Below are positions 1 to 64,000 of a stretch of 64,000 nucleotides of DNA, piece after piece. The stretch lies in IMG/VR virus record IMGVR_UViG_3300022225_001767. One strand, 5' to 3'. The notes beneath the pieces are model-generated. The model searched no databases. It was not told the origin of the DNA and saw only the letters and a list, made by a program, of their open reading frames with translations. The stretch is from a virus. The position numbers were made by a program, and so were the translations under genes. How positions within the stretch are numbered: position 1 is the first letter of the stretch; each line of letters starts with the position of its first letter.

Positions 1-439
1 CTGCCTCATACTCAAAAGCATGCAGTTCTTTTTCAAACTTGTAATGAAAGATGTCTGGATACATGTAAAGCATATCAAGTACGCCAACTTCTACACCTTG
101 TTCACGTACTACATTGACGCTTGCGTCATCATACTCACGATGGTGACGAAACAGAGAAACATTGAAGTATTGGACTTGGTAATGCGCAAACATTTCATTA
201 GTGTTGTGAAACCCCAACATGTCAGCGGCGAGCTTATCGGCTGCGCTTTGCTTTATGCTATCACGCGCTTTTTGGCCTACCGCACGCGCAACACTGTCAC
301 CCAGCGATTCCTTTTTAATGGTATGCTTAAATAGACCGACAACTTGCTCTAACGTCAGTGACGCTCGTAAACTTTCTCTTAACGCAGCTAGGTCTTTTTC
401 GTTTTGGATTACTTTTCTTAATGGTATTTCGTTTGACAT
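1..439 (-). CDS. Helical-motif family protein (unit A), runs off window start; paralog of 41804-42775
   Basis: Hand-translated, missing from ORF track: MSNEIPLRKVIQNEKDLAALRESLRAS...AADKLAADMLGFHNTNEMFAHY; GAGGA RBS; frame open to base 1. Confidence 0.85.
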   Translation of the reverse strand, partial: MSNEIPLRKVIQNEKDLAALRESLRASLTLEQVVGLFKHTIKKESLGDSVARAVGQKARDSIKQSAADKLAADMLGFHNTNEMFAHYQVQYFNVSLFRHHREYDDASVNVVREQGVEVGVLDMLYMYPDIFHYKFEKELHAFEYEA

Positions 440-449
440 GATATCATCC

Positions 450-594
450 TCTTGATAGCAGTGTGTTGTGCCCCGTTTCCATCACACTGCTTGACGATGT
501 AACGACAAACGGTGTCATAAAAAAAGTTGATGTAACTATTCATAGTGCGTTGCGCCAAGGGGCGGCGTGGTGCAAAACCACATCTCAAAGAGAC
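450..594 (-). ncRNA. Pseudoknotted leader RNA, unit A
   Basis: Two 5' hairpins; GCCCC (559-563) complementary to GGGGC (470-474) in loop GGAAACGGGGC of terminal stem 458-465/483-490. Confidence 0.7.
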
Positions 595-600
595 CGTTTT

Positions 601-629
601 ATATTAACCACATAACCAACATAAGTCAA
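601..629 (-). promoter_or_regulatory. sigma70-type promoter of unit A
   Basis: TTGACT-N17-TAATAT on minus strand. Confidence 0.65.
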
Positions 630-637
630 ATATTCTG

Positions 638-682
638 TTGACAATAAACACAGTTCTTGAGAGAATAACCTTGTCAACACAC
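638..682 (+). promoter_or_regulatory. Box-type promoter cassette (example)
   Basis: TTGACAataaacacagttcttgaGAGAATaaccttGTCAACAC then GGAG RBS. Confidence 0.8.
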
Positions 683-697
683 TCTTTGGAGATCCTT

Positions 698-1051
698 ATG
701 CCTAAAAACATCCCGATTACGGTAGATAAATTACGTGATGTTATTGAAAGTCAGCGCTGCCTTTATGGTGATGCGCCTGTTGTAGTCCGTCCGGAACCTG
801 CAAACCCTTTTTTTATCAAAGTGGCCAACCACTATATCCTTGATTGTCAGCGCGACGTCGATATGGCGGAAGACGGCATTACGCTGAAAACGCTATCAGA
901 GGCGCTTAAGGGCTTGCCGGGGCATGCTCGCGTTATGTCTGAAGATCGCATTCGCAACAATACTGAAATTGGTTTTTATTCCCCCGAAGAAGGTTTCGTG
1001 GCCACATTGATGGCGAATGAAATAGGGCGTAAGCGCATACAAGCCGCGTAG
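698..1051 (+). CDS. hypothetical protein
   Basis: ATG after cassette and GGAG RBS. Confidence 0.7.
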   Translation: MPKNIPITVDKLRDVIESQRCLYGDAPVVVRPEPANPFFIKVANHYILDCQRDVDMAEDGITLKTLSEALKGLPGHARVMSEDRIRNNTEIGFYSPEEGFVATLMANEIGRKRIQAA

Positions 1052-1150
1052 CCTAAATTTCACCTTCTCTCGCAGCAAGTTACCCTTGACGGTGAGTGCT
1101 TTTGCTGCGAGAATGGGTACGTCAACACAGCAACAGGAACCATTCTGTCA

Positions 1151-1795
1151 ATGAAATCACCTACGCCATTTTCGTGTAAAGATATTACACTTACACTATC
1201 GCCTATCACTTCTGATAACGATTCAGTTGTAGGTGATATGCCTAATCCAGAGCGCGTAAGCACATCGCGATTATGCATGACGTTTAGCGCTATGAATCAG
1301 TACGTCATGGACAATTATCTTTCTAGCGAAGAACGTGAAAATGAATTTGTAGTTCAGTTCAGCGCGCCCGCGACGGGTTACCATACCGACGGCTCGAATG
1401 AGACGTTTATTCGCAGCGTGATCACTTACATCACGGCATGTCAAACCGCCTTTGATCATGAGCAAGCATCACTCACCGTTGATAATCCTTCTCACGCACG
1501 TCAGTTTCTTGGTAACCACACACCTAACCATTACCAAGACGTCAGCAATGTTATGCTGGCTAAATTCATCGAACTTGTCAGCCCAGAACGCTCAACTTTT
1601 TCCACTAGTGAGCTCGACTTGATTGATGACTATCGACTTATTTGCTATCACACTATGAAGTGGTTGTATTGCGCGATTTCTGGCGATGACTTTACTACCA
1701 TGGTGGGTAACGATGGCAGCGTTTACGATGCCAGCAACGTGCCGCTTTTTGATTGTGTAGATGATGTTCTCGCTGTGCTACACAACCAACTTTAA
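1151..1795 (+). CDS. hypothetical protein
   Basis: 214-aa ORF, co-oriented with neighbours. Confidence 0.7.
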   Translation: MKSPTPFSCKDITLTLSPITSDNDSVVGDMPNPERVSTSRLCMTFSAMNQYVMDNYLSSEERENEFVVQFSAPATGYHTDGSNETFIRSVITYITACQTAFDHEQASLTVDNPSHARQFLGNHTPNHYQDVSNVMLAKFIELVSPERSTFSTSELDLIDDYRLICYHTMKWLYCAISGDDFTTMVGNDGSVYDASNVPLFDCVDDVLAVLHNQL

Positions 1796-1872
1796 CTCCC
1801 TAACCCACATTCTTTGTGTTGACTTGAACACTTACTTTTGAGATAATTAACATGTCAACACAACGAGGAAAT

Positions 1873-2355
1873 ATGATGTCTTTACTTAAAAGCAGTTCGG
1901 TAACACTTCATTTCTTACCAGCAAAGGCGATTAAACCCGGTCTAACCATTGCTATTGAAAACGACGATGGTTCCGTGGTTACAGGTGAGGTATCCAATGT
2001 GCACGTAGGCGGCGAGTCACCGGATTCGCCAACTGACTTTGCCATTCTCATCAATAACGATGAACACTTCAAGGTGATGGATGCGGATGACCCCGTTAAG
2101 CTTATTGTGCCGTATTTAGCAGGTGCTGACCTTACGATTTTGCAGCGGGCTGCGTTATCGTTACTCAACGACATCAATGTGGCGGGTGGACTTTATGAAC
2201 GTAACGGCAACTTTGATACGGTCGAAGGTTGGGACGAAGATGGATGGCCTGACCTTGCTGAGTCAGTAGTTCAAACCTACCATGCACTAAAGAACGAAGG
2301 CGTGATGGACGCTTGTCTTTTGATTACTGATGTTAGTGATGATGAAGACAACTAG
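1873..2355 (+). CDS. hypothetical acidic protein
   Basis: ATG after cassette and GAGG RBS. Confidence 0.75.
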   Translation: MMSLLKSSSVTLHFLPAKAIKPGLTIAIENDDGSVVTGEVSNVHVGGESPDSPTDFAILINNDEHFKVMDADDPVKLIVPYLAGADLTILQRAALSLLNDINVAGGLYERNGNFDTVEGWDEDGWPDLAESVVQTYHALKNEGVMDACLLITDVSDDEDN

Positions 2356-2442
2356 TTTATGAGGGCGGCGTAAAGTCGCCTATTGACAACCTACTCAAGT
2401 TTTGAGATACTTATTCCTGTCAACACAACACAGGAAAATGTT

Positions 2443-2646
2443 ATGTATCCAAATATTGTTACATTTGTGCCAGGCGTAGACAAAAAACCTGAAGGCCTAG
2501 GCAAATGCATCGGTTCTTTAGTGTATCGGATGTCATCAGGCACGGTAAAAGCTGCGGTGCACGTTGCGCCTAACGGCAACGAGGCGCTGGCACGAAAAGA
2601 GCTGGATGCCATTAATCTTAACAGTCAGCGCGCACAGATGCGCTGA
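2443..2646 (+). CDS. small hypothetical protein
   Basis: ATG after cassette and AGGA RBS. Confidence 0.65.
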   Translation: MYPNIVTFVPGVDKKPEGLGKCIGSLVYRMSSGTVKAAVHVAPNGNEALARKELDAINLNSQRAQMR

Positions 2647-2838
2647 TTGTTGTTGACAAGAGGCCATCTCATTGAGATAATGCCATCGTCAACACACGTA
2701 CATGTCGCACACTTTAGGCAACCGTAGATCATTATTCTACAACTTGCCACGCAAACAATCACTACGCTCATGCTGCGATAACTCGATTATACGTCGGGAT
2801 AAAGCTTGAGCTGAACAACGTATTTATTGGAGTCTATT

Positions 2839-3129
2839 ATGACACAGAAAGTTTCTAAAGCGATCCTAAACGTATCGCGTATCGACACGGCCATTAAAAA
2901 AGCCAAAGAGGTACTTGTTAAGCGCGCAAAGAAAAGCGGAATCACTGAGAACTTTGGACGGGCAGAAGTGGACGCTATTCGTGAGAAGTTTATCAACCCC
3001 TCTGATTTTAGTAATGATGAACTTAAGAAGCGTTCTCAGCTAACGGCGTTCTCTGATTGGGCAGCTTCGCTTAGTTTAGAAGACCTTGAAGATAAACCGG
3101 CAAGCAAACGGATTTCTATGTTTGACTAG
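2839..3129 (+). CDS. hypothetical protein
   Basis: GGAG RBS; about 150-nt leader after cassette at 2653. Confidence 0.75.
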   Translation: MTQKVSKAILNVSRIDTAIKKAKEVLVKRAKKSGITENFGRAEVDAIREKFINPSDFSNDELKKRSQLTAFSDWAASLSLEDLEDKPASKRISMFD

Positions 3130-3185
3130 AAGGCCTGGTATTATGGCGTTTCTTAATCTGGCGATTTCACTGTATTGGAGGGAGC

Positions 3186-3467
3186 GTGGCTGATAGCAAC
3201 CTCGATGGCGTTGTCGCCTTGTATAAGTCTGATATCAATGCGATAATTGATGCACTTGAGAAGGAGGTCTCACCCTCTCTTTTCATTAAGCTCTCGGGCT
3301 TCCTTATGCCTACGCTAAACGTTAACGTCATGGACGAAGAGGGTAACGCTCTCCCCTATCTTTGTGCCGTTTACGTACACAGATTGAATGGGTTTTACGC
3401 CACTCTCGCGTCCTCGGTTCCTTTGCGTACAAGACGAGCGCTACCCAGGATCCGACCCACTCAATAA
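3186..3467 (+). CDS. hypothetical protein
   Basis: GGAGG RBS, GTG start. Confidence 0.55.
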   Translation: MADSNLDGVVALYKSDINAIIDALEKEVSPSLFIKLSGFLMPTLNVNVMDEEGNALPYLCAVYVHRLNGFYATLASSVPLRTRRALPRIRPTQ

Positions 3468-3743
3468 CATAGAGGATTGCTCTTTTATTAGGCTGTGACG
3501 GAAGGCCGCACGCGCATCCCACGTCCCGTCATCTTCGAGCTCAGCCAGGCGCTCAGCAGCGTCTGGGTAAGTGCTCATGTTTTCTTTTGTTATTTCAAAC
3601 ACACTTATTGCCATGTGCTGCAATCTTGGCATCTCAGCCAATGGTGCATCGCAAATGATACGCGAGACAGCTTGCTTATCACCGCTATTTGAGGCTTTTG
3701 CCATCGCCACCATCCAATCCCATTCGGATTTAGATTGACTCAT
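3441..3743 (-). CDS. hypothetical protein
   Basis: AAGGG RBS, 100 aa. Confidence 0.65.
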   Translation of the reverse strand: MSQSKSEWDWMVAMAKASNSGDKQAVSRIICDAPLAEMPRLQHMAISVFEITKENMSTYPDAAERLAELEDDGTWDARAAFRHSLIKEQSSMLLSGSDPG

Positions 3744-3850
3744 AAATATCCCTTCGCGTTGTTTAATGTCACCTCTATACTATCACAAAACGATTGCTTT
3801 TTGAGTCCATTTTTGGCATACTTAATTATGTCAACACACAAGGAAAAACC

Positions 3851-4486
3851 ATGCGAACCCTAACCAAAAGTTACACAGGTCAAACAGAGTCAACCGACAA
3901 CTTACAACGCGCACTTCATGCCATTATGCATGCCAATAGTATTATCAGTGCACGTGAAGAGTCATTTGATCCTTCATTTGTTACGCTCGCAGCTTCTGAG
4001 GTGCTAGAAGAGACGGCAACTCTGGCCAACGCTTTCCCGTGTCCTGAAATCGAGGCCATTCAGGCCGTTCTGCCTCGGATTGTCGCAGGTACCATCGCAT
4101 CGACAGAGTTTCGCTTAACGCTTCAAGAACCGGAGTTTCAAAAAGCGTCGTTTGGCACACTCCCGGACAAGCGAACTGTGTGTTTTTCATTCCCAAGCGT
4201 GAATGGTGATAAAGAAATGCGTGTTGCGTTTTCTGTTAAGCGCGTAGCTGCGTTTAGCGAGCATCATTACGAAATAGACCGTGATGGTGAAGTGTCTCAC
4301 CCTTACTCAACGTTAGGTACGCCATCGGCCGCGACCCTTGATTTTTTTACTACACTCCTTAACCGCATTGTCTTCAGCGACCTCTCATTCCCTCTGACTG
4401 TCACTGATGATGAACTTGTGGAGGCGCAAAACACGCTACGTAAATACCGCGCTTTACTTGATGCGGCAGATGAACTGCAAGGATAA
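3851..4486 (+). CDS. hypothetical protein
   Basis: ATG after cassette and AGGA RBS. Confidence 0.75.
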   Translation: MRTLTKSYTGQTESTDNLQRALHAIMHANSIISAREESFDPSFVTLAASEVLEETATLANAFPCPEIEAIQAVLPRIVAGTIASTEFRLTLQEPEFQKASFGTLPDKRTVCFSFPSVNGDKEMRVAFSVKRVAAFSEHHYEIDRDGEVSHPYSTLGTPSAATLDFFTTLLNRIVFSDLSFPLTVTDDELVEAQNTLRKYRALLDAADELQG

Positions 4487-4490
4487 AAGC

Positions 4491-5783
4491 ATGAACCCAC
4501 TTGGCAAACGCCTTAACAAGTTAAACATTACCCCTTCCTCATCAGTGTCGCTAGATACAGCACACCTTGTTGAGGTGTACTGCCCCGACACGTCGGTTGC
4601 CTCATGGTTACTTTCGATGCTAAAAGAAACGGGGGTTGTACTATTTCACAAGGAGCAAATAGCGATCCTTTACCCGGGGTCTGGCTATGGGTTGGCTGCG
4701 CATTGGTATTTTGCTGATGCCAACGCTGTCACCGTCATGCGTTCTCTCATACAGAAGGCTAAGCGCGAGGTGTTCAGCGAGGTGTTTACAGATAAAGAGA
4801 CCTTTAAAGACACCTCAACATTCCTCTCAACAGCGACACAGGCCGCTACGCTAAGTGATATTGACTTCACCCATCTTGATGGCGCGCTTCACCGTTCGGT
4901 TACCACGCCCGACGAAGCAGCCGTGTTCATCAAGCATAGAGTTGACAACATTGACAACAAGCGCATCAGTATCGCTCACCGTCTTATTGCGCAACGCCAG
5001 TGCGACCATATCAATGCACAGATAGCGCAACAGCACAGCTTTTCTGCTCGCTGCAACAATGTGGCAACACTTATGTGTGAAGGGTTTATCTCCTTTCCTC
5101 TTGATGCTGTACTTGACATCATGTCATCGATGTTACCCTGGTGCACACAGGAAATGACATCCCTACTTGGTGATGGCGGCAACAATAGTGATATGTGGAC
5201 ACTGCTGAATGCTTATCGCCAACATGTATTTAATGACCATAATTCATTGGATTTAGATGTTAGCTTTGCCCCTACAGAGATAATTACGCAGCTTTTTTTA
5301 CCCACCTTACCCAAGGAGATTGACGACGCTATCGAGGTGCTGATCAAAGATATAACTGTTGGGTTTGAGCCTTTAATGACAGGTGCGTTTAAAACACCGT
5401 TTATTGGTATGCTTTCGGCGGGGTATGAAAATTTCTCCGAACATTTGCTTAGCGCAATGCGCACTATTCATGCGCACACGGAATCTCAACGGCATGCGCA
5501 GTACGAGCCTCAAATGCTTTCTTCCACACTCAACTTTGAGGCTCGTGCAGGTGGAAGCAATGCAGCGCCAAAACAACGTGAAACAGTGAAAGAAGTCATT
5601 AAGCGCCTAATGGTCAACACTCTTGTTGATATCATAAGAATGGCGCGACAATGTGATGCACACGCCGCGGTGTGCTACAGCTTGTTTGAACAAGGTGCTG
5701 ACGGCAATCAAGAGCCTAAAGCGCAGTTTCATGCGCTTATTGAAGAGCTTAGCGCTATCAGCAATAGGCGATACGGCTGTTAG
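4491..5783 (+). CDS. hypothetical protein
   Basis: 430-aa ORF starting a few bases after the upstream stop. Confidence 0.75.
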   Translation: MNPLGKRLNKLNITPSSSVSLDTAHLVEVYCPDTSVASWLLSMLKETGVVLFHKEQIAILYPGSGYGLAAHWYFADANAVTVMRSLIQKAKREVFSEVFTDKETFKDTSTFLSTATQAATLSDIDFTHLDGALHRSVTTPDEAAVFIKHRVDNIDNKRISIAHRLIAQRQCDHINAQIAQQHSFSARCNNVATLMCEGFISFPLDAVLDIMSSMLPWCTQEMTSLLGDGGNNSDMWTLLNAYRQHVFNDHNSLDLDVSFAPTEIITQLFLPTLPKEIDDAIEVLIKDITVGFEPLMTGAFKTPFIGMLSAGYENFSEHLLSAMRTIHAHTESQRHAQYEPQMLSSTLNFEARAGGSNAAPKQRETVKEVIKRLMVNTLVDIIRMARQCDAHAAVCYSLFEQGADGNQEPKAQFHALIEELSAISNRRYGC

Positions 5784-6625
5784 CCAGCAGCGTTCTTAAT
5801 ATCCTCACCAATAAGCCTTGCAAAGACAGGGCTTTTGCTCAAATCAAACCCATGCCGGGCACCTTTCGACAAATAATCAGCGACCAGCATATGACCTTGC
5901 GCATCCCGGGTATGAATAACCCCGGTGTGCTCGCTACCCGGACGAAGCAGTCCCAAGTGAACAACCGGATCACGTAGATTAGCGAAATGCTCTTGCACTA
6001 TCGCCTCATGCAGTTGATTTTCTCTAAAACCTGCCCCAAACGTGATGTATCTTACGCGCTGCAACTGCGCACGGCCTAAACGCGCTGTCAATATGCTTAG
6101 CGCCCTCGTCGCAATAATTGCACCCTGTGAATAACCAACTACGGTCACCGGATAGGGGGATGTTTTCAGTGTGTATTCGATTTGCGCGACCAATCCATGT
6201 GCAAGCATTGTCGGCTCGCCATAACGATCTTGGTGGCATTCGAGCAAATCAGCAATGAGGCTTTCAGTAGGGTTATAAACCAGGCCGACAGGTTGCTTAA
6301 ACAGCATTTGTAGGCAGTCGCGCTGCCATTGGGCTAAGCTATAGGGTGTCATCACCCCATTGACAAAAAGAATACGTGCGTTTTTGCATCCATCGAGACA
6401 GACCCCGGCAAAATCTTTTTTAGACAGACTGTCAGAGACGACTTTTAACATGTTTCTCCCGCCGCTCAGGTCACAGTCTTTGCGTATCATCGTTCTTAAA
6501 TTGAAGAGATGGTGTAATTGGAATTTCCCACCCAGCAGCAACCCTACGTCATCGCGAACCGCTTCACCGTATCGGTCGACAAGGTACTGTGTTATCGTCT
6601 CGTCTATTTTTTTTAACATCATCAT
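5780..6625 (-). CDS. alpha/beta-hydrolase fold protein
   Basis: Nucleophile elbow VVGYSQGA, FVNGV oxyanion-like segment, DPV and GH candidates for Asp/His. Confidence 0.7.
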   Translation of the reverse strand: MMMLKKIDETITQYLVDRYGEAVRDDVGLLLGGKFQLHHLFNLRTMIRKDCDLSGGRNMLKVVSDSLSKKDFAGVCLDGCKNARILFVNGVMTPYSLAQWQRDCLQMLFKQPVGLVYNPTESLIADLLECHQDRYGEPTMLAHGLVAQIEYTLKTSPYPVTVVGYSQGAIIATRALSILTARLGRAQLQRVRYITFGAGFRENQLHEAIVQEHFANLRDPVVHLGLLRPGSEHTGVIHTRDAQGHMLVADYLSKGARHGFDLSKSPVFARLIGEDIKNAAG

Positions 6626-6793
6626 CTTTCTTATAGGATTCCGCTTAACAATGGTGGACGCGCATTGTGATACTGCGGGACAAATAATATATTGTTTATT
6701 ATATCATCAAAACAAAAAACTGCACCAAATTTATTGACTTCATACACAGACTTTGAGATACTAGCTCCGTCAACACAACTAACGGAGTCATCC

Positions 6794-7474
6794 ATGCCAT
6801 CATTAAATACCCTTTGGTCTCGCGAGAACATCAACGCACTCTCTGATATGACCAAGAAATTACACGCTGCACGCACCACCTTAGACACGTACAACTCTTT
6901 TGATCAGAGTGAAGCACCCATGCATCTGAAAAACTTCATTTCATATGTGGGCTTGAAAACCATCACCTCACTGATAAAAAAAGAAATCAAAGATGCCGCC
7001 ATTTTAGATACTGTGCTTAACACTATTTCTGAAGGCATTGCTGAGTTTGCCGATGGTAAAGACCAAGCGGTCAAACTTATCCGAAAGCGCATCGACAATG
7101 ACACCAATGGCAATAACCATTATGCCAACATCCTTCGCTTCACCAGCACCGCGTCCGGCGACACCACGGTGGAACTGTTGGGTGTTATTTTTTACGAGCG
7201 GGATGTGCACGGTTATAATCTTGAGGTATCTCAATTCAACTGTGAACACGCGGGAGTTTACCTAAACGGCGAAAAAATTACCATTGACACCGACCAATTT
7301 GGTGATTCACCACTGTTAACTAAGCTCGGTGCCTTCTCGGAACGCTGTGAAGATGATGAAGACTGCCCTTATTTCCCAGATAAACCTACGATAGAGGAAT
7401 ACAACGCCGCTCGCTTGCTGTTTTCTGATACCCAGTCGATTAGAGAGGCACTACTCTCTTTACCGCAACGCTAA
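6794..7474 (+). CDS. hypothetical protein
   Basis: ATG after cassette and GGAG RBS. Confidence 0.75.
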   Translation: MPSLNTLWSRENINALSDMTKKLHAARTTLDTYNSFDQSEAPMHLKNFISYVGLKTITSLIKKEIKDAAILDTVLNTISEGIAEFADGKDQAVKLIRKRIDNDTNGNNHYANILRFTSTASGDTTVELLGVIFYERDVHGYNLEVSQFNCEHAGVYLNGEKITIDTDQFGDSPLLTKLGAFSERCEDDEDCPYFPDKPTIEEYNAARLLFSDTQSIREALLSLPQR

Positions 7475-7541
7475 TACAGGCTCTGAGGGCAAGGCGAACG
7501 TCTTGCCTTTTCTGCTTAACTTACCCAAGGAACTACTGCTC

Positions 7542-7856
7542 ATGTCGTATTCACTACTCACTGAAATAGATGACATCGAAAACCGCGTTCGCAATATCAT
7601 CGTCGACTTAAGAGAACGTCATAACCAGGATTCGCTGCCTGACGTTGGTGGCGCACCTACAGATCAACCTCTTTTTCTATTTCCTCAGGGCGATCATCTG
7701 CCGGAGCTGCTTATTGATGGCTACCCTGTTGTGGCGGCGAGTGAAGATTATGTTTTCACCAACAGCGAGTACCCTGGACAAATGGATCTTACTTCATTTG
7801 TGGAAGACAACCTTAAGGCGCTGTGTGAGGTGTTGGATTTTTGCCGGGACGTATAA
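7542..7856 (+). CDS. hypothetical protein
   Basis: AAGGA RBS. Confidence 0.65.
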   Translation: MSYSLLTEIDDIENRVRNIIVDLRERHNQDSLPDVGGAPTDQPLFLFPQGDHLPELLIDGYPVVAASEDYVFTNSEYPGQMDLTSFVEDNLKALCEVLDFCRDV

Positions 7857-7889
7857 GCTCTTGTTACGCTAAACCCTAAACAAACCATT

Positions 7890-7914
7890 AAAACCTGCCT
7901 AGCGCAGGTTTTTT
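7890..7914 (+). terminator. intrinsic terminator upstream of unit B
   Basis: AAAACCTGC-ctagc-GCAGGTTTTTT. Confidence 0.7.
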
Positions 7915-7949
7915 GTTGACTTTTTACGCCTATATGTTATCCTTTTTTT

Positions 7950-8149
7950 TGTGAGATGCACTTGCTTTGCATGTGTCAGTCATCTCATGGGGCAGCTCCC
8001 CTCTACGACCCACCCGCTCGCCGGGTTACGCATAAGCGTCACTGGAAAACCGCCAGCAACACCCTTGATTGACACCGGACATTATCATGGTGGCAAGGAG
8101 GAACGGGTCGGACTCTACCATGCCACAACATTGATAGGACGGTACCCTT
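7950..8149 (+). ncRNA. Pseudoknotted leader RNA, unit B
   Basis: TGAGATG/CATCTCA and GGGG/CCCC hairpins; CGACCC 8006-8011 pairs GGGTCG 8105-8110 in loop GGAACGGGTCG of stem 8090-8095/8121-8126; TTGACT promoter at 7916. Confidence 0.7.
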
Positions 8150-8821
8150 ATGCAAATTACATTTTCGCTTCGCAACAACAATCTTATTATCGACAGCTCA
8201 CAGAGCTTAGATGACTTTTCCGCCGCATTCGCTGACCTTACAAAGCTGAAAAAGACGCACGTCAAAAGTACGATAAGCAAAACCTTAGGTTTCAGCCATA
8301 TCAAGGCGCTTGAGAGCGCACTTACACCATACATTAGCGCCCCAGATGTTCGCCTTGCCGATAAAACGATAAAGGGGCTTCAAGATCTTTACTGGTGGCT
8401 TGATGATAACATCGACATGAACACTGAGATGTATTTTGATAGCAATGGTGAGGTTGACTCAAAAGCGTTGCAGGACATGTTATCGCCTTTGTTTGATATG
8501 ATGCGACAACAACAGGCATCAGGTAAACCTATCACGAACCGTGCAGAGGAAATCACCGCTAAGCGCGATGGTATACTTTCCGACATGACGAAACATGCCC
8601 TTCAGCATGCGGATGTCGACAACGAAGCGCAGCTAGAGCAAAAACATTATTACGCGGTTCAAGATGACGTTGAAGCACTCAACCGAAAATTATTTAACCA
8701 TGATGATTATGGGAAAGCCTTGGCGCTACTTGAACGTGAGGGCATGCAAGATTTTGCGAACCTTCTTGCCGAGATGACAGAAACGAAAACGGCAGAGGAT
8801 CACATCGCGCATACACTGTAG
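8150..8821 (+). CDS. Helical-motif family protein (unit B); paralog of 61637-62251
   Basis: KSTISKTLGFSHIKAL motif; IIDSSQSLDDFS matches IIDSKHSLDQFS. Confidence 0.8.
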   Translation: MQITFSLRNNNLIIDSSQSLDDFSAAFADLTKLKKTHVKSTISKTLGFSHIKALESALTPYISAPDVRLADKTIKGLQDLYWWLDDNIDMNTEMYFDSNGEVDSKALQDMLSPLFDMMRQQQASGKPITNRAEEITAKRDGILSDMTKHALQHADVDNEAQLEQKHYYAVQDDVEALNRKLFNHDDYGKALALLEREGMQDFANLLAEMTETKTAEDHIAHTL

Positions 8822-8844
8822 CACCATGCTCTCGCCAATCACTT

Positions 8845-8869
8845 AAAGCCCGTACATACGGGCTTTTTT
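8845..8869 (+). terminator. intrinsic terminator between units B and C
   Basis: AAAGCCCGTA-ca-TACGGGCTTTTTT. Confidence 0.75.
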
Positions 8870-8946
8870 ATTTTTGGTTATTTTCAATAAATGTATATTT
8901 TTTCTGATGGATATTGACATCACTCACAGGCGGTGAGATAATCACC

Positions 8947-9174
8947 ATACCTGCTCGACCCTACACTGCGGTGCGTGGTAACAGCAGAGGGAGGCTCCAG
9001 ACCTTCGTCGCATCTCAGGTGCAACAGTACACAATACCGTCGCACTCATGGCTAATACTGGCAACGTCTTCACTTAATAAAGACAACACACCCCTTTTTC
9101 GACATAACGTTACTTGACGAGTCGCAATTGGAACGAGATGCACAATGATGATTACGACTCACTTGGAGAATGAT
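8947..9174 (+). ncRNA. Pseudoknotted leader RNA, unit C
   Basis: GCATCTC 9010-9016 pairs GAGATGC 9135-9141 in loop GGAACGAGATGC of stem GAGTCG 9119-9124/CGACTC 9155-9160; promoter TTGACA-N17-GATAAT at 8914. Confidence 0.7.
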
Positions 9175-9825
9175 ATGTCTACACCTGTTACTATCTTGGG
9201 CGCTGATCGCGCCACGTTAATGAACAACACCCGACGCGCACTGGAAGGATTCCAAAAAGGACGTCCTGTTACGCGTGATGCATTGGTGAGAAAAGCGCTG
9301 GCCACCATCTTAGGGCAAGATAATGAGCACCTCCCTACCGCGGACTTCTCAATTAATAATGCCTCACTGGAGACACGCTTGCGTAACGCTATGGCGCCAC
9401 TTACGTTTTTGCAAGACTGGGGCACTGGGGATGACGAGTACCTTGATTTAAACTTTGAAGCGCGCGCGTGGGATGCCAATGCAGAGAAGGACGACATTAC
9501 CGTCGACTACCGCATCAGCTTCCATATTCCGGGTAAATACGCCTATTTCATTATCGGTAAAAATTATGGCAGTGGGATGGTCGGTGCCATTGAAATCCCG
9601 CTCTCACACCTACCTTACGCGCCGATGTTATTGCTTGAAGGCAGCCGTGATGCGCAGTGGCTTGACGAGTCAGAGATTTTTGTTGGCATCGAAAAGATGT
9701 TGGATGTTTACCATGCTATTTGCGCCGATCCATTGCTAAAAGAAGTTTTTATCGATAACCGCCCTGCACTTTCTCTTAAATCCGCGAAAGATGCAGTCAC
9801 AACATCGCACAGCGAGGTGCGTTGA
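9175..9825 (+). CDS. Helical-motif family protein (unit C)
   Basis: RKALATILGQDNEHL motif; GGAG RBS. Confidence 0.8.
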   Translation: MSTPVTILGADRATLMNNTRRALEGFQKGRPVTRDALVRKALATILGQDNEHLPTADFSINNASLETRLRNAMAPLTFLQDWGTGDDEYLDLNFEARAWDANAEKDDITVDYRISFHIPGKYAYFIIGKNYGSGMVGAIEIPLSHLPYAPMLLLEGSRDAQWLDESEIFVGIEKMLDVYHAICADPLLKEVFIDNRPALSLKSAKDAVTTSHSEVR

Positions 9826-9826
9826 T

Positions 9827-10417
9827 ATGAGCAGCATACTGCTTCATGAGAACAACCAAAGATTAGTGTATGACGATGCCACCTTAACGTGGGTGGCACC
9901 GCAAACCCAATACCCACTCATTAACCCTCATTCTCAGCTTCCGGCCATCCCTAGCCCCCGGCATAAGCATGAGATTGTGGGCACATTAACAATTCGGGTT
10001 TATGATACACGCTCACGTAAAGTAGAGCTTTTCCCCTTGGCATTGCGCCAGGGGGTAATACATACGCCAAAACGTTGCTATGTCGGTGCAAGCTTAACGC
10101 TTGACGCTGTCAATAAGATGGGAATGTGGCTAAAATCCTGCGGAATTAACCATGAGTGGTCGCATCGCTATGTGACAAACATCATCCAAGCACTCAATCA
10201 CGGCGATGTGCTATGTGGCGAAATTGAAGCCATCTACCGCAAAAAGAAACCCAATCCATCTGGAAAGCTTTATTTTGACCGCGCCGCCTACGAGTCTCGC
10301 CCGACCATTTTGACGTGGGGGGTTAACGTTGACCCACCACGCCAACGCGCATGCTCACCCTTGTTGACGTTGGCGGTAAACAACAGTAAAACCATTGACA
10401 ACGCTCACACCTTGTGA
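9827..10417 (+). CDS. hypothetical protein
   Basis: GAGG RBS, starts immediately after the upstream stop. Confidence 0.65.
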   Translation: MSSILLHENNQRLVYDDATLTWVAPQTQYPLINPHSQLPAIPSPRHKHEIVGTLTIRVYDTRSRKVELFPLALRQGVIHTPKRCYVGASLTLDAVNKMGMWLKSCGINHEWSHRYVTNIIQALNHGDVLCGEIEAIYRKKKPNPSGKLYFDRAAYESRPTILTWGVNVDPPRQRACSPLLTLAVNNSKTIDNAHTL

Positions 10418-10456
10418 GACACTGACATTGTCAACACAACGGTTAGAGAACCCATT

Positions 10457-11092
10457 ATGAATCAACCAACATGCGCTTCCATTTTGTCATACGCACCCAC
10501 AGGCTGTCCGTCTCACTTACCATCCGCAGCAGGGGATGTTGATTTATATTTCAACACAGGCGCGCGCCATCATCGTTTTCACGCATTTGCGCTGCTAGAT
10601 GGCAATCAGCTGACAAGCGTTGAGTTTTCACGTTGTCGTACGCATTGCAAGCACAGTGAAGAAAGGCTTAACGCCGTTGTCAAAAGCTATCAGTCATATG
10701 ACAAAAAGCTGGCTCGACAGTACCCTTTTGCCTACGGATTTTTCGCTCACGCTGAGGCAGATACACCGTCACCTAAGGACGCATACCTTGACGACCACCA
10801 ATTCTCGCTTGAGCTCATTGACGCCGAAACAACCATTGATTATTACTGTTGCAGCGTCCCTGTCGCATTAGAGCATGGACGCCAAGGCTACCGCCACTAC
10901 CACAGCCTCCATCTTGTTTTTCATGAGAAGGGGAAGGAGTACGCTTACTCTCTCTTTGATGCGTCCCTGTGTCGTGACGCAATCCAACGCTACAATCAAT
11001 GCGTGGAAGGCACTCGACGCTCACCTAAGTGCGCTGACGACGGTTCACTACCACAGCACTTCTGCCCTGAAGCTTACGCGCTGCAACATTAA
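10457..11092 (+). CDS. hypothetical Cys/His-rich protein
   Basis: ATG after cassette. Confidence 0.7.
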   Translation: MNQPTCASILSYAPTGCPSHLPSAAGDVDLYFNTGARHHRFHAFALLDGNQLTSVEFSRCRTHCKHSEERLNAVVKSYQSYDKKLARQYPFAYGFFAHAEADTPSPKDAYLDDHQFSLELIDAETTIDYYCCSVPVALEHGRQGYRHYHSLHLVFHEKGKEYAYSLFDASLCRDAIQRYNQCVEGTRRSPKCADDGSLPQHFCPEAYALQH

Positions 11093-11111
11093 CTTTGATA
11101 AGGATTAAACC

Positions 11112-11414
11112 ATGCCTACACTAAAGGACTGCATCATTACTGCGCCCAGCACAGGCGCGTGTGAAATTGATATAGAAAAAGCTAAAAAGTACTTCGATAA
11201 ACACTGTTTCATCTCAAAGTGGCAAGGCGAGAAAGGCGATGAATATCGACTGGTGAGAACCAAAGCCAATGCGCGAAATTTCAATCACGTCAAGGTCACC
11301 ATCAGCGAAGAAGATGCATTAACCATCATCGACGCCCTTAACATGTACGAAATCACAAGCCGCATGTTTAACCGCGGCTCAACATTCCACGCGCCACAGG
11401 ACTCAGATTTTTAG
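11112..11414 (+). CDS. hypothetical protein
   Basis: AAGGA RBS. Confidence 0.7.
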   Translation: MPTLKDCIITAPSTGACEIDIEKAKKYFDKHCFISKWQGEKGDEYRLVRTKANARNFNHVKVTISEEDALTIIDALNMYEITSRMFNRGSTFHAPQDSDF

Positions 11415-11474
11415 ATATTGACTTTGCACACAGCATGTGAGACACTAATATTGTCAACACATCAGGGAAAATCA

Positions 11475-11783
11475 ATGCCCAAAACAACCAAAGAACAGCT
11501 TGCTGCCATCAAAGCGGATTACGAGTACGTTAAACGTACGTATGGTGACGTCATCGACTTCACTGGCTCTGGCATGGAAGCGATTCAGCTTGAAAACCTG
11601 CTTAACGCTCCTAGCATAGAGACAGCGGTAGACTGCTTTAAAGAGCGCCTCATTTCCCTTTATGAGGATGGTTACGAAGTGTCGGACAGGGAGTCTAAGG
11701 CTTTGCCGTACTTTGATGATGAACGACTTCAAGCAATTGGAGACCGCCATTTACTGCCCATACCGGACGTCGAACTCGCATAA
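11475..11783 (+). CDS. hypothetical protein
   Basis: ATG after cassette. Confidence 0.7.
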   Translation: MPKTTKEQLAAIKADYEYVKRTYGDVIDFTGSGMEAIQLENLLNAPSIETAVDCFKERLISLYEDGYEVSDRESKALPYFDDERLQAIGDRHLLPIPDVELA

Positions 11784-11827
11784 TGTGAGTATCGAGGCAT
11801 TGTTCACCACATAGAGAGAAAGCCAAA

Positions 11828-12526
11828 ATGAATACACTGTCTAGCATCGCGCCCATCCCAACAACGCTACCTATCCTTATCCATGAGAATGAGGATTATG
11901 GGCAAACGGGGTTTATTTTGCGTCAGTTTGCCACTATGGACAATCCACTGGTGGATTTTGGGAGCGGTGAAATGCTTGCGCACGACATCGTAGAACACAT
12001 TAACGGACTTGACGCAGTGGGGACTATTCATGATGAACTCGTGGCCTTAGGTGCGATGTTCGCCGTGCGTGTCGAAACGGGTGCGATGAGTACGCAAAAA
12101 TGGGCGGGGATGTTTTACGATCAGCTTGTGACGTACTGTGAGTCGCCTTACGCACTACCTTACACCGAGGATGCTGACAGTGCTAGTGCCAATCCAGTGA
12201 ATGCACCATTGTCAAAAGCACTGGCGGCATTACAGGATGATTACGGCATTGTGAGAACGCCAGAAGAACAAAAGGCGTTTGAGGACTTTTGCCGTGCAGC
12301 CAAGTGCCTAGTGGTGCAGGGGTATCAACGTCTCCTACGTGGGTATGCGTGGGCGGGAAACTCAGGGAAAGCCGCCTTGGCGCTTTTTAATCACATTCAA
12401 TCATCGGTGCAACAACACCAAAGCGCGGTAGATGACGAACTCATTGGTACGCCATATGTGCTTTCAATTCACAAACTGTCTGCCACAATGGAACAAGAAG
12501 TATTTGATGGAACAATACAAAATTAA
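11828..12526 (+). CDS. hypothetical protein with possible metal-binding AHDIVEH...E motif
   Basis: AHDIVEHING...HDELVALGA segment. Confidence 0.65.
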   Translation: MNTLSSIAPIPTTLPILIHENEDYGQTGFILRQFATMDNPLVDFGSGEMLAHDIVEHINGLDAVGTIHDELVALGAMFAVRVETGAMSTQKWAGMFYDQLVTYCESPYALPYTEDADSASANPVNAPLSKALAALQDDYGIVRTPEEQKAFEDFCRAAKCLVVQGYQRLLRGYAWAGNSGKAALALFNHIQSSVQQHQSAVDDELIGTPYVLSIHKLSATMEQEVFDGTIQN

Positions 12527-12652
12527 TTACGATAACGCGCGTCATAATGTGCGCTTCTGTGATACCATCTTTTTTATCAGTAATGATAAGGGCTGGCAGG
12601 AAGCAACGTCCATAAAAACCTGCCGCACAGACAATAACGATGCGAGGGCATT

Positions 12653-13144
12653 ATGACGGACAAAACAGCAACACTACTTTCACTCTTTCCTGGCGACATC
12701 AGCCGCACCCATGAGCAATACCAAACGATTAAAACGGGACGCGCGCCATCACTGACACAAGATATATTCATTAGAAATATCTTGCGCGGTGTGCAGCAAC
12801 ACTCACACGCACACCTTGGCAAAGCGGCCCTTTTACTGTCGGCAGATAAGGCCATTCCTCAAAAAGAAGGCGTAACGTTTCTTGATGCAGCCATTGCAAC
12901 CTCAGCGGCCGCTATTTTTAGCTACGTCGTTGGCGTGCTCCACAGCGATGATGTGCCAGAACGTATTGACGGCATCGTTGCTACGACATGGAGATACATG
13001 GAAAAAGAAACGATGGGTGTGCAAACTCAAGAACATCCCGACACACCTAATAAAACGTCGAACGCTCGCACCTTCACAGAATCTCAAATTCGGGCAGAAC
13101 TTGATGCAATGGCGGATGGCTGCGGGGGCGCTTGCACCATATAG
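12653..13144 (+). CDS. hypothetical protein with C-terminal GCGGACTI Cys pair; paralog of 59794-60279
   Basis: GAGG RBS; shared C-terminal tail. Confidence 0.75.
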   Translation: MTDKTATLLSLFPGDISRTHEQYQTIKTGRAPSLTQDIFIRNILRGVQQHSHAHLGKAALLLSADKAIPQKEGVTFLDAAIATSAAAIFSYVVGVLHSDDVPERIDGIVATTWRYMEKETMGVQTQEHPDTPNKTSNARTFTESQIRAELDAMADGCGGACTI

Positions 13145-13246
13145 CACGGCCAACTTTCACACTAATAAAACAAAGTTTTCTTGACAACATACACTGTTTT
13201 TGAGATACTAATTCTGCCAACACAACAGATAACAAAGGAAACATTT

Positions 13247-13831
13247 ATGGCCACTAAGGGCGTAAACAAAGTCATCCTTGTAGGTAATCTTGGGAACGAT
13301 CCTGAGGTTCGCTACATGCCTAACGGCAATGCCGTTGCCAACTTAAGTCTAGCAACAAGCGAAAGCTGGAAAGATCAGCAGGGTCAAGTTCAGGAACGCA
13401 CTGAATGGCACCGACTTACCATGTATCGCCGACTGGCTGAGATTGCTGGTGAATACCTGAAAAAAGGTTCACAAATTTACGTTGAAGGTAAACTTCAAAC
13501 GCGCAAATGGCAAGACCAGCAGGGTCAAGACAAGTACACTACTGAAATCATTGTCGATCAGATGCAAATGCTAGGCGGTCGCAATAACAATGGTGGCGGC
13601 AACCAAGGTGGTTACAACCAAGGCAATAACCAAAATCAAGGCGGTTACAACCAAGGCAACAACCAAAACCAAGGCGGCGGTAATCAAGGTGGTTACAACC
13701 AGAACCAAGGCGGCAATAATGGCGGTGGCAACCAAGGTGGCGGTAATCAAAATCAAGGCGGTCAGAACGCTGGTAAGAACCCACCTATGGCAGAACCAGA
13801 TTTTGACTTTGATGACGATATTCCTTTTTAG
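13247..13831 (+). CDS. ssb: single-stranded DNA-binding protein
   Basis: [21 protein letters not shown] fold, G/N/Q linker, C-terminal DDDIPF; start at MATKG. Confidence 0.97.
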
Positions 13832-13951
13832 CGAAGGTTAAGTTATTGATTTATAAGGTTTTTTTTGAGGGGTGGGTTCCCACCCACTACCTGCCCCTCA
13901 CCCTCCCCGCTACGCCAAACAATAATACCAAAAACACAAAGAGGCACCGCT

Positions 13952-15208
13952 ATGCGACGCGTATTACGTTTAATTGTTCCCACTCTCGTTTTCTCTTTTG
14001 TTACACTCACCAATATTGCACTCGCGTCACCGACTACAGAAGAAAGACTTGTCGCCAAATACAACAGCGCAATGTTCCAAATATCGACATCACTAAAAGG
14101 CGCAAGCGGCATCACCTCATACGGCACAGGCTTTCTCATAAAAAACAATCTCCTTGTTACCAATTATCACGTTATTGATGATTATTTTCTTGCGCAGGAA
14201 GACTATAAAATTATTGTTACGCGAGGCACCGACAAAACCATCTATCCGGTATCGCTTCACACCGTCGATATGCTCAACGACCTCGCCATATTTACGGTAG
14301 AGACAAATACAGACGACATTACGCCTTTTACATTAGGGGAAAGTAACGTTCAACAGGGCGCAACCGTATACAGCATGGGCAACCCAAAAAGCTCTGGTTT
14401 TATGATTGTGCCTGGCGTATACAACGGTGTACGAGAGGCTTCCAAAAAGGAACTCCTTAATTTTACTGGCTCGCTTAATAGCGGCATGAGCGGAGGACCT
14501 GTTATCGACAGTAACGAAATACTCGTAGGTGTCAATGTGTCCTCTTCTGGCAATGGCATGGGATACGCGGTCAATGCAAAACACCTTAAGGCGCTAGTGG
14601 CTCACGTCAACAGCAACCCGCCCAATACAGATAGCCTTTCTGTTGCAGAAGAACAGCTTCATGCGTGGTCATCGCTTATCACCGATATGCTGAAAGGTAA
14701 ATTCAGCGCGCCGTCAAATGCACTAGAAGTAGACTCGCCGTTCGTGAAATGCAACAGCGATAAAGTTGATGATGACGCTATCTCTGTCCATATAAAACAT
14801 TGCTATACCTTGGAGGATTTGGGACTTGGCGGTAGACACACATTAGAGGGTTTTTCAGTATTTTCTTACCACGTAGAAGACAGCGAACCAAGCTTTATAC
14901 GGCGTATAATGGGGTTAACCCCTCTGTTTCTCTTGTCTCAATTATCCCCTCTCATTCAGGACGATGACGCTTCTCTCTACAGCAGTTCATCCTGTGAGTT
15001 TATCGTTACCACATTAACAAACAATCGTCGGGCAAAGATCAGAAACTGCGCAGTACGTGGCAACACATCGCCGTCCTATTGGATACATCGCGTCACCATT
15101 TCTTACGCCATCGACAGCAACAATGCGATCGCCAATGACATTACATTTCAAGGGCTATCCCCCATGGCGAGTGCCACATTGCTTGCTGACATTATAGAGG
15201 AGCTTTAA
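13952..15208 (+). CDS. exported trypsin-like (S1) serine protease
   Basis: Signal-like N-terminus; VTNYHV (His), DLAI (Asp), SGMSGGP (Ser). Confidence 0.85.
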   Translation: MRRVLRLIVPTLVFSFVTLTNIALASPTTEERLVAKYNSAMFQISTSLKGASGITSYGTGFLIKNNLLVTNYHVIDDYFLAQEDYKIIVTRGTDKTIYPVSLHTVDMLNDLAIFTVETNTDDITPFTLGESNVQQGATVYSMGNPKSSGFMIVPGVYNGVREASKKELLNFTGSLNSGMSGGPVIDSNEILVGVNVSSSGNGMGYAVNAKHLKALVAHVNSNPPNTDSLSVAEEQLHAWSSLITDMLKGKFSAPSNALEVDSPFVKCNSDKVDDDAISVHIKHCYTLEDLGLGGRHTLEGFSVFSYHVEDSEPSFIRRIMGLTPLFLLSQLSPLIQDDDASLYSSSSCEFIVTTLTNNRRAKIRNCAVRGNTSPSYWIHRVTISYAIDSNNAIANDITFQGLSPMASATLLADIIEEL

Positions 15209-16077
15209 TGATGCGCACTTATGGATTCCAATACGCGACGTCAGGCGAACCTCAAGACAACCACTTCATTTCACTTGATGAATATTATTCATCGGTAGGC
15301 TCTGACTATAGCACCACACTTAATATAAAATCATCAACGCTTCCTTATAAAGCCTTTCGCGTCAAATCACTAAAGGGCAAGCTTTGCGTGGATGCGTTGA
15401 GTCCAGGCGTAACGATAACGCTCAAGGACAGCCGTTCGGAAATGCTTCCGCAAAACAAAGTGAGTCGATATAACATTGATGATGTCGCCTCAATCTCTTA
15501 TGGCTCGCACGTTTTCAACATTGTTCCTCCTATTGAAATAACACTGCCTGACATTGTCAGCCCTGCAAAGCCAACGCAAGACAATGTACCTTTTTTAAAG
15601 AAGCTAGGCATTACGCTTATCACTGTATTGGCCATTATTTTAAACTACGGCTCCCCCTCATGGCTCTATGCCGCTTTTCCACTCTTACTAGGGGTTTCTA
15701 CGCAGGTGGTTTGGTTAGCGTCCCCACGCACAGCTACGCGCGCGCTTAACATCGCTTTCACGTTTGGCGTTGCATTTTTACTTGCCCCGTTTTTCTCCCT
15801 GCTCTCAATCATTGATGAAAACTGGGTGTCTGTCTTTATCATTATGGCGATAACATTTTTTATGCCCATGCTGCTGGCCGTTGTGTTCTATCCTAACTAC
15901 GAACGCAAAAGTAGCCTGCTCGTCACCTCGGCGCTAAAGGTGCTGCCATTGATGTTCTTTATGTCGACGTTCCTTGATGCAGGGGTGGTTCCACAAAACA
16001 CACTTTCCTCACTGCTGCTTGAGCAAAGTCGTGAGGACATCATATGGCATTCGACGTTCTCAAATATAGACAATTAA
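15208..16077 (+). CDS. membrane protein coupled to the protease gene
   Basis: TAATG overlap; several hydrophobic segments in C-terminal half. Confidence 0.7.
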   Translation: MMRTYGFQYATSGEPQDNHFISLDEYYSSVGSDYSTTLNIKSSTLPYKAFRVKSLKGKLCVDALSPGVTITLKDSRSEMLPQNKVSRYNIDDVASISYGSHVFNIVPPIEITLPDIVSPAKPTQDNVPFLKKLGITLITVLAIILNYGSPSWLYAAFPLLLGVSTQVVWLASPRTATRALNIAFTFGVAFLLAPFFSLLSIIDENWVSVFIIMAITFFMPMLLAVVFYPNYERKSSLLVTSALKVLPLMFFMSTFLDAGVVPQNTLSSLLLEQSREDIIWHSTFSNIDN

Positions 16078-16171
16078 ATTTTCCGCCTCGCGTCTCCATT
16101 TTTAGCGCGAGGCATTGACAACCATCGCAGATTTTGAGATACTGATCCTGTCAACACAACAGGAGAATGAC

Positions 16172-16579
16172 ATGCCTAAAATCACCCGCATTGATAAGAG
16201 CAACGCACGTGATGTTGCTAATATTATTAGAGATAAACTGAGCGAACTTAAAAACGAGTACGGTCTGACGGTCACGCTAGAAGGAAGTATGACACTTCAA
16301 GCGGATGGGTCCGGCATGTCGTCAAAAATCAACATTGCGGCTGACATCAACAGAGAAGACATAGAGGCTCAGGCCAAGGCGGATTGGGCGCTTTACGCAC
16401 CACGCTTCGACCTTCCTGCCGATGGTTACGGTACGGTGCTTATTATTAACAACAAGCAGTACACTGCCGCTGGCATTAAACCCAACCGACCTAAGAACTC
16501 ATTGGTTATCAGGGATGTCAAAACAGGCGAAACCCGCATTGGTCCACCTTCGCTTTTTCATACCTGCAAAGTGGCGTAA
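16172..16579 (+). CDS. hypothetical protein
   Basis: ATG after cassette and AGGAG RBS. Confidence 0.75.
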   Translation: MPKITRIDKSNARDVANIIRDKLSELKNEYGLTVTLEGSMTLQADGSGMSSKINIAADINREDIEAQAKADWALYAPRFDLPADGYGTVLIINNKQYTAAGIKPNRPKNSLVIRDVKTGETRIGPPSLFHTCKVA

Positions 16580-16647
16580 CCACACAACAAGAGGTGCCCT
16601 ACGTGGCCCCTCGCCCTATTTTTAGAACAAAACATTAAGGCAACACC

Positions 16648-17004
16648 ATGAATATGGAAGACGTTAAAGCAATGACTGAGGGTGAATCTCTCAACACTCC
16701 TATGGCACTATCTGTGGCCGACGCGGTGTATGCAATAGGCTGGTGGATCGCTATTCCTAGCGACGGTGCTGAGGCGACGCTTGATGACGCAAAAGCGGCC
16801 ATCAACAAGGTTGACGGTGCCGCTATTGATGTGGTTGTTCCGTTTGAACCTGATTATTGCGATAGCGTTCGCGTGAGCGGTACTGACGACGGTGTGTTTT
16901 CTGTTTACGTGTTGTGTAATACGGCGACACCGAGCTACACCTGCTCACTAGAAACGCTAACGGGCACCATCTGGAAAGCTGTTACTGAGTACAACAACCG
17001 CTGA
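16648..17004 (+). CDS. hypothetical protein
   Basis: AAGG RBS. Confidence 0.7.
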   Translation: MNMEDVKAMTEGESLNTPMALSVADAVYAIGWWIAIPSDGAEATLDDAKAAINKVDGAAIDVVVPFEPDYCDSVRVSGTDDGVFSVYVLCNTATPSYTCSLETLTGTIWKAVTEYNNR

Positions 17005-17034
17005 GTGTAATGCTCACACTATCGGAGATAAGCG

Positions 17035-17379
17035 ATGTCATCAGCTCTATTAAGACAACTACCAATGCCTGCATTGAAGCGCTTGCTTAAGCAATGTGGC
17101 ATTCCATCTGAAAAAGGTGACATCGAAAAAACGTTCAATGTTGCGATCACTTTTAGTAGCAATAATAATGGCGAGATGTTCGCCACGGTGGATACGCGAA
17201 CGGCGGATGATCTTTGGTGGATAGAAAACAAGCACAACCTTAAACATGCTGTGCGATGGCGTGAGTCATGCCACTCTAGGTACATTTTCACCAATTTTGC
17301 AGACACCTATGAGCGCGCCATGTTTATCGCCGTTATTGATGCTGTTAAGCCGGAGACATGCGCAATGCACCTTACTTAA
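17035..17379 (+). CDS. hypothetical protein
   Basis: GGAG RBS. Confidence 0.65.
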   Translation: MSSALLRQLPMPALKRLLKQCGIPSEKGDIEKTFNVAITFSSNNNGEMFATVDTRTADDLWWIENKHNLKHAVRWRESCHSRYIFTNFADTYERAMFIAVIDAVKPETCAMHLT

Positions 17380-17483
17380 CCGGTGGTGCATCATTCGTTC
17401 TCAACGGCAGATAGGTGTATTATCTGTTGACAAAAAACACAGGCTGTGCGAACCTGTTTTAGTCAACACAAATGGAGCGCATT

Positions 17484-17810
17484 ATGGCGTTAACAGAGAA
17501 AGACAAGAAGCTATTAATCAACAAGCCTAACCGACACTTTGCTCGAACTGGCGACGGCATGGGCGTACGCATGATAGTGTGCAGCGCAACGCAAGCCATC
17601 CTTGATGTCTACGAAAGCGAACGTGACAATATTCAAGGCGAGCTGATCATTGTTCGTAACCGAAAGGATGAAACCCTGGCGGCCTCCGCGCGAAACAGTG
17701 CCTGCAACGCCTTATTGGTCTTCACTTATCAACCTGACAGTTATTTTACATCGACTTGTTATGAAGTTACGCTATCCGATGCGCTACGCAAGCGTGCGTT
17801 AACTGATTAA
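17484..17810 (+). CDS. hypothetical protein
   Basis: ATG after cassette and GGAG RBS. Confidence 0.7.
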   Translation: MALTEKDKKLLINKPNRHFARTGDGMGVRMIVCSATQAILDVYESERDNIQGELIIVRNRKDETLAASARNSACNALLVFTYQPDSYFTSTCYEVTLSDALRKRALTD

Positions 17811-17825
17811 TTACCACGGGAACCT

Positions 17826-18452
17826 ATGATGTCGCCAACAGAATTTATGCCGCCTTTATTGTGGTTGCTACCGCAGGAAAAGTACCGTTTTTACTTTTCA
17901 CAAACCAGCAAGAATGCTTCAGGCAGTCAAAAAACCAACTCGCGTCAGAGCGGGATGGAAATCGCCGTCAGTGCAGCCGACATGGTAGCCTACGTCGGCA
18001 AGGCTATCCCAGAACATTTACGTCACCTTACTCACGTACAGAACGCGCAAGGGGCATTTATTTGGAGTGCAAAACACGGTTGGGAAAACGAGTGGTTTGT
18101 TGAACTTGTTGGACAGTGGGTCGCGCTGATTGATGCGGGTATGGAGGTTAATAACCAGAGCATTGAATCCCTTGCCCAAAATAATGTTAGCCTACCTTAT
18201 TGTCTTGACTGTGTGTTTGACGACACCCCATTTACACCCAAATTTGATATAGGTTTTGACGACGCTACGCAGCGTGTAAAGCTCACCATGAAGCTCAATT
18301 GGCCTCTTGATGAACCTCGAACACCGATTGATAGCGCGACCTTGCTACTGCCAGCAGACCCGCATACGCTGTTTGATGTTCGCCGTAGCGATGGTGAAAC
18401 TATCCGTGGACGACTTGAAGACGGCCTATTACCTAGCGCATTACGCGCATAA
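17826..18452 (+). CDS. hypothetical protein
   Basis: 208-aa ORF in operon. Confidence 0.7.
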   Translation: MMSPTEFMPPLLWLLPQEKYRFYFSQTSKNASGSQKTNSRQSGMEIAVSAADMVAYVGKAIPEHLRHLTHVQNAQGAFIWSAKHGWENEWFVELVGQWVALIDAGMEVNNQSIESLAQNNVSLPYCLDCVFDDTPFTPKFDIGFDDATQRVKLTMKLNWPLDEPRTPIDSATLLLPADPHTLFDVRRSDGETIRGRLEDGLLPSALRA

Positions 18453-18472
18453 CGTTATCACTGGAATGCACG

Positions 18473-18688
18473 ATGAAACTTGTCGACCGAATATTGGCCC
18501 ATTTGCGAACGCAGCCTAATGGAAGCGATTCCGACTGGGGGATAATGAACGCGCTTTATCCTGACGCGCAACAAGGCACTCCATCGAATGGCGCACGCAT
18601 CGCCAACATCCGGCGAACGGTTCACTCGCACGAAGACTTATGCTTCTCGCAGAATGACAGTCGAATAGTGCTGCTTATTGAAAGATAA
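18473..18688 (+). CDS. small hypothetical protein
   Basis: 71-aa ORF followed by terminator 18720-18745. Confidence 0.6.
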   Translation: MKLVDRILAHLRTQPNGSDSDWGIMNALYPDAQQGTPSNGARIANIRRTVHSHEDLCFSQNDSRIVLLIER

Positions 18689-18780
18689 GCTTCTTAAACC
18701 TCACAATATTTCGTTAACAAAAAGCGCCATTTTAGGCGTTTTTTTGTTGACTTTCATGTTCAATACTGCCAAAATGAAAA

Positions 18781-18965
18781 TGCTTCACAGTGATGTGCGG
18801 CAAACACAGGTGAGAACCTAGCAGCCTTCCGGCGCCATGCGCTTGCAAATATCATTAACGATGAACATTACGCTATCATTTAGCAATCCACGTTTACATT
18901 ATGAACTGTAGCGTGTCATCACCCCGGGAAGGCAAGAAAAAGACACGCAATACGGAGAATGATGT
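18781..18965 (+). ncRNA. Pseudoknotted leader RNA, unit D
   Basis: GCCTTCC 18824-18830 pairs GGAAGGC 18927-18933 in loop of stem GCGTGTC 18911-18917/GACACGC 18942-18948; TTGACT at 18747. Confidence 0.7.
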
Positions 18966-19778
18966 ATGAACACACCTAAGTTATTTTTTACCACGCTTGT
19001 TAATGCTCTGCGCACTAAAGATGATGCAAAGGCATTGCGTCAGCACATGAATGACGTGAACGCCAAGCACTTCGGAAACACCCAAAAACCCGCCAAATTG
19101 TTCGCTTATTTCGCTGACATGATGGGCACATCAAACGCAAACAAGCTATCAGCGTTACTTGATGAAAAAGTCAGCGACAATTTTGACGATCCTGCAACCT
19201 TCATCAGCACACTACTTAGCCCCATGATGTCGCGTGTTGCGCGTGTTGGCGAAGTGGGTAGAGTGATTTCAGGTAGCGACCCAGCCCCTAGCTGGTTTAT
19301 GAACCTTCCATTATTAACCATAAAAACGACGGGATACACCGACGATCCTGAAAAAACCACCTGCTATCTTGGCGTTATTATCAACGTTGAATACTCTAGG
19401 GCCTTCGGTAAACTTCTCGTTGATGCGACATTAAAACTGTTTGATGATGCTGATCTCTCTGCCTGTGATATTGGGTACGAAGTAGAACTTGAAACGCAAA
19501 ATGACATCACCGAATACTTTAGCAGCGAGATGGAAATGGGATTTGGTCAAGCGACAAGCATCTCACTTCATGAGGGCGGCAAATTATTCTCCTCGTTAAC
19601 TGGATTAACAACCTCTACGTTTGATGAAGGTGACGACCCCATTATTCCCTTTCTCGTCAGCGGGATTGGCCATGAGCTCATTCGAACATTGTCGCCGGTG
19701 TGCGATTTAACGTTAAATTGCGGTGACATCGCATGCCAACAGATGTTTTTAGCATCCGGTAAAATAGAAAAACGTTAA
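18966..19778 (+). CDS. Helical-motif family protein (unit D)
   Basis: LFAYFADMMGTSNANKLSALL motif; GGAG RBS. Confidence 0.78.
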   Translation: MNTPKLFFTTLVNALRTKDDAKALRQHMNDVNAKHFGNTQKPAKLFAYFADMMGTSNANKLSALLDEKVSDNFDDPATFISTLLSPMMSRVARVGEVGRVISGSDPAPSWFMNLPLLTIKTTGYTDDPEKTTCYLGVIINVEYSRAFGKLLVDATLKLFDDADLSACDIGYEVELETQNDITEYFSSEMEMGFGQATSISLHEGGKLFSSLTGLTTSTFDEGDDPIIPFLVSGIGHELIRTLSPVCDLTLNCGDIACQQMFLASGKIEKR

Positions 19779-19830
19779 TTTGTTCATAAAAAAACGCCAC
19801 CGGCAACCTGGTGGCGCTTGTGTTCTTTAT

Positions 19831-19888
19831 CGAAAATCGTCGAGAAAACCCCGTGAACAGAGCGAAGCGATGTCGCTGGGTAGTTCAC
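19831..19888 (+). mobile_element. 58-bp non-autonomous derivative of the IS200/IS605 element at 42772-44166
   Basis: TTTAT target, then left-end CGAGAAAACCCCGTGA fused to right-end CAGAGCGAAGCGATGTCGCTGGGTAGTTCAC. Confidence 0.8.
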
Positions 19889-19960
19889 TTTAGAGGTGAT
19901 TGACTACCTACACTGCCTGTGAGACAATGGCTATTGTCAACACAACGTAGGTAATCATTT

Positions 19961-20677
19961 ATGACATGCTCTCACCACCCAATGCCAGAGTTACAGGTAA
20001 GCTACCATGATGCCTCTTGCATTATTGACGGTAAAGGAATTTCTTTTGTTGACGACAATCTCATCATGCACTCAGGGCTTCATGAGCTGGGTATGACATA
20101 TGTTATCGCCAACAGCCTCCAAAAGAACGACCAAGAAAATCACATCTTTCTTAGGCGTGCCGACATGGTGCCTGATGGCATTATTGATACAATAAAAACG
20201 ACTGTTAATGTAAAAAGGAATCACTTAACACTCTATCGCAAAGATGTGGCGGACTTCTTTCACGACGCAACCGGCTTTTTCGTCACTTACTTTGAACATG
20301 GTATTGGGATAACTAAGCTTCATAGCGCTGGTGGCCCTTGCGTTAAACAAAACGTCTATGCCACCGTGGTAACCCCAGATGGCGAATCTTTTACCGGCAC
20401 AAACCTTTGCCGCAACCCTCAAAAGGTATGCCCTCGTGAGGTGCAGGGCATGAAATCCGGCGAAGGATACGAACTTTGTCAAAGCGTGTGCCAGCAGGAC
20501 GGGCACGCAGAGGTTAATGCGCTTCGTGCGGCGGGAAATAAAGCAAAAGGCAGCATCCTGTACCTCTCTGGTCACCTCTATGCCTGTGGTGGCTGCCAGT
20601 CAGCGATAAAAGAAGCGAACATTGCAGAACTTCGCATCATGAACAATCGCGTTCCTTTCTATCGCTCAAAACCATAA
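19961..20677 (+). CDS. protein with C-terminal cytidine/dCMP deaminase-like domain
   Basis: GHAEVNAL ... HLYACGGC zinc motif (HxE/CxxC). Confidence 0.75.
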   Translation: MTCSHHPMPELQVSYHDASCIIDGKGISFVDDNLIMHSGLHELGMTYVIANSLQKNDQENHIFLRRADMVPDGIIDTIKTTVNVKRNHLTLYRKDVADFFHDATGFFVTYFEHGIGITKLHSAGGPCVKQNVYATVVTPDGESFTGTNLCRNPQKVCPREVQGMKSGEGYELCQSVCQQDGHAEVNALRAAGNKAKGSILYLSGHLYACGGCQSAIKEANIAELRIMNNRVPFYRSKP

Positions 20678-20718
20678 ATAATAGTTGCATTGATGCCTGT
20701 ATTTTGTTAATATTTAAC

Positions 20719-20887
20719 TGTCGCCGCTAATAGCGACTGCCTCCTCCGCCCTAACGGGTAAGGCCCATATTAGCAAGTTACACCGACCTGATTTTTATTG
20801 AAACTACTGTCACCAGCGGTTCTCCAATAACAGGCGCAAGGGAGGAACGAGCTGTTAAACTGAACCGAAAACGGAAACAGTACAATC
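20719..20887 (+). ncRNA. Pseudoknotted leader RNA, unit E
   Basis: TCCTCC 20742-20747 pairs GGAGGA 20841-20846 in loop of nested stems CGGTTC/GAACCG and TAACAG/CTGTTA; TTGCAT-N17-TAATAT at 20685. Confidence 0.65.
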
Positions 20888-21817
20888 ATGAAATTCACTA
20901 CTTCATTTATCAATGCGGCCCTTACACGTCTACGTAACAGCATGACGCTTCATACCTCACGCGATCGTGTTTCCGCTGCCATTAAGCAGATGGCCTACAA
21001 AGCCAATGATGAGGACAAAACACAACTCGATACGCTACGCCATCAACTCGATACGCTTACGCTTGAAGATGCACCGATGGACAGAAAGCGCGCGCAAGAA
21101 ACATTGGCAACGATCCTTACCGGTCAGAATTATGCCCTTTTGAAGCGCGATGCAGATGCGCCACTCTCGCCCACGCACAATGATTTTAATGCGGCGAAGG
21201 GTATGTTGAACAACGCATTGAGCATGATCAATGATATGCAACATTATGAGCGAGAATCTGAACGCGCTTACAATAAGCTACTTAAATTGTTAACCGACAA
21301 TGCAGGTGATGCAGCTGCTGTAAAAGGAGATGCGCTTTCACCATGGACGAGCAATGCAGCCCTGTGCGCTTACTACCGCGACAAACTCATTGAACACAAA
21401 TCGTCGTTTAAATTCCGCATTAAAGACCTAGACGGCCCCATGTTTAGCCGTTCAGGCAGTGATGCCTATGAGGTTAAGGTTTCTTTCCTTTTTGGTGGCC
21501 ACAGCATCAATGTTCTTTGGGAAGTTAAAAACAATGAGTATGCTGAGTTTGACGATGAGTTTGTTTCTGTTGAACTTGATGGCGACGACATTGAATCTGT
21601 CACATCCAGTGAACCGTGCAACAATGGGCATTATGTTTTTGACTTATTCAACGACATAATGTCAGATTACTTACGCGACAACGTTCGGTTAGGTGACGAT
21701 GACGTGTGCTCTCCTGATGAAGCATCACGTGACGCCGAGAGGGAACTCGCTTTGCAAGCGTTGACAATGGGTCACCGTTGGTTCGAGAAGCAAAAAAAGA
21801 GAGAAAAACACTCGTGA
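20888..21817 (+). CDS. Helical-motif family protein (unit E)
   Basis: RAQETLATILTGQNYALLK motif. Confidence 0.78.
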   Translation: MKFTTSFINAALTRLRNSMTLHTSRDRVSAAIKQMAYKANDEDKTQLDTLRHQLDTLTLEDAPMDRKRAQETLATILTGQNYALLKRDADAPLSPTHNDFNAAKGMLNNALSMINDMQHYERESERAYNKLLKLLTDNAGDAAAVKGDALSPWTSNAALCAYYRDKLIEHKSSFKFRIKDLDGPMFSRSGSDAYEVKVSFLFGGHSINVLWEVKNNEYAEFDDEFVSVELDGDDIESVTSSEPCNNGHYVFDLFNDIMSDYLRDNVRLGDDDVCSPDEASRDAERELALQALTMGHRWFEKQKKREKHS

Positions 21818-22440
21818 ATTTAATAAAAGAGGTGGCGGCATTGTCGCCACTTCGCCGTAATCAACAAATCATGTCGTTCTACCTACTGTTTGTCAATGCG
21901 TTGCTTGGCGCAGCAATTGTCATGCTGTACGTTGATTTATTTAATGCAGATGGACTAGTGCTTAAAAACTATGCGCTGTCAGTACTTGGCCTTGCTATTT
22001 TCATTCCTGCCTTAGGGAAAATGGCTAAAGAGCATCCTATGAAAACCTTTCATATCGCCATTGGTTTTGAGGTGCTCGCTTTTGTTTTCTATATGCTTAC
22101 AATCTATGACGTTTTTCCTCACGTGATATTGCCGATTGCGACAATTGTTACGTATTCTTCAAATATTATTATGTCGCCCATACTCAACCAAACCACCAGC
22201 ATTGTTACCGCAGGTTGCGCTGACTATTCGTTACTTAAATCAAAGCTTGATATGCTCTATACCGCAATAGGTGCGGCGGTAGGTGCCTGCTTTGTGATCT
22301 TTGACGTCCACCTTACCGTCGTCATGGTAAGTTACGCGTCAGCATTGATTATGGCGCGCTATTATCGCCACAAAGTGTTAACTGAAATATATAAGGACAC
22401 GCCAGAAAACATCCTTGATGGCGACGCCTCAAAAGCATAA
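21814..22440 (+). CDS. multi-pass membrane protein
   Basis: GTGA overlap; about 6 hydrophobic segments. Confidence 0.72.
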   Translation: MNLIKEVAALSPLRRNQQIMSFYLLFVNALLGAAIVMLYVDLFNADGLVLKNYALSVLGLAIFIPALGKMAKEHPMKTFHIAIGFEVLAFVFYMLTIYDVFPHVILPIATIVTYSSNIIMSPILNQTTSIVTAGCADYSLLKSKLDMLYTAIGAAVGACFVIFDVHLTVVMVSYASALIMARYYRHKVLTEIYKDTPENILDGDASKA

Positions 22441-22503
22441 AAAGATTGCATTTAGCCTCTCTTTTTGAGACAATAAAAACGTCAACACAACAGGAGAAAC
22501 TTC

Positions 22504-23004
22504 ATGCCAACATCTGTTTATCCGGCAGAGCACCCGGTAGCGATACAAGATAGCTTCGCATTGCCTTTGCGTGTCGTCAGCGAGCAGGTTGTCGCGTTAG
22601 ATAAGATTGCTACCATACTGGCAACGAATCTGTCGAAAAGCGACTTGCTGAGTGAAACGTGTATCACCGCACACCGCACTGCTATCACTAATATGCTGTC
22701 ATTCCGCGACGCCCTGATGGCGGCCGAGGATGCCGTGGGTTACCGCGACCAGAGTCGCCTGCTTACTGGCATTAGCGAAGCGCGAATTGTGACCGACCCG
22801 AATCCACCAGCATATACGGAAGAAGAGGAGTTTGACCTTCTCATTGAACAAGACATTCGTTTTCGCACCGTGTTTTCTGAGCTTGAGCGATTCAAAGACA
22901 CTTCACTTGTTGCGCCTGACTATCAAGACGCAATCACTGAGCTTAGCGCGTTCGTTTGCCAACACATTCGCTCAGCGAAGTATATCGTTCAAGCCTATCT
23001 TTAA
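22504..23004 (+). CDS. hypothetical protein
   Basis: ATG after cassette. Confidence 0.72.
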   Translation: MPTSVYPAEHPVAIQDSFALPLRVVSEQVVALDKIATILATNLSKSDLLSETCITAHRTAITNMLSFRDALMAAEDAVGYRDQSRLLTGISEARIVTDPNPPAYTEEEEFDLLIEQDIRFRTVFSELERFKDTSLVAPDYQDAITELSAFVCQHIRSAKYIVQAYL

Positions 23005-23047
23005 TTAATGGAGGGCGGCACATCGGCCGCTCTCAAGAGGACTTCTT

Positions 23048-23305
23048 ATGTCAGATACACTATTTAAGTCGAGCTACTACGATCAGTACTTTACGGAAGA
23101 TTGCGTTGAACGTGCGCTTGAGGAATATGAAAGCTTCTGCAAACGTGACAACTTGCCATTTGAGATCGGTGACGATGTGGAACACGCCCTCGAAGCGCTT
23201 AAAATGGAACGTGATGCAGGTGAGGACGCGATGCTAAACACCGTGATGTACCACGCCATTGAAATCATGGGCATGGAAAACCCTAATGATGATGACGATG
23301 ATTAG
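23048..23305 (+). CDS. small highly acidic protein
   Basis: GAGG RBS; D/E-rich. Confidence 0.72.
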   Translation: MSDTLFKSSYYDQYFTEDCVERALEEYESFCKRDNLPFEIGDDVEHALEALKMERDAGEDAMLNTVMYHAIEIMGMENPNDDDDD

Positions 23306-23348
23306 TTTAATGAGTGATTGCTGGTTCCGACAGCGATAGCCACGACAA

Positions 23349-23693
23349 ATGAACTCAATTCATCGCAAACAAGATAAGGCCCGGGTCGACACCATTGTCA
23401 TCCCAGCCTATTACATCCCATTGTCGAGTATACGTCGCCTGTATAAGCGATATGCTCACCCACAGCATGACACGGGCTCATTGTGCAACATCATCGAGAA
23501 CGTGGCATTACTCGCCTCTGAGCTTAAGCAAACACAGGTGGAGATAGAGCACCTTCAAGCGCGCGTCGTTGGCGACATGACACGTATATCGGCGTTACAA
23601 CAACACTACCACCTTGTACTTAATCTCAAAGCGCACGTTCATCAATTTGGTAGCGCACGGGAAACCACGTTAGCGCTGACGATGCTTGGCTAA
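23349..23693 (+). CDS. hypothetical protein
   Basis: 114-aa ORF. Confidence 0.55.
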   Translation: MNSIHRKQDKARVDTIVIPAYYIPLSSIRRLYKRYAHPQHDTGSLCNIIENVALLASELKQTQVEIEHLQARVVGDMTRISALQQHYHLVLNLKAHVHQFGSARETTLALTMLG

Positions 23694-23763
23694 CCACATT
23701 GACATGTTGACATCACTCACAGAATTTGAGACACTGACATTGTCAACACAACAAGGAATACAC

Positions 23764-24189
23764 ATGCTTTCACATACCCCTATTTATAAAAACGACGACA
23801 AGCAAGCCGTACTTGGTTATGAGCTGTCATTTGCGCTACGCGTTGGTAACGTCAGCCTTAATGTGCTGTATGAAGAAGACGAAGATGGCTCCGCGTCAAT
23901 TGTCGTCAAAAGCGCCTACAAGCCACTGAACTTGACCGTTGATGTTGTTTTTGAAGATAAGCCAACACCCACCATCCAAAAAAATGACGACGAGCAAACA
24001 GCGACCGTTAATTTCCACGATTGCAGTGTTGTAGCAAGTTGGAAAAGGTTGCCTTCATGCACTGACGGCAACGGCTTTATTCAAGTTGAAATTGTTGAGA
24101 CCGACATTGATGGCTCTAAGGCTGTCCTCGCTGAAGCAGGATTAAGCGGTTTAGGTATTTTGCAACTTGATGGGGTGCGCCTGCTATGA
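23764..24189 (+). CDS. hypothetical protein
   Basis: ATG after cassette. Confidence 0.72.
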   Translation: MLSHTPIYKNDDKQAVLGYELSFALRVGNVSLNVLYEEDEDGSASIVVKSAYKPLNLTVDVVFEDKPTPTIQKNDDEQTATVNFHDCSVVASWKRLPSCTDGNGFIQVEIVETDIDGSKAVLAEAGLSGLGILQLDGVRLL

Positions 24190-24605
24190 GTCTCTTAGAT
24201 CGTGTTTTGTCATCAAAAATCACACCGGCACCGCTGCCTGAAATAGCGGCGAAACTTGGGGCGTCTTACGATGATATTGAGGACCTCAACTTGCCTTTCT
24301 ATGACATCGCCACATCGAGCTATCCAGACAGTTACATCATTGTAAAAACGGCGCTGTATACGCATCAAAATGCTTCATGTATGATGCTGTCTAGCGATTT
24401 ATATGATGAGAACGGTAACGGTGATCATGTTGATTCATTGCTTGACGCAGAATCACCGTGCAGCTTCGCTTCTGGACTCATGGAGACATGGACGCTTGAT
24501 CTCAGTCTCAGTAAAGCGCGGATTGACGCCATCCGAGACATTGTGAAAGCAACGGTTGCCGCCAACCTTGACGGTGAGCTCGCAGAAGACTTTAAAAATT
24601 GGTAA
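24186..24605 (+). CDS. hypothetical acidic protein
   Basis: ATGA overlap. Confidence 0.72.
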   Translation: MSLLDRVLSSKITPAPLPEIAAKLGASYDDIEDLNLPFYDIATSSYPDSYIIVKTALYTHQNASCMMLSSDLYDENGNGDHVDSLLDAESPCSFASGLMETWTLDLSLSKARIDAIRDIVKATVAANLDGELAEDFKNW

Positions 24606-24657
24606 TGATATGGCGAGAGCGCGTGCTTTCGCCACATCTCTTAAAAGGAAACTTATC

Positions 24658-24855
24658 ATGTTTAAAGAAGGTGAAAAGGTGCGTTTTATCAAGGCGCACG
24701 GCTCAATGAACGCTCACTTGAAAGCCCTAGAAGGACATGTTGGCACTGTATCATGTGACAGCTACTCGTATGGAAAAACGATGGTTCGATTCAACGATGC
24801 ACCCATGAAGCCTCAATTTAATATTGCCAATGAAAGGCTCGTCGCTGTGACGTGA
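24658..24855 (+). CDS. small beta-barrel-like hypothetical protein
   Basis: AAGGA RBS; MFKEGEKVRF...GTV...VRF pattern. Confidence 0.6.
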   Translation: MFKEGEKVRFIKAHGSMNAHLKALEGHVGTVSCDSYSYGKTMVRFNDAPMKPQFNIANERLVAVT

Positions 24856-24925
24856 CACTAAAACATTGACAACGCCCACATGTTTTGAGATACTTGATTT
24901 GTCAACACAACATGGAGCGGCACTC

Positions 24926-25522
24926 ATGCCAACATTTACTATTTACCAAGAAACCGATGCACTGAACCCACGCGAAGCTGAGAACAAAGGCCGAATGCTG
25001 TGCAAACATCGTCGCTATATATTAGGCGATGTTGATGCTTCTGGTGATCTTTCAGATATGATTTCTGGGCATCCTGATTTTGATTCAGTATCTGCCGACT
25101 TTGACCGCCAAGATCCTGCATCATTGTTTCGACTGGCTCAAGGTTTAGGCATTATTGCCGTCTACTTGGAACTGCATCTTTACGACCACTCTGGCATCAC
25201 CATGTCAACGATCCCGTTCTCATGCGCTTTTGATAGCGGACAGGTCGGAGTCATTTACATGACGCACAGCGACATGGACACCTATTATGGCGGCACTGAA
25301 GCTCACCACTGCAACCAAGCTAAAGAACACATGAAAGCCGAGGTTAAAGCGTACGACGCCTTTATTTCGGAAGACACTTTCGGCTTTCTTCTGGTCGATG
25401 ATGACGGCACGATGATTTGCGAACGTTCTGGCTATGAAGGCTGTGACATCGAGTCTAATGGTATGCTCAATGACATTGATGCGCAATATCACGAGTTAGT
25501 GCGCAAGTCCGTAAACGCCTAG
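24926..25522 (+). CDS. phage/plasmid-type hypothetical protein
   Basis: LYDHSGITMST...FDSGQVG segment; after cassette. Confidence 0.75.
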   Translation: MPTFTIYQETDALNPREAENKGRMLCKHRRYILGDVDASGDLSDMISGHPDFDSVSADFDRQDPASLFRLAQGLGIIAVYLELHLYDHSGITMSTIPFSCAFDSGQVGVIYMTHSDMDTYYGGTEAHHCNQAKEHMKAEVKAYDAFISEDTFGFLLVDDDGTMICERSGYEGCDIESNGMLNDIDAQYHELVRKSVNA

Positions 25523-25585
25523 GCACCATTTTCTTTTTTTGACTAAACCACAGGGCCGCGGTCAGCGGCCTAATAAGGAATTGCT

Positions 25586-25945
25586 ATGACGCAAAAAACA
25601 AGCTACATCAAAACCCAGCTGTCACGCCTAGAAAACAAAAACAGCGATGGCCTTAAACCTTCTGTTCAACTGTATGGAGCCGTATCCGGCAAGACGAACC
25701 AACTTAGCGTTTCGCCAACGCAACTTGATGCCATCTCAACCGTGTTAATGATGGACGATTCAGGCGATGAAGCAAGCGCCTCAGCGCAAGAAAATGTGGG
25801 CAACGCCATTGCACAAATGCTTGGACTAAAGACAGGTGCTGATGGCCGCTATGTTACCAACCGTGGGGCCAAAACCGCACGTGGGTTGGGCGCAACCGTA
25901 CTGCAAACGATGGCGGAATCATTAAAATCTACCGCCGAGTCCTAA
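25586..25945 (+). CDS. hypothetical protein
   Basis: AAGGA RBS; terminator follows. Confidence 0.72.
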   Translation: MTQKTSYIKTQLSRLENKNSDGLKPSVQLYGAVSGKTNQLSVSPTQLDAISTVLMMDDSGDEASASAQENVGNAIAQMLGLKTGADGRYVTNRGAKTARGLGATVLQTMAESLKSTAES

Positions 25946-26039
25946 TTAATAATCAATCAACAACACAGAAGCGAGTTTCCCCCGCCATAACCTCGCTTCT
26001 TTTTTATTGACATTTTAATCAATACTGGTATTATTAACA

Positions 26040-26238
26040 CAAGTTTCGAGAGCGTTACGACGCTATGACCGAAATGTGTGTTGCAGCACACGCCGCCTAC
26101 CGCCCTTTGGGTGTTTGTTTTATACAGACCGGCCACTCTTGCACCATTGAATGCACACTTACGTTTATAATCGTTTACCGCGTGAGGCTTCAAGGTTAAT
26201 TGGTAGGGCTTGAACATTCACATTCGGAGAACGCTATT
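26040..26238 (+). ncRNA. Pseudoknotted leader RNA, unit F
   Basis: CCTACC 26096-26101 pairs GGTAGG 26202-26207 in loop of TTCAAG/CTTGAA stem; two 5' hairpins; TTGACA at 26007. Confidence 0.68.
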
Positions 26239-26865
26239 ATGAGCAACCCATTACGCCACCTTGCCACCGCCATTGTTACTGCTTGTCAAACTAAAGACAA
26301 CGCAAAACACGTCAAACAGAGCACCGTCCTTGATGTTCTTACTAAGCATGAAGGCTACAGAAGTATACAGGCGCGAGACAACGCAACTGCTACGCGTAAC
26401 GATGACAAACCACTGCCATCGGACGTTGTCGCATTGCGAGGGCTTCTTTACGCCAACTATCCACATTCTGACTTACTTCCCATAGAACTTGGTGAAGCCA
26501 TCACATTTAAAGGCTCCCTCGTTTCGCACCCTGATTGGGGATGCGATGCACCCTTCGCCGTCATGTGGGATTTACTCAGTAATGAACTACATGCAGCGGT
26601 CGATGAGCTTGAGCGCTGGAACCGCTTGTGCGACCGCCTTGAAGACGTTATTGAGTCTGGCACTGACGCTATAAACGAAGTGTTGATTGCTTTCCCACCA
26701 CGTATTGCGCAGTTTCTTCACGCAGAGTTTGATGAAGTGACCGACGACACCATGTTGCCTGTTAAACAGGCTGCGGAGAAATATCGCGCCCTAGAGCGCT
26801 TTCAATCTGATGTTGAGAGTGTCACGGATGCGCTTCGCAATGCCCGTTCGGCACAAGACAGATAA
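26239..26865 (+). CDS. Helical-motif family protein (unit F)
   Basis: VKQSTVLDVLTKHEGYRSIQA motif; GGAG RBS. Confidence 0.78.
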   Translation: MSNPLRHLATAIVTACQTKDNAKHVKQSTVLDVLTKHEGYRSIQARDNATATRNDDKPLPSDVVALRGLLYANYPHSDLLPIELGEAITFKGSLVSHPDWGCDAPFAVMWDLLSNELHAAVDELERWNRLCDRLEDVIESGTDAINEVLIAFPPRIAQFLHAEFDEVTDDTMLPVKQAAEKYRALERFQSDVESVTDALRNARSAQDR

Positions 26866-26951
26866 CCATCAATTTGTGGCCTGTGTTTGTTGACACAGGC
26901 TGTGTTTGTTGTTAATATAATAACCGTCAACACAACAACAGGAATGCACAC

Positions 26952-27194
26952 ATGAAAGTATCTCGTTTACTTGAACTCAACGAAGACCGTCGCATGAAAA
27001 AGGCGAAAACGGAAGACTTGCACGGTACGGTAACGGTCTCTGATACGCTCGCTTGCTTGGACACCTATACGTTCATCAGACAAAAAGAAGAAGGCTTCTA
27101 CTTGCTGAACGTTGACCCCCTCAGCGAAGAAATCACCAGCATTCTGGTTAAATCAGAGTTCCTCAGTGCAGACGTGCTGGCTATCTTTAAATAG
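26952..27194 (+). CDS. hypothetical protein
   Basis: ATG after cassette. Confidence 0.7.
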   Translation: MKVSRLLELNEDRRMKKAKTEDLHGTVTVSDTLACLDTYTFIRQKEEGFYLLNVDPLSEEITSILVKSEFLSADVLAIFK

Positions 27195-27261
27195 CCACTT
27201 CGTTTTACGCTACAGCTAGGCGCTTCGGCGCCTTCACAGTCTCATTGATAAAGGGAACGCC

Positions 27262-27753
27262 ATGTATAAGCATGTCACCGTTACGCTCATTCGCGCATTT
27301 TTTGCCAACGTTAAATCATTAGCTGTATTGGTTAACCGAGTGCCTGTCTTAACCTCAGATCAAGTGGGGGATGACGAGGTCTTTGAGCGTTTAGCATCGA
27401 CGCTGATCGCCCGGTTAAAGGAAGCCCATAGTCATGTGGACTACGGCATCTACGACGTCATTATGAGTACGACATCAGCAGAAGTGGATTGGGTTAAAAC
27501 CATCGACTACCTCACAGAGAAGAACATACCGCCCACATCGTCTGATACCGCCATGTATGTCAAAGAAGTCACGGTCACCGATCCTGACACGCAACTTCCC
27601 GTCGACATCGTTATCTACAAAGACCGTGGTACTGACGCCATGTTTGGCGTGGACAGCGCATACATATCAAGGCTCGGAGACGATGAAGGCGTGATCAGCC
27701 CTGTTAGCGGAAAAGGTGTTATTCTCGTTGAGCCAGAAGAAACCTCTTCCTAA
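27262..27753 (+). CDS. hypothetical protein
   Basis: 163-aa ORF with RBS. Confidence 0.7.
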   Translation: MYKHVTVTLIRAFFANVKSLAVLVNRVPVLTSDQVGDDEVFERLASTLIARLKEAHSHVDYGIYDVIMSTTSAEVDWVKTIDYLTEKNIPPTSSDTAMYVKEVTVTDPDTQLPVDIVIYKDRGTDAMFGVDSAYISRLGDDEGVISPVSGKGVILVEPEETSS

Positions 27754-27855
27754 CGAGCAGCGACAAGACGAACCAAGCCACCGTCAGCCTTTTTAATTAG
27801 ACCATGGCGACACAGCACACACTGTGATTGCCATGACTCCTACGGAGCCTTTGTT

Positions 27856-28326
27856 ATGTATATCACGACTTACGAAACGCGACACTTTGAGTTTATTGCC
27901 GTAGGCACCACGCCTGAGAGCGCCAAGACTGGACTGGACAGTGCCGTTCAGCGCCACGGTAAGATCTACCCTGACTGCAACGCAGAAGAACTGTTAAACG
28001 ACATTAGAGATGACGGCGTTAACCTCTACTTTATCCCCTGCGGAGAAGGCATCAATATGCTTTCTTCAGACTGCGAGACATTTAACGGCCCGCATAACAA
28101 TGTCAGCGTTCCGTTAACCATTAACATCTATAACGGCATAACGCCAACCAACCCAGCGCCAACGCAACGCTGCATCCCGCTTCATGGTGTTAGCGACATG
28201 CTGAGTCATGCGTCCCAATTACTTGCTGCACGAAAGGCGTTACGTGAAGGGCGTATAACCGAAGCCGCATTCGATGCACTGTTCGATGAACTTGATGAGT
28301 CATTGTCGACATACTTGTCTGAATAA
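27856..28326 (+). CDS. hypothetical protein
   Basis: GGAG RBS. Confidence 0.7.
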   Translation: MYITTYETRHFEFIAVGTTPESAKTGLDSAVQRHGKIYPDCNAEELLNDIRDDGVNLYFIPCGEGINMLSSDCETFNGPHNNVSVPLTINIYNGITPTNPAPTQRCIPLHGVSDMLSHASQLLAARKALREGRITEAAFDALFDELDESLSTYLSE

Positions 28327-28389
28327 ATTTTGTTGCACTTTGTCAAATTTATTGATATATTTAAACTGTCAACACAACAGGAGAGAAAC

Positions 28390-28587
28390 ATGCACCTTAG
28401 TCAACTTATCGACAACGCTTGCGAGGCTGTAACCAACATTAACCTTACGCTGCAAAAAAGCAAGATGGCGCTCATGTCAGATGCCTCATTCACACAAGAG
28501 CAAAAGCAAGCCATTTTAACAATGCTGGAGCCAACTGAAAGCGCAATATCACAAGCTACTCAAAGCTTCGTCATTTCGGAAGAGTAA
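28390..28587 (+). CDS. small hypothetical protein
   Basis: ATG after cassette. Confidence 0.65.
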   Translation: MHLSQLIDNACEAVTNINLTLQKSKMALMSDASFTQEQKQAILTMLEPTESAISQATQSFVISEE

Positions 28588-28681
28588 TCTTTCCTTAATT
28601 CACGCGACACACTTGTCGGAAATATTGACAACGCTCTCTGACTTTGAGACGCTGACATGGTCAACACAACAGGAGAATGCC

Positions 28682-28918
28682 ATGACGCTTAATGACTTTG
28701 TCTTATCTCGCCAACGAGCAATAAGCGCTAATTTTGCATTACGTAATCGCGCTCCCTACTCCCGACAACGCAATCCTGAAAGGGTGCTTCAATGGCGTGC
28801 GCAGCAGCGTGCTACAATACGCCGTTTCATCCAGGAAGTCAGGCTTTCGGAAAACAAAGATACCGCTCATATCATGAGTAAGGCCGTCGCCAACTTGGTG
28901 ACACCTAAGTTTAACTAA
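28682..28918 (+). CDS. small basic hypothetical protein
   Basis: ATG after cassette. Confidence 0.65.
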   Translation: MTLNDFVLSRQRAISANFALRNRAPYSRQRNPERVLQWRAQQRATIRRFIQEVRLSENKDTAHIMSKAVANLVTPKFN

Positions 28919-28942
28919 TACGAGCAATATGTCGGTTTCTTA

Positions 28943-28993
28943 TTGACAACACTCTCAGTTTTTGAGATACTAATCCTGTCAACACAACAGGAG
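28943..28993 (+). promoter_or_regulatory. Box-type promoter cassette (closest to consensus)
   Basis: TTGACAacactctcagtttttgaGATACTaatcctGTCAACACAACAGGAG. Confidence 0.85.
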
Positions 28994-28999
28994 AGAGAC

Positions 29000-29269
29000 A
29001 TGGCTTTATCTGAACAAGCAATGATCAGCAAAATCAATAAGGCGCTACCAGAAGCGAACGCCGTACCTATGGCTGAATTTTACGGCGACCCGTCACGTAA
29101 AGGCATCTGGCTACGAGGCAGCGAAGAGTTTGCATCAGATGGTTTACCTATCTTTAACGCAGGCACTATCGAGGACGCTCTGCACCCTACACTACAAGCT
29201 ATCGTCGATGACAATGGCTGGTACGGCGAACCCTATGACGGTGGCACGCTAATGCTATACAAGGTGTAG
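29000..29269 (+). CDS. hypothetical protein
   Basis: ATG after cassette. Confidence 0.72.
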   Translation: MALSEQAMISKINKALPEANAVPMAEFYGDPSRKGIWLRGSEEFASDGLPIFNAGTIEDALHPTLQAIVDDNGWYGEPYDGGTLMLYKV

Positions 29270-29271
29270 CC

Positions 29272-29577
29272 GTGTGCTGGGCCACGCCTTATATCACTAA
29301 GTTGCAGCGAGGCGAAACCGTGTCGTTTCGTCCGCGAGGCAACTCAATGACAGGGCGCATATCGTCAGGACAAAAGGTCACCGTGCGCCCTCTTGGCAGC
29401 GACGAGGGCCTTAAAAAACGTGATATTGTGCTCTGTACGGTATCAGGGGTGCAGTATTTGCACCTTGTCACTGCGGTGCAGCCAGGTCGCGTCCAAATAT
29501 CCAACAACCACGGCAAGGTTAATGGGTGGACACCGATAAAAAATATTTACGGCAAGTGCATCCGCGTAGAACCGTAG
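29272..29577 (+). CDS. S24/S26 peptidase-like domain protein
   Basis: FRPRGNSM...GQKVTVRP...DIVLC...YLHLV resembles the LexA/signal-peptidase fold. Confidence 0.65.
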   Translation: MCWATPYITKLQRGETVSFRPRGNSMTGRISSGQKVTVRPLGSDEGLKKRDIVLCTVSGVQYLHLVTAVQPGRVQISNNHGKVNGWTPIKNIYGKCIRVEP

Positions 29578-29611
29578 GTGCACATGTTAAAAACGAGTTG
29601 AGGAAATAACG

Positions 29612-29821
29612 ATGGCGAATAAAAGACGCCCTTACGGGATTTATAAAGGCAACCCTGAACACATCTCGCCCTACGGGCCGGATGTTGCAGACTGCCAAGA
29701 GTTTCTTCCTCAGGGAGAACGCATTCGCAACAAGAAAGCGAAACGTCGCTACCACAACAAAGTGGCACGAGCGACGGCTAAAAAAGCCATGAACGACGAT
29801 GTTCGCGATAGCTTTTCTTGA
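29612..29821 (+). CDS. small basic hypothetical protein
   Basis: GAGGA RBS. Confidence 0.65.
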   Translation: MANKRRPYGIYKGNPEHISPYGPDVADCQEFLPQGERIRNKKAKRRYHNKVARATAKKAMNDDVRDSFS

Positions 29822-29906
29822 TTTTTCTGGATGTTCTTCACGCGATTATTGACAAAAAACACAGCTTTTGCAATACTCGCTCTGTCAGCACAACAGAGGA
29901 AATATT

Positions 29907-30191
29907 ATGGTCTTACGCAACATCCCAACGGTCTACATATCCGTACTTGAAAATGGCACTTTCAATATGGTCGACCGTCATGTAAATTTTCGTGTAGGCG
30001 ACGAGGGGCAACTTTTTTGTTCAGACATCGACGCCATCAGCTACGATTGCGAAGTCAGAGGCTATCAGTGGATTGCCCCTGCACTTGAACAATGGGCAAA
30101 GAAGCAAAAGGGCTACTGGGAATGGGAGAATGCGGAAACTATTGTTTTCGTACACGAAAGTGATCAGGTTCGTTTTCGAGCCCCACAATAA
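29907..30191 (+). CDS. hypothetical protein
   Basis: ATG after cassette. Confidence 0.7.
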   Translation: MVLRNIPTVYISVLENGTFNMVDRHVNFRVGDEGQLFCSDIDAISYDCEVRGYQWIAPALEQWAKKQKGYWEWENAETIVFVHESDQVRFRAPQ

Positions 30192-30241
30192 ACAATGAGG
30201 GGGGCACCCCTTATTCAATCTATGCAAAATAAGGTTTATCT

Positions 30242-30613
30242 ATGAACAACGCATCACAACCACAGGGCGACACCCTTTATCTTAGCCGACAGATTGCCGC
30301 ACGCCTCACCGATTTCGTCAAGGCAACCAAATCGCCCATTATTATCACCAACCCGTGGTTGGCTCAGGCGCTGTTTATGCTAAAGCGAACATTGCCGCTT
30401 CGTTATGATAACGCGCCATATGCTGATTTAGAGTACTTGTTTACGCAATACCCTGGCTTCTCTATTGCATTTGTTAACGAAAACATTGCAATTGGATGGG
30501 AAGGTTGCAACGACAACCCCTTAATACCCATTGACCTTGCGACGTTAGGTAATATGCTTTGCCCTACATCACGGGCGACGCTGCGAAGCATCATTGATTT
30601 GGATGAACAATAA
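30242..30613 (+). CDS. hypothetical protein
   Basis: AAGG RBS. Confidence 0.65.
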   Translation: MNNASQPQGDTLYLSRQIAARLTDFVKATKSPIIITNPWLAQALFMLKRTLPLRYDNAPYADLEYLFTQYPGFSIAFVNENIAIGWEGCNDNPLIPIDLATLGNMLCPTSRATLRSIIDLDEQ

Positions 30614-30963
30614 TGTCACGACTATCATCTAAAGCGATAAACGCCTTTCTCAGCGAGAACTTTGGAGGTGAACTCTCTGCTAATGTGGCCGCCAGCACGA
30701 CATCTGAACTCGTTCAGATCATGACGGATGCAGGCATCCCACCCGGCGAACCCGAAAATGACAGCGTGCTTTTAAGCGATATTCGCGATGTCATCGTTGA
30801 GCTTGCGGCAGTATACGAGTGTTTGCTTAACACGACGAACACGGGCGCGCCACTGGCAATTGACATCCCCTCAATAGAGACACCATTAGGGCAGCGTATC
30901 AACGACATCTTACCTCGCCCAGGTGAAACCCCTAACATCAACGATAACAAAGGCAGAGATTAA
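30613..30963 (+). CDS. hypothetical protein
   Basis: TAATG overlap. Confidence 0.68.
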   Translation: MSRLSSKAINAFLSENFGGELSANVAASTTSELVQIMTDAGIPPGEPENDSVLLSDIRDVIVELAAVYECLLNTTNTGAPLAIDIPSIETPLGQRINDILPRPGETPNINDNKGRD

Positions 30964-30964
30964 C

Positions 30965-31243
30965 ATGGGCCCTTACGACAACGAGACCGGCAAGTACCTC
31001 TTTGACAATGATATTATGTCAGCACACTGGCTTTACCATGATGACAGTGAATCACTGTATATTATCGGGCGTGATGAGCACGGCTTTGAAGGCTATGGCA
31101 ATGATGATGACATCGAGGCGGCGCTTTTTGCGCTTACTGACAGCGAGTTAGACAATGACGCGCTCATGGAAAGCAAAGGCTTTACGCTTGTGCCAGACCC
31201 GCTACGCCGCTTTGGTGTGAATGAAGGTTATTACGCGGCATAA
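30965..31243 (+). CDS. small acidic hypothetical protein
   Basis: starts immediately after the upstream stop. Confidence 0.68.
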   Translation: MGPYDNETGKYLFDNDIMSAHWLYHDDSESLYIIGRDEHGFEGYGNDDDIEAALFALTDSELDNDALMESKGFTLVPDPLRRFGVNEGYYAA

Positions 31244-31332
31244 CGTTGCAAGAGGCGGCCTTTTGCCTAATTTACTTGACAACGCTCACACCATTTGAGA
31301 TACTTGTCTTGTCAACACAACAGGAGGCCGTC

Positions 31333-31554
31333 ATGCCGTCAATATGCAAATACTGTAATCAACCCGTTATCCTTTCACCTTCAGCGTCAGAACGCGCAAA
31401 GAAGAGTGATAAGCCGGCATCGTATTACACTGCGCTTTTTCCCAATCACTCTGAATGTGAAGTGGCTGCGAGAAGTGCAGGCTCTGTTGCGCTAATGCGC
31501 AGTATCAAAAAGCAGCGTGCTGCCGAGCGCGTCACTTATCCACTTGGGCAGTAA
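31333..31554 (+). CDS. small CxxC-containing hypothetical protein
   Basis: AGGAGG RBS after cassette; CKYC...HSEC. Confidence 0.7.
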   Translation: MPSICKYCNQPVILSPSASERAKKSDKPASYYTALFPNHSECEVAARSAGSVALMRSIKKQRAAERVTYPLGQ

Positions 31555-31579
31555 GCTGCCCTCACAAGGAATCTCAATC

Positions 31580-32200
31580 ATGAACGAAAAACGCTACTTT
31601 TACTTTGTCAGCACGCCTGATGCAGCCAAAGCGATATTGAGTAACTTTGATGCCAACATCGCCCCTAAGCGTGATGAAATTGTGAACTCGCTTTATATCG
31701 AAGCCGGTGGTGCCGTCGCGCATACTGAAGCGTCCAACTGGGGCAGGGCGTCTAGCATTCGCTATTTGGTCTACCCCGTCGCTCACCCAATTGTGTCTGC
31801 CTCGCACATTAAAGTCCATGACACCCGTGAGCATAACGGTGAGAAAGTGGCGATTGTCGGTGGCAAAGGCAATCATAAGCTTGGTAAGGCACTGAACGCC
31901 CTTGTTGCCAAAGCCAATGACGCACTGACCGAGTATCCGTACCTTAGCGACTGGTTTATTTCTTCTAATAACCTGATGCGAACCATGATTGGCGATCGCG
32001 TGCCTAACAGCAGCGCCAGTTCAATGATATCGACAAACTTCGGTATTGCCAAAGATGATAATGGCGAGGATGTTGCTGTGCTTCGCGTGCCCAAGTACAC
32101 CGAGCGCACGGGCGATGCCCCGCCTGTTGACGAGCCCGTTGATGTGCCGGAAGGTTTTAGTGAGATCACGTATGGTCAGTTTTTCGACCTCGTCAACTAA
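31580..32200 (+). CDS. hypothetical protein
   Basis: AAGGA RBS. Confidence 0.72.
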   Translation: MNEKRYFYFVSTPDAAKAILSNFDANIAPKRDEIVNSLYIEAGGAVAHTEASNWGRASSIRYLVYPVAHPIVSASHIKVHDTREHNGEKVAIVGGKGNHKLGKALNALVAKANDALTEYPYLSDWFISSNNLMRTMIGDRVPNSSASSMISTNFGIAKDDNGEDVAVLRVPKYTERTGDAPPVDEPVDVPEGFSEITYGQFFDLVN

Positions 32201-32331
32201 TCCTCACCGCACTCGTGCATCGAACAAACAAAGCCATCTTGATTGATGGCTTTGTTTTATTGCATACAAAAGCTTGACAACACTCACCGTTTTTGCGATA
32301 CTAAACCTGTCAACACAACCGAGGAAAAACG

Positions 32332-32838
32332 ATGGAACATCTCAAAACTATTTTTGGCTCAGTTCTACTTTTTGGCGCTATTGCTTATGGCGCATCAGCG
32401 TTCCCCGCTAAACAAGACAATACGTTTGGGCACGTTGAGTTAGGTCAGGCGACCAATGTCCCTAACGTCGTAGATGGCGTGCTGTATCAATCAACACCTG
32501 CCATTGCCTTTCCGACCACAACGGACAAGCGCCTTACGGCGTTCTTACCGACGGGCATTGAAGGCAAGGTCACAGCCGTCAAAGGACAGTCAGGGAAGTA
32601 TGTGCCGGTCAAGGTTGACTACAACTTATCGTATCGTTACGACGATATACAAAGCTGCCAAGATGCCATGCGTCTTATCCGCACGCGTTATGCGTCAATG
32701 GGGATTGCAAAGCAATCGCTTGAATTGGACGGTTGTACGCAAAGTCTTGATGGTAGAGCGTTCAAAAAACCCATCACCTTAACAGTATCACAGCGTATCC
32801 ACGACAGTCTTTTTGTCGACATCATCACGCGCACCTAG
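32332..32838 (+). CDS. exported hypothetical protein
   Basis: signal-peptide-like N-terminus ending ASA; after cassette. Confidence 0.72.
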   Translation: MEHLKTIFGSVLLFGAIAYGASAFPAKQDNTFGHVELGQATNVPNVVDGVLYQSTPAIAFPTTTDKRLTAFLPTGIEGKVTAVKGQSGKYVPVKVDYNLSYRYDDIQSCQDAMRLIRTRYASMGIAKQSLELDGCTQSLDGRAFKKPITLTVSQRIHDSLFVDIITRT

Positions 32839-33067
32839 CGTCACGAGGCAGGGCACACGCCCTGCCACTATCAACCAGTATCAAAGAGCGATTTTTTGTT
32901 ATGAATAACGTTGAACGTGAGCGCCGTGAGCGCAACTTTCTTGCTGAATGCGGCTTTGATTTAGACAACGGTTACTTTAGTGAAGATGTTGATTTTTGGC
33001 GACGCCAAGAACCCTCACTGTACGAATACCATATAAAAAACCCCCTTGCTTAGCACGACTGAATTTT

Positions 33068-33325
33068 ATGAACAATCAAGTAGCAAAACTCATATCAGAA
33101 CTACTGTCATCCACGTTTAAGCGCACAGAGAAGTGCATTGATGGACACCACGGCAAGGCGCTGATTGATGCATTGAAGGCGCAAGGTGTTCGTTCTGTAC
33201 GTAACACTGCGGGAGAGCGACGTGACAATATCAATGCAACATTAAATGCCAGGTATGCGACGTTTACAATCACAGAGTCTACTTGTATGGGACCATTCAC
33301 TGCCATAGTGATGCAGAAACACTAA
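33068..33325 (+). CDS. hypothetical protein
   Basis: ORF, start uncertain. Confidence 0.55.
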   Translation: MNNQVAKLISELLSSTFKRTEKCIDGHHGKALIDALKAQGVRSVRNTAGERRDNINATLNARYATFTITESTCMGPFTAIVMQKH

Positions 33326-33466
33326 CTTAACGTGAGCTGCTCAGCGAGGGCAGAGAGTGGACAAAAATCGGCTTCCACTAGAAACGCCAATAGACTCTAG
33401 TTTTGTCAATACGGTGTCGCTACCTTTTTGACAAGATTACCCGTCAAGTTAACCAAGGACACATTC

Positions 33467-33766
33467 ATGAAAAAAGCAAAACCAAGTGGATTTTACGATC
33501 TAGAAAACCCAGAGCAGTTTAATGACTTTCAAAATAGCCTTACCCCATACGCCCAAGATGATGCTATGGGAGGCGTTTACGGGATTGAACTTGGAAAGAC
33601 AGCAGAAAGAATTGAATTAGATAACCTATATTCACTTTCTCAAATTCAAGAGTCGAAATTTGACTTGATTATTGTTGATTACGGTAATAGCGCAGGTGAT
33701 GCTTCTAAACTATTTATTAATATCAGCACTTTATCTGCTTTCTGGCTAGATGAAAGCCCGCTTTAA
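33467..33766 (+). CDS. hypothetical protein
   Basis: AAGGA RBS. Confidence 0.65.
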   Translation: MKKAKPSGFYDLENPEQFNDFQNSLTPYAQDDAMGGVYGIELGKTAERIELDNLYSLSQIQESKFDLIIVDYGNSAGDASKLFINISTLSAFWLDESPL

Positions 33767-33833
33767 ATAGTTGAGAGCCTCATTGAGACGCTTTTTCTTT
33801 TTTATCAACATAGGCGTACATCAAGGAAACAAC

Positions 33834-34262
33834 ATGAATACTGAAACGCAACGCATCATCAACGTAGGCAATTGGACACTTGTTATCAACCAGAATGAAG
33901 GACAGAGTGCAGAATCGCCACGCGAAGACGTCGTGTCGTGTATCGTGACTCACAACAGCTTCACACCGGTGGTAGACACCGATCAAGATATTGGCGCTGA
34001 AGATGAATTGGGCTATCGCCTCACCGCGAAAGCGATTGAGCGCAAGTATGATGTTGAGGGTGAAGCACGCCTTGACCAAATATGCGAGAACGTTTCCGCG
34101 TTTGGCCTTACTTTTTCTATTGTGATAGACAGTGATGAACACTTCAATTTATATGTGAAAGCGGTGTGTGAAAAACGAGACGTCAAGCATGTCAGCATCG
34201 ATGATGGCAATGACGCGGTGCCACCTTGTGAACTAATGATAGGTGTTGCTTGTTCTCGTTAG
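33834..34262 (+). CDS. hypothetical protein
   Basis: AAGGA RBS. Confidence 0.7.
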   Translation: MNTETQRIINVGNWTLVINQNEGQSAESPREDVVSCIVTHNSFTPVVDTDQDIGAEDELGYRLTAKAIERKYDVEGEARLDQICENVSAFGLTFSIVIDSDEHFNLYVKAVCEKRDVKHVSIDDGNDAVPPCELMIGVACSR

Positions 34263-34345
34263 CGTTTTAATACGCCATCGCCATTGACAACACACTCACC
34301 TTGTGAGATACTCTTTTCTGTCAACACAGCAAAGGAAAAACACGT

Positions 34346-35116
34346 ATGCATCCCATCTTATCATCACTGTCATTAACTGCGAATGAACGTGGCACAAAAG
34401 CTTTTGTGGCCGCATTTTCAGATACACCAGACGGTATGTCACTTTCAGCATCTGGCACAGTGACAGGCGCGTCTAGCCAAGCCCCAGACAAGCTTACTAT
34501 GATGGCAGCGCTTCTTTTTTCAGAGGTAGATAATGTGGGTGGCTTTTCGATTACCGTAGAGCAGTGGGCCCACGATAACACTTCTGATGATGAAACCACA
34601 CAGTTGCGTGTATGCGTTGCCGACGATTCAGGTGACAACACAGCGACATTTACGCTTGGTTTTCGCGACCCCAACAACGAGTTAAACGCATTAAGCCGCA
34701 TGGTGTCAGTCAGTTCGCTGGCAATGGTTGAGGCATGGTGTCAATACGTGGTGGATGCGGACATTATTTCACAGGATGTCTACCGCTCAACACTACTGCT
34801 TGGGCTTCAAATCCGTGGCCTATGGCGCAAAGATGATATGCCACTGGCTGAACTGGTGAACGAATGCAAAGATGCCGACCCCGTTTTGTTTCATGCCACT
34901 ACGGATGAATTGCGAGAGGCCGCTGTCCGTCGTATGCGCCATGTGCTTGTTACGGATGCGATGCCGAGCTTTGACGTTATGGAGCTTAAGCTTTACGTTG
35001 ACCGCTGTGAGCAAACGATTAATATGCGTGACATTAGTTCGCAAAAGAAGCCCTTTTTCCTGTCTGACCGTCGCCAGCACATTGGTAAAAAAGCGCGCCG
35101 TATGCATCGCGGCTAG
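34346..35116 (+). CDS. hypothetical protein
   Basis: ATG after cassette. Confidence 0.72.
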   Translation: MHPILSSLSLTANERGTKAFVAAFSDTPDGMSLSASGTVTGASSQAPDKLTMMAALLFSEVDNVGGFSITVEQWAHDNTSDDETTQLRVCVADDSGDNTATFTLGFRDPNNELNALSRMVSVSSLAMVEAWCQYVVDADIISQDVYRSTLLLGLQIRGLWRKDDMPLAELVNECKDADPVLFHATTDELREAAVRRMRHVLVTDAMPSFDVMELKLYVDRCEQTINMRDISSQKKPFFLSDRRQHIGKKARRMHRG

Positions 35117-35199
35117 TCGTGCGAGGGCGTTGTTTTCATTGACAACGCCCTCACACCATGAGATACTATTCCTGTCAACACAGCAAAAGGAATACCTCT

Positions 35200-35640
35200 A
35201 TGTCTACGACGAAAACAATGGCTTACGCGGATGCGTTAGCGATAAAAATTCTTGCAGCTAAAGCATTAGGTCAAGAGACCACCTGCCATGACATTGCAAC
35301 AAAACAATTGCAATGTGAGACGCTGCACCCTATGGATGGCGCTCGATTAGAACGCGAAGCCACGGCCATTCACAATGCGCTTGCGGCCAACGAAGCCAAG
35401 ATGAAAGAAGCCAACCTTGTTGCACAGCGCCTCGCCGTTGAATACGGTTTTGCTCAAGCTTCAACCTCATACTTAATCTCAGATATTGATTATGATGAGG
35501 GCCATGATGCATTACCCACCTCACTTACCATGACGCTGGATACGCCGTTGGACGGAGAAGCGCTTCAAGAACGTGCCTCCGACTTTATCTCAAACGAAAC
35601 CGGCTTTTGTCATAACGGCTTTAGCGTTTCACTGGCATAG
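35200..35640 (+). CDS. hypothetical protein
   Basis: ATG after cassette. Confidence 0.72.
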   Translation: MSTTKTMAYADALAIKILAAKALGQETTCHDIATKQLQCETLHPMDGARLEREATAIHNALAANEAKMKEANLVAQRLAVEYGFAQASTSYLISDIDYDEGHDALPTSLTMTLDTPLDGEALQERASDFISNETGFCHNGFSVSLA

Positions 35641-35652
35641 GAGGAGTACATT

Positions 35653-35889
35653 ATGTCACCTTTGAATGCATACCTTGACCACCTCAACAAACGTCAAGCT
35701 TTCTTTAATGCTAAACCTTACACCTTACCTGACGACGCGGTGCGTGTATTGCAAACGGTGGAGTGTGATCTCAGCCCTGAAAACCTTCATGCTGACGGTG
35801 AACGTTCACGCAGTGATGTCAAAGCACGACGCGACTTTTTAGAGCGGGTTAAGCAAGAGATTGACGACATGCTTCAAACGACAGCCTGA
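35653..35889 (+). CDS. phage-type hypothetical protein
   Basis: AGGAGG RBS; LSPENLHADGE segment. Confidence 0.72.
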   Translation: MSPLNAYLDHLNKRQAFFNAKPYTLPDDAVRVLQTVECDLSPENLHADGERSRSDVKARRDFLERVKQEIDDMLQTTA

Positions 35890-35990
35890 TTCGAGATTGT
35901 CGAACACATCAACACAAAAATGTGATACCTTCTTTATATCATTTTTATGCCACTGCTGACGGTGGCATTTTCATTTACTGAGGAATAAAT

Positions 35991-36611
35991 ATGGTTAAAC
36001 TACGCACTGACAACATTAACCCAAAACATCTTGCGCACATTGTGTGTGTTGACGCTATGCATTTTGTAAACCGCAGCGAAGATGGTTTTTGCGACTTCAC
36101 GCTAGAACCAGGCGATATCATCATTGCACGCCGCCACGAGCTTGAAAGAGATTATCGCTTCCGTCAAGTTATGCCTATGCTGGTGTTTACGCACAAGGGC
36201 AAAATCTGGGCATATCGCCGCACTGAAAAAGGCGGTGAAAAGGGGCTTCATAACAAGGTTGCTGTGGTGGTGGGCGGTCATTTTGACCTTGGCGACCTAG
36301 TGTATGATAAAAGTGTCATTGATCTTGAAAAGTCACTTGAGAACGCTACTGCGCGTGAAATTGACGAAGAGGTCTTATTGAATGGGGCCAACGTGGTGAG
36401 TCAAACCAAGTTGGACAAAGTGATCACTGCTGATGAGACCGGTGTTGATGCGAAACACGTTGCCTTGGTTACGATGATAGAGCTTGATGCCATGACGGTA
36501 GAAAGCAAAGAAGACGAGCTTGAGTCTCTCGGCTTCTTTTCGCCTGATGAACTGCTCAATGGCGACTATGCCCTCGAAACGTGGGCGACCATGATTTGCA
36601 AAATGATGTAA
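35991..36611 (+). CDS. NUDIX-superfamily hydrolase-like protein
   Basis: YRRTEKGGE...GGH and AREIDEEV NUDIX-box-like segment. Confidence 0.8.
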   Translation: MVKLRTDNINPKHLAHIVCVDAMHFVNRSEDGFCDFTLEPGDIIIARRHELERDYRFRQVMPMLVFTHKGKIWAYRRTEKGGEKGLHNKVAVVVGGHFDLGDLVYDKSVIDLEKSLENATAREIDEEVLLNGANVVSQTKLDKVITADETGVDAKHVALVTMIELDAMTVESKEDELESLGFFSPDELLNGDYALETWATMICKMM

Positions 36612-36761
36612 GATAAAAAACGCATCGCTAAAGTAACGCGGCATAGGTCGCGTTACTATTCTTGATTATTTACAATAATAAAAACCACCTTCACCTCGCC
36701 GCACTTGACAAAATTCACACGCTTTGAGACACTTATACAGTCAACACAACGGAGAGAACAC

Positions 36762-37067
36762 ATGCCACTAACGCCAGCACAAAAACGCGCAACCGATCCA
36801 GTTCGTTCAGCATGGAAAGCAATGCCTAACCACAAACTTATTCCTGCGCTGGAGTCTCGACTTGGAAAAGACGTTACCGTGCGCGTGTGTAACAGCACCA
36901 ATCGCCATATCAAGGTTATCGGACCTGCACGAACCGTTGAGCTTTACGCAACCACGGGACTGGTTAACTGCGCGCCACACAATAATCTGAAACCGTGCAA
37001 GTTTACTAATATGATGCCCTCACGTGCCATTGAACGTGTAGCGACACTTGCCACGCAAGGCTGGTGA
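36762..37067 (+). CDS. hypothetical protein
   Basis: ATG after cassette. Confidence 0.7.
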   Translation: MPLTPAQKRATDPVRSAWKAMPNHKLIPALESRLGKDVTVRVCNSTNRHIKVIGPARTVELYATTGLVNCAPHNNLKPCKFTNMMPSRAIERVATLATQGW

Positions 37068-37138
37068 TAACGTTTTGGCAACATTAACGCTGATGCACGC
37101 ATCCAATGTGATGCACAACACTGACAACGAGGACTTAC

Positions 37139-37714
37139 ATGGATAGACTATCATTATCTATTAATGGCAAAACCATCAATGCCACGCTAATTAAATGGCA
37201 ACACTTACGCTTCTATATTCAAGACGATGTTAACCTTAATGAGTTTGAAATCTACGCTCGCCGTGCGTCATCTGACGTGCCTAGCACCATGCATGTGACG
37301 ACAAACACACTGCGCGAGCTTAATGCACTTGGCTTTGTTCCCGTTTACTTTGATATAGAAACGACAGAGCAACGTGGCACACAGCTATCCCTTGCGCTGG
37401 TGCATCAAGATGATTACTCATCTGCCCTTAGCGTCATCGATCGCACTTACGAACCTGACGGCCTCAGCAAATTTCACGCTCAGTTATCGGACATTGACGA
37501 TTCGCTCGTTTTTAATGATGAGGTAAGCGAGTATATAGTCTGTATCACTAACGACAACTGTGACAAGGAATGGTTGCGCGTCGCCACACGTCTTTCTCTG
37601 TATGCAATGGAATACGATGCGGTGGTGAAAGCGCTAGGATACACTATCGACATTAATCCTGATAAAGAAGAGGTGAGCTTTACATCATTACCTCAATCAA
37701 AGCACTTGATTTAG
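37139..37714 (+). CDS. hypothetical protein
   Basis: GAGG RBS. Confidence 0.7.
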   Translation: MDRLSLSINGKTINATLIKWQHLRFYIQDDVNLNEFEIYARRASSDVPSTMHVTTNTLRELNALGFVPVYFDIETTEQRGTQLSLALVHQDDYSSALSVIDRTYEPDGLSKFHAQLSDIDDSLVFNDEVSEYIVCITNDNCDKEWLRVATRLSLYAMEYDAVVKALGYTIDINPDKEEVSFTSLPQSKHLI

Positions 37715-37763
37715 GTCATTGCTAAAGGTGTCGTTTATTAGTCACTTTGAGTTTCAGCATAAG

Positions 37764-37793
37764 AAAAGGCAGTTCGAAAGAACCGCCTTTTTT
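37764..37793. terminator. bidirectional intrinsic terminator
   Basis: AAAAGGCaGTTC-gaaa-GAACcGCCTTTTTT between convergent genes. Confidence 0.7.
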
Positions 37794-37819
37794 GTATGTT
37801 AAGTGAGTTCTGTGGCGTG

Positions 37820-38167
37820 CTATTCGCTTCCTTCCAGCCTTGCGATTTTACGCTCTACTTGAGCTGGAGAGTTTTTGCCAGACGTACGAATACCTTTTTC
37901 TTCAAACACAATGTTTCTCACCTTGTTCATGTTTGACGTTTCACCACGTCCAATGTTCATCTCAACATGGACTCGCTCAACCTCTTGGTATACGCGCAGG
38001 TCTTGATAGGCTTCAAGCAGGCTCGTTTTCAGCTTACGCCTATTCCATATCGCATTGGTTGTGATTAATAGCCCCACCAGCGCGACAAGTGAACCAAAAA
38101 TGGTTGCCGTTGCTTGTATGAGCGATGACAGGATGCGTGGCTCTTGGAGTAGTTGTTCAATGTTCAT
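37820..38167 (-). CDS. hypothetical protein with N-terminal TM segment
   Basis: GAGG RBS after minus-strand cassette 38180-38226. Confidence 0.72.
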   Translation of the reverse strand: MNIEQLLQEPRILSSLIQATATIFGSLVALVGLLITTNAIWNRRKLKTSLLEAYQDLRVYQEVERVHVEMNIGRGETSNMNKVRNIVFEEKGIRTSGKNSPAQVERKIARLEGSE

Positions 38168-38305
38168 GGCTGTTACCTCGTTGTGTTGACGTAGTCAATT
38201 TTACTAAAATTAACATCATAAGTCAACTTTTTTGAGGTTTTTGGTGTGAGCTATGAGGGTAAAACTCGCCCCAGAAAAAACGGGGCGAGGTATGAAATTG
38301 AGATG

Positions 38306-39067
38306 TTAGCGCGCGGCGCTCTTACGTCTTTTTAGACCGGCTAAAGACAACAACCCCAATCCCGCCATGACAGCGCCTGGCGCGCTTACATTGGCTAACC
38401 GGGCATTAGCATTATTCTCCACCAGGGACATATCTTCTTGCGTGGTCAATGTGGCGCCACCGTCAGCAACCAGGTAAACGCCCCGACTTGCTGCTGTTGC
38501 GTCTAACGTATATGACTCATGCGTGTAATCAATATAGGAATACGAATAATACCGCGTTCGCTGCGTTGTCATCGGATCTTTGAACCAACGTACACCCGCC
38601 ATATTCACATTGCCTTCATTAACATACATGCCGTAGGAGTAATAGTCATGTTCTACATTCCATGACGAACCCGATATGCGCTTGTACGTCCACCCGAACT
38701 GAGCACTAAAATCGTCAACAATTTCTTGTACTGCTGGTGAGCTTTCGCGGTTGTTGTAATAATAGCGAGATTGACTGGTGTCATATCCCGTTAAATCAGT
38801 CACAATATCCTGTACTTCAAGTGCCGTTGCAAAACGCCACCCGTCAAACAAACCGCCCTCGCCGAGCTCTGCACTCACCTGGTTAATTGACATCCCTTTT
38901 GTCTGGTCAAGCTTTAACCACTCTATCCCGGTGTCATAGTCAAGAAAAGCAAGCCCGTCACCTTCTGCCTTCCAGTCTAGCGGAATATAGTTTGCAGCGT
39001 TTGCACCACTTACCATTGCAATGGTTATTGCAAAAGCAGCAACACCTTTTTTGAAAAAATTTTTCAT
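38306..39067 (-). CDS. PEP-CTERM-like sorting-domain surface protein
   Basis: Signal peptide ending ANA; C-terminal NVSAP, TM segment, KRRK. Confidence 0.78.
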   Translation of the reverse strand: MKNFFKKGVAAFAITIAMVSGANAANYIPLDWKAEGDGLAFLDYDTGIEWLKLDQTKGMSINQVSAELGEGGLFDGWRFATALEVQDIVTDLTGYDTSQSRYYYNNRESSPAVQEIVDDFSAQFGWTYKRISGSSWNVEHDYYSYGMYVNEGNVNMAGVRWFKDPMTTQRTRYYSYSYIDYTHESYTLDATAASRGVYLVADGGATLTTQEDMSLVENNANARLANVSAPGAVMAGLGLLSLAGLKRRKSAAR

Positions 39068-39326
39068 ACTTCTTCCCCACTTTACATTTGTATGTTTATC
39101 CTTAAATCGCCCCACTCCATGCAATGCTTATGCCGCCTTTTTCACGCATTTAAAAGCGCACCCGCAGTCGTTCAGCGCCTTGTATATTCACACATTTACA
39201 CTCCTTATGGATATACACCCACCAGTGTAAAACAACCTGACACTTGCAGCACCATAAAACAAACCATTGACACCCCACACAGACTGTGAGATACTAACAT
39301 TGTCAACACAACAAGAGAACTTCGCT

Positions 39327-39635
39327 ATGAGCAAAACCAGACTTCAGAACATCTACACCACACGCCTTATCAGCAGCAACACAGATGGAAAGCGCGATGA
39401 TGGCACCGTGGTTAAAATCAATTACCAGGTCGACCTGGTGACGGCTTTTGACAACTCACCAGGAGCGGATGACTATGATCCTGAAATTCCTATGCGAAGT
39501 GGGACCAAAATTAGAATCACATACCGCACACCTGAGTCTTTCCGAAACAAAGTGTTCTTTGCACTGAGAGAGCAAGCTGAACACGTCATCTCAGAGCTTC
39601 AAAACCCTAACAGTGATCTTTACGCCGCTGAGTAA
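39327..39635 (+). CDS. hypothetical protein
   Basis: ATG after cassette. Confidence 0.7.
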   Translation: MSKTRLQNIYTTRLISSNTDGKRDDGTVVKINYQVDLVTAFDNSPGADDYDPEIPMRSGTKIRITYRTPESFRNKVFFALREQAEHVISELQNPNSDLYAAE

Positions 39636-39719
39636 AAGCGCCATTAAGTGCGTTATCATTGACAACGCACTCACATTGTGAGATGATACACGGGTCAACA
39701 CAACAAAGAAGGTAATTCC

Positions 39720-40124
39720 ATGAATAGACGTAATGTCATTGCACGTATCGACTGCCTAACATCAGACAGCTGCCCGCTAACCAAAGGCTTGCCTACCTAT
39801 ATCGAGGTAGAGGTCGCATTTAATGATGGCAGCGTTCCGCGTGCCCGTGGCGGTAAGCCACCCAAGCGTTATGAAGCCAATGCGCAGCTTAAGTCACGCG
39901 ACGGCAGCTTTGTTAAAGCCTATGGCGGTAAAGGTGTCACTATGGGATTAAAGGAAGCGGCACGCTTTAGTGTTAAAACGCTTGAGTCCTTATCTCTGCC
40001 TAGCGCTGATGTTGAGAAGCTCGTTGCGCGCGTGTGTGAAATGAGTGGGCTCACACTCAGTGAAAAAGGCGAGGCTCAGATGGCTTATCTTAAAGACACT
40101 GAGGCTGCCAAAGAGACAGCCTAA
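39720..40124 (+). CDS. hypothetical protein
   Basis: ATG after cassette. Confidence 0.7.
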   Translation: MNRRNVIARIDCLTSDSCPLTKGLPTYIEVEVAFNDGSVPRARGGKPPKRYEANAQLKSRDGSFVKAYGGKGVTMGLKEAARFSVKTLESLSLPSADVEKLVARVCEMSGLTLSEKGEAQMAYLKDTEAAKETA

Positions 40125-40143
40125 CGCTACATTGTTGGCGTAA

Positions 40144-40302
40144 CTATACGTTACGCCGCCCTGCATACCCAACAGCCAAACCTAGCGCTGAAAGTGCGAC
40201 AGGGGCTACTGTTTGTAGTTCGGGTAAAAATAAAGCGATAAGTGATATTCCCAGCGCCACGGCACCACCGAACACGACGCCATATATTCCGTTAGTCATC
40301 AT
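40144..40302 (-). CDS. 52-aa two-TM membrane protein (below ORF-track cutoff)
   Basis: AAGGAGG RBS; MMTNGIYGVVFGGAVALGISLIALFLPELQTVAPVALSALGLAVGYAGRRNV. Confidence 0.65.
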   Translation of the reverse strand: MMTNGIYGVVFGGAVALGISLIALFLPELQTVAPVALSALGLAVGYAGRRNV

Positions 40303-40428
40303 CCAACCTCCTTGTGAACATGATGTTAATAATAGCAGATTATTTTATTTGTGATAGCCTTTTTATTTGACAACGCTCTCAGTTTTTGAGATACTAACCT
40401 TGTCAACACAGCAGCAGGATAAAACACC

Positions 40429-40818
40429 ATGAGCACTACCGTTCAAGCGTCAACCATTACCCCAGAGCAGGTTGCTTTCTTCATTGAACGCGCCAGTCAG
40501 GTTCGCACCTCTTTAACGCTATCAGCACGAGACGATGGCAAAAAGAACACTATCCGACTAAAACCCTTCCAGGATTTCACGGATGAAGGGGATGACAACG
40601 GAGAAGGTATCGATATTCTTGTCAATGGCAAAGAGGGTTTTGGACGCTTGCATTTAGTTGAAGATCCTGAGAACCCTAATGACGACATGCTGTCTGGCTC
40701 ATGCCTTGGCTTTGATCTTGTCGTGTCATGGAGAAAAGCCGATGAAGTGTGTGGCGCACTTGCCAATACGCTTGTCTCGACGCTTGACGGTGAATGGGCA
40801 TTTAAAGGCTGCAACTGA
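40429..40818 (+). CDS. hypothetical acidic protein
   Basis: ATG after cassette. Confidence 0.72.
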   Translation: MSTTVQASTITPEQVAFFIERASQVRTSLTLSARDDGKKNTIRLKPFQDFTDEGDDNGEGIDILVNGKEGFGRLHLVEDPENPNDDMLSGSCLGFDLVVSWRKADEVCGALANTLVSTLDGEWAFKGCN

Positions 40819-40867
40819 GCCTTTTTATCTCCTAGCACCACGACTATTAACTAGAGGACATATCGGC

Positions 40868-41233
40868 ATGAATGAGCTTCGCATCCCACAGTGGTACCTT
40901 GCATTAGCAAGCACGCTACACCTTAACATCGTTTTCCCTATCGCGATGGTTCTTGGTAGCGTGGTAGCCGGTCTCACGCTCACAGAGGCAATGAGTGGCT
41001 TCTTAGCAGGCACATTGGCTTTTACCTTCTTGATGCTTGCCTACACGCTCAACAAAGGGTATGGGCGTGGCAACATCATCACACGCGCTTTATTTACGTT
41101 GTGTGTGTTCTTGGAGGTGCCAGAGCACAACGACAATAACGCGGGTCTTGCCTACTTCTTTATTTTTATTGCAACAGGGCTTGTTTTATTGCTCATCCAG
41201 CTCTCGTTGCTTGGTGCGCGCCTCATAGCATAG
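40868..41233 (+). CDS. membrane protein
   Basis: GAGGA RBS; 3-4 hydrophobic segments. Confidence 0.68.
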   Translation: MNELRIPQWYLALASTLHLNIVFPIAMVLGSVVAGLTLTEAMSGFLAGTLAFTFLMLAYTLNKGYGRGNIITRALFTLCVFLEVPEHNDNNAGLAYFFIFIATGLVLLLIQLSLLGARLIA

Positions 41234-41311
41234 CGCCACGCAACTCATTACACTCTATTTCCAACTAGCCTGCGGGCGTATCCGCAGGCGAATACACCAA
41301 GCGAGGTTTTT

Positions 41312-41560
41312 ATGGCAGCAACGGTTCTCTTTGTTTCACCCGAAGATGCTGAGGTGCTACGCAAGTACATGACGCCGGGAGACAGCAATCAAGGCATCGC
41401 GCTTATTTTTAGCAAAGAGGCGCAGACCGCGCTTGAGGATGCAGGCATAGAAGATGGCGAAACGGTCGATTATGACTTTGGCGGGGACGCAGACGCTTAC
41501 GTTGAAACCGTCAACACCGTCACGCATCACTTTGTGCTTTCGCAAAAAGACAACGCGTAA
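41312..41560 (+). CDS. small acidic protein
   Basis: GAGG RBS. Confidence 0.7.
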   Translation: MAATVLFVSPEDAEVLRKYMTPGDSNQGIALIFSKEAQTALEDAGIEDGETVDYDFGGDADAYVETVNTVTHHFVLSQKDNA

Positions 41561-41580
41561 GCGGCACTCAGCGCTCTAAC

Positions 41581-41606
41581 AAAAAGACCCTAAAGGGTCT
41601 TTTTTT
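41581..41606 (+). terminator. intrinsic terminator upstream of unit G
   Basis: AAAAAGACCC-taaa-GGGTCTTTTTTT. Confidence 0.78.
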
Positions 41607-41641
41607 GTTGACTCTAGTTTGTTCGTTTGATATATTTAAGT

Positions 41642-41803
41642 TGCTCCGATGGAGTGTAGGCCATACGACCTACGCCGCCCCTTTGGCCAAAATCGTAAGC
41701 AACATCTTTACCTATTCACCTGTGGTACGTTACATACAACGACATAACACCTTGGGTGCGATTGGGAACGGGGCACAAGCGCACCATTAATGAGGAATAC
41801 CTT
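41642..41803 (+). ncRNA. Pseudoknotted leader RNA, unit G
   Basis: GCCCC 41677-41681 pairs GGGGC 41770-41774 in loop GGAACGGGGCA of stem GGTGCG/CGCACC; TTGACT at 41608. Confidence 0.72.
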
Positions 41804-42775
41804 ATGTCATTACGTCAACAGATCGTGTCTAAATCACACATGCAGGGGCTACGAGACTCACTGCGAGAATCATTCTCCCCGAATAAGCTTGCTGTCCTGC
41901 TATCACACACCATTAATGATCCTGCTGTCCAGGCTGCAATGAGCAAAGCCATCGGTTCAAAAGGCGAGAGCAAGCTCGACGTGCGCGTCGCCGACGACAT
42001 CACAGCCACCCTGCTTGGCTTTAATAACACCCATGAAATGTTCGCGCATTACAATAGTGTGACGCATGTTCGTCGCTGGGAGTTTTTACACAAAAACAAA
42101 CACGAAGACTATGCACCCGACTATTTGGTTGAAGTTGGCGTCCACTTTTCTGTACTTGATGCCATCGCCCTAGAGGACAACGATTTCGAACATGATCGCA
42201 TTGATGAACGTTTTGAGCTCCTTGCTATGGATGAGGCCTACCCTGCCAGTGATGAAGATCTCGCAACCTGCATCACGTCAAAAAGCGATGCGCCTGCGGT
42301 TGTGTTATCGATGTCAAGAGATGGCCTGTTTGATGACATTAAAATGTCAGACAGCGCAATGGCGTCACAGGCATTCACCTTGCTCGAATCAATGATTTTA
42401 ACCACAAGCGCCGGCATCCCCTTTGCACTGGATAGCGACGAGGTAATGAAACGCTACACGCTCTCTGATATGGCGATATTCTCGGTTTCCCAGGATGTCG
42501 TTGATAGCGAGCTAGACCTCCTGACCGTCTTTCTTGAAGAGGGGGTGCTGGAGGGGACAATCACCGTTCCACTACCAGCCGCATTGCTACCACTCGCGCC
42601 ACTTTCAATCAGAGACGGCATGCATATCTATACGTTACTGGATGGGTACACACTGCATTTTTCTCCGGCATCGATGATGTTCATCTTGGCGCACAACGAC
42701 GCACCCTGCTTTGGCGGCGGCATACACCTCCATGAGGACGACCTTCGACGTCAGGCATTTACTGGCTTGGCGTGA
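41804..42775 (+). CDS. Helical-motif family protein (unit G)
   Basis: VADDITATLLGFNNTHEMFAHY; paralog of 1-439; GAGGA RBS. Confidence 0.8.
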   Translation: MSLRQQIVSKSHMQGLRDSLRESFSPNKLAVLLSHTINDPAVQAAMSKAIGSKGESKLDVRVADDITATLLGFNNTHEMFAHYNSVTHVRRWEFLHKNKHEDYAPDYLVEVGVHFSVLDAIALEDNDFEHDRIDERFELLAMDEAYPASDEDLATCITSKSDAPAVVLSMSRDGLFDDIKMSDSAMASQAFTLLESMILTTSAGIPFALDSDEVMKRYTLSDMAIFSVSQDVVDSELDLLTVFLEEGVLEGTITVPLPAALLPLAPLSIRDGMHIYTLLDGYTLHFSPASMMFILAHNDAPCFGGGIHLHEDDLRRQAFTGLA

Positions 42776-44166
42776 ACTACCCAGCGACATCGCTTCGCTC
42801 TGATCACTGGGCTTCTACAGTCTAGCTTTGAAGCTAGGCCGCTTCTTTTTTCTCAGATCCAACAGCAAACTTCGATAGCTCGAAGGCTTTCGCTTTACTA
42901 GCTGATTTCTGCTGAGATATGGGGATTACCCTTGCGACGATCCCAGCCGCAATTAAGTCTGTCTCACCTGTTTTTGCTATGCTTTTAGCCGCTGAGAAGT
43001 CGCGGTTTTGATACGTTCCGCAAGCAGTACAGGTGAAATATCTATCGCTCAATGTTAAAACATGGCGTTGGCCGCATTCTGAACAAATCCCTGTGGATTT
43101 TTCAAAGCGACCAATTTCGTGATAGAGCTTACCTTCCAACTCAGCCTTGTATTTCGAGAGCTGGGTAATTAAGCCCATCACATTGTCAGCCACCATACTG
43201 CCGTTGAACTTTTGCATCGCTTTCACATTCAAATCCTCAAACACCAGAATATCAGTTTCATTGGCTATCTGTCGTGACACTTGATGTGCAAAGTCGAGTC
43301 TTTGCCGTGAGATTTTGCCGTGAAGCTTATTGATGCGTTGCTTGGTCTTTTGCCAGCGATTAGACCCTTTCTTTCGCCTTGCAAGCTGGCGTTGCAAGTG
43401 GCTTAATTTCTCTTTTGATTGTTTTAAGAACTTCGGGTTGTTGGCAGTAAAGCCATTTGAGCCCACTACCGTTTGCTTAGAGTTAATATCAAAACCTGTG
43501 ATGCTTTCCAGTAGTTTTTTAGCGGCTTTACATTCCACTTCTTGCGTAATGCTGCATTCCCATTTTCCATGACGATACTGGACAGTAACGGTCTTAATTT
43601 GGCTCACTAAGTCGCGGTGTAAGATGATGGGTATTTTACCCACTTTTGGGATGCTAATAGAGTCATTTTCAATGCGTATGCAATTGGAATTGTTCACCGC
43701 TCGAAAGCTGTCATTGTGAAGCTTCTTTCGCTTATAAGAGACTTTATGTTTTGGAAAACGTTGCAACCGACCTTTTGAAAAGGCGTTTTTTAGTGCTGTT
43801 TCCAGATCTCTTGCGACTTGCTGGGCTGCTGCTGAGTCAAACGCCTTTACCCAAGCAAACTCATCAAAAGACTTTAGTTCTTTGAGCAATGAAGCCATAT
43901 CCCTGTAAAACAAGAACGTCTTATCGTACTCGTATCGACGCATTGTTTCAGACAACAGCAGGTTCCAAATGCCACGGGCTGTTGCACCAAACTCAATGAG
44001 TCTAGCCTCCTGCTCCAGCGTTGGCTTAAGCCTGTAATTGTATCTGAGCGTCTTTTTCATATACTGTATAGATTACTGTATATAGTAGAGCTGTCAACCT
44101 GAATTTACCGATTCATCCCCGCGACATCACTTCGTTCTGATCACGGGGTTTTCTCGGCAACATTAG
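42772..44166 (-). mobile_element. IS200/IS605-family tnpB-only element
   Basis: Related subterminal hairpins at about 42780-42812 and 44116-44148; right end TTCAC; TTTAT target 5' of left end; no tnpA. Confidence 0.85.
42834..44060 (-). CDS. tnpB: RNA-guided endonuclease TnpB
   Basis: N-terminal YRLKPT helix-turn-helix-type segment, RuvC GFDIN / VFEDLNV / RD, Zn finger CSECG...CTACG. Confidence 0.93.
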   Translation of the reverse strand: MKKTLRYNYRLKPTLEQEARLIEFGATARGIWNLLLSETMRRYEYDKTFLFYRDMASLLKELKSFDEFAWVKAFDSAAAQQVARDLETALKNAFSKGRLQRFPKHKVSYKRKKLHNDSFRAVNNSNCIRIENDSISIPKVGKIPIILHRDLVSQIKTVTVQYRHGKWECSITQEVECKAAKKLLESITGFDINSKQTVVGSNGFTANNPKFLKQSKEKLSHLQRQLARRKKGSNRWQKTKQRINKLHGKISRQRLDFAHQVSRQIANETDILVFEDLNVKAMQKFNGSMVADNVMGLITQLSKYKAELEGKLYHEIGRFEKSTGICSECGQRHVLTLSDRYFTCTACGTYQNRDFSAAKSIAKTGETDLIAAGIVARVIPISQQKSASKAKAFELSKFAVGSEKKEAA

Positions 44167-44526
44167 ATAAACGCACACGGCGCTTGCGTGGCACGTTCAC
44201 TGTCACGCAATACGTAAACAACAAGGAAATATATAATGGTTAACTTTGATTTGGGTCCTAAAGGGGCCGAAGCAAGATGACAGCAAATGCAGAGACTTGT
44301 TTTGGGTCAATGCCCAAGGTGAATGGTGGTCTGAAAACGACCAAGAGTGGGTGCCAGCAGAGCGCTATGACGTAACGTGGCTGCAAACGATTGCCGCTAA
44401 GTACGCGGCATAATAAATTAAGTTTTGACTTTCGCTGTTTTTTTAGGAAAACATGAAAAAAACGTTGACAATAAACACAGGTTTTGCGATACTAATCCTG
44501 TCAACACAACAACGGAGTAACACTTT

Positions 44527-44877
44527 ATGTCAACACTGACTGCCTCACTTAAAACAGCAATCTTGGCTTCATGCGCAAGCATTCAAGCGCGTATGGACAA
44601 CAACGACGACAGCACAAACATTGCGGGCGTGGATGCACTGTTCAAAGAAGCGGTAGAGGCCTCTCTTGAAAACCTTGCGGTAAACATTAAACGCGTCGAT
44701 GATACCTTCATGGAGTGGGTCAATGCGATGAATACCGTAGAGGCAATTGAGGCTGCTGAGGAAGAGGGTGACGACGATGTTGATGATATCGATGACGCTC
44801 ACGAAGCAGTAGAGTTTACTCAGGGCGAGCTTGCTGATGCGCTGCGTGATTTGCGCAACGCCGTGGAAGCAATGTAG
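44527..44877 (+). CDS. highly acidic helical protein
   Basis: ATG after cassette; EEEGDDDVDDIDD. Confidence 0.75.
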   Translation: MSTLTASLKTAILASCASIQARMDNNDDSTNIAGVDALFKEAVEASLENLAVNIKRVDDTFMEWVNAMNTVEAIEAAEEEGDDDVDDIDDAHEAVEFTQGELADALRDLRNAVEAM

Positions 44878-44995
44878 TTATCGTTAGCGGGGAGATATTT
44901 ATCTACAATAATCTCCCCACGCTTATAAAAAAACATTGACAATACACACAGCATTTGAGACACTAGCCCTGTCAACACAACAACGGAGCAACACC

Positions 44996-45487
44996 ATGAT
45001 TTCAACCCTAACCAAAGCTGAATGCATCGACGCGCTATCTCACTTTGATCGCGATGACATTGTTGTAGCAACATGCACGTTCGGTGACCGCGCTAGAACG
45101 ATGCAGGCAGTACCACTGGGCGACCTTACATCTGGCTTTATCACCTCATCGAGCTACTCAGACTCTGGGTATGCCGTGGTTGAGGAGGGCGATGAAGATG
45201 ACAGCGACACCCCTATTCACTTCTTCGAACCGGGCGACGTCTCTGAACATATGACGGTAGGCGACTTTCTCGATAACCTAACGGGACTTGATGATGACGA
45301 CCTTGTTGTCGCTGCGTGGAACTACGGAGACCGCGGAAATACGATTCAGGCGATTGGTTTTAATGAGGTTAATGAGGTTTATCTTAACCGCAGCCCATCC
45401 TCGGACTCTGGCTACGCCGTAGTTGAGGAGGGGGATGAGGATGATGACGCAGTGCGCGCGCTGGTCATCAACTACGAGGCCCTTTAA
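44996..45487 (+). CDS. acidic protein with two tandem about 75-aa repeats
   Basis: SDSGYAVVEEGDEDD occurs twice; GDRARTMQA / GDRGNTIQA. Confidence 0.78.
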   Translation: MISTLTKAECIDALSHFDRDDIVVATCTFGDRARTMQAVPLGDLTSGFITSSSYSDSGYAVVEEGDEDDSDTPIHFFEPGDVSEHMTVGDFLDNLTGLDDDDLVVAAWNYGDRGNTIQAIGFNEVNEVYLNRSPSSDSGYAVVEEGDEDDDAVRALVINYEAL

Positions 45488-45559
45488 GTAACACTATGCG
45501 GGTGGCGATTTGCCACCCCTATCAAGACCTAACACAATCATCGTTCAACAGGAGCTATC

Positions 45560-45928
45560 ATGTCTCACGCATCAACGAACAATAAACAAAAAACAAACCG
45601 TGTTAACGTGGGGAAACTGTGGACAGCGCTGCGAGATAAACTGAATGCGCAATCGTCGCTATTGGCGATGAAGCTTGATGATGTGCTCAAAATGGAACAA
45701 AAACTTAATGCTGAAAACGGGGTCTGCGGCAGTGAGTACATCGCCAAAACCTCCCTGCTCTATCATATTGCGAGCCAGCCGTTAGGTAACATGAACTATA
45801 AGTTAGTAGGTCAGATGCGAGATAGCCTTATCATTGTGCTTACACTCGTCTTAGCCACTAACCCTGAGAGCGATTACTTATCCGAATACGAAGGTGCCTT
45901 GGCAACCATTCTAATGAATCAAGGATAA
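45560..45928 (+). CDS. hypothetical protein upstream of candidate sRNA
   Basis: AGGAG RBS. Confidence 0.72.
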   Translation: MSHASTNNKQKTNRVNVGKLWTALRDKLNAQSSLLAMKLDDVLKMEQKLNAENGVCGSEYIAKTSLLYHIASQPLGNMNYKLVGQMRDSLIIVLTLVLATNPESDYLSEYEGALATILMNQG

Positions 45929-45940
45929 GGATAATGCGCC

Positions 45941-46121
45941 CTGATGCGTCAACCATCAGTATTGAACTTAAAGTCCCGGCACCTGTTGTTTTGTTGACGT
46001 AAAACGCCTTCGCCGGGCACCCTTTACGTCGGCGGCCTGTTGTGTTGACGCCTTCTCGCCGCCGACCCTCACATTGTTGTGACGACAACGCCCGTACCAG
46101 GTTATGCTGGCGGGCTTTTTT
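45941..46121 (+). ncRNA. candidate antisense sRNA against the GTCAACACAAC leader box
   Basis: GC stems 45975-45980/46012-46017 and 46028-46036/46058-46066 enclose CCTGTTG(TTT)TGTTGACG; U-tract terminator 46090-46121. Confidence 0.6.
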
Positions 46122-46218
46122 GCGCCTGTTAAATTTGATTATTTTCAATTTAATGAGAAAAACATTGACAACGCACGCATAATTTGAGATGCTCACCTGG
46201 TCAACACAACAACGGAGA

Positions 46219-46410
46219 ATGACAATGTCAGAAAAGAAAATTCAATTAGTTCGCGAGGTCGCGAGCGAAGCAGGCAAGCTTAAACGTAAAATCATCAATG
46301 CGCTTGATGAGTCTAACCCAAAATCGTACGAAGTGTCTCAGGCAGTCTCACAGCTTATGGCTGATCTTAATGAGCTTGTGCAAAGCGCCCCTGTATCCGA
46401 CAACGGTTAA
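46219..46410 (+). CDS. small hypothetical protein
   Basis: ATG after cassette. Confidence 0.65.
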   Translation: MTMSEKKIQLVREVASEAGKLKRKIINALDESNPKSYEVSQAVSQLMADLNELVQSAPVSDNG

Positions 46411-46461
46411 CTGCGCCTGTGCGCCCATTGTGGCGCACACCCATGTAAAGGAATTCATAAC

Positions 46462-47052
46462 ATGAATAACGCTGTTCCACTATCTGAAGAATACCTTGAT
46501 GCGCTACGCTCTGGCATCAATGGCAAAAGCACTGCGTTTGTTTCGTTGTTACTGGTCGCGTTTGACGAGCTGTGCGATGCAGAAACCCTTGAGGCGAATA
46601 TCGCCGCCATACTTGAAGCCAATGCGGGTGGTGCCGCGGATGTTAATGCCGTTATCCCCATGGCGGTTCAGTTCCGCACCTGCGCTCGCTCATTTGCTGC
46701 CCTACCACCTGAGTACAGTCAGGCTGAGCTAGAGGACGCGAATGCGTTACTTAAAACCCTGGGTTACACTATTGATTTAGTCACGATATACGCCAACGTC
46801 ATAAGCCGCATTCATTTTGCTAAAGAGGGCGTGGTGCTACGCGACTTAGTCAACAACGGTGACACGCCAGAGGATTTGATTGCGCCTTACCCTGACGAAG
46901 CCCCTGAAGGCAAGGTGAGAGAAACGTGGCTGGCACGGGTCAAAGAAGTGGGTCGCGACGACATTGTGGCATGGCATGACGATGTGATGGCTCGCCATGA
47001 TGATGGGGATGCGATCATTACCATGATACTGACGCAATCAGAATGGGAATGA
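46462..47052 (+). CDS. hypothetical protein
   Basis: AAGGA RBS. Confidence 0.72.
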   Translation: MNNAVPLSEEYLDALRSGINGKSTAFVSLLLVAFDELCDAETLEANIAAILEANAGGAADVNAVIPMAVQFRTCARSFAALPPEYSQAELEDANALLKTLGYTIDLVTIYANVISRIHFAKEGVVLRDLVNNGDTPEDLIAPYPDEAPEGKVRETWLARVKEVGRDDIVAWHDDVMARHDDGDAIITMILTQSEWE

Positions 47053-47218
47053 CACGTTGTGACAACATCCATTTGAAAGGCGCACTGCGCCTTTTTTTGC
47101 TTCCCCCTCTGGCGGTTTCGTCGTTTAATAATCAACCACTGTGCACAAAATTATTGACAACGCTCTCAGTTTTTGCGACACTTATCCTGTCAACACAACA
47201 ACAGAGAGAAGCCTCACT

Positions 47219-47563
47219 ATGAGCAACGAACAATCACCATCGACTTCAGAGCTTGAGTCCACCGTGTTAGACTCGCTAGCGAACCATCAGCCTGACACCA
47301 CACTCGTGAAAACACTCGTGGGTGAGTCTATGGGAGAGCGCAATGTCTCTGAGGACGCGGACGCCGATGAGCTTCTTTCGGCATATGAAAATTGGGCGCA
47401 TGCCGTAGGCGAACTTAAACTCGCTGAAGACACCTACTACAACGCTGACATGGAGAGCGAGGAAGCGGAGGAGGCAGAGCAAGAAAAAAATGCGGCTGAA
47501 AGCGAAGCGTCTAGCTATGCCAATGACGTCAAACGCGCACTGCGCACCTACCTTGGCAGCTAA
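47219..47563 (+). CDS. highly acidic helical protein
   Basis: ATG after cassette; ESEEAEEAEQE. Confidence 0.72.
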   Translation: MSNEQSPSTSELESTVLDSLANHQPDTTLVKTLVGESMGERNVSEDADADELLSAYENWAHAVGELKLAEDTYYNADMESEEAEEAEQEKNAAESEASSYANDVKRALRTYLGS

Positions 47564-47677
47564 CGTCAATCGCTATTTCTGACATTGGCCTTGCGTGTGC
47601 GAGGTCAAACCCATTGACAACGCTCTCAGCATCTGAGATACTAACCTTGTCAACACAACAACACAGAGAGCGCGCTC

Positions 47678-48181
47678 ATGAAAAAGAATGTATCACCACG
47701 ATTTGAACTGCCACCGGCGATTAAAAATCTTGCTGCTCAGTTAGACAAAGATAAGATAAGCTACCGCAGCGAAAATCGACTTAAAATGTCGTCGCTTTTA
47801 TCTTTCTTGGATATCAGCTTCACAACACCTGAAAGTTTTCTAGGCAAAGGGAATGGATGGTCGTGTTATTATAATGCCGAGTACGGGATTCAGATTGACG
47901 GCGCTTTCCCTCTTGGTGCAGGTGGCGTAGAATACCTCAGCAAAATCCAAGTAGAAGGCGCAAGGTTGAATAGTGTCTACAATGACTACGTGACTATCTT
48001 CTCGCTGTGGGATTTTCTTAATGAAGAAGGCCGTGCGTATGCGTTGAGTGTGTATGCTGAGGATATTCAGAAACTCAAAGAAGAAAAGACCGCTGAAGTC
48101 AACGCCGCTCAAAAGGCGCTTGATGATATCGTCAACGCAGAACAGGCGCTCTCTCAGTCGCTGTGTAGCAAGGCGTCATAA
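47678..48181 (+). CDS. hypothetical protein
   Basis: ATG after cassette. Confidence 0.72.
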   Translation: MKKNVSPRFELPPAIKNLAAQLDKDKISYRSENRLKMSSLLSFLDISFTTPESFLGKGNGWSCYYNAEYGIQIDGAFPLGAGGVEYLSKIQVEGARLNSVYNDYVTIFSLWDFLNEEGRAYALSVYAEDIQKLKEEKTAEVNAAQKALDDIVNAEQALSQSLCSKAS

Positions 48182-48288
48182 TGTAACGGTATGCGCTTTA
48201 CGAGAGTAAGGCGCAATACGCACTTAATCTTGACAACACTCTCAGTTTTTGAGATACTCATCCTGTCAACGAAACAGGAGTTTACATC

Positions 48289-48567
48289 GTGTTTAACCCT
48301 AACGATAACCCCATTTTCTACAGCAACATGACAGATGATGAGGTGCGAGATGATGATGCAGAGTATGAGGCGATGATGCAGGGGGCTGAACCAACTTCAT
48401 TGCCTATAGAAACACCTATCATCGACACGAGCGAACTTACGCCATTTGACCCAAATAATGGCCTTATTTTTACGAGCGAGGCCAGCGAAGACGAACTTTA
48501 TGCTGACTTCGCGTTGGACTGCGCAACGTATGACGCAGCATCAAACAGCGAACATGGAGACCAATAA
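48289..48567 (+). CDS. small highly acidic protein with internal repeat
   Basis: FNPNDNPIFYS / FDPNNGLIFTS; GTG start after cassette. Confidence 0.68.
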   Translation: MFNPNDNPIFYSNMTDDEVRDDDAEYEAMMQGAEPTSLPIETPIIDTSELTPFDPNNGLIFTSEASEDELYADFALDCATYDAASNSEHGDQ

Positions 48568-48568
48568 C

Positions 48569-48736
48569 ATGCGTACAAGCTTTGTAGCAACACAAAAAAA
48601 CGGCGAAACCTTACGTGGCATAGCGCATAACCTTGCTGACTTCCTAACTCAGATAAACAAAGAGCATGGCGTGACCGCGGAGGATATCACCAATATCTCA
48701 ACATCAAAAGCACCTGCGCCATTGTCGTTATCATAA
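48569..48736 (+). CDS. small hypothetical protein
   Basis: GGAG RBS, follows the upstream stop directly. Confidence 0.55.
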   Translation: MRTSFVATQKNGETLRGIAHNLADFLTQINKEHGVTAEDITNISTSKAPAPLSLS

Positions 48737-48794
48737 AACGTTACCTGCATGCCTCTATCACAAGAGTCATGCAGCGCTTTCAGGGAAATAGCGC

Positions 48795-49229
48795 ATGACA
48801 ACAGACATTGCACCAAACATCAGTAAGGCATACCTTTTATCCCAGGGTTACAAAAACGGCGCTTTTGCTTATGCAATAGAGGTGCTTCAGTGTCGCATTC
48901 AGTGCAGCCCACCCGCGCCTCTTTGGCTTTCATCGGTAGGTCGCGCAACATGGAACAGTGACGAGTTTTGCTTTCGCGGCGAACTTTGCCCGAGGCAGGC
49001 TATATTTACGCCTTCACTGGCGGAACACCCGTTTATTATCCCTCCCCATCCTTGCAACGGACGCTATCGCACAAGACTCTTTGTTAATGATCTGCATCTT
49101 CCTGAGTCCAAATTGTATATTCAACAGGGTATTGAGCGCGCGCTTACTGAAAAGGCGCGGATGCATCGTCGCGTAGCACCAACACGGTATCCACCGCGAA
49201 AAGACAACCTTGTTATCGAACTTTACTGA
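48795..49229 (+). CDS. hypothetical protein
   Basis: 144-aa ORF. Confidence 0.6.
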   Translation: MTTDIAPNISKAYLLSQGYKNGAFAYAIEVLQCRIQCSPPAPLWLSSVGRATWNSDEFCFRGELCPRQAIFTPSLAEHPFIIPPHPCNGRYRTRLFVNDLHLPESKLYIQQGIERALTEKARMHRRVAPTRYPPRKDNLVIELY

Positions 49230-49469
49230 CTTGGCACACAGCTCACTAGACACTCTCTCTTGTTAACACCATAACTTTTAGTGCAGCGGGGCTCACATGA
49301 CTCGTTCGCACAGCAAGTGGTGCAACAATCATCTCGTTTTCCTAAACCCATCAAGAAAACCCAGATATTCGCGCGAAGAATGTTTATGGGTGGCTCACAA
49401 CTGGGCGCTCTGACCTGACAGGCAACAACAGACCACCAGCGGCAGTCTGCTGTTAGGTCTTAGAACCCC

Positions 49470-51641
49470 CTATTCATTCTCTTGTGGCAAGGCCGCTTGC
49501 TCACGTGCCGCCTCACACGCGTCTTTAATGGCGTTAAACACCTCGTACGCCACGCTATTAAGCTCTGGCGGTGTGTCACTATTGGAAAACCCTTTAGCTT
49601 GCGCCAATCGTCCCGAACTGCGTTCAAATTGATAGGTGAACGTTTCATCAGACCTATTACCTGTAGACAGGGCGAAAATCACCGCTGAGCCATCCGTACA
49701 ACGGTCAGCATAGTAGCGTGTGCCTACACAGTGATGTTGAGCACGACCTAATGCACGGAGGGCTTTTGTGTCCTCCGGCAGTGTTAGTGTGACGTGTGAC
49801 GGGAGGCTTTCAGTGATAGTGTCAAGCTGCGCAATAGCATCGGCCTGATAGAAACGCGCATTGACGGTACTGATTGAGAAGTCACGTTGCTGCTTGTTGC
49901 TTAAGTAGCTATGAAATGCTTCACCGTAGTCTTTCTTAGACGCAAGCCATTTACGCACCAACGCACACTGTTTGGCGCTTTCATCAGGGCAATCTCGTGC
50001 AATGAGCGTTGCTAACATACGAAACACATCTCGCGCTTCGGTAATGGCGTTATCCATCACAACGGCTACCATTTCATCGTGTGACAAAAAAGCCAAACAG
50101 GTGCGTAGTGACGGCGCATCAATGGCAAGCCCTGCGCGCTTCTGCGCCTGTTTACCTGTGCCTAATGCACTATTAATCTGCGCAAGAAACTGAATGTATC
50201 CGTGACGGTCGAGTTTGCCACGTGAATTGGTAAACACGCTCTGCAATGCGCTTAGTGCGGTCAAGGACTCCGCCTCTTGACTGTCGAACAAGAACTGCAC
50301 CTCTTGAGGGTGTTTTGAACCAATGAGCATTTTGGTCATCGCCTTGGGCGAATTAACACTCTTGAAGTCAAACAGATCATACCCGTAATCATTATGCAAG
50401 ATGAGGTAGTTCTTTAATGACGTAAGCAACGCGAACGCGGGGCTTTCATTGAAGAGTGTTTTATCATAATCCTTATTAGAACTCATAATGCTCTCACGTA
50501 CACGGTAGAGACACTTAAACGTGCTGTCTGAGACATTGGGGTGCATCGCGACACGCATTTGGATAGTGTGATCGGGGTCGTACGCCAGCATATCCAAGAT
50601 GCCCGACGGGACATTACCACTGCTTAGCAGCTTGCGTACTAATAAGGAGTCAACAGGCTCGCGCTCGATGAATTGTGAAACGACCTCCGGTGACAATGTA
50701 TCTACGCGGTCAAGAATGGCGTAGCACAACGCGTCACAGCTGCCCTGGTATTCCAACAGCATCGCTTCCGCTTGCGCATCTGAGAAATTAAGCCGGTGAA
50801 AACCTTCATCAATACCGTATTGAGAGGCGTCGCACTTAACCAGCTCAATAAAATCGGATTGCTTCATGTCAGCGTTTTTAAATGCGGCGTCGTACACATC
50901 CGATACATACCTTGCTCGACAGTCTGTATTGGCATTGTTTTGCACATACGCTAAAACTTCGCGAAATTGCTCCATCGTATGTTCGTGATTATCTAGCAAC
51001 GCAATGCGTATCCGGCATGTGCTATTAGGCTCTATTTCCAGCGCTAACAGGCGATTAAACAACGAACGTGAACATGCGGCGTTTTCAGCCACTTTGATGT
51101 ATATGTTGGTATGGAGCGTCTTATCTTCAACGCGTGGAACAGCAGCAACGATATCGCTCAATACAGCATCACATGACGCAGCTTGCCCCATTTCAGCAAG
51201 CAGCGATGCATTATTCATTGCAATAATAGCATCAGCACGTTCCCACGGGAATGCGCGATGATTGACTATGTTCTGCGCCATGAAACTTACATTTCCGTCA
51301 GAATACTCACCATCAATAACGCGATTGAGAAGACGGTTATACAGTGCCTCTGGCACTCGCTCGCTGTACAGTGAAAGCACATCCAGCGCAGGATTAAGCG
51401 CCAGCAATTCGCTGACCTCATTGTCGCTAAATGCGGGGTGATTGAGCATCTGTGCCATACTCTCAATACTTTTAGCATTGGCGTAGTACCCCGCCACAAA
51501 TCTCGGTGTCTCGCTTTCTAATACATCCCGCATGATACACTTGGGGAAATTAGGTGCACTCAGTGCGACCTGCATCTTTCGCGAGCAGCAGCTATTAAAC
51601 ATTTTTTTTAGTTGCGATGGACTGTAATAACGGTGAGTCAT
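49470..51641 (-). CDS. helical-repeat protein with C-terminal PcfJ-like domain
   Basis: ALNP/VAENA/VAMHPN repeats; LRALGRAQHHCVG...YADRC...QAKGFSN. Confidence 0.68.
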   Translation of the reverse strand: MTHRYYSPSQLKKMFNSCCSRKMQVALSAPNFPKCIMRDVLESETPRFVAGYYANAKSIESMAQMLNHPAFSDNEVSELLALNPALDVLSLYSERVPEALYNRLLNRVIDGEYSDGNVSFMAQNIVNHRAFPWERADAIIAMNNASLLAEMGQAASCDAVLSDIVAAVPRVEDKTLHTNIYIKVAENAACSRSLFNRLLALEIEPNSTCRIRIALLDNHEHTMEQFREVLAYVQNNANTDCRARYVSDVYDAAFKNADMKQSDFIELVKCDASQYGIDEGFHRLNFSDAQAEAMLLEYQGSCDALCYAILDRVDTLSPEVVSQFIEREPVDSLLVRKLLSSGNVPSGILDMLAYDPDHTIQMRVAMHPNVSDSTFKCLYRVRESIMSSNKDYDKTLFNESPAFALLTSLKNYLILHNDYGYDLFDFKSVNSPKAMTKMLIGSKHPQEVQFLFDSQEAESLTALSALQSVFTNSRGKLDRHGYIQFLAQINSALGTGKQAQKRAGLAIDAPSLRTCLAFLSHDEMVAVVMDNAITEARDVFRMLATLIARDCPDESAKQCALVRKWLASKKDYGEAFHSYLSNKQQRDFSISTVNARFYQADAIAQLDTITESLPSHVTLTLPEDTKALRALGRAQHHCVGTRYYADRCTDGSAVIFALSTGNRSDETFTYQFERSSGRLAQAKGFSNSDTPPELNSVAYEVFNAIKDACEAAREQAALPQENE

Positions 51642-51813
51642 TATGTAAACCCTGTGTGTTGACGATTTATGCCAATTATATCTAAATAAAGCCGTTAAAT
51701 CAACATAAAAGTGCGAGCGTTGCCCTCGCTATGATGCCGCAAAACCAAAACAATTGACTTCACTCACAGGCTGTGAGACACTTCTTTTTGTCAACACAAC
51801 ACAGGAATACATT

Positions 51814-52332
51814 ATGACAATTGTACTGCAAACAGCACTCGCACCGACGCAAATGGTTCAGCACGTTGAAAACTTATTTGCTGCAATTGAACGCCACTAT
51901 ATGGTTGAGCACAGCGAACGCAGCGCCAGCTACGGGCTGTCTATTCAGTTCGGACGTAACCCCATCAAAGAAAACAGCTTAAAGTTTGTACCTAAAGATG
52001 ACAGTGGCTATATGGAACTGTACATTTACAACATCAGTGATACGCTAGCTAAGAAGCTAACCGGAAAAAGTGCGGTTGAACTTGGTGAAGAGGCAAAACG
52101 CCGTCGAGAAGAGGGGAACGCACGGATCAGCGAGGCATACGCCGAGCCCGTTGCCTCATTTTTTGGTACTAGTGGCGTCAATCTTGATGTTAATACCTAC
52201 ATGGGCTCAACCGTTAATGTGCACTACACCTTCCACACGATAGATGAAAACACCCTATCTGTGATCAGCACATTACTACAGCACTGCGGCATGACGCCAA
52301 AAGCACCGAGCATTATGGCCTACGCCCTGTAA
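51814..52332 (+). CDS. hypothetical protein
   Basis: ATG after cassette. Confidence 0.72.
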   Translation: MTIVLQTALAPTQMVQHVENLFAAIERHYMVEHSERSASYGLSIQFGRNPIKENSLKFVPKDDSGYMELYIYNISDTLAKKLTGKSAVELGEEAKRRREEGNARISEAYAEPVASFFGTSGVNLDVNTYMGSTVNVHYTFHTIDENTLSVISTLLQHCGMTPKAPSIMAYAL

Positions 52333-52432
52333 TGGCTAAGAGCGCGGACGTTTGGGTTCGCGCTAAAAACCAACTTGACAACACTCTCAGATTTTGAGAT
52401 ACTTGTTTTGTCAACACAACGCAGGAATTTTT

Positions 52433-52675
52433 ATGTCGCCGACCGCTCTTTTGCTTATCACGCTGGCTTCTATTTTCGTCTTTTACTTATGGCCGATAAT
52501 TGTTTACCCGTTCCAGCTACGCCCCTATACAATCAAAAACAGTTGTGACCGCGACTGTGGCATTATCTGGCTCACGCAAAAAGAGTGCACAGCCATCACC
52601 ACCGACATTGATAACGCCACGCTTCACCGCGCGCCATTTAGACCTGCGCTTCTGGACTTGCTGAAGAGAAATTAG
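52433..52675 (+). CDS. small membrane-anchored protein
   Basis: N-terminal TM segment; after cassette. Confidence 0.65.
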   Translation: MSPTALLLITLASIFVFYLWPIIVYPFQLRPYTIKNSCDRDCGIIWLTQKECTAITTDIDNATLHRAPFRPALLDLLKRN

Positions 52676-52695
52676 CCTGCTTACTGGGATTAACT

Positions 52696-53208
52696 ATGCA
52701 AAAAATAACACTCACCTTGTCTGCGTTTGATATTCAAAACATCGGCGCTGACGTAAGAAAATTACACGTCTTAACCCAAGATGACACCGATCAAAAGGAA
52801 CTGTATAAACGCGTCGAGTCACTGACTGCGTTCAGACAGTTTGTGCGCGATAAGTTGGTGCGGTTAGATAAAATTGACGCCCTCGATAGTGGGAAACTGC
52901 CCAAGAATCTCGCGGCTTGCTTTTACAAGGCTGAAGGTGAACGTAACGGGCTTAAGCACCAAGCCAATCAGCTTAAAAAACGCGTCGCTCAAGAGGGCGC
53001 TTATTACTTCAATCTTTACGTCGAAGAGGTGCTCTTCAAAGTCTATGACGCCTGCGTCGGTGATGACTTTTACACCCACCCTCACGGGTATGAGGCTTAC
53101 CAGATTGCCTGCAAAGAGATTGCTGAACGCTATCCTGAGTATTACAGCACCGTTATCGCTGTCATTAGTGTTGCATTGGGTGCATCGCAATCACACAAAA
53201 AAGATTGA
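52696..53208 (+). CDS. hypothetical protein
   Basis: 170-aa ORF. Confidence 0.7.
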   Translation: MQKITLTLSAFDIQNIGADVRKLHVLTQDDTDQKELYKRVESLTAFRQFVRDKLVRLDKIDALDSGKLPKNLAACFYKAEGERNGLKHQANQLKKRVAQEGAYYFNLYVEEVLFKVYDACVGDDFYTHPHGYEAYQIACKEIAERYPEYYSTVIAVISVALGASQSHKKD

Positions 53209-53264
53209 CAATACACACAGTTTTTGAGATGCTGGTCATGTCAACACAGCAATGAGGAAAACAC

Positions 53265-53534
53265 ATGGCCTTCATCAAAACCGTAAACCTTTGGGATCCC
53301 GCTATCGCCCGCCAAATCGAGGATGGCACGCTTGTCCTTCAAACAGGCCAATGGGTAACGTGCGGGAGTGATGGCATGAAAAGCCGCTTTGTCGGGTTTG
53401 ACGCGAAGCGGAAAACCTACGATGTCGTGCACGGCGCCACCATTGAGGAAGTTAACCGACGCTTTGCTGAACGCATCAAGTTTCGTCGATTAGCACACAA
53501 ACGCCACCACGACATGCGTGCGCTTGCAGCATAA
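53265..53534 (+). CDS. hypothetical protein
   Basis: ATG after cassette. Confidence 0.72.
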   Translation: MAFIKTVNLWDPAIARQIEDGTLVLQTGQWVTCGSDGMKSRFVGFDAKRKTYDVVHGATIEEVNRRFAERIKFRRLAHKRHHDMRALAA

Positions 53535-53589
53535 CGCGCTAGCGGGCCTGTAGGCTCGCTTCCACCACCACGTTTTACCAAGGATCATC

Positions 53590-54504
53590 ATGAACAATAC
53601 AAACACAGGTCACATTGAACTAACGACTGAATGCGGCACCCCGCTTCGCGCTATCGTCATCGACAGCGGCACGCCTGACGTTCCATCGACCATCCAATTT
53701 TTCGATGCTGACGCCTCATCAGTGAAGCCGGTTTCAGAAATCTCCCAGACCCTGTTTACCATCTCTTTTGAAAAAGGGTTGTACAAGGAACGCTTTGTGT
53801 TGCCTGACGCACCTCAATCCACCAGCCTTAACTTTGATCAAGCAGGTAAACTTTACGCTTGGCTTGATAAAGGCCGGGACACGCTGTCTCCTTTCATTGA
53901 GCAGCCTTTATTGGGCGAAAAACAGCGTCGTAAATTGCTTTCCATGCTTATTTCGCTTGCTGCAAAAATCAACACCATGCCGGATAAAAGCTATAACGTA
54001 GACGTGGTCAAAGTGCGCTATATACCGCTACTCATTTTGCAGATCACGCAAGGGCAAAAGCCTTCTTTGGCCGCTATCATTGCCATTGAAAATTTAATCA
54101 ACCCAGAAGGTGACGCAGAAATGTGGTCGACCGACATGCTGGCCTTTCTAAAGGAAGCAGGGTTGCAGGATGTTCTCAAAATCGTTGTGTCTACCATGAA
54201 GCAGGCGAGTGAAAGGGAGAGCGTCGCTTGGATCACTAAAGCAATACAGGGGGGCTCGCCACTCACACGCTATGTATGGTCAGACTTCAACCCTTTCATC
54301 TTCGCCGAGCAGTATTATCGAATCTGCCCTGCAAGCATGCAAAAACGCTTGCTGTGCGCTGATCCTCATATTTTTGAGGTAATGTTACACAACGGCGAAA
54401 TTGACGTGCAAACGCTCTCTTACGACGACTTGATGTTGTTTTTGTCATTGGTAGATGATCCTGCCGAAATCGCAGCAAAACTTAACGATGTCACCACTGG
54501 GTGA
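53590..54504 (+). CDS. hypothetical protein
   Basis: AAGGA RBS. Confidence 0.72.
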   Translation: MNNTNTGHIELTTECGTPLRAIVIDSGTPDVPSTIQFFDADASSVKPVSEISQTLFTISFEKGLYKERFVLPDAPQSTSLNFDQAGKLYAWLDKGRDTLSPFIEQPLLGEKQRRKLLSMLISLAAKINTMPDKSYNVDVVKVRYIPLLILQITQGQKPSLAAIIAIENLINPEGDAEMWSTDMLAFLKEAGLQDVLKIVVSTMKQASERESVAWITKAIQGGSPLTRYVWSDFNPFIFAEQYYRICPASMQKRLLCADPHIFEVMLHNGEIDVQTLSYDDLMLFLSLVDDPAEIAAKLNDVTTG

Positions 54505-54566
54505 CATCGGCCTTGACAACCCTCACTTATTTACACTTATCCTGTCAACACAACGCTGAGGAAGCC

Positions 54567-54929
54567 ATGTCAGAATTAATGCACCGTCAAATAACACGCG
54601 CCGCCACATCACTCGGCTGGTCAGCATCAGAAGCAAACCTTGATGTTTTTGCCACTAAGCGCACCGGCGGCATACCAGGCGCACAAGAGGCTCGCCTATT
54701 GTTAGGTTATGAAGGGCGTCGCGTCCGCTTAACCGGCGAGTGTATTATCGATGGTGTCAATGTGCTATCACACCTCACAGGCTATGTGCCTACCAACGCG
54801 AGCGTTACGGACATTAACTTGGCCGTCAGTGGCTTTATAGGGGTGGTGCACGCGACGCTTGATGATGTCAAAATGTCTCGTATACATCACGCGAAACTTA
54901 TATCGCGCCACGGCCTTGCTTTTCACTAA
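54567..54929 (+). CDS. hypothetical protein
   Basis: GAGG RBS after shortened cassette. Confidence 0.68.
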   Translation: MSELMHRQITRAATSLGWSASEANLDVFATKRTGGIPGAQEARLLLGYEGRRVRLTGECIIDGVNVLSHLTGYVPTNASVTDINLAVSGFIGVVHATLDDVKMSRIHHAKLISRHGLAFH

Positions 54930-55398
54930 TCACGCATTGGATATTACCTATGTCACAAAAACAAACCGAATTCGCCCTTTGTGTTCGTCAAAAACAGTTT
55001 GTCATCACACGTAATGGTCACACCATGTTCTTAGAGGATGTGCTAAAGGAAATTCATGCGCTACAGCGTGAAAACGCAGAACTTCGCCACCAGCTTGCAT
55101 TACGCACAAAAGAAAGCGGCTAACTACTTTTTGCGTTAATATCACAACGTGAGTTCAGGTATTGATATGGAGAAAACAATGGCTACATCTGGCTTTGAAA
55201 GCGCGATAGATGAACATATCGAGCGCCACATAAATCCTGATGAATCATCGCCTGAAAAGGCAGGGGAAGACGGTGAGAACGTGGTTGATAGCATCGACAG
55301 TGAAACAGCGTAGCTGCGCGTAATATTGAGCCGCACCCATTGACAACCCACACTGATTGTGAGACACTACATGCAGTCAACACAACAGAGTCAATGCA

Positions 55399-55869
55399 AT
55401 GAACAAACAACGCATCACCCCTTTTGCAATCACAGCGCCTGTTTTTCAAAAAGGTAACACTTTTACGCAAATTAAAACAAGCGCCCGTCTTCTACCTTCT
55501 TGCATTACCTCTGAAGAACATGCCAACATCAATGTAAAACCCAGCTTCAGCCGATGCGCTTATCGTATCACCCAACCCGCATTAAGCGATGCACCTTCTC
55601 GATTGCGCGCGGTGCCGACGAGTCGTTTAAAATCGCAATCTGTCTGTTTTGACCATGATGACTTTGGTTGTATAACGATAACCCGTCACAACATCGACTT
55701 TTACTGTATTTCTGTCATCGTACCCGACGACATAGAAAGTAAGGCGGTGGCAGATATGGAACAGGCGCTTGTGAGCATCTATTATGATACACTAAACAAA
55801 CTTGTTGGCGAGTGTCGTGACATGTTGTCGCTTATGACTGCGCACATCGAAGCAGCAACAAGCCGTTAA
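55399..55869 (+). CDS. hypothetical protein
   Basis: ATG after cassette. Confidence 0.65.
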   Translation: MNKQRITPFAITAPVFQKGNTFTQIKTSARLLPSCITSEEHANINVKPSFSRCAYRITQPALSDAPSRLRAVPTSRLKSQSVCFDHDDFGCITITRHNIDFYCISVIVPDDIESKAVADMEQALVSIYYDTLNKLVGECRDMLSLMTAHIEAATSR

Positions 55870-55895
55870 GCTTAATTAAAACAAGGAGTACGCTT

Positions 55896-56507
55896 ATGTA
55901 CATCACTGCTATGGCTTCAGCGCTAAACTATGCTGATGCGCTACTTGCTACCATCGAATCTCACCTTGCTCAGAAAGGCGACAAGTCTGACAATGACAAT
56001 GATATTGACATCGAGACGCCACCCACATCATTCCTAATGAGCGTTGACATCAAATTGGCGGCATTAACGCTAGAGGCAAAATCCGCTCATCTTGCATGGC
56101 AAGCCCAGTCTATCCTTTTGCAAAGTGCCCGAGATAATCATGCCTCCCCGCACCTCATTGCTACTGAGAAAGAGAAACTCGATGTTGCATTGGCTAATGC
56201 GCACAACGCGTTGAAATCCCTTCGTGAACACCTCAACACGTGCCACATTAAACCCAAGAAAACATTACCTCACCATATGGAGTTTCGGGCTGGCGGCGAA
56301 CGCTTTGTTGCCTCACTAACGACAGAGCACTCAGTTGATTTCAGTCTCTCTTACGAAGGCAAAAGGCAAATGCGCTGTTCCCTGCCAAGCCTCCGCTTTG
56401 CACTAGATAAATGCGAACTAAGGGGCAGTGGTGGAAACGTATTCAGCCTACCTGAAAAAACGCAAAGTCTGATCATGGATTGGGTTGCGGCCATCGTGGA
56501 CAGTTGA
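55896..56507 (+). CDS. hypothetical protein
   Basis: AAGGAG RBS. Confidence 0.72.
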   Translation: MYITAMASALNYADALLATIESHLAQKGDKSDNDNDIDIETPPTSFLMSVDIKLAALTLEAKSAHLAWQAQSILLQSARDNHASPHLIATEKEKLDVALANAHNALKSLREHLNTCHIKPKKTLPHHMEFRAGGERFVASLTTEHSVDFSLSYEGKRQMRCSLPSLRFALDKCELRGSGGNVFSLPEKTQSLIMDWVAAIVDS

Positions 56508-56580
56508 CACGTTCCCTGTTGACTTTTCACACTACTCTTGAGATAATTTAACCGTCAACACAACTCGGAGTTAATCCATT

Positions 56581-57249
56581 ATGAGCAAGCCTTTATTTAA
56601 CACTGCCGTTGATGCCGCAACAGCAGCACGGCTTTTTGCCAAATCAACACTGGATGCGGCAGCAGGGGAGACAAGCACGGCTATTGCAGACATTGCAAGC
56701 CTACCCACAGAAAGCATCTCTCTGGTAAGCCAACGGCTTGCTGTTCAAGTCGCATTGGTCAACAGCGCGATTGTCGAGTGGTCAAGATGCGCACTTTCAC
56801 ATTACGCCTTTAAAACCGCTGCTGAGTTCACCTCAGATAACGCTGAGATGAAAGCAGCACTTGAACGAGAGATGTGCACCCACCAAGGCGCTGTAAACCG
56901 TGCCAAAGAGACCGCTGCGATGCATGCCGCATCATTACTGTCTGTGGCAAATGACATACTTGGTTTGCGTGTATCGACTAAGAATATGGATATTGTTCAT
57001 CGGCGTGAAGCGTTCGCTGTCACGCTGACGGTTCATCCACCCGAATCTGGCGAGGATGATTCACTTGTACTAGTCAACAAGGAGAATCAAGAAGCCTACA
57101 CAGTCTCGGTATCAAGCTTTTTGAAACAAGCTGATGATGTTGGTAGCGTCGCGTTCACAGGCAGAGAAAAAACATACCACTTGATCTCGCCGTCCGTTGA
57201 GCTCGTTTACCTATGGATTGACGCCAACAGACCGCCAGCTAAGCCTTAG
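56581..57249 (+). CDS. hypothetical protein
   Basis: ATG after cassette; terminator 57266-57296. Confidence 0.72.
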   Translation: MSKPLFNTAVDAATAARLFAKSTLDAAAGETSTAIADIASLPTESISLVSQRLAVQVALVNSAIVEWSRCALSHYAFKTAAEFTSDNAEMKAALEREMCTHQGAVNRAKETAAMHAASLLSVANDILGLRVSTKNMDIVHRREAFAVTLTVHPPESGEDDSLVLVNKENQEAYTVSVSSFLKQADDVGSVAFTGREKTYHLISPSVELVYLWIDANRPPAKP

Positions 57250-57495
57250 CGGACACATTGAACGTAAAAAAAAGAGGCTACACCAAGCCTCTTTTTATGG
57301 TAACTTTAACGCTACTTTTTTCGTCTACGCGCTGCAAGCAAGCCTAACAACCCAAAAGCGCTAATGGCTAATGGTGCGGATGCATCAATCAGATTACCTT
57401 GCGCGTTAAGCGCAATGCCGTTCATTGAATATTTCATTGACAACACTCTCAGAGTTTGAGATACTGGTTTTGTCAGCACAACAATGAGGTTTCAC

Positions 57496-57753
57496 ATGAT
57501 CATTCATACCGAAAACACAGCGAAGAAAGCACCTGAAACGTTTTCGTACTATTTCAGCCACGCCACCGGAAAAATGGTGCACTTTGCTTCTCGCACCAAT
57601 GCAGTGAATTCACCTTCCATGCTGATTGAGATTGTTGTCGATGCCCACCTTTATGCGCAAGACATTGATGTTATTCTTGATATCAATCTTCCTAAAGCCC
57701 AACAGGCCGCGACAGCTGCTATTGAAAAACAACAAAGTGAGGCAACTGTATGA
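57496..57753 (+). CDS. hypothetical protein
   Basis: GAGG RBS after cassette. Confidence 0.65.
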   Translation: MIIHTENTAKKAPETFSYYFSHATGKMVHFASRTNAVNSPSMLIEIVVDAHLYAQDIDVILDINLPKAQQAATAAIEKQQSEATV

Positions 57754-58109
57754 CTTACAGTATAAAATGGGACACGCTGAAAAAACGCGCCATAAAACAC
57801 TTTATGGGTGAAACCGATATCAACAATGGCCTGATTGGAGGGGCGAGCCGAGACCTTGCTATTGCGGCCATCATGAAACACAACATCACACCTTCGTCAT
57901 CGCCACTATGCGATGAAAGCAACAACAACTGGCGCGCCCTTTTTGAGGCTGAGCGTCAAGAGGGTCAGCGAACCATTTCGCATTGGGATGTTAGATTGGC
58001 GCAGACGCTTATCGCAAAATTTCCTACCATTATCAGCGCTAAATATGCCAATGTGAAACCTGATGCTGATGTGAATGACAAAGGCGAATGGGTGCTCTTT
58101 TTCTCTTAG
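57750..58109 (+). CDS. hypothetical protein
   Basis: ATGA overlap. Confidence 0.68.
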   Translation: MTYSIKWDTLKKRAIKHFMGETDINNGLIGGASRDLAIAAIMKHNITPSSSPLCDESNNNWRALFEAERQEGQRTISHWDVRLAQTLIAKFPTIISAKYANVKPDADVNDKGEWVLFFS

Positions 58110-58195
58110 TGTAACGCAGCAATAGACGTAAACCTGTTGACAATCCACACAGGTTTTGAGATACTAACCTTGTCAACACAACAGGAGATAACGCT

Positions 58196-58900
58196 ATGTC
58201 AACTTTCGAGAAACAATGGGGCACACTTCATTTTTCTAAATCAGGCTACCCCGCTTTTGTGCGCCTTGTAAGGAAAGAGTACAACAGCTACATCGCGGAA
58301 CTGCGCGACAACGCCTTAAAGGCACACGCTAAATTAGCCAAGCTTAAGCCTCGCGAGCGCAAGGGGGCGTTTGATAGCATGGTCTCTAGGAACACACTAT
58401 ACCTTAATCCTCCGCGTGAAAGTCACAATTGTCTCGTTTACTCAAACGGCTTTGAGTCATCGGCTGCCGACTTGGACAAGCTTCGCGATGAAATGTTTCG
58501 CGGCAAAAATGACGCGCTGACGAAGCCACGCATGGGAAGCTTTCCAACGCTCACAAATAAACAGACTTCCTTTAGCATTGATTGTGATGACGGCACGTTT
58601 ACACTAGAGCAGTGCAGTGACGGCTCAGGGACGCTACATTGGCTCGTGCAATGGGATAATCATGCCGTTCGAGACGCTCAAAACACCGGCACTTACAGTG
58701 CGGTAGATGCCGCATTATCGAACCACAAATGGAGACGCAATGAAGGGGGCGAGTGGTACTATGAGGATGAGCATTCTCGCGAAGCCGCAGAGGAAAATGG
58801 CACAGAAAGCACATCTGTATCCTCTCGATTCGGGCCGCTAGGCGAACAGATGCATCATGATCGTTTCAACTTGTCTCGCGGCAAACGCAGGCGCGCTTAA
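58196..58900 (+). CDS. hypothetical protein
   Basis: ATG after cassette. Confidence 0.75.
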   Translation: MSTFEKQWGTLHFSKSGYPAFVRLVRKEYNSYIAELRDNALKAHAKLAKLKPRERKGAFDSMVSRNTLYLNPPRESHNCLVYSNGFESSAADLDKLRDEMFRGKNDALTKPRMGSFPTLTNKQTSFSIDCDDGTFTLEQCSDGSGTLHWLVQWDNHAVRDAQNTGTYSAVDAALSNHKWRRNEGGEWYYEDEHSREAAEENGTESTSVSSRFGPLGEQMHHDRFNLSRGKRRRA

Positions 58901-59187
58901 CCCTTAGCAGCAAACACAACGGCACAGCATAGGGTTGTGCCGATTATTTAAGCGGGAGACACTATGGCATTGCCTACATTCCATGAATTACTGTCACTTG
59001 GCATCAAAACGTATGGTGACGCTGATAGCGAAAGCGCAGACGGCATTTATGAATTAAATGGTGAGACGTATGTTTTAACAGGCACCACGGTTATCAAGCA
59101 AAGTGATGTTGATTAGGCTCATCGTCTATTGACAACGCTCATCGAATTTGCGATACTAACCCTGTCAACACAACAAAGGTTAGCCCC

Positions 59188-59703
59188 ATGAACTCAGCTT
59201 ACGCACATGCCAATTTTATCTTTTTGCTTCAACTTTCAGGTGAAGCCCTTAATTACGCGCTTGCTGATGCCATGAGATTGTCACCTCGCATCAATACCGC
59301 AACAGGCCGTACAGAAGTTCCTGTGACGCCAAAGCTTGAGCGAGTCATGAGTATAACTTTTCCTGAAGCGGAATACGGCAGCATGGTTGAATTCTCACCT
59401 GCCACTAACCCTGTCCACGCAGTGATCATTCAAAAGTCGTTTCGCATTAACGCCAAGCGTTTTGATACAACAGGCGACAAGTTCATTCCGCTTCGTAAAA
59501 ACAATACCACGTTTTCCCCTGACGATTCACGCAAAGCGGCCTACTTGACGGGTGATACGGTTATGGAAGCCACCACGCGCCTTGCGCTAATGCTGACGTT
59601 AGGATTGCATGGTATTAAAAACAACCTCCACGGCTATGATGCAGAAAGCGTGAAAATCAATTTTCGCCCCAGTGTCTTAGCACGCCTTCGGACTTTTCCG
59701 TAA
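59188..59703 (+). CDS. hypothetical protein
   Basis: ATG after cassette. Confidence 0.7.
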   Translation: MNSAYAHANFIFLLQLSGEALNYALADAMRLSPRINTATGRTEVPVTPKLERVMSITFPEAEYGSMVEFSPATNPVHAVIIQKSFRINAKRFDTTGDKFIPLRKNNTTFSPDDSRKAAYLTGDTVMEATTRLALMLTLGLHGIKNNLHGYDAESVKINFRPSVLARLRTFP

Positions 59704-59793
59704 GGCGAATCACCTATTAACACATCGTTTTATGTTGACTTTTTTGCTCAAATTTGAGACAATTTAATCGTCAACACAACCAGAGAGAAAACC

Positions 59794-60279
59794 ATGAGCA
59801 AAACCTTTAATCTTTTCGCGCCCGTTGTATCTGATTTGAACACCGTTGTTCAGCAGAACAAAAATACTGTATCTATCGCTTCACTTGTCAGTATTGCGGC
59901 AATCGCAGCCTTTCAAGCCACCATCAATATGGGCAAGCAGGATGTGATCACGAAGGTAGGCAAGCTTGACCCTGACTTCATCTTAACAGAAACTCGTCGC
60001 CCATTGTCGTTTTATGAACAAGCAGTGGTGTGTGCGGCTGAAGCGACCATCATCGAAACCCTGTCACTTCACAGCATCACGCCAGATGAAAAAATTCGTG
60101 ATATCATCGTAGAGCAATGGATAAACGAAGGGGCGTTTTTGACGGCTTCTCGCAGCACCGCAGGGTCAATGATGACAGAGGCAGAGCGTGCCGCTGCACG
60201 AGGCCGATCTGAAGAAGAAATTCTTGCCGAATTAGCTTCCGCAGAGGGCGGATGTGCGGGTGGTGCATGCACCATATAG
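59794..60279 (+). CDS. hypothetical protein with C-terminal GCAGGACTI Cys pair
   Basis: ATG after cassette; paralog of 12653-13144. Confidence 0.75.
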   Translation: MSKTFNLFAPVVSDLNTVVQQNKNTVSIASLVSIAAIAAFQATINMGKQDVITKVGKLDPDFILTETRRPLSFYEQAVVCAAEATIIETLSLHSITPDEKIRDIIVEQWINEGAFLTASRSTAGSMMTEAERAAARGRSEEEILAELASAEGGCAGGACTI

Positions 60280-60385
60280 GGTGCACTTTCGCCACTTCTC
60301 ACTTTTAGGTACGTTGCACGAAACGGCAGCCTGTTATGACACGCTGCCAACATCACCACGTTATAATCACCAACAAGGACACACT

Positions 60386-61105
60386 ATGCGTACGTCATTT
60401 GTCACCTTGCTGTTTTCTGTCTTTCTGTCTACATCGGCTTTCGCTGTTGATGTCGTAAAGAAAAGCAGTAGCGGTATTTGCCACGACACCAGCAGCAGCT
60501 GGTATGAAAAAACGAAGAACTTCACAGCCTATGCCACCATGGAGGCCTGTATTGATTCTGGTGGACGCGCACCGCGCAATTACACCGGCACCAAACCGAA
60601 AGACAACCTGCCGCAAGGCGAACGCTATGATCGCGACGCATGGGAACACTGGGTGGATGACGATAATGATTGTCAGAACACGCGCGCTGAGGTCTTGATT
60701 GCTCACTCAACGACCCCCGTTCTTTACAATAACATTATCAAACGATGTTATGTGACACGGGGGAAGTGGTATGGCGTCTACTCCGGCAAATTCTATTATG
60801 ACGACGACGATCTTGATATTGACCACATTGTGCCCCTTGCTTATGCGCATGCGCACGGTGGTGATAAATGGAGCGCCGCTCAAAAGCGTGCTTTTGCCAA
60901 CGATATGGACAACCTTCTCCCTGTTAGCGCATCATTAAACAGGCAGAAATCGGCAAAAGGGCCGACTGATTGGATGCCGCCCTATCAACCTTACCGCTGT
61001 GAGTATTTGGGTGAGTTTGACGGCATTATGAAAAAGTACTCCCTTGAGTATTTCCCTCACGAACTGCGCGTTATCAACAAAATGAAAAGCGCCTGCGGTA
61101 TGTAA
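60386..61105 (+). CDS. secreted HNH-family endonuclease (DUF1524-like)
   Basis: Signal peptide; YDRDAWEHW, CQNTRAEVL, LDIDHIVPL, NLLPVSASLNRQKS. Confidence 0.85.
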   Translation: MRTSFVTLLFSVFLSTSAFAVDVVKKSSSGICHDTSSSWYEKTKNFTAYATMEACIDSGGRAPRNYTGTKPKDNLPQGERYDRDAWEHWVDDDNDCQNTRAEVLIAHSTTPVLYNNIIKRCYVTRGKWYGVYSGKFYYDDDDLDIDHIVPLAYAHAHGGDKWSAAQKRAFANDMDNLLPVSASLNRQKSAKGPTDWMPPYQPYRCEYLGEFDGIMKKYSLEYFPHELRVINKMKSACGM

Positions 61106-61131
61106 ACACCAAGACGTTTATTGCATGTACT

Positions 61132-61159
61132 AAAAAAGCGCCTCATTTGGCGCTTTTTT
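61132..61159. terminator. bidirectional intrinsic terminator
   Basis: AAAAAAGCGCC-tcattt-GGCGCTTTTTT. Confidence 0.75.
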
Positions 61160-61180
61160 GATTTGTGACCCTTATCGGCA

Positions 61181-61561
61181 TTAGCACAGCAGGTCGACAA
61201 CAACGGCCAATCGCCGCTTCTGTTCATTTAATGCTTCCGCAAGAGTAACCAGTTCATCGTCGGCATCCGCCATTTGAGCCAGCATTACGATGCGCTTTGT
61301 GTGCTCTGCAATACTATGCGACAATTCCGACTTCATTGTTTCGAGGTCGGCCTTTGATGGTGTAGACGCATTAACCTTTGAAGTGAGCGCCTGCATATCA
61401 ACACCTTTTAACGTTCTGCCGATATGAATGTTACCCGACAGTGGGTTTAAGGCATTGCTAAAATAGAAACCATGCTTATTCTTTCTGAGCGTTAAATGCA
61501 TGGCTTTTTCTTTTGTGATAAGCGCACTTAAATGCACTTGTGTTACCGTGACTTCAGACAT
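61181..61561 (-). CDS. hypothetical protein
   Basis: AAGGAG RBS. Confidence 0.7.
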   Translation of the reverse strand: MSEVTVTQVHLSALITKEKAMHLTLRKNKHGFYFSNALNPLSGNIHIGRTLKGVDMQALTSKVNASTPSKADLETMKSELSHSIAEHTKRIVMLAQMADADDELVTLAEALNEQKRRLAVVVDLLC

Positions 61562-61636
61562 TGCTTTTCTCCTTGGTGGTGAAGTTAAATTATACCACCA
61601 TATGACCTATTTTCCAATTGCTTTTGCCCTTCTTAT

Positions 61637-62251
61637 TTAGCGCGACGTTAATACGTCATACTCTAAACTGTTCCTCACAATACTGCCCATGATCTCAGCA
61701 ACATCAACCAGGCCTTGCTGCTCAAGTGTCACCAGGGCTTCTTTTAACAAGGGGTGGTTGGCCAGCTCTCGCGCATCATCACTTAACGCCTCTGCGGTAG
61801 ACTCGTGCGCGTCAGCGGGCACATCGCTCATATCATCCACTTGCTGTGCGTCCAATATGTTTGATGACACTTGTGATTTCCACATATTTATTTTTTGCTC
61901 GCATGCTTTCAATGCATCATTTGGCGCATCTTCATCGCTATGCTTCTGTTGAAATACATGCGCTTTAGGGGGGAGGGCGGCCAGCACGTCTGACGCCCTA
62001 ACCTCGTGTGTATCGTCAAGTAACGCCCCCGCTTTCGCTTGGATTTTTAGCCAGTTGTACAGGCCATCAATAGCCGCAGAGGGAGCAATCACCGGTGCCG
62101 GTGTTAATTGATTGGTTAGTATCGCAATATCAGCACAGTTTTGCCCTTTTGCGATGGCGCTTCGCAGTCGCGTGGCGGGCATCTTCGTGTGCTGCGCAGT
62201 GTCTTTTGAAAATTGGTCGAGTGAATGTTTGCTATCAATAATAATAAACAC
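61637..62251 (-). CDS. Helical-motif family protein (unit H); paralog of 8150-8821
   Basis: IIDSKHSLDQFS...RLRSAIAKGQNCADIAIL; GLYNWL; EALVTLEQQGL. Confidence 0.8.
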   Translation of the reverse strand: MFIIIDSKHSLDQFSKDTAQHTKMPATRLRSAIAKGQNCADIAILTNQLTPAPVIAPSAAIDGLYNWLKIQAKAGALLDDTHEVRASDVLAALPPKAHVFQQKHSDEDAPNDALKACEQKINMWKSQVSSNILDAQQVDDMSDVPADAHESTAEALSDDARELANHPLLKEALVTLEQQGLVDVAEIMGSIVRNSLEYDVLTSR

Positions 62252-62467
62252 AATAATATCCTCTTTGTCGTCGGTATAAGGTGATGAGTTCGGCCATTGC
62301 CCAACAACCGACTAAAAAGTCATATTGTGGTTGATGCAAATAGTGGTTGATGCAGTTTACCTTACTCAGGCAGACCATAAGACAGGTCGGCGAGTGGCCG
62401 TAGAGGGATGCCGTCCCAAGCACCGGCTTATCAGATGCATAACATGCAAATGGGCAGCGCTATGGTG
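62252..62467 (-). ncRNA. Pseudoknotted leader RNA, unit H
   Basis: CGGCCA (62395-62400) pairs UGGCCG (62291-62296) in loop of stem GUCGGU/ACCGAC; TTGACA-N17-TATTAT with -35 at 62494-62499. Confidence 0.7.
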
Positions 62468-62507
62468 AAAATAATATCAACATCAACCTGTGCTGTCAAC
62501 ATAAAGC

Positions 62508-62536
62508 AAAAGGGCTGCAAGCGCAGCCCTTTTTTT
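62508..62536. terminator. intrinsic terminator between units I and H
   Basis: AAAAGGGCTGC-aagc-GCAGCCCTTTTTTT. Confidence 0.72.
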
Positions 62537-62545
62537 GATCACCCA

Positions 62546-63316
62546 CTAACTCGAAAGCGTAACTAAAAAACATCCTTCTGGAATATCATCACGTGGTACC
62601 ACAGCAAGGCCTGATGTCGTTTGGATGTCATGAAAACAAGCCAAAAACCCAGTCTTATTACGCAGCGTTTCCATAACATCTTCGCTGCTTCCATCGAAAC
62701 CAACAGGGACATGAATGGCGACGACAGAGTAAACGCCCTGAATGCGGTCGATCACATGCTCTTCAAATTGGTCAATAGCGCCGATGTTTACTTTATCTGC
62801 ACCCATAAGTGTGGTTGAACTTGCATCTGGCATCACCCACTCTTCATTGGTGTTTTCATTAATATAAAGCGTAAAGCGCTTCGTATCACTCGTTTCAATA
62901 ATATCTTGCATGGCGTATTCTGCCATGCAGTGAACGGTTACATCACCCAATAAACTCTGCTTGAATTGCTGTTCGCCATTCGGGAAGCCGATAAGTTTTA
63001 AGGTAATATCGCGGAGGCGGTCTCGCCCTTTACTTTTATCCGTATTTATCGTGATATCGAGTGTGTCAGCAAGGATGCGCTTGACGTGCTCCTCAGTGAC
63101 ACAAAGTGACGCTTCGTCTTTTACCTCTGCCATAGGGTTGTTGACATAAGTGTTAACTTCACCTTTTACGACAGGGTACGCCAAGCATGAGCAAAGGGGG
63201 CATTCGCAGGTTGTGAAAGACTGACCGCTATCGAAGCGCTCACTTGCACGTCTTACAGCATTAAATTCGCTTTCATTTTGCGTAAAGTTACAGTTATCGC
63301 AGCGATAATACATCAT
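62546..63316 (-). CDS. Helical-motif family protein with N-terminal Zn-ribbon (unit I)
   Basis: GAGGA RBS before MMYYRCDNC...CPLC; RLRDITLKLIGFPNGEQQF motif. Confidence 0.78.
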   Translation of the reverse strand: MMYYRCDNCNFTQNESEFNAVRRASERFDSGQSFTTCECPLCSCLAYPVVKGEVNTYVNNPMAEVKDEASLCVTEEHVKRILADTLDITINTDKSKGRDRLRDITLKLIGFPNGEQQFKQSLLGDVTVHCMAEYAMQDIIETSDTKRFTLYINENTNEEWVMPDASSTTLMGADKVNIGAIDQFEEHVIDRIQGVYSVVAIHVPVGFDGSSEDVMETLRNKTGFLACFHDIQTTSGLAVVPRDDIPEGCFLVTLSS

Positions 63317-63515
63317 CGTATTCCTCATAGTATGACAGGTTGCGTCTACGTTCCTCAACTTGTCACGTATCGTGAACAAGTATGATGTTTTTTGCGTCAT
63401 CGTAAATGGATGTTTGCGTTGCGTTATCAGCACTGCGTTATGCAGTTGTAGACGAGCCAAGGCCGCCGCCTCACATACACCACCATCAACCAATTGGTGT
63501 GGCGTCATACGTGTT
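63317..63515 (-). ncRNA. Pseudoknotted leader RNA, unit I
   Basis: CGUCUAC (63448-63454) pairs GUAGACG (63343-63349) in loop GGAACGUAGACG of stem UGACA-GUUG/CAAC-UGUCA; TTGACA-N17-GATAAT with -35 at 63545-63550. Confidence 0.72.
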
Positions 63516-63646
63516 AAGCCTATTATCCATAAATCTTGGAGTGTTGTCAATGGGTTTATTTTTAATAAGGTTTTCTTTTTATGCTTGACAACGCACTCAG
63601 AGTTTGAGATACTACATCTGTCAACACAACAACTCAGGACGCCATT

Positions 63647-64000
63647 ATGACGACCCCAACATCTACCATTGCACCGTTTGTTATTCCTGCGAACATTATC
63701 GCATCACTGCCAGATTACAGTGATGTCAGTGACACACTGCCATCCATGCAGAGCGAGCTACTTAACGCTGATGCGAATTTAAAGCTTGATGCTGATGCCG
63801 CAATGACCATTGCTATGAAAATGGGCGATGAAGCTAAAGGTCTACTTGATTGGACGCTGCTTGGGGCGTGCGGGTGGACGTTGAGCACGTTAGATGCGAA
63901 AGCTAAGAGTCGTTTCGTCGACTGGACTGAAGTTATGATAGACGCTATCACCAGCGACGACCAATGCCCGCTTAAAGAGACCGGCAAGGTTATTCTTCAT
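63647..64000 (+). CDS. hypothetical protein, runs off window end
   Basis: ATG after cassette 63585; frame open to end. Confidence 0.7.
   Translation, partial: MTTPTSTIAPFVIPANIIASLPDYSDVSDTLPSMQSELLNADANLKLDADAAMTIAMKMGDEAKGLLDWTLLGACGWTLSTLDAKAKSRFVDWTEVMIDAITSDDQCPLKETGKVILH

What the first reader, a model, noticed from the sequence alone, without database searches (positions are those of the whole stretch)
45941..46121. Candidate master antisense sRNA displaying the complement of the regulon's 5' box
SEEN: this intergenic stretch is the only place I found the box reversed without a matching promoter and gene. Two GC-clamped hairpins (CCCGGC/GCCGGG; GTCGGCGGC/GCCGCCGAC) carry CCUGUUGUUUUGUUGACG and CCUGUUGUGUUGACG, each followed by GCCUUC. 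The second is a perfect 15-nt complement of CGUCAACACAACAGG, which is the box plus the start of the Shine-Dalgarno. A 5' hairpin (CUGAUG/CAUCAG) shows the sense seed CGUCAAC, and a U-tract terminator closes the unit. INFERENCE: one RNA could silence dozens of mRNAs by pairing over their RBS, as an analogue of the multi-target phage P1 C4 antisense RNA. Alternatively these are decoy operator sites.
Basis: partly seen in the sequence, partly recalled or inferred. Interest (0 to 1): 0.86.

Follow-up and report, generated by a model that had tools for sequence, protein, structure and literature searches.

The report
Anti-leader small RNA module, marine element
Behind a two-gene operon of an uncultured marine mobile element lies a conserved, folded, non-coding RNA module whose hairpin loops mirror the 12-base tag that begins about 40 of the element's messenger RNAs, so it probably shuts those genes down together, though no experiment has shown this.

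Summary
GTCAACACAACA occurs 44 times in the window, where chance predicts 0.5. In 39 cases it starts 6-7 nt after a near-identical sigma-70-type promoter, so it forms bases +1 to +12 of a leader about 24 nt long. Positions 45941-46121 hold no gene. They carry a hairpin showing the sense seed CGUCAAC, then two GC-clamped hairpins showing the complement of the tag, a small hairpin, and a terminator that works only on the + strand.

New evidence:
- This stretch is the best-conserved segment of the locus in five strain haplotypes (97-100% identity, against 84-95% around it).
- The few changes that fall in stems keep pairing on the + strand.
- A paralogue about 13.7 kb before the window start has a 21-nt loop identical to hairpin 2, on an unrelated stem.
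- The tag ends a median of 12 nt before the ATG, inside the ribosome's footprint.

My best reading is a trans-acting anti-leader RNA that represses translation (confidence about 0.6). It is not "the master": the element has several such RNAs. It has no convincing promoter of its own, so it is probably the 3' UTR of the operon.

No discrete transcript and no repression have been shown. A relative at 47% protein identity keeps the tag but has no such RNA at this spot.

The scan has already noted sister RNAs in other windows of this same genome.

The parts
44936..44982 (+). Regulon-type promoter (TTGACA 44936-44941, 17-nt spacer, GACACT 44959-44964) and box GTCAACACAACA (44971-44982). It drives the operon that ends in the RNA module.
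44996..45487 (+). Gene A (163 aa, no known family), first gene of the operon.
45560..45928 (+). Gene B (P0001, 122 aa, helical, no known family or fold). It has no box leader of its own. The RNA module starts 13 nt after its stop codon.
45941..45959 (+). HP0: stem CUGAUG/CAUCAG with the 7-nt loop CGUCAAC. This is the sense seed, complementary to GUUGACG in the loops of HP1 and HP2.
   Evidence: The loop change C>U in the L007 group keeps G.U pairing.
45975..46017 (+). HP1: stem CCCGGC/GCCGGG and a 31-nt loop holding the imperfect anti-box CCUGUUGUUUUGUUGAC (45982-45998). An inner helix GUUUUG/UAAAAC closes the apical loop UUGACG.
46028..46066 (+). HP2: stem GUCGGCGGC/GCCGCCGAC and the 21-nt loop CUGUUGUGUUGACGCCUUCUC. 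With the last stem base C46036 it forms the exact 15-nt anti-box CCUGUUGUGUUGACG (46036-46050).
   Evidence: The loop is identical to hairpin PB of the paralogue.
46076..46089 (+). Small hairpin GUUGU-GACG-ACAAC, in which a truncated anti-box pairs with a sense box.
46090..46121 (+). Intrinsic terminator: stem 46090-46115 followed by UUUUUU at 46116-46121. The U tract is on the + strand only.
46165..46211 (+). Next regulon promoter and box (46200-46211) for the 61-aa gene at 46225-46410. It marks the downstream boundary of the module.

Best explanation
Positions 45941-46121 encode a + strand regulatory RNA module of about 180 nt. It is transcribed at least as the 3' end of the gene A-gene B operon, from the promoter at 44936, and is closed by the terminator at 46090-46121. 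It may be released by processing. A weak internal promoter is possible but not convincing.

Two GC-clamped hairpins hold out G/U-rich loops. HP2 is exact. HP1 is a variant that fits the longer leaders. Both can pair with the C/A-rich tag GUCAACACAACA(GG), which forms the first 12-14 nt of about 40 mRNAs in this window. The tag ends a median of 12 nt before the start codon and contains ACA motifs of the kind known to enhance translation. A duplex there would therefore block 30S binding and silence the whole block of genes.

The module's own operon starts with the same tag, which would give negative feedback. HP0 carries a sense copy of the seed. It could kiss or mask one anti-tag loop and so set a threshold.

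Shown by the data: the sequence, the fold, the complementarity, the conservation, the recurrence of the loop on unrelated stems, and the position of the target.

Inferred: that a discrete RNA exists, that it pairs in trans, that the effect is repression, and the role of HP0.
For: 1. The box is real and lies at the 5' end of the mRNAs. There are 44 copies against 0.48 expected. All 39 promoters have a 17-nt spacer, and the box starts 6 nt (34 cases) or 7 nt (5 cases) after the -10 hexamer.

2. Only the loop bases match the boxes, always in antisense. Predicted duplexes with all leaders are -19 to -26 kcal/mol, against -11 +/- 3.6 for random 35-mers.

3. The fold is more stable than shuffles (z = -2.6 to -2.8). 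The HP2 anti-box has a mean unpaired probability of 0.58.

4. The U tract of the terminator is on the + strand only, and the scan found no promoter on the minus strand downstream of the module.

5. In five haplotypes whose gene B is 87-98% identical, the module is 97-100% identical. Genes around it are 89-95% identical and other intergenic DNA is 84-90%. No anti-box base varies.

6. All three changes that fall in predicted pairs keep pairing on the + strand (G-C>G.U, U.G>U-A, G.U>A-U).

7. A 1-nt insertion in one haplotype group breaks the 112-aa antisense ORF, so the stretch is not coding.

8. The paralogue at L142:15772-16032(-) has its own promoter and terminator, a sense CGUCAACAC segment and two hairpins. 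Loop PB equals loop HP2 at 21 of 21 positions. The four stems (6, 9, 10 and 10 bp) are all fully paired and unrelated in sequence, and one has a G.U pair that fits only this strand.

9. The box ends 7-19 nt (median 12) before the ATG in 36 of the 38 leaders with an assigned start; two 0-nt values look like mis-assigned starts.

10. ACA motifs upstream of the SD enhance translation, and the GU-rich R1 region of GcvB silences them by pairing (PMC3879156).

11. Metatranscriptome contigs from four studies cover the stretch.
Against: - No discrete small transcript, 5' end, strand or abundance is shown. All RNA runs are assembled contigs, three of them long contigs that also span the neighbouring genes, and DNA carry-over cannot be excluded.
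- There is no promoter of the element's type in front of the module. The only candidate is weak: TTGGCA, 16 nt, AAGGAT, inside the end of gene B.
- No compensatory double changes were found among orthologues, because the stems are invariant. The relatives are all close.
- In the one distant relative recovered (P0013, 47% identical to gene B; L147, GC 55%), the promoter and box are conserved, but the syntenic spot holds an unrelated 111-aa minus-strand gene. No anti-box hairpin is seen in 12.4 kb.
- The 3' half of the loop (GCCUUCUC) has no obvious target in the leaders.
- HP1's seed is partly self-paired.
Confidence: 0.6

Rival explanations
1. The pairing is the same but the outcome is opposite. 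The RNA binds the extreme 5' end of the tagged mRNAs and protects them from 5'-end-dependent decay, so it activates or stabilises the regulon.
For: The tag is the very first 12 nt of the mRNA. In most leaders the exact complement stops before the SD; only 8 of 39 have GG directly after the box.
Against: The leaders are only about 24 nt long, and the duplex would end 7-19 nt (median 12) from the ATG, inside the usual 30S footprint. The leaders are C/A-rich and too short to hold an inhibitory fold that pairing could open. The tag looks like an ACA-type enhancer, and covering such an enhancer is repressive in the GcvB case.
Confidence: 0.1
2. It is a purely cis-acting 3' UTR element. The hairpins stabilise or insulate the upstream operon. 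The loops pair only within the same molecule, either with HP0 or with the operon's own 5' tag at 44971, and do not act on other mRNAs.
For: The module follows gene B directly with no convincing promoter. HP0 carries a 7-nt sense seed that can pair with either loop (-8.5 kcal/mol). In the paralogue's MFE fold, the sense segment pairs with the first anti-box in a long-range helix. The operon's own leader carries the tag.
Against: If this were a general 3' device, it should follow many operons, yet only one such module exists in 64 kb. The paralogue is a free-standing unit with its own promoter and no upstream gene in the same transcript. Two or more anti-tag loops per RNA exceed what one internal partner needs.
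Confidence: 0.13
3. The reversed boxes work as double-stranded DNA. They are decoy or auxiliary operator sites for a protein that binds the box at the promoters.
For: The box directly abuts the promoters and could be part of a protein site. Many promoters also carry a CTCA-N5-6-TGAG dyad over the -10 hexamer, which suggests a DNA-binding regulator exists.
Against: A DNA site needs no flanking inverted repeats. Yet all four anti-box copies (two here, two in the paralogue) sit in loops closed by perfect GC-rich stems of 6-10 bp with unrelated sequence. The changes seen keep RNA pairing through G.U. The units end in terminators. The more obvious operator candidate is the dyad in the spacer, not the box.
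Confidence: 0.05
4. The functional RNA is read from the minus strand and displays the sense tag in its loops. It would act as a decoy or sponge for whatever binds the tag, for example the anti-tag RNAs made elsewhere in the element.
For: The minus strand folds equally well (z = -3.2), and the stems are Watson-Crick on both strands.
Against: The scan found no minus-strand promoter downstream of the module. The terminator's U tract is on the + strand only. The G.U pair in paralogue stem PA, and the G-C>G.U change beside HP1, would be C.A mismatches on the minus strand. The paralogue's promoter points the same way as the + strand here.
Confidence: 0.04
5. It is inert debris: inverted fragments of promoter-leader cassettes left by rearrangements, with no function.
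For: The cassettes are highly repeated and clearly recombine. In the L007 group the downstream promoter is joined to a different gene.
Against: The stretch is the most conserved segment of the locus. On the minus strand no promoter remnant flanks the boxes. The identical loop recurs on unrelated stems.
Confidence: 0.04

Closest known systems
c4 antisense RNA of phages P1/P7 (immI; Citron & Schuster 1992, PMC312442, cited in PMC8546580) and, from my own knowledge, the P4 CI RNA
   Same: Both are small structured RNAs of a mobile element whose exposed segments are complementary to the ribosome-binding region of the element's own mRNA. Both are made from a longer transcript rather than a dedicated simple gene, and both act as an RNA repressor.
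   Different: There is no match to the Rfam C4 model, even at E <= 10. c4 controls one operon (icd-ant), which lies downstream in the same transcript. Here the target is a 12-nt tag at the 5' end of about 40 separately promoted mRNAs. The RNA lies at the 3' end of its operon, and the element carries several such RNAs.
GcvB sRNA and its C/A-rich (ACA) target elements (PMC3879156)
   Same: A G/U-rich seed (UGUUGUGUUG-like) pairs with C/A-rich sequences just upstream of the SD that act as translation enhancers. It is a many-target regulon.
   Different: There is no Rfam GcvB hit. The seed sits in hairpin loops, not in a long single-stranded R1 region. The targets are identical copies of one tag at +1 rather than loosely similar sites. 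The RNA is encoded on a mobile element, not next to gcvA.
Cuckoo RNAs (alpha-r14 / RSs0680 family) of alpha-proteobacteria (PMC4615179)
   Same: The build is modular: 2-4 adjacent hairpins each carry the same loop motif, while the stems vary freely. There are several copies per genome. The loops are thought to pair with ribosome-binding sites.
   Different: The loop motif there is the general anti-SD CCUCCUCCC. Here it is a 13-21-nt complement of an element-specific 5' tag, and a sense copy of the seed is also present in the same RNA. The host clade and context are different.
CUP-type or PeSL-type repeated promoter-leader cassettes of plasmids and T4-like phages (from my own knowledge and the scan's notes; not checked in a paper here)
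   Same: Many small accessory genes each carry a near-identical promoter-leader cassette.
   Different: As far as I know, those systems are controlled by proteins or hairpins within the leader. No anti-leader RNA has been described for them.

Membership tests
C4 antisense RNA (Rfam C4) | Sequence and structure match to the family covariance model | tested here: not met
   cmscan at the gathering threshold on the whole window gave 0 hits. With E <= 10 on 45880-46180, the five hits were unrelated families far below threshold, and none was C4.
C4 antisense RNA (Rfam C4) | Two exposed segments complementary to the RBS region of the element's own target mRNA | tested here: met
   The HP1 and HP2 loops are complementary to the box plus the start of the SD. 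The box ends 7-19 nt (median 12) before the ATG in 36 of 38 leaders.
C4 antisense RNA (Rfam C4) | Processed out of the transcript that also carries its target downstream | tested here: inconclusive
   The module is the 3' end of an operon whose 5' leader carries the tag. Processing cannot be seen in contig data.
GcvB | Match to the Rfam GcvB model; single-stranded GU-rich R1 region | tested here: not met
   No hit. The GU-rich seed is confined to hairpin loops.
Cuckoo RNA (alpha-r14/RSs0680) | 2-4 adjacent hairpins with the same loop motif and variable stems | tested here: met
   HP1, HP2 and the paralogue's PA and PB: the loops share CUGUUGU..GUUGACG..CCYUC, and the stems are unrelated and fully paired.
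Cuckoo RNA (alpha-r14/RSs0680) | Loop motif CCUCCUCCC | tested here: not met
   The loops read CUGUUGUGUUGACGCCUUCUC. The family definition is from PMC4615179.
Terminator-ended trans-acting sRNA (generic) | Own promoter, discrete transcript, intrinsic terminator | tested here: inconclusive
   The terminator is present. There is no convincing promoter. A transcript cannot be resolved from contigs.
Anti-tag RNA family of this element (paralogues noted by the scan) | Sense-seed segment, then one or two GC-clamped hairpins with the loop CUGUUGUGUUGAC..., then a terminator, on the strand of the regulon genes | tested here: met
   Comparison with L142:15772-16032(-).

The most novel reading that the evidence does not exclude
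A large marine mobile element runs an RNA 'tag / anti-tag' circuit. Dozens of independently promoted accessory genes start with the same 12-nt tag, which doubles as a translation enhancer. Several small RNAs carry the anti-tag in hairpin loops, and at least one of them is the 3' UTR of a tagged operon. Each RNA also carries a sense copy of the tag that masks one loop. The block of genes would then be expressed in a burst and afterwards silenced by its own products, as a self-timing, threshold-setting switch made of RNA alone.
Probability: 0.3. Interest if true: 0.85.

Novelty: new variant of a known kind. Interest (0 to 1): 0.68.

Why it matters
If the pairing works as predicted, one short RNA motif would control translation of a whole island of about 40 (element-wide perhaps 100) mostly unknown genes on an abundant marine mobile element. 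Many of these genes look like establishment or anti-defence genes.

That would be a compact example of regulon design by a shared 5' tag, and it could be used as a portable on/off handle. It would also give a direct way to ask when these orphan genes are needed.

The system is simple to test in a laboratory host: a 12-nt tag, a 21-nt loop, and compensatory mutants.

Tried and rejected
- Public phage and plasmid collections do not hold the locus. Megablast and blastn matched only the nearby IS200/IS605 element.
- No whole genome is held for this window. The records behind the loci cannot be searched.
- IMG/VR: no relative of gene B and no promoter-box match.
- GTDB genomes: no relative of gene B. 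The 15-mer scan returned only single chance hits.
- PcfJ-like homologues at about 40% identity (L134-L137) lie in unrelated contexts without any repeated box.
- I looked for co-variation by scanning JGI metagenomes for a loop with the GTGCTGAC variant. In the window, GTGCTGAC on the + strand occurs only inside genes.
- Walking upstream reached the paralogue at about -13.7 kb.
- RNA runs: only contigs were available, so there is no information on ends, strand or level. The parts left uncovered in run X15 mean nothing.
- Rfam at permissive thresholds gave only sub-threshold noise for both the module and the paralogue.
- Gene B: no Pfam family. The AlphaFold model is a helical bundle of modest confidence (pLDDT 68) with no PDB fold match at E <= 0.001, so there is no sign that it is an RNA chaperone.
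- The literature search for the box or anti-box as text found only unrelated primers.
- The TATAAT in the HP0-HP1 spacer of some haplotypes has no -35 partner and is absent from the window's haplotype, so I rejected it as a promoter.

Full report
**What is there.** The window is part of an uncultured marine mobile element. It has no counterpart in the phage or plasmid collections, and most of its proteins have no known family.

Its most striking feature is a repeated promoter-leader cassette. GTCAACACAACA occurs 44 times at one mismatch or fewer, against 0.48 expected. Thirty-nine copies sit behind aTTGACAAc-N-TGAGAtACT promoters, always with a 17-nt spacer. The box begins 6 nt (34 cases) or 7 nt (5 cases) after the -10 hexamer. 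The box is therefore bases +1 to +12 of the mRNA. The 5' UTRs have a median length of 24 nt, and the box ends a median of 12 nt before the ATG.

**The finding's stretch.** Gene B (45560-45928) stops 13 nt before a gene-free, highly structured stretch. In order, it contains:
- HP0 (45941-45959), with loop CGUCAAC, the sense seed.
- HP1 (45975-46017), with stem CCCGGC/GCCGGG and a 31-nt loop.
- HP2 (46028-46066), with stem GUCGGCGGC/GCCGCCGAC and the 21-nt loop CUGUUGUGUUGACGCCUUCUC.
- A small hairpin (46076-46089).
- A terminator (46090-46115) followed by U6.

The + strand folds better than shuffles (z = -2.6 to -2.8). Against the whole window, only the loop bases 46036-46050 find matches, always in antisense to the boxes, and the stems are unique.

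HP2 is the exact complement of GUCAACACAACAGG. HP1 carries a 3-nt insertion that makes it a 16-of-17 match to the longer leaders GUCAACACAACAACAGG. That class includes the neighbouring genes at 44500, 44971, 46200 and 47189. Part of HP1's seed is held in an inner helix.

Predicted duplexes of the loops with all leaders are -19 to -26 kcal/mol, against -11 +/- 3.6 for random 35-mers.

**Strand and coding.**
- The U tract follows the terminator only on the + strand, and the scan found no minus-strand promoter downstream of the module.
- The 112-aa antisense ORF (45858-46196) has no family and is split by a 1-nt insertion in one haplotype group.
- I see no promoter of the element's type before HP0. 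The best candidate is weak: TTGGCA, 16 nt, AAGGAT, within the last codons of gene B.
- No terminator lies between the promoter at 44936 and position 46090. The module is therefore at least the 3' UTR of the gene A-gene B operon, whose own leader carries the tag.

**Conservation.** Gene B has relatives at 87-98% identity on many marine contigs. I fetched 13 loci, which represent five further haplotypes.

The module is 97-100% identical to them. The flanking genes are 89-95% identical and the other intergenic DNA is 84-90%. No base of either anti-box varies. The differences fall in the HP0 loop, the HP0-HP1 spacer, the 3' part of the HP1 loop, and between hairpins.

The three differences that touch predicted pairs all keep pairing on the + strand, two of them through G.U. 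The HP0 loop change C>U still pairs with the G of GUUGACG. There are no double compensatory changes, because the stems do not vary among these close relatives.

**A paralogue gives the structural argument.** Walking upstream reached a second unit about 13.7 kb before the window start, at L142:15772-16032 on the strand equivalent to the window's + strand. It has:
- its own promoter (TTGACA-N14-TGA-GAGGAT);
- a sense CGUCAACAC segment;
- two hairpins, PA (GCCUGGCACC/GGUGCUAGGC, with one G.U pair) and PB (GCUGCACGCU/AGCGUGCAGC);
- a terminator.

Its fold z-score is -5.7. The PB loop is identical to the HP2 loop at 21 of 21 positions, and the PA loop differs at two positions. The four stems are fully paired and unrelated in sequence. 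One constant loop on interchangeable stems is what a displayed RNA seed looks like. It is hard to reconcile with a double-stranded DNA site.

In the paralogue's minimum-energy fold, the sense segment pairs with the first anti-box. This echoes the complementarity between HP0 and the loops here.

**Expression.** Six RNA libraries hold the locus. In four that I laid, from four studies, contigs cover the module. Three are long contigs of a relative about 95% identical, and one of these has a depth of about 1700. The fourth run has a near-identical 178-nt contig over 45845-46005. Contigs cannot show ends, strand or a separate small RNA, and DNA carry-over cannot be ruled out. This counts as presence in RNA libraries and nothing more.

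**A distant relative.** An exhaustive HMMER search found a 47%-identical homologue of gene B. Its contig (L147, GC 55% against 47% here) carries the same promoter and the same box, with eight copies of GTCAACAC in 12.4 kb. So the tag is an old, strongly kept feature of this element family. At the syntenic spot, however, there is an unrelated 111-aa minus-strand gene and no anti-box hairpin. The RNA is therefore not tied to gene B. Whether that element has anti-tag RNAs elsewhere is unknown.

**Mechanism.** The tag is C/A-rich with two to three ACA triplets directly upstream of the SD. Such motifs enhance translation, and the GU-rich seed of GcvB silences them by pairing (PMC3879156).

Here the complementary G/U-rich sequence is displayed in hairpin loops, and every target lies within about 20 nt of the start codon. 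The most likely action is therefore block-wise translational repression by pairing (confidence about 0.6). If pairing occurs at all, I put repression at about 0.8.

Because the module is made from a tagged operon, the circuit would be self-limiting. HP0 may mask one loop. The purpose of the conserved 3' half of the loop (GCCYUCU) is unexplained. It resembles an anti-SD sequence, but it lies on the wrong side of the anti-box for contiguous pairing.

**Comparison and novelty.** The unit works like c4 of P1 (an RNA repressor of the element's own RBS), like GcvB (a GU seed against a CA enhancer, with many targets), and is built like the cuckoo RNAs (the same loop on variable hairpins; PMC4615179). 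It is a member of none of these: there is no Rfam hit and the loop motif is different.

What is new is the combination of:
- an identical 12-nt tag at +1 of dozens of separately promoted genes;
- several anti-tag RNAs on the same element;
- a sense copy of the tag inside each RNA.

The scan had already noted sister RNAs in other windows of this genome. I verified one of them independently. Two first-reader notes claim that a downstream region uses GTCAGC leaders with matching CUGA loops. I could not reach that DNA, and my own search for such a loop found nothing.

Noticed in passing
window-wide, e.g. 28940-28977, 47611-47648, 51752-51789: In 24 of 39 regulon promoters the spacer and extended -10 form a dyad of 4 bp or more per arm ((T)CTCA-N5-6-TGAG(A), or CTCACA-N-TGTGAG). 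The right arm always lies over the TGAGA of the -10 region. Only 21% of shuffled controls reach this. This is a candidate operator for a dimeric DNA-binding regulator, and so a second, transcriptional layer of control.
   Followed up: partly
window-wide, the 6-7 nt between the -10 hexamer and the box: The untranscribed discriminator is usually aaTCCT, aaCCCT or aaCCTT, which is anti-SD-like. At several promoters it forms a DNA dyad with the AGGA/AGG after the box (e.g. 2412-2436, 28972-28994, 59155-59184). Its meaning is unknown.
   Followed up: no
L147:1-12384: A relative with GC 55% (the window has 47%) and only 47% protein identity in gene B keeps the promoter, discriminator and box almost letter for letter (GAGATACTAACCCTGTCAACACAACA). 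It also shares gene content with the window (238-aa dCMP-deaminase-like gene, TnpB), and it carries SSB and Y4mA_C-like genes that I did not compare with the window.
   Followed up: partly
window 51642-51680 (minus strand): The PcfJ-like 723-aa gene on the minus strand (49470-51641) has its own TATAAT promoter and a box variant, GTCAACACACAGG. So minus-strand genes also belong to the regulon, as does the one at 38190.
   Followed up: partly
window 42834-44060 (minus strand): A TnpB (IS200/IS605 family) gene. Its DNA is 82-88% identical to copies on Pseudoalteromonas plasmids, a weak hint at the host clade.
   Followed up: no
window 44926-47700, RNA run X17: A 9-kb contig of a relative about 95% identical has a mean word depth of about 1700 in a 142-million-letter metatranscriptome. 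The element, or its DNA, was extremely abundant in that sample. In run X15, a contig end at 44988, 6 nt after the box, is joined to an Illumina adapter. Because the box is a repeat, this cannot be read as an RNA end.
   Followed up: no
window 26875-26904: An 11-bp perfect hairpin (TGTGGCCTGTG / CACAGGCTGTG) encloses the TTGA of the -35 hexamer of the promoter for the box at 26926. That promoter is unusual, with -10 TATAAT.
   Followed up: no
window 13865-15208, 19961-20677, 60254-61105: Among mostly orphan genes there are a trypsin-like protease, a dCMP/cytidine-deaminase-like protein and a GmrSD_C/HNH nuclease-like protein. This fits an accessory, defence or anti-defence island.
   Followed up: no
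L007-L010 against window 46122-47650: In one haplotype group the 61-aa and 196-aa genes downstream of the module are missing, and the promoter and box after the terminator are joined to the 167-aa gene. So genes are gained and lost at the repeated cassettes, while the RNA module stays.
   Followed up: partly
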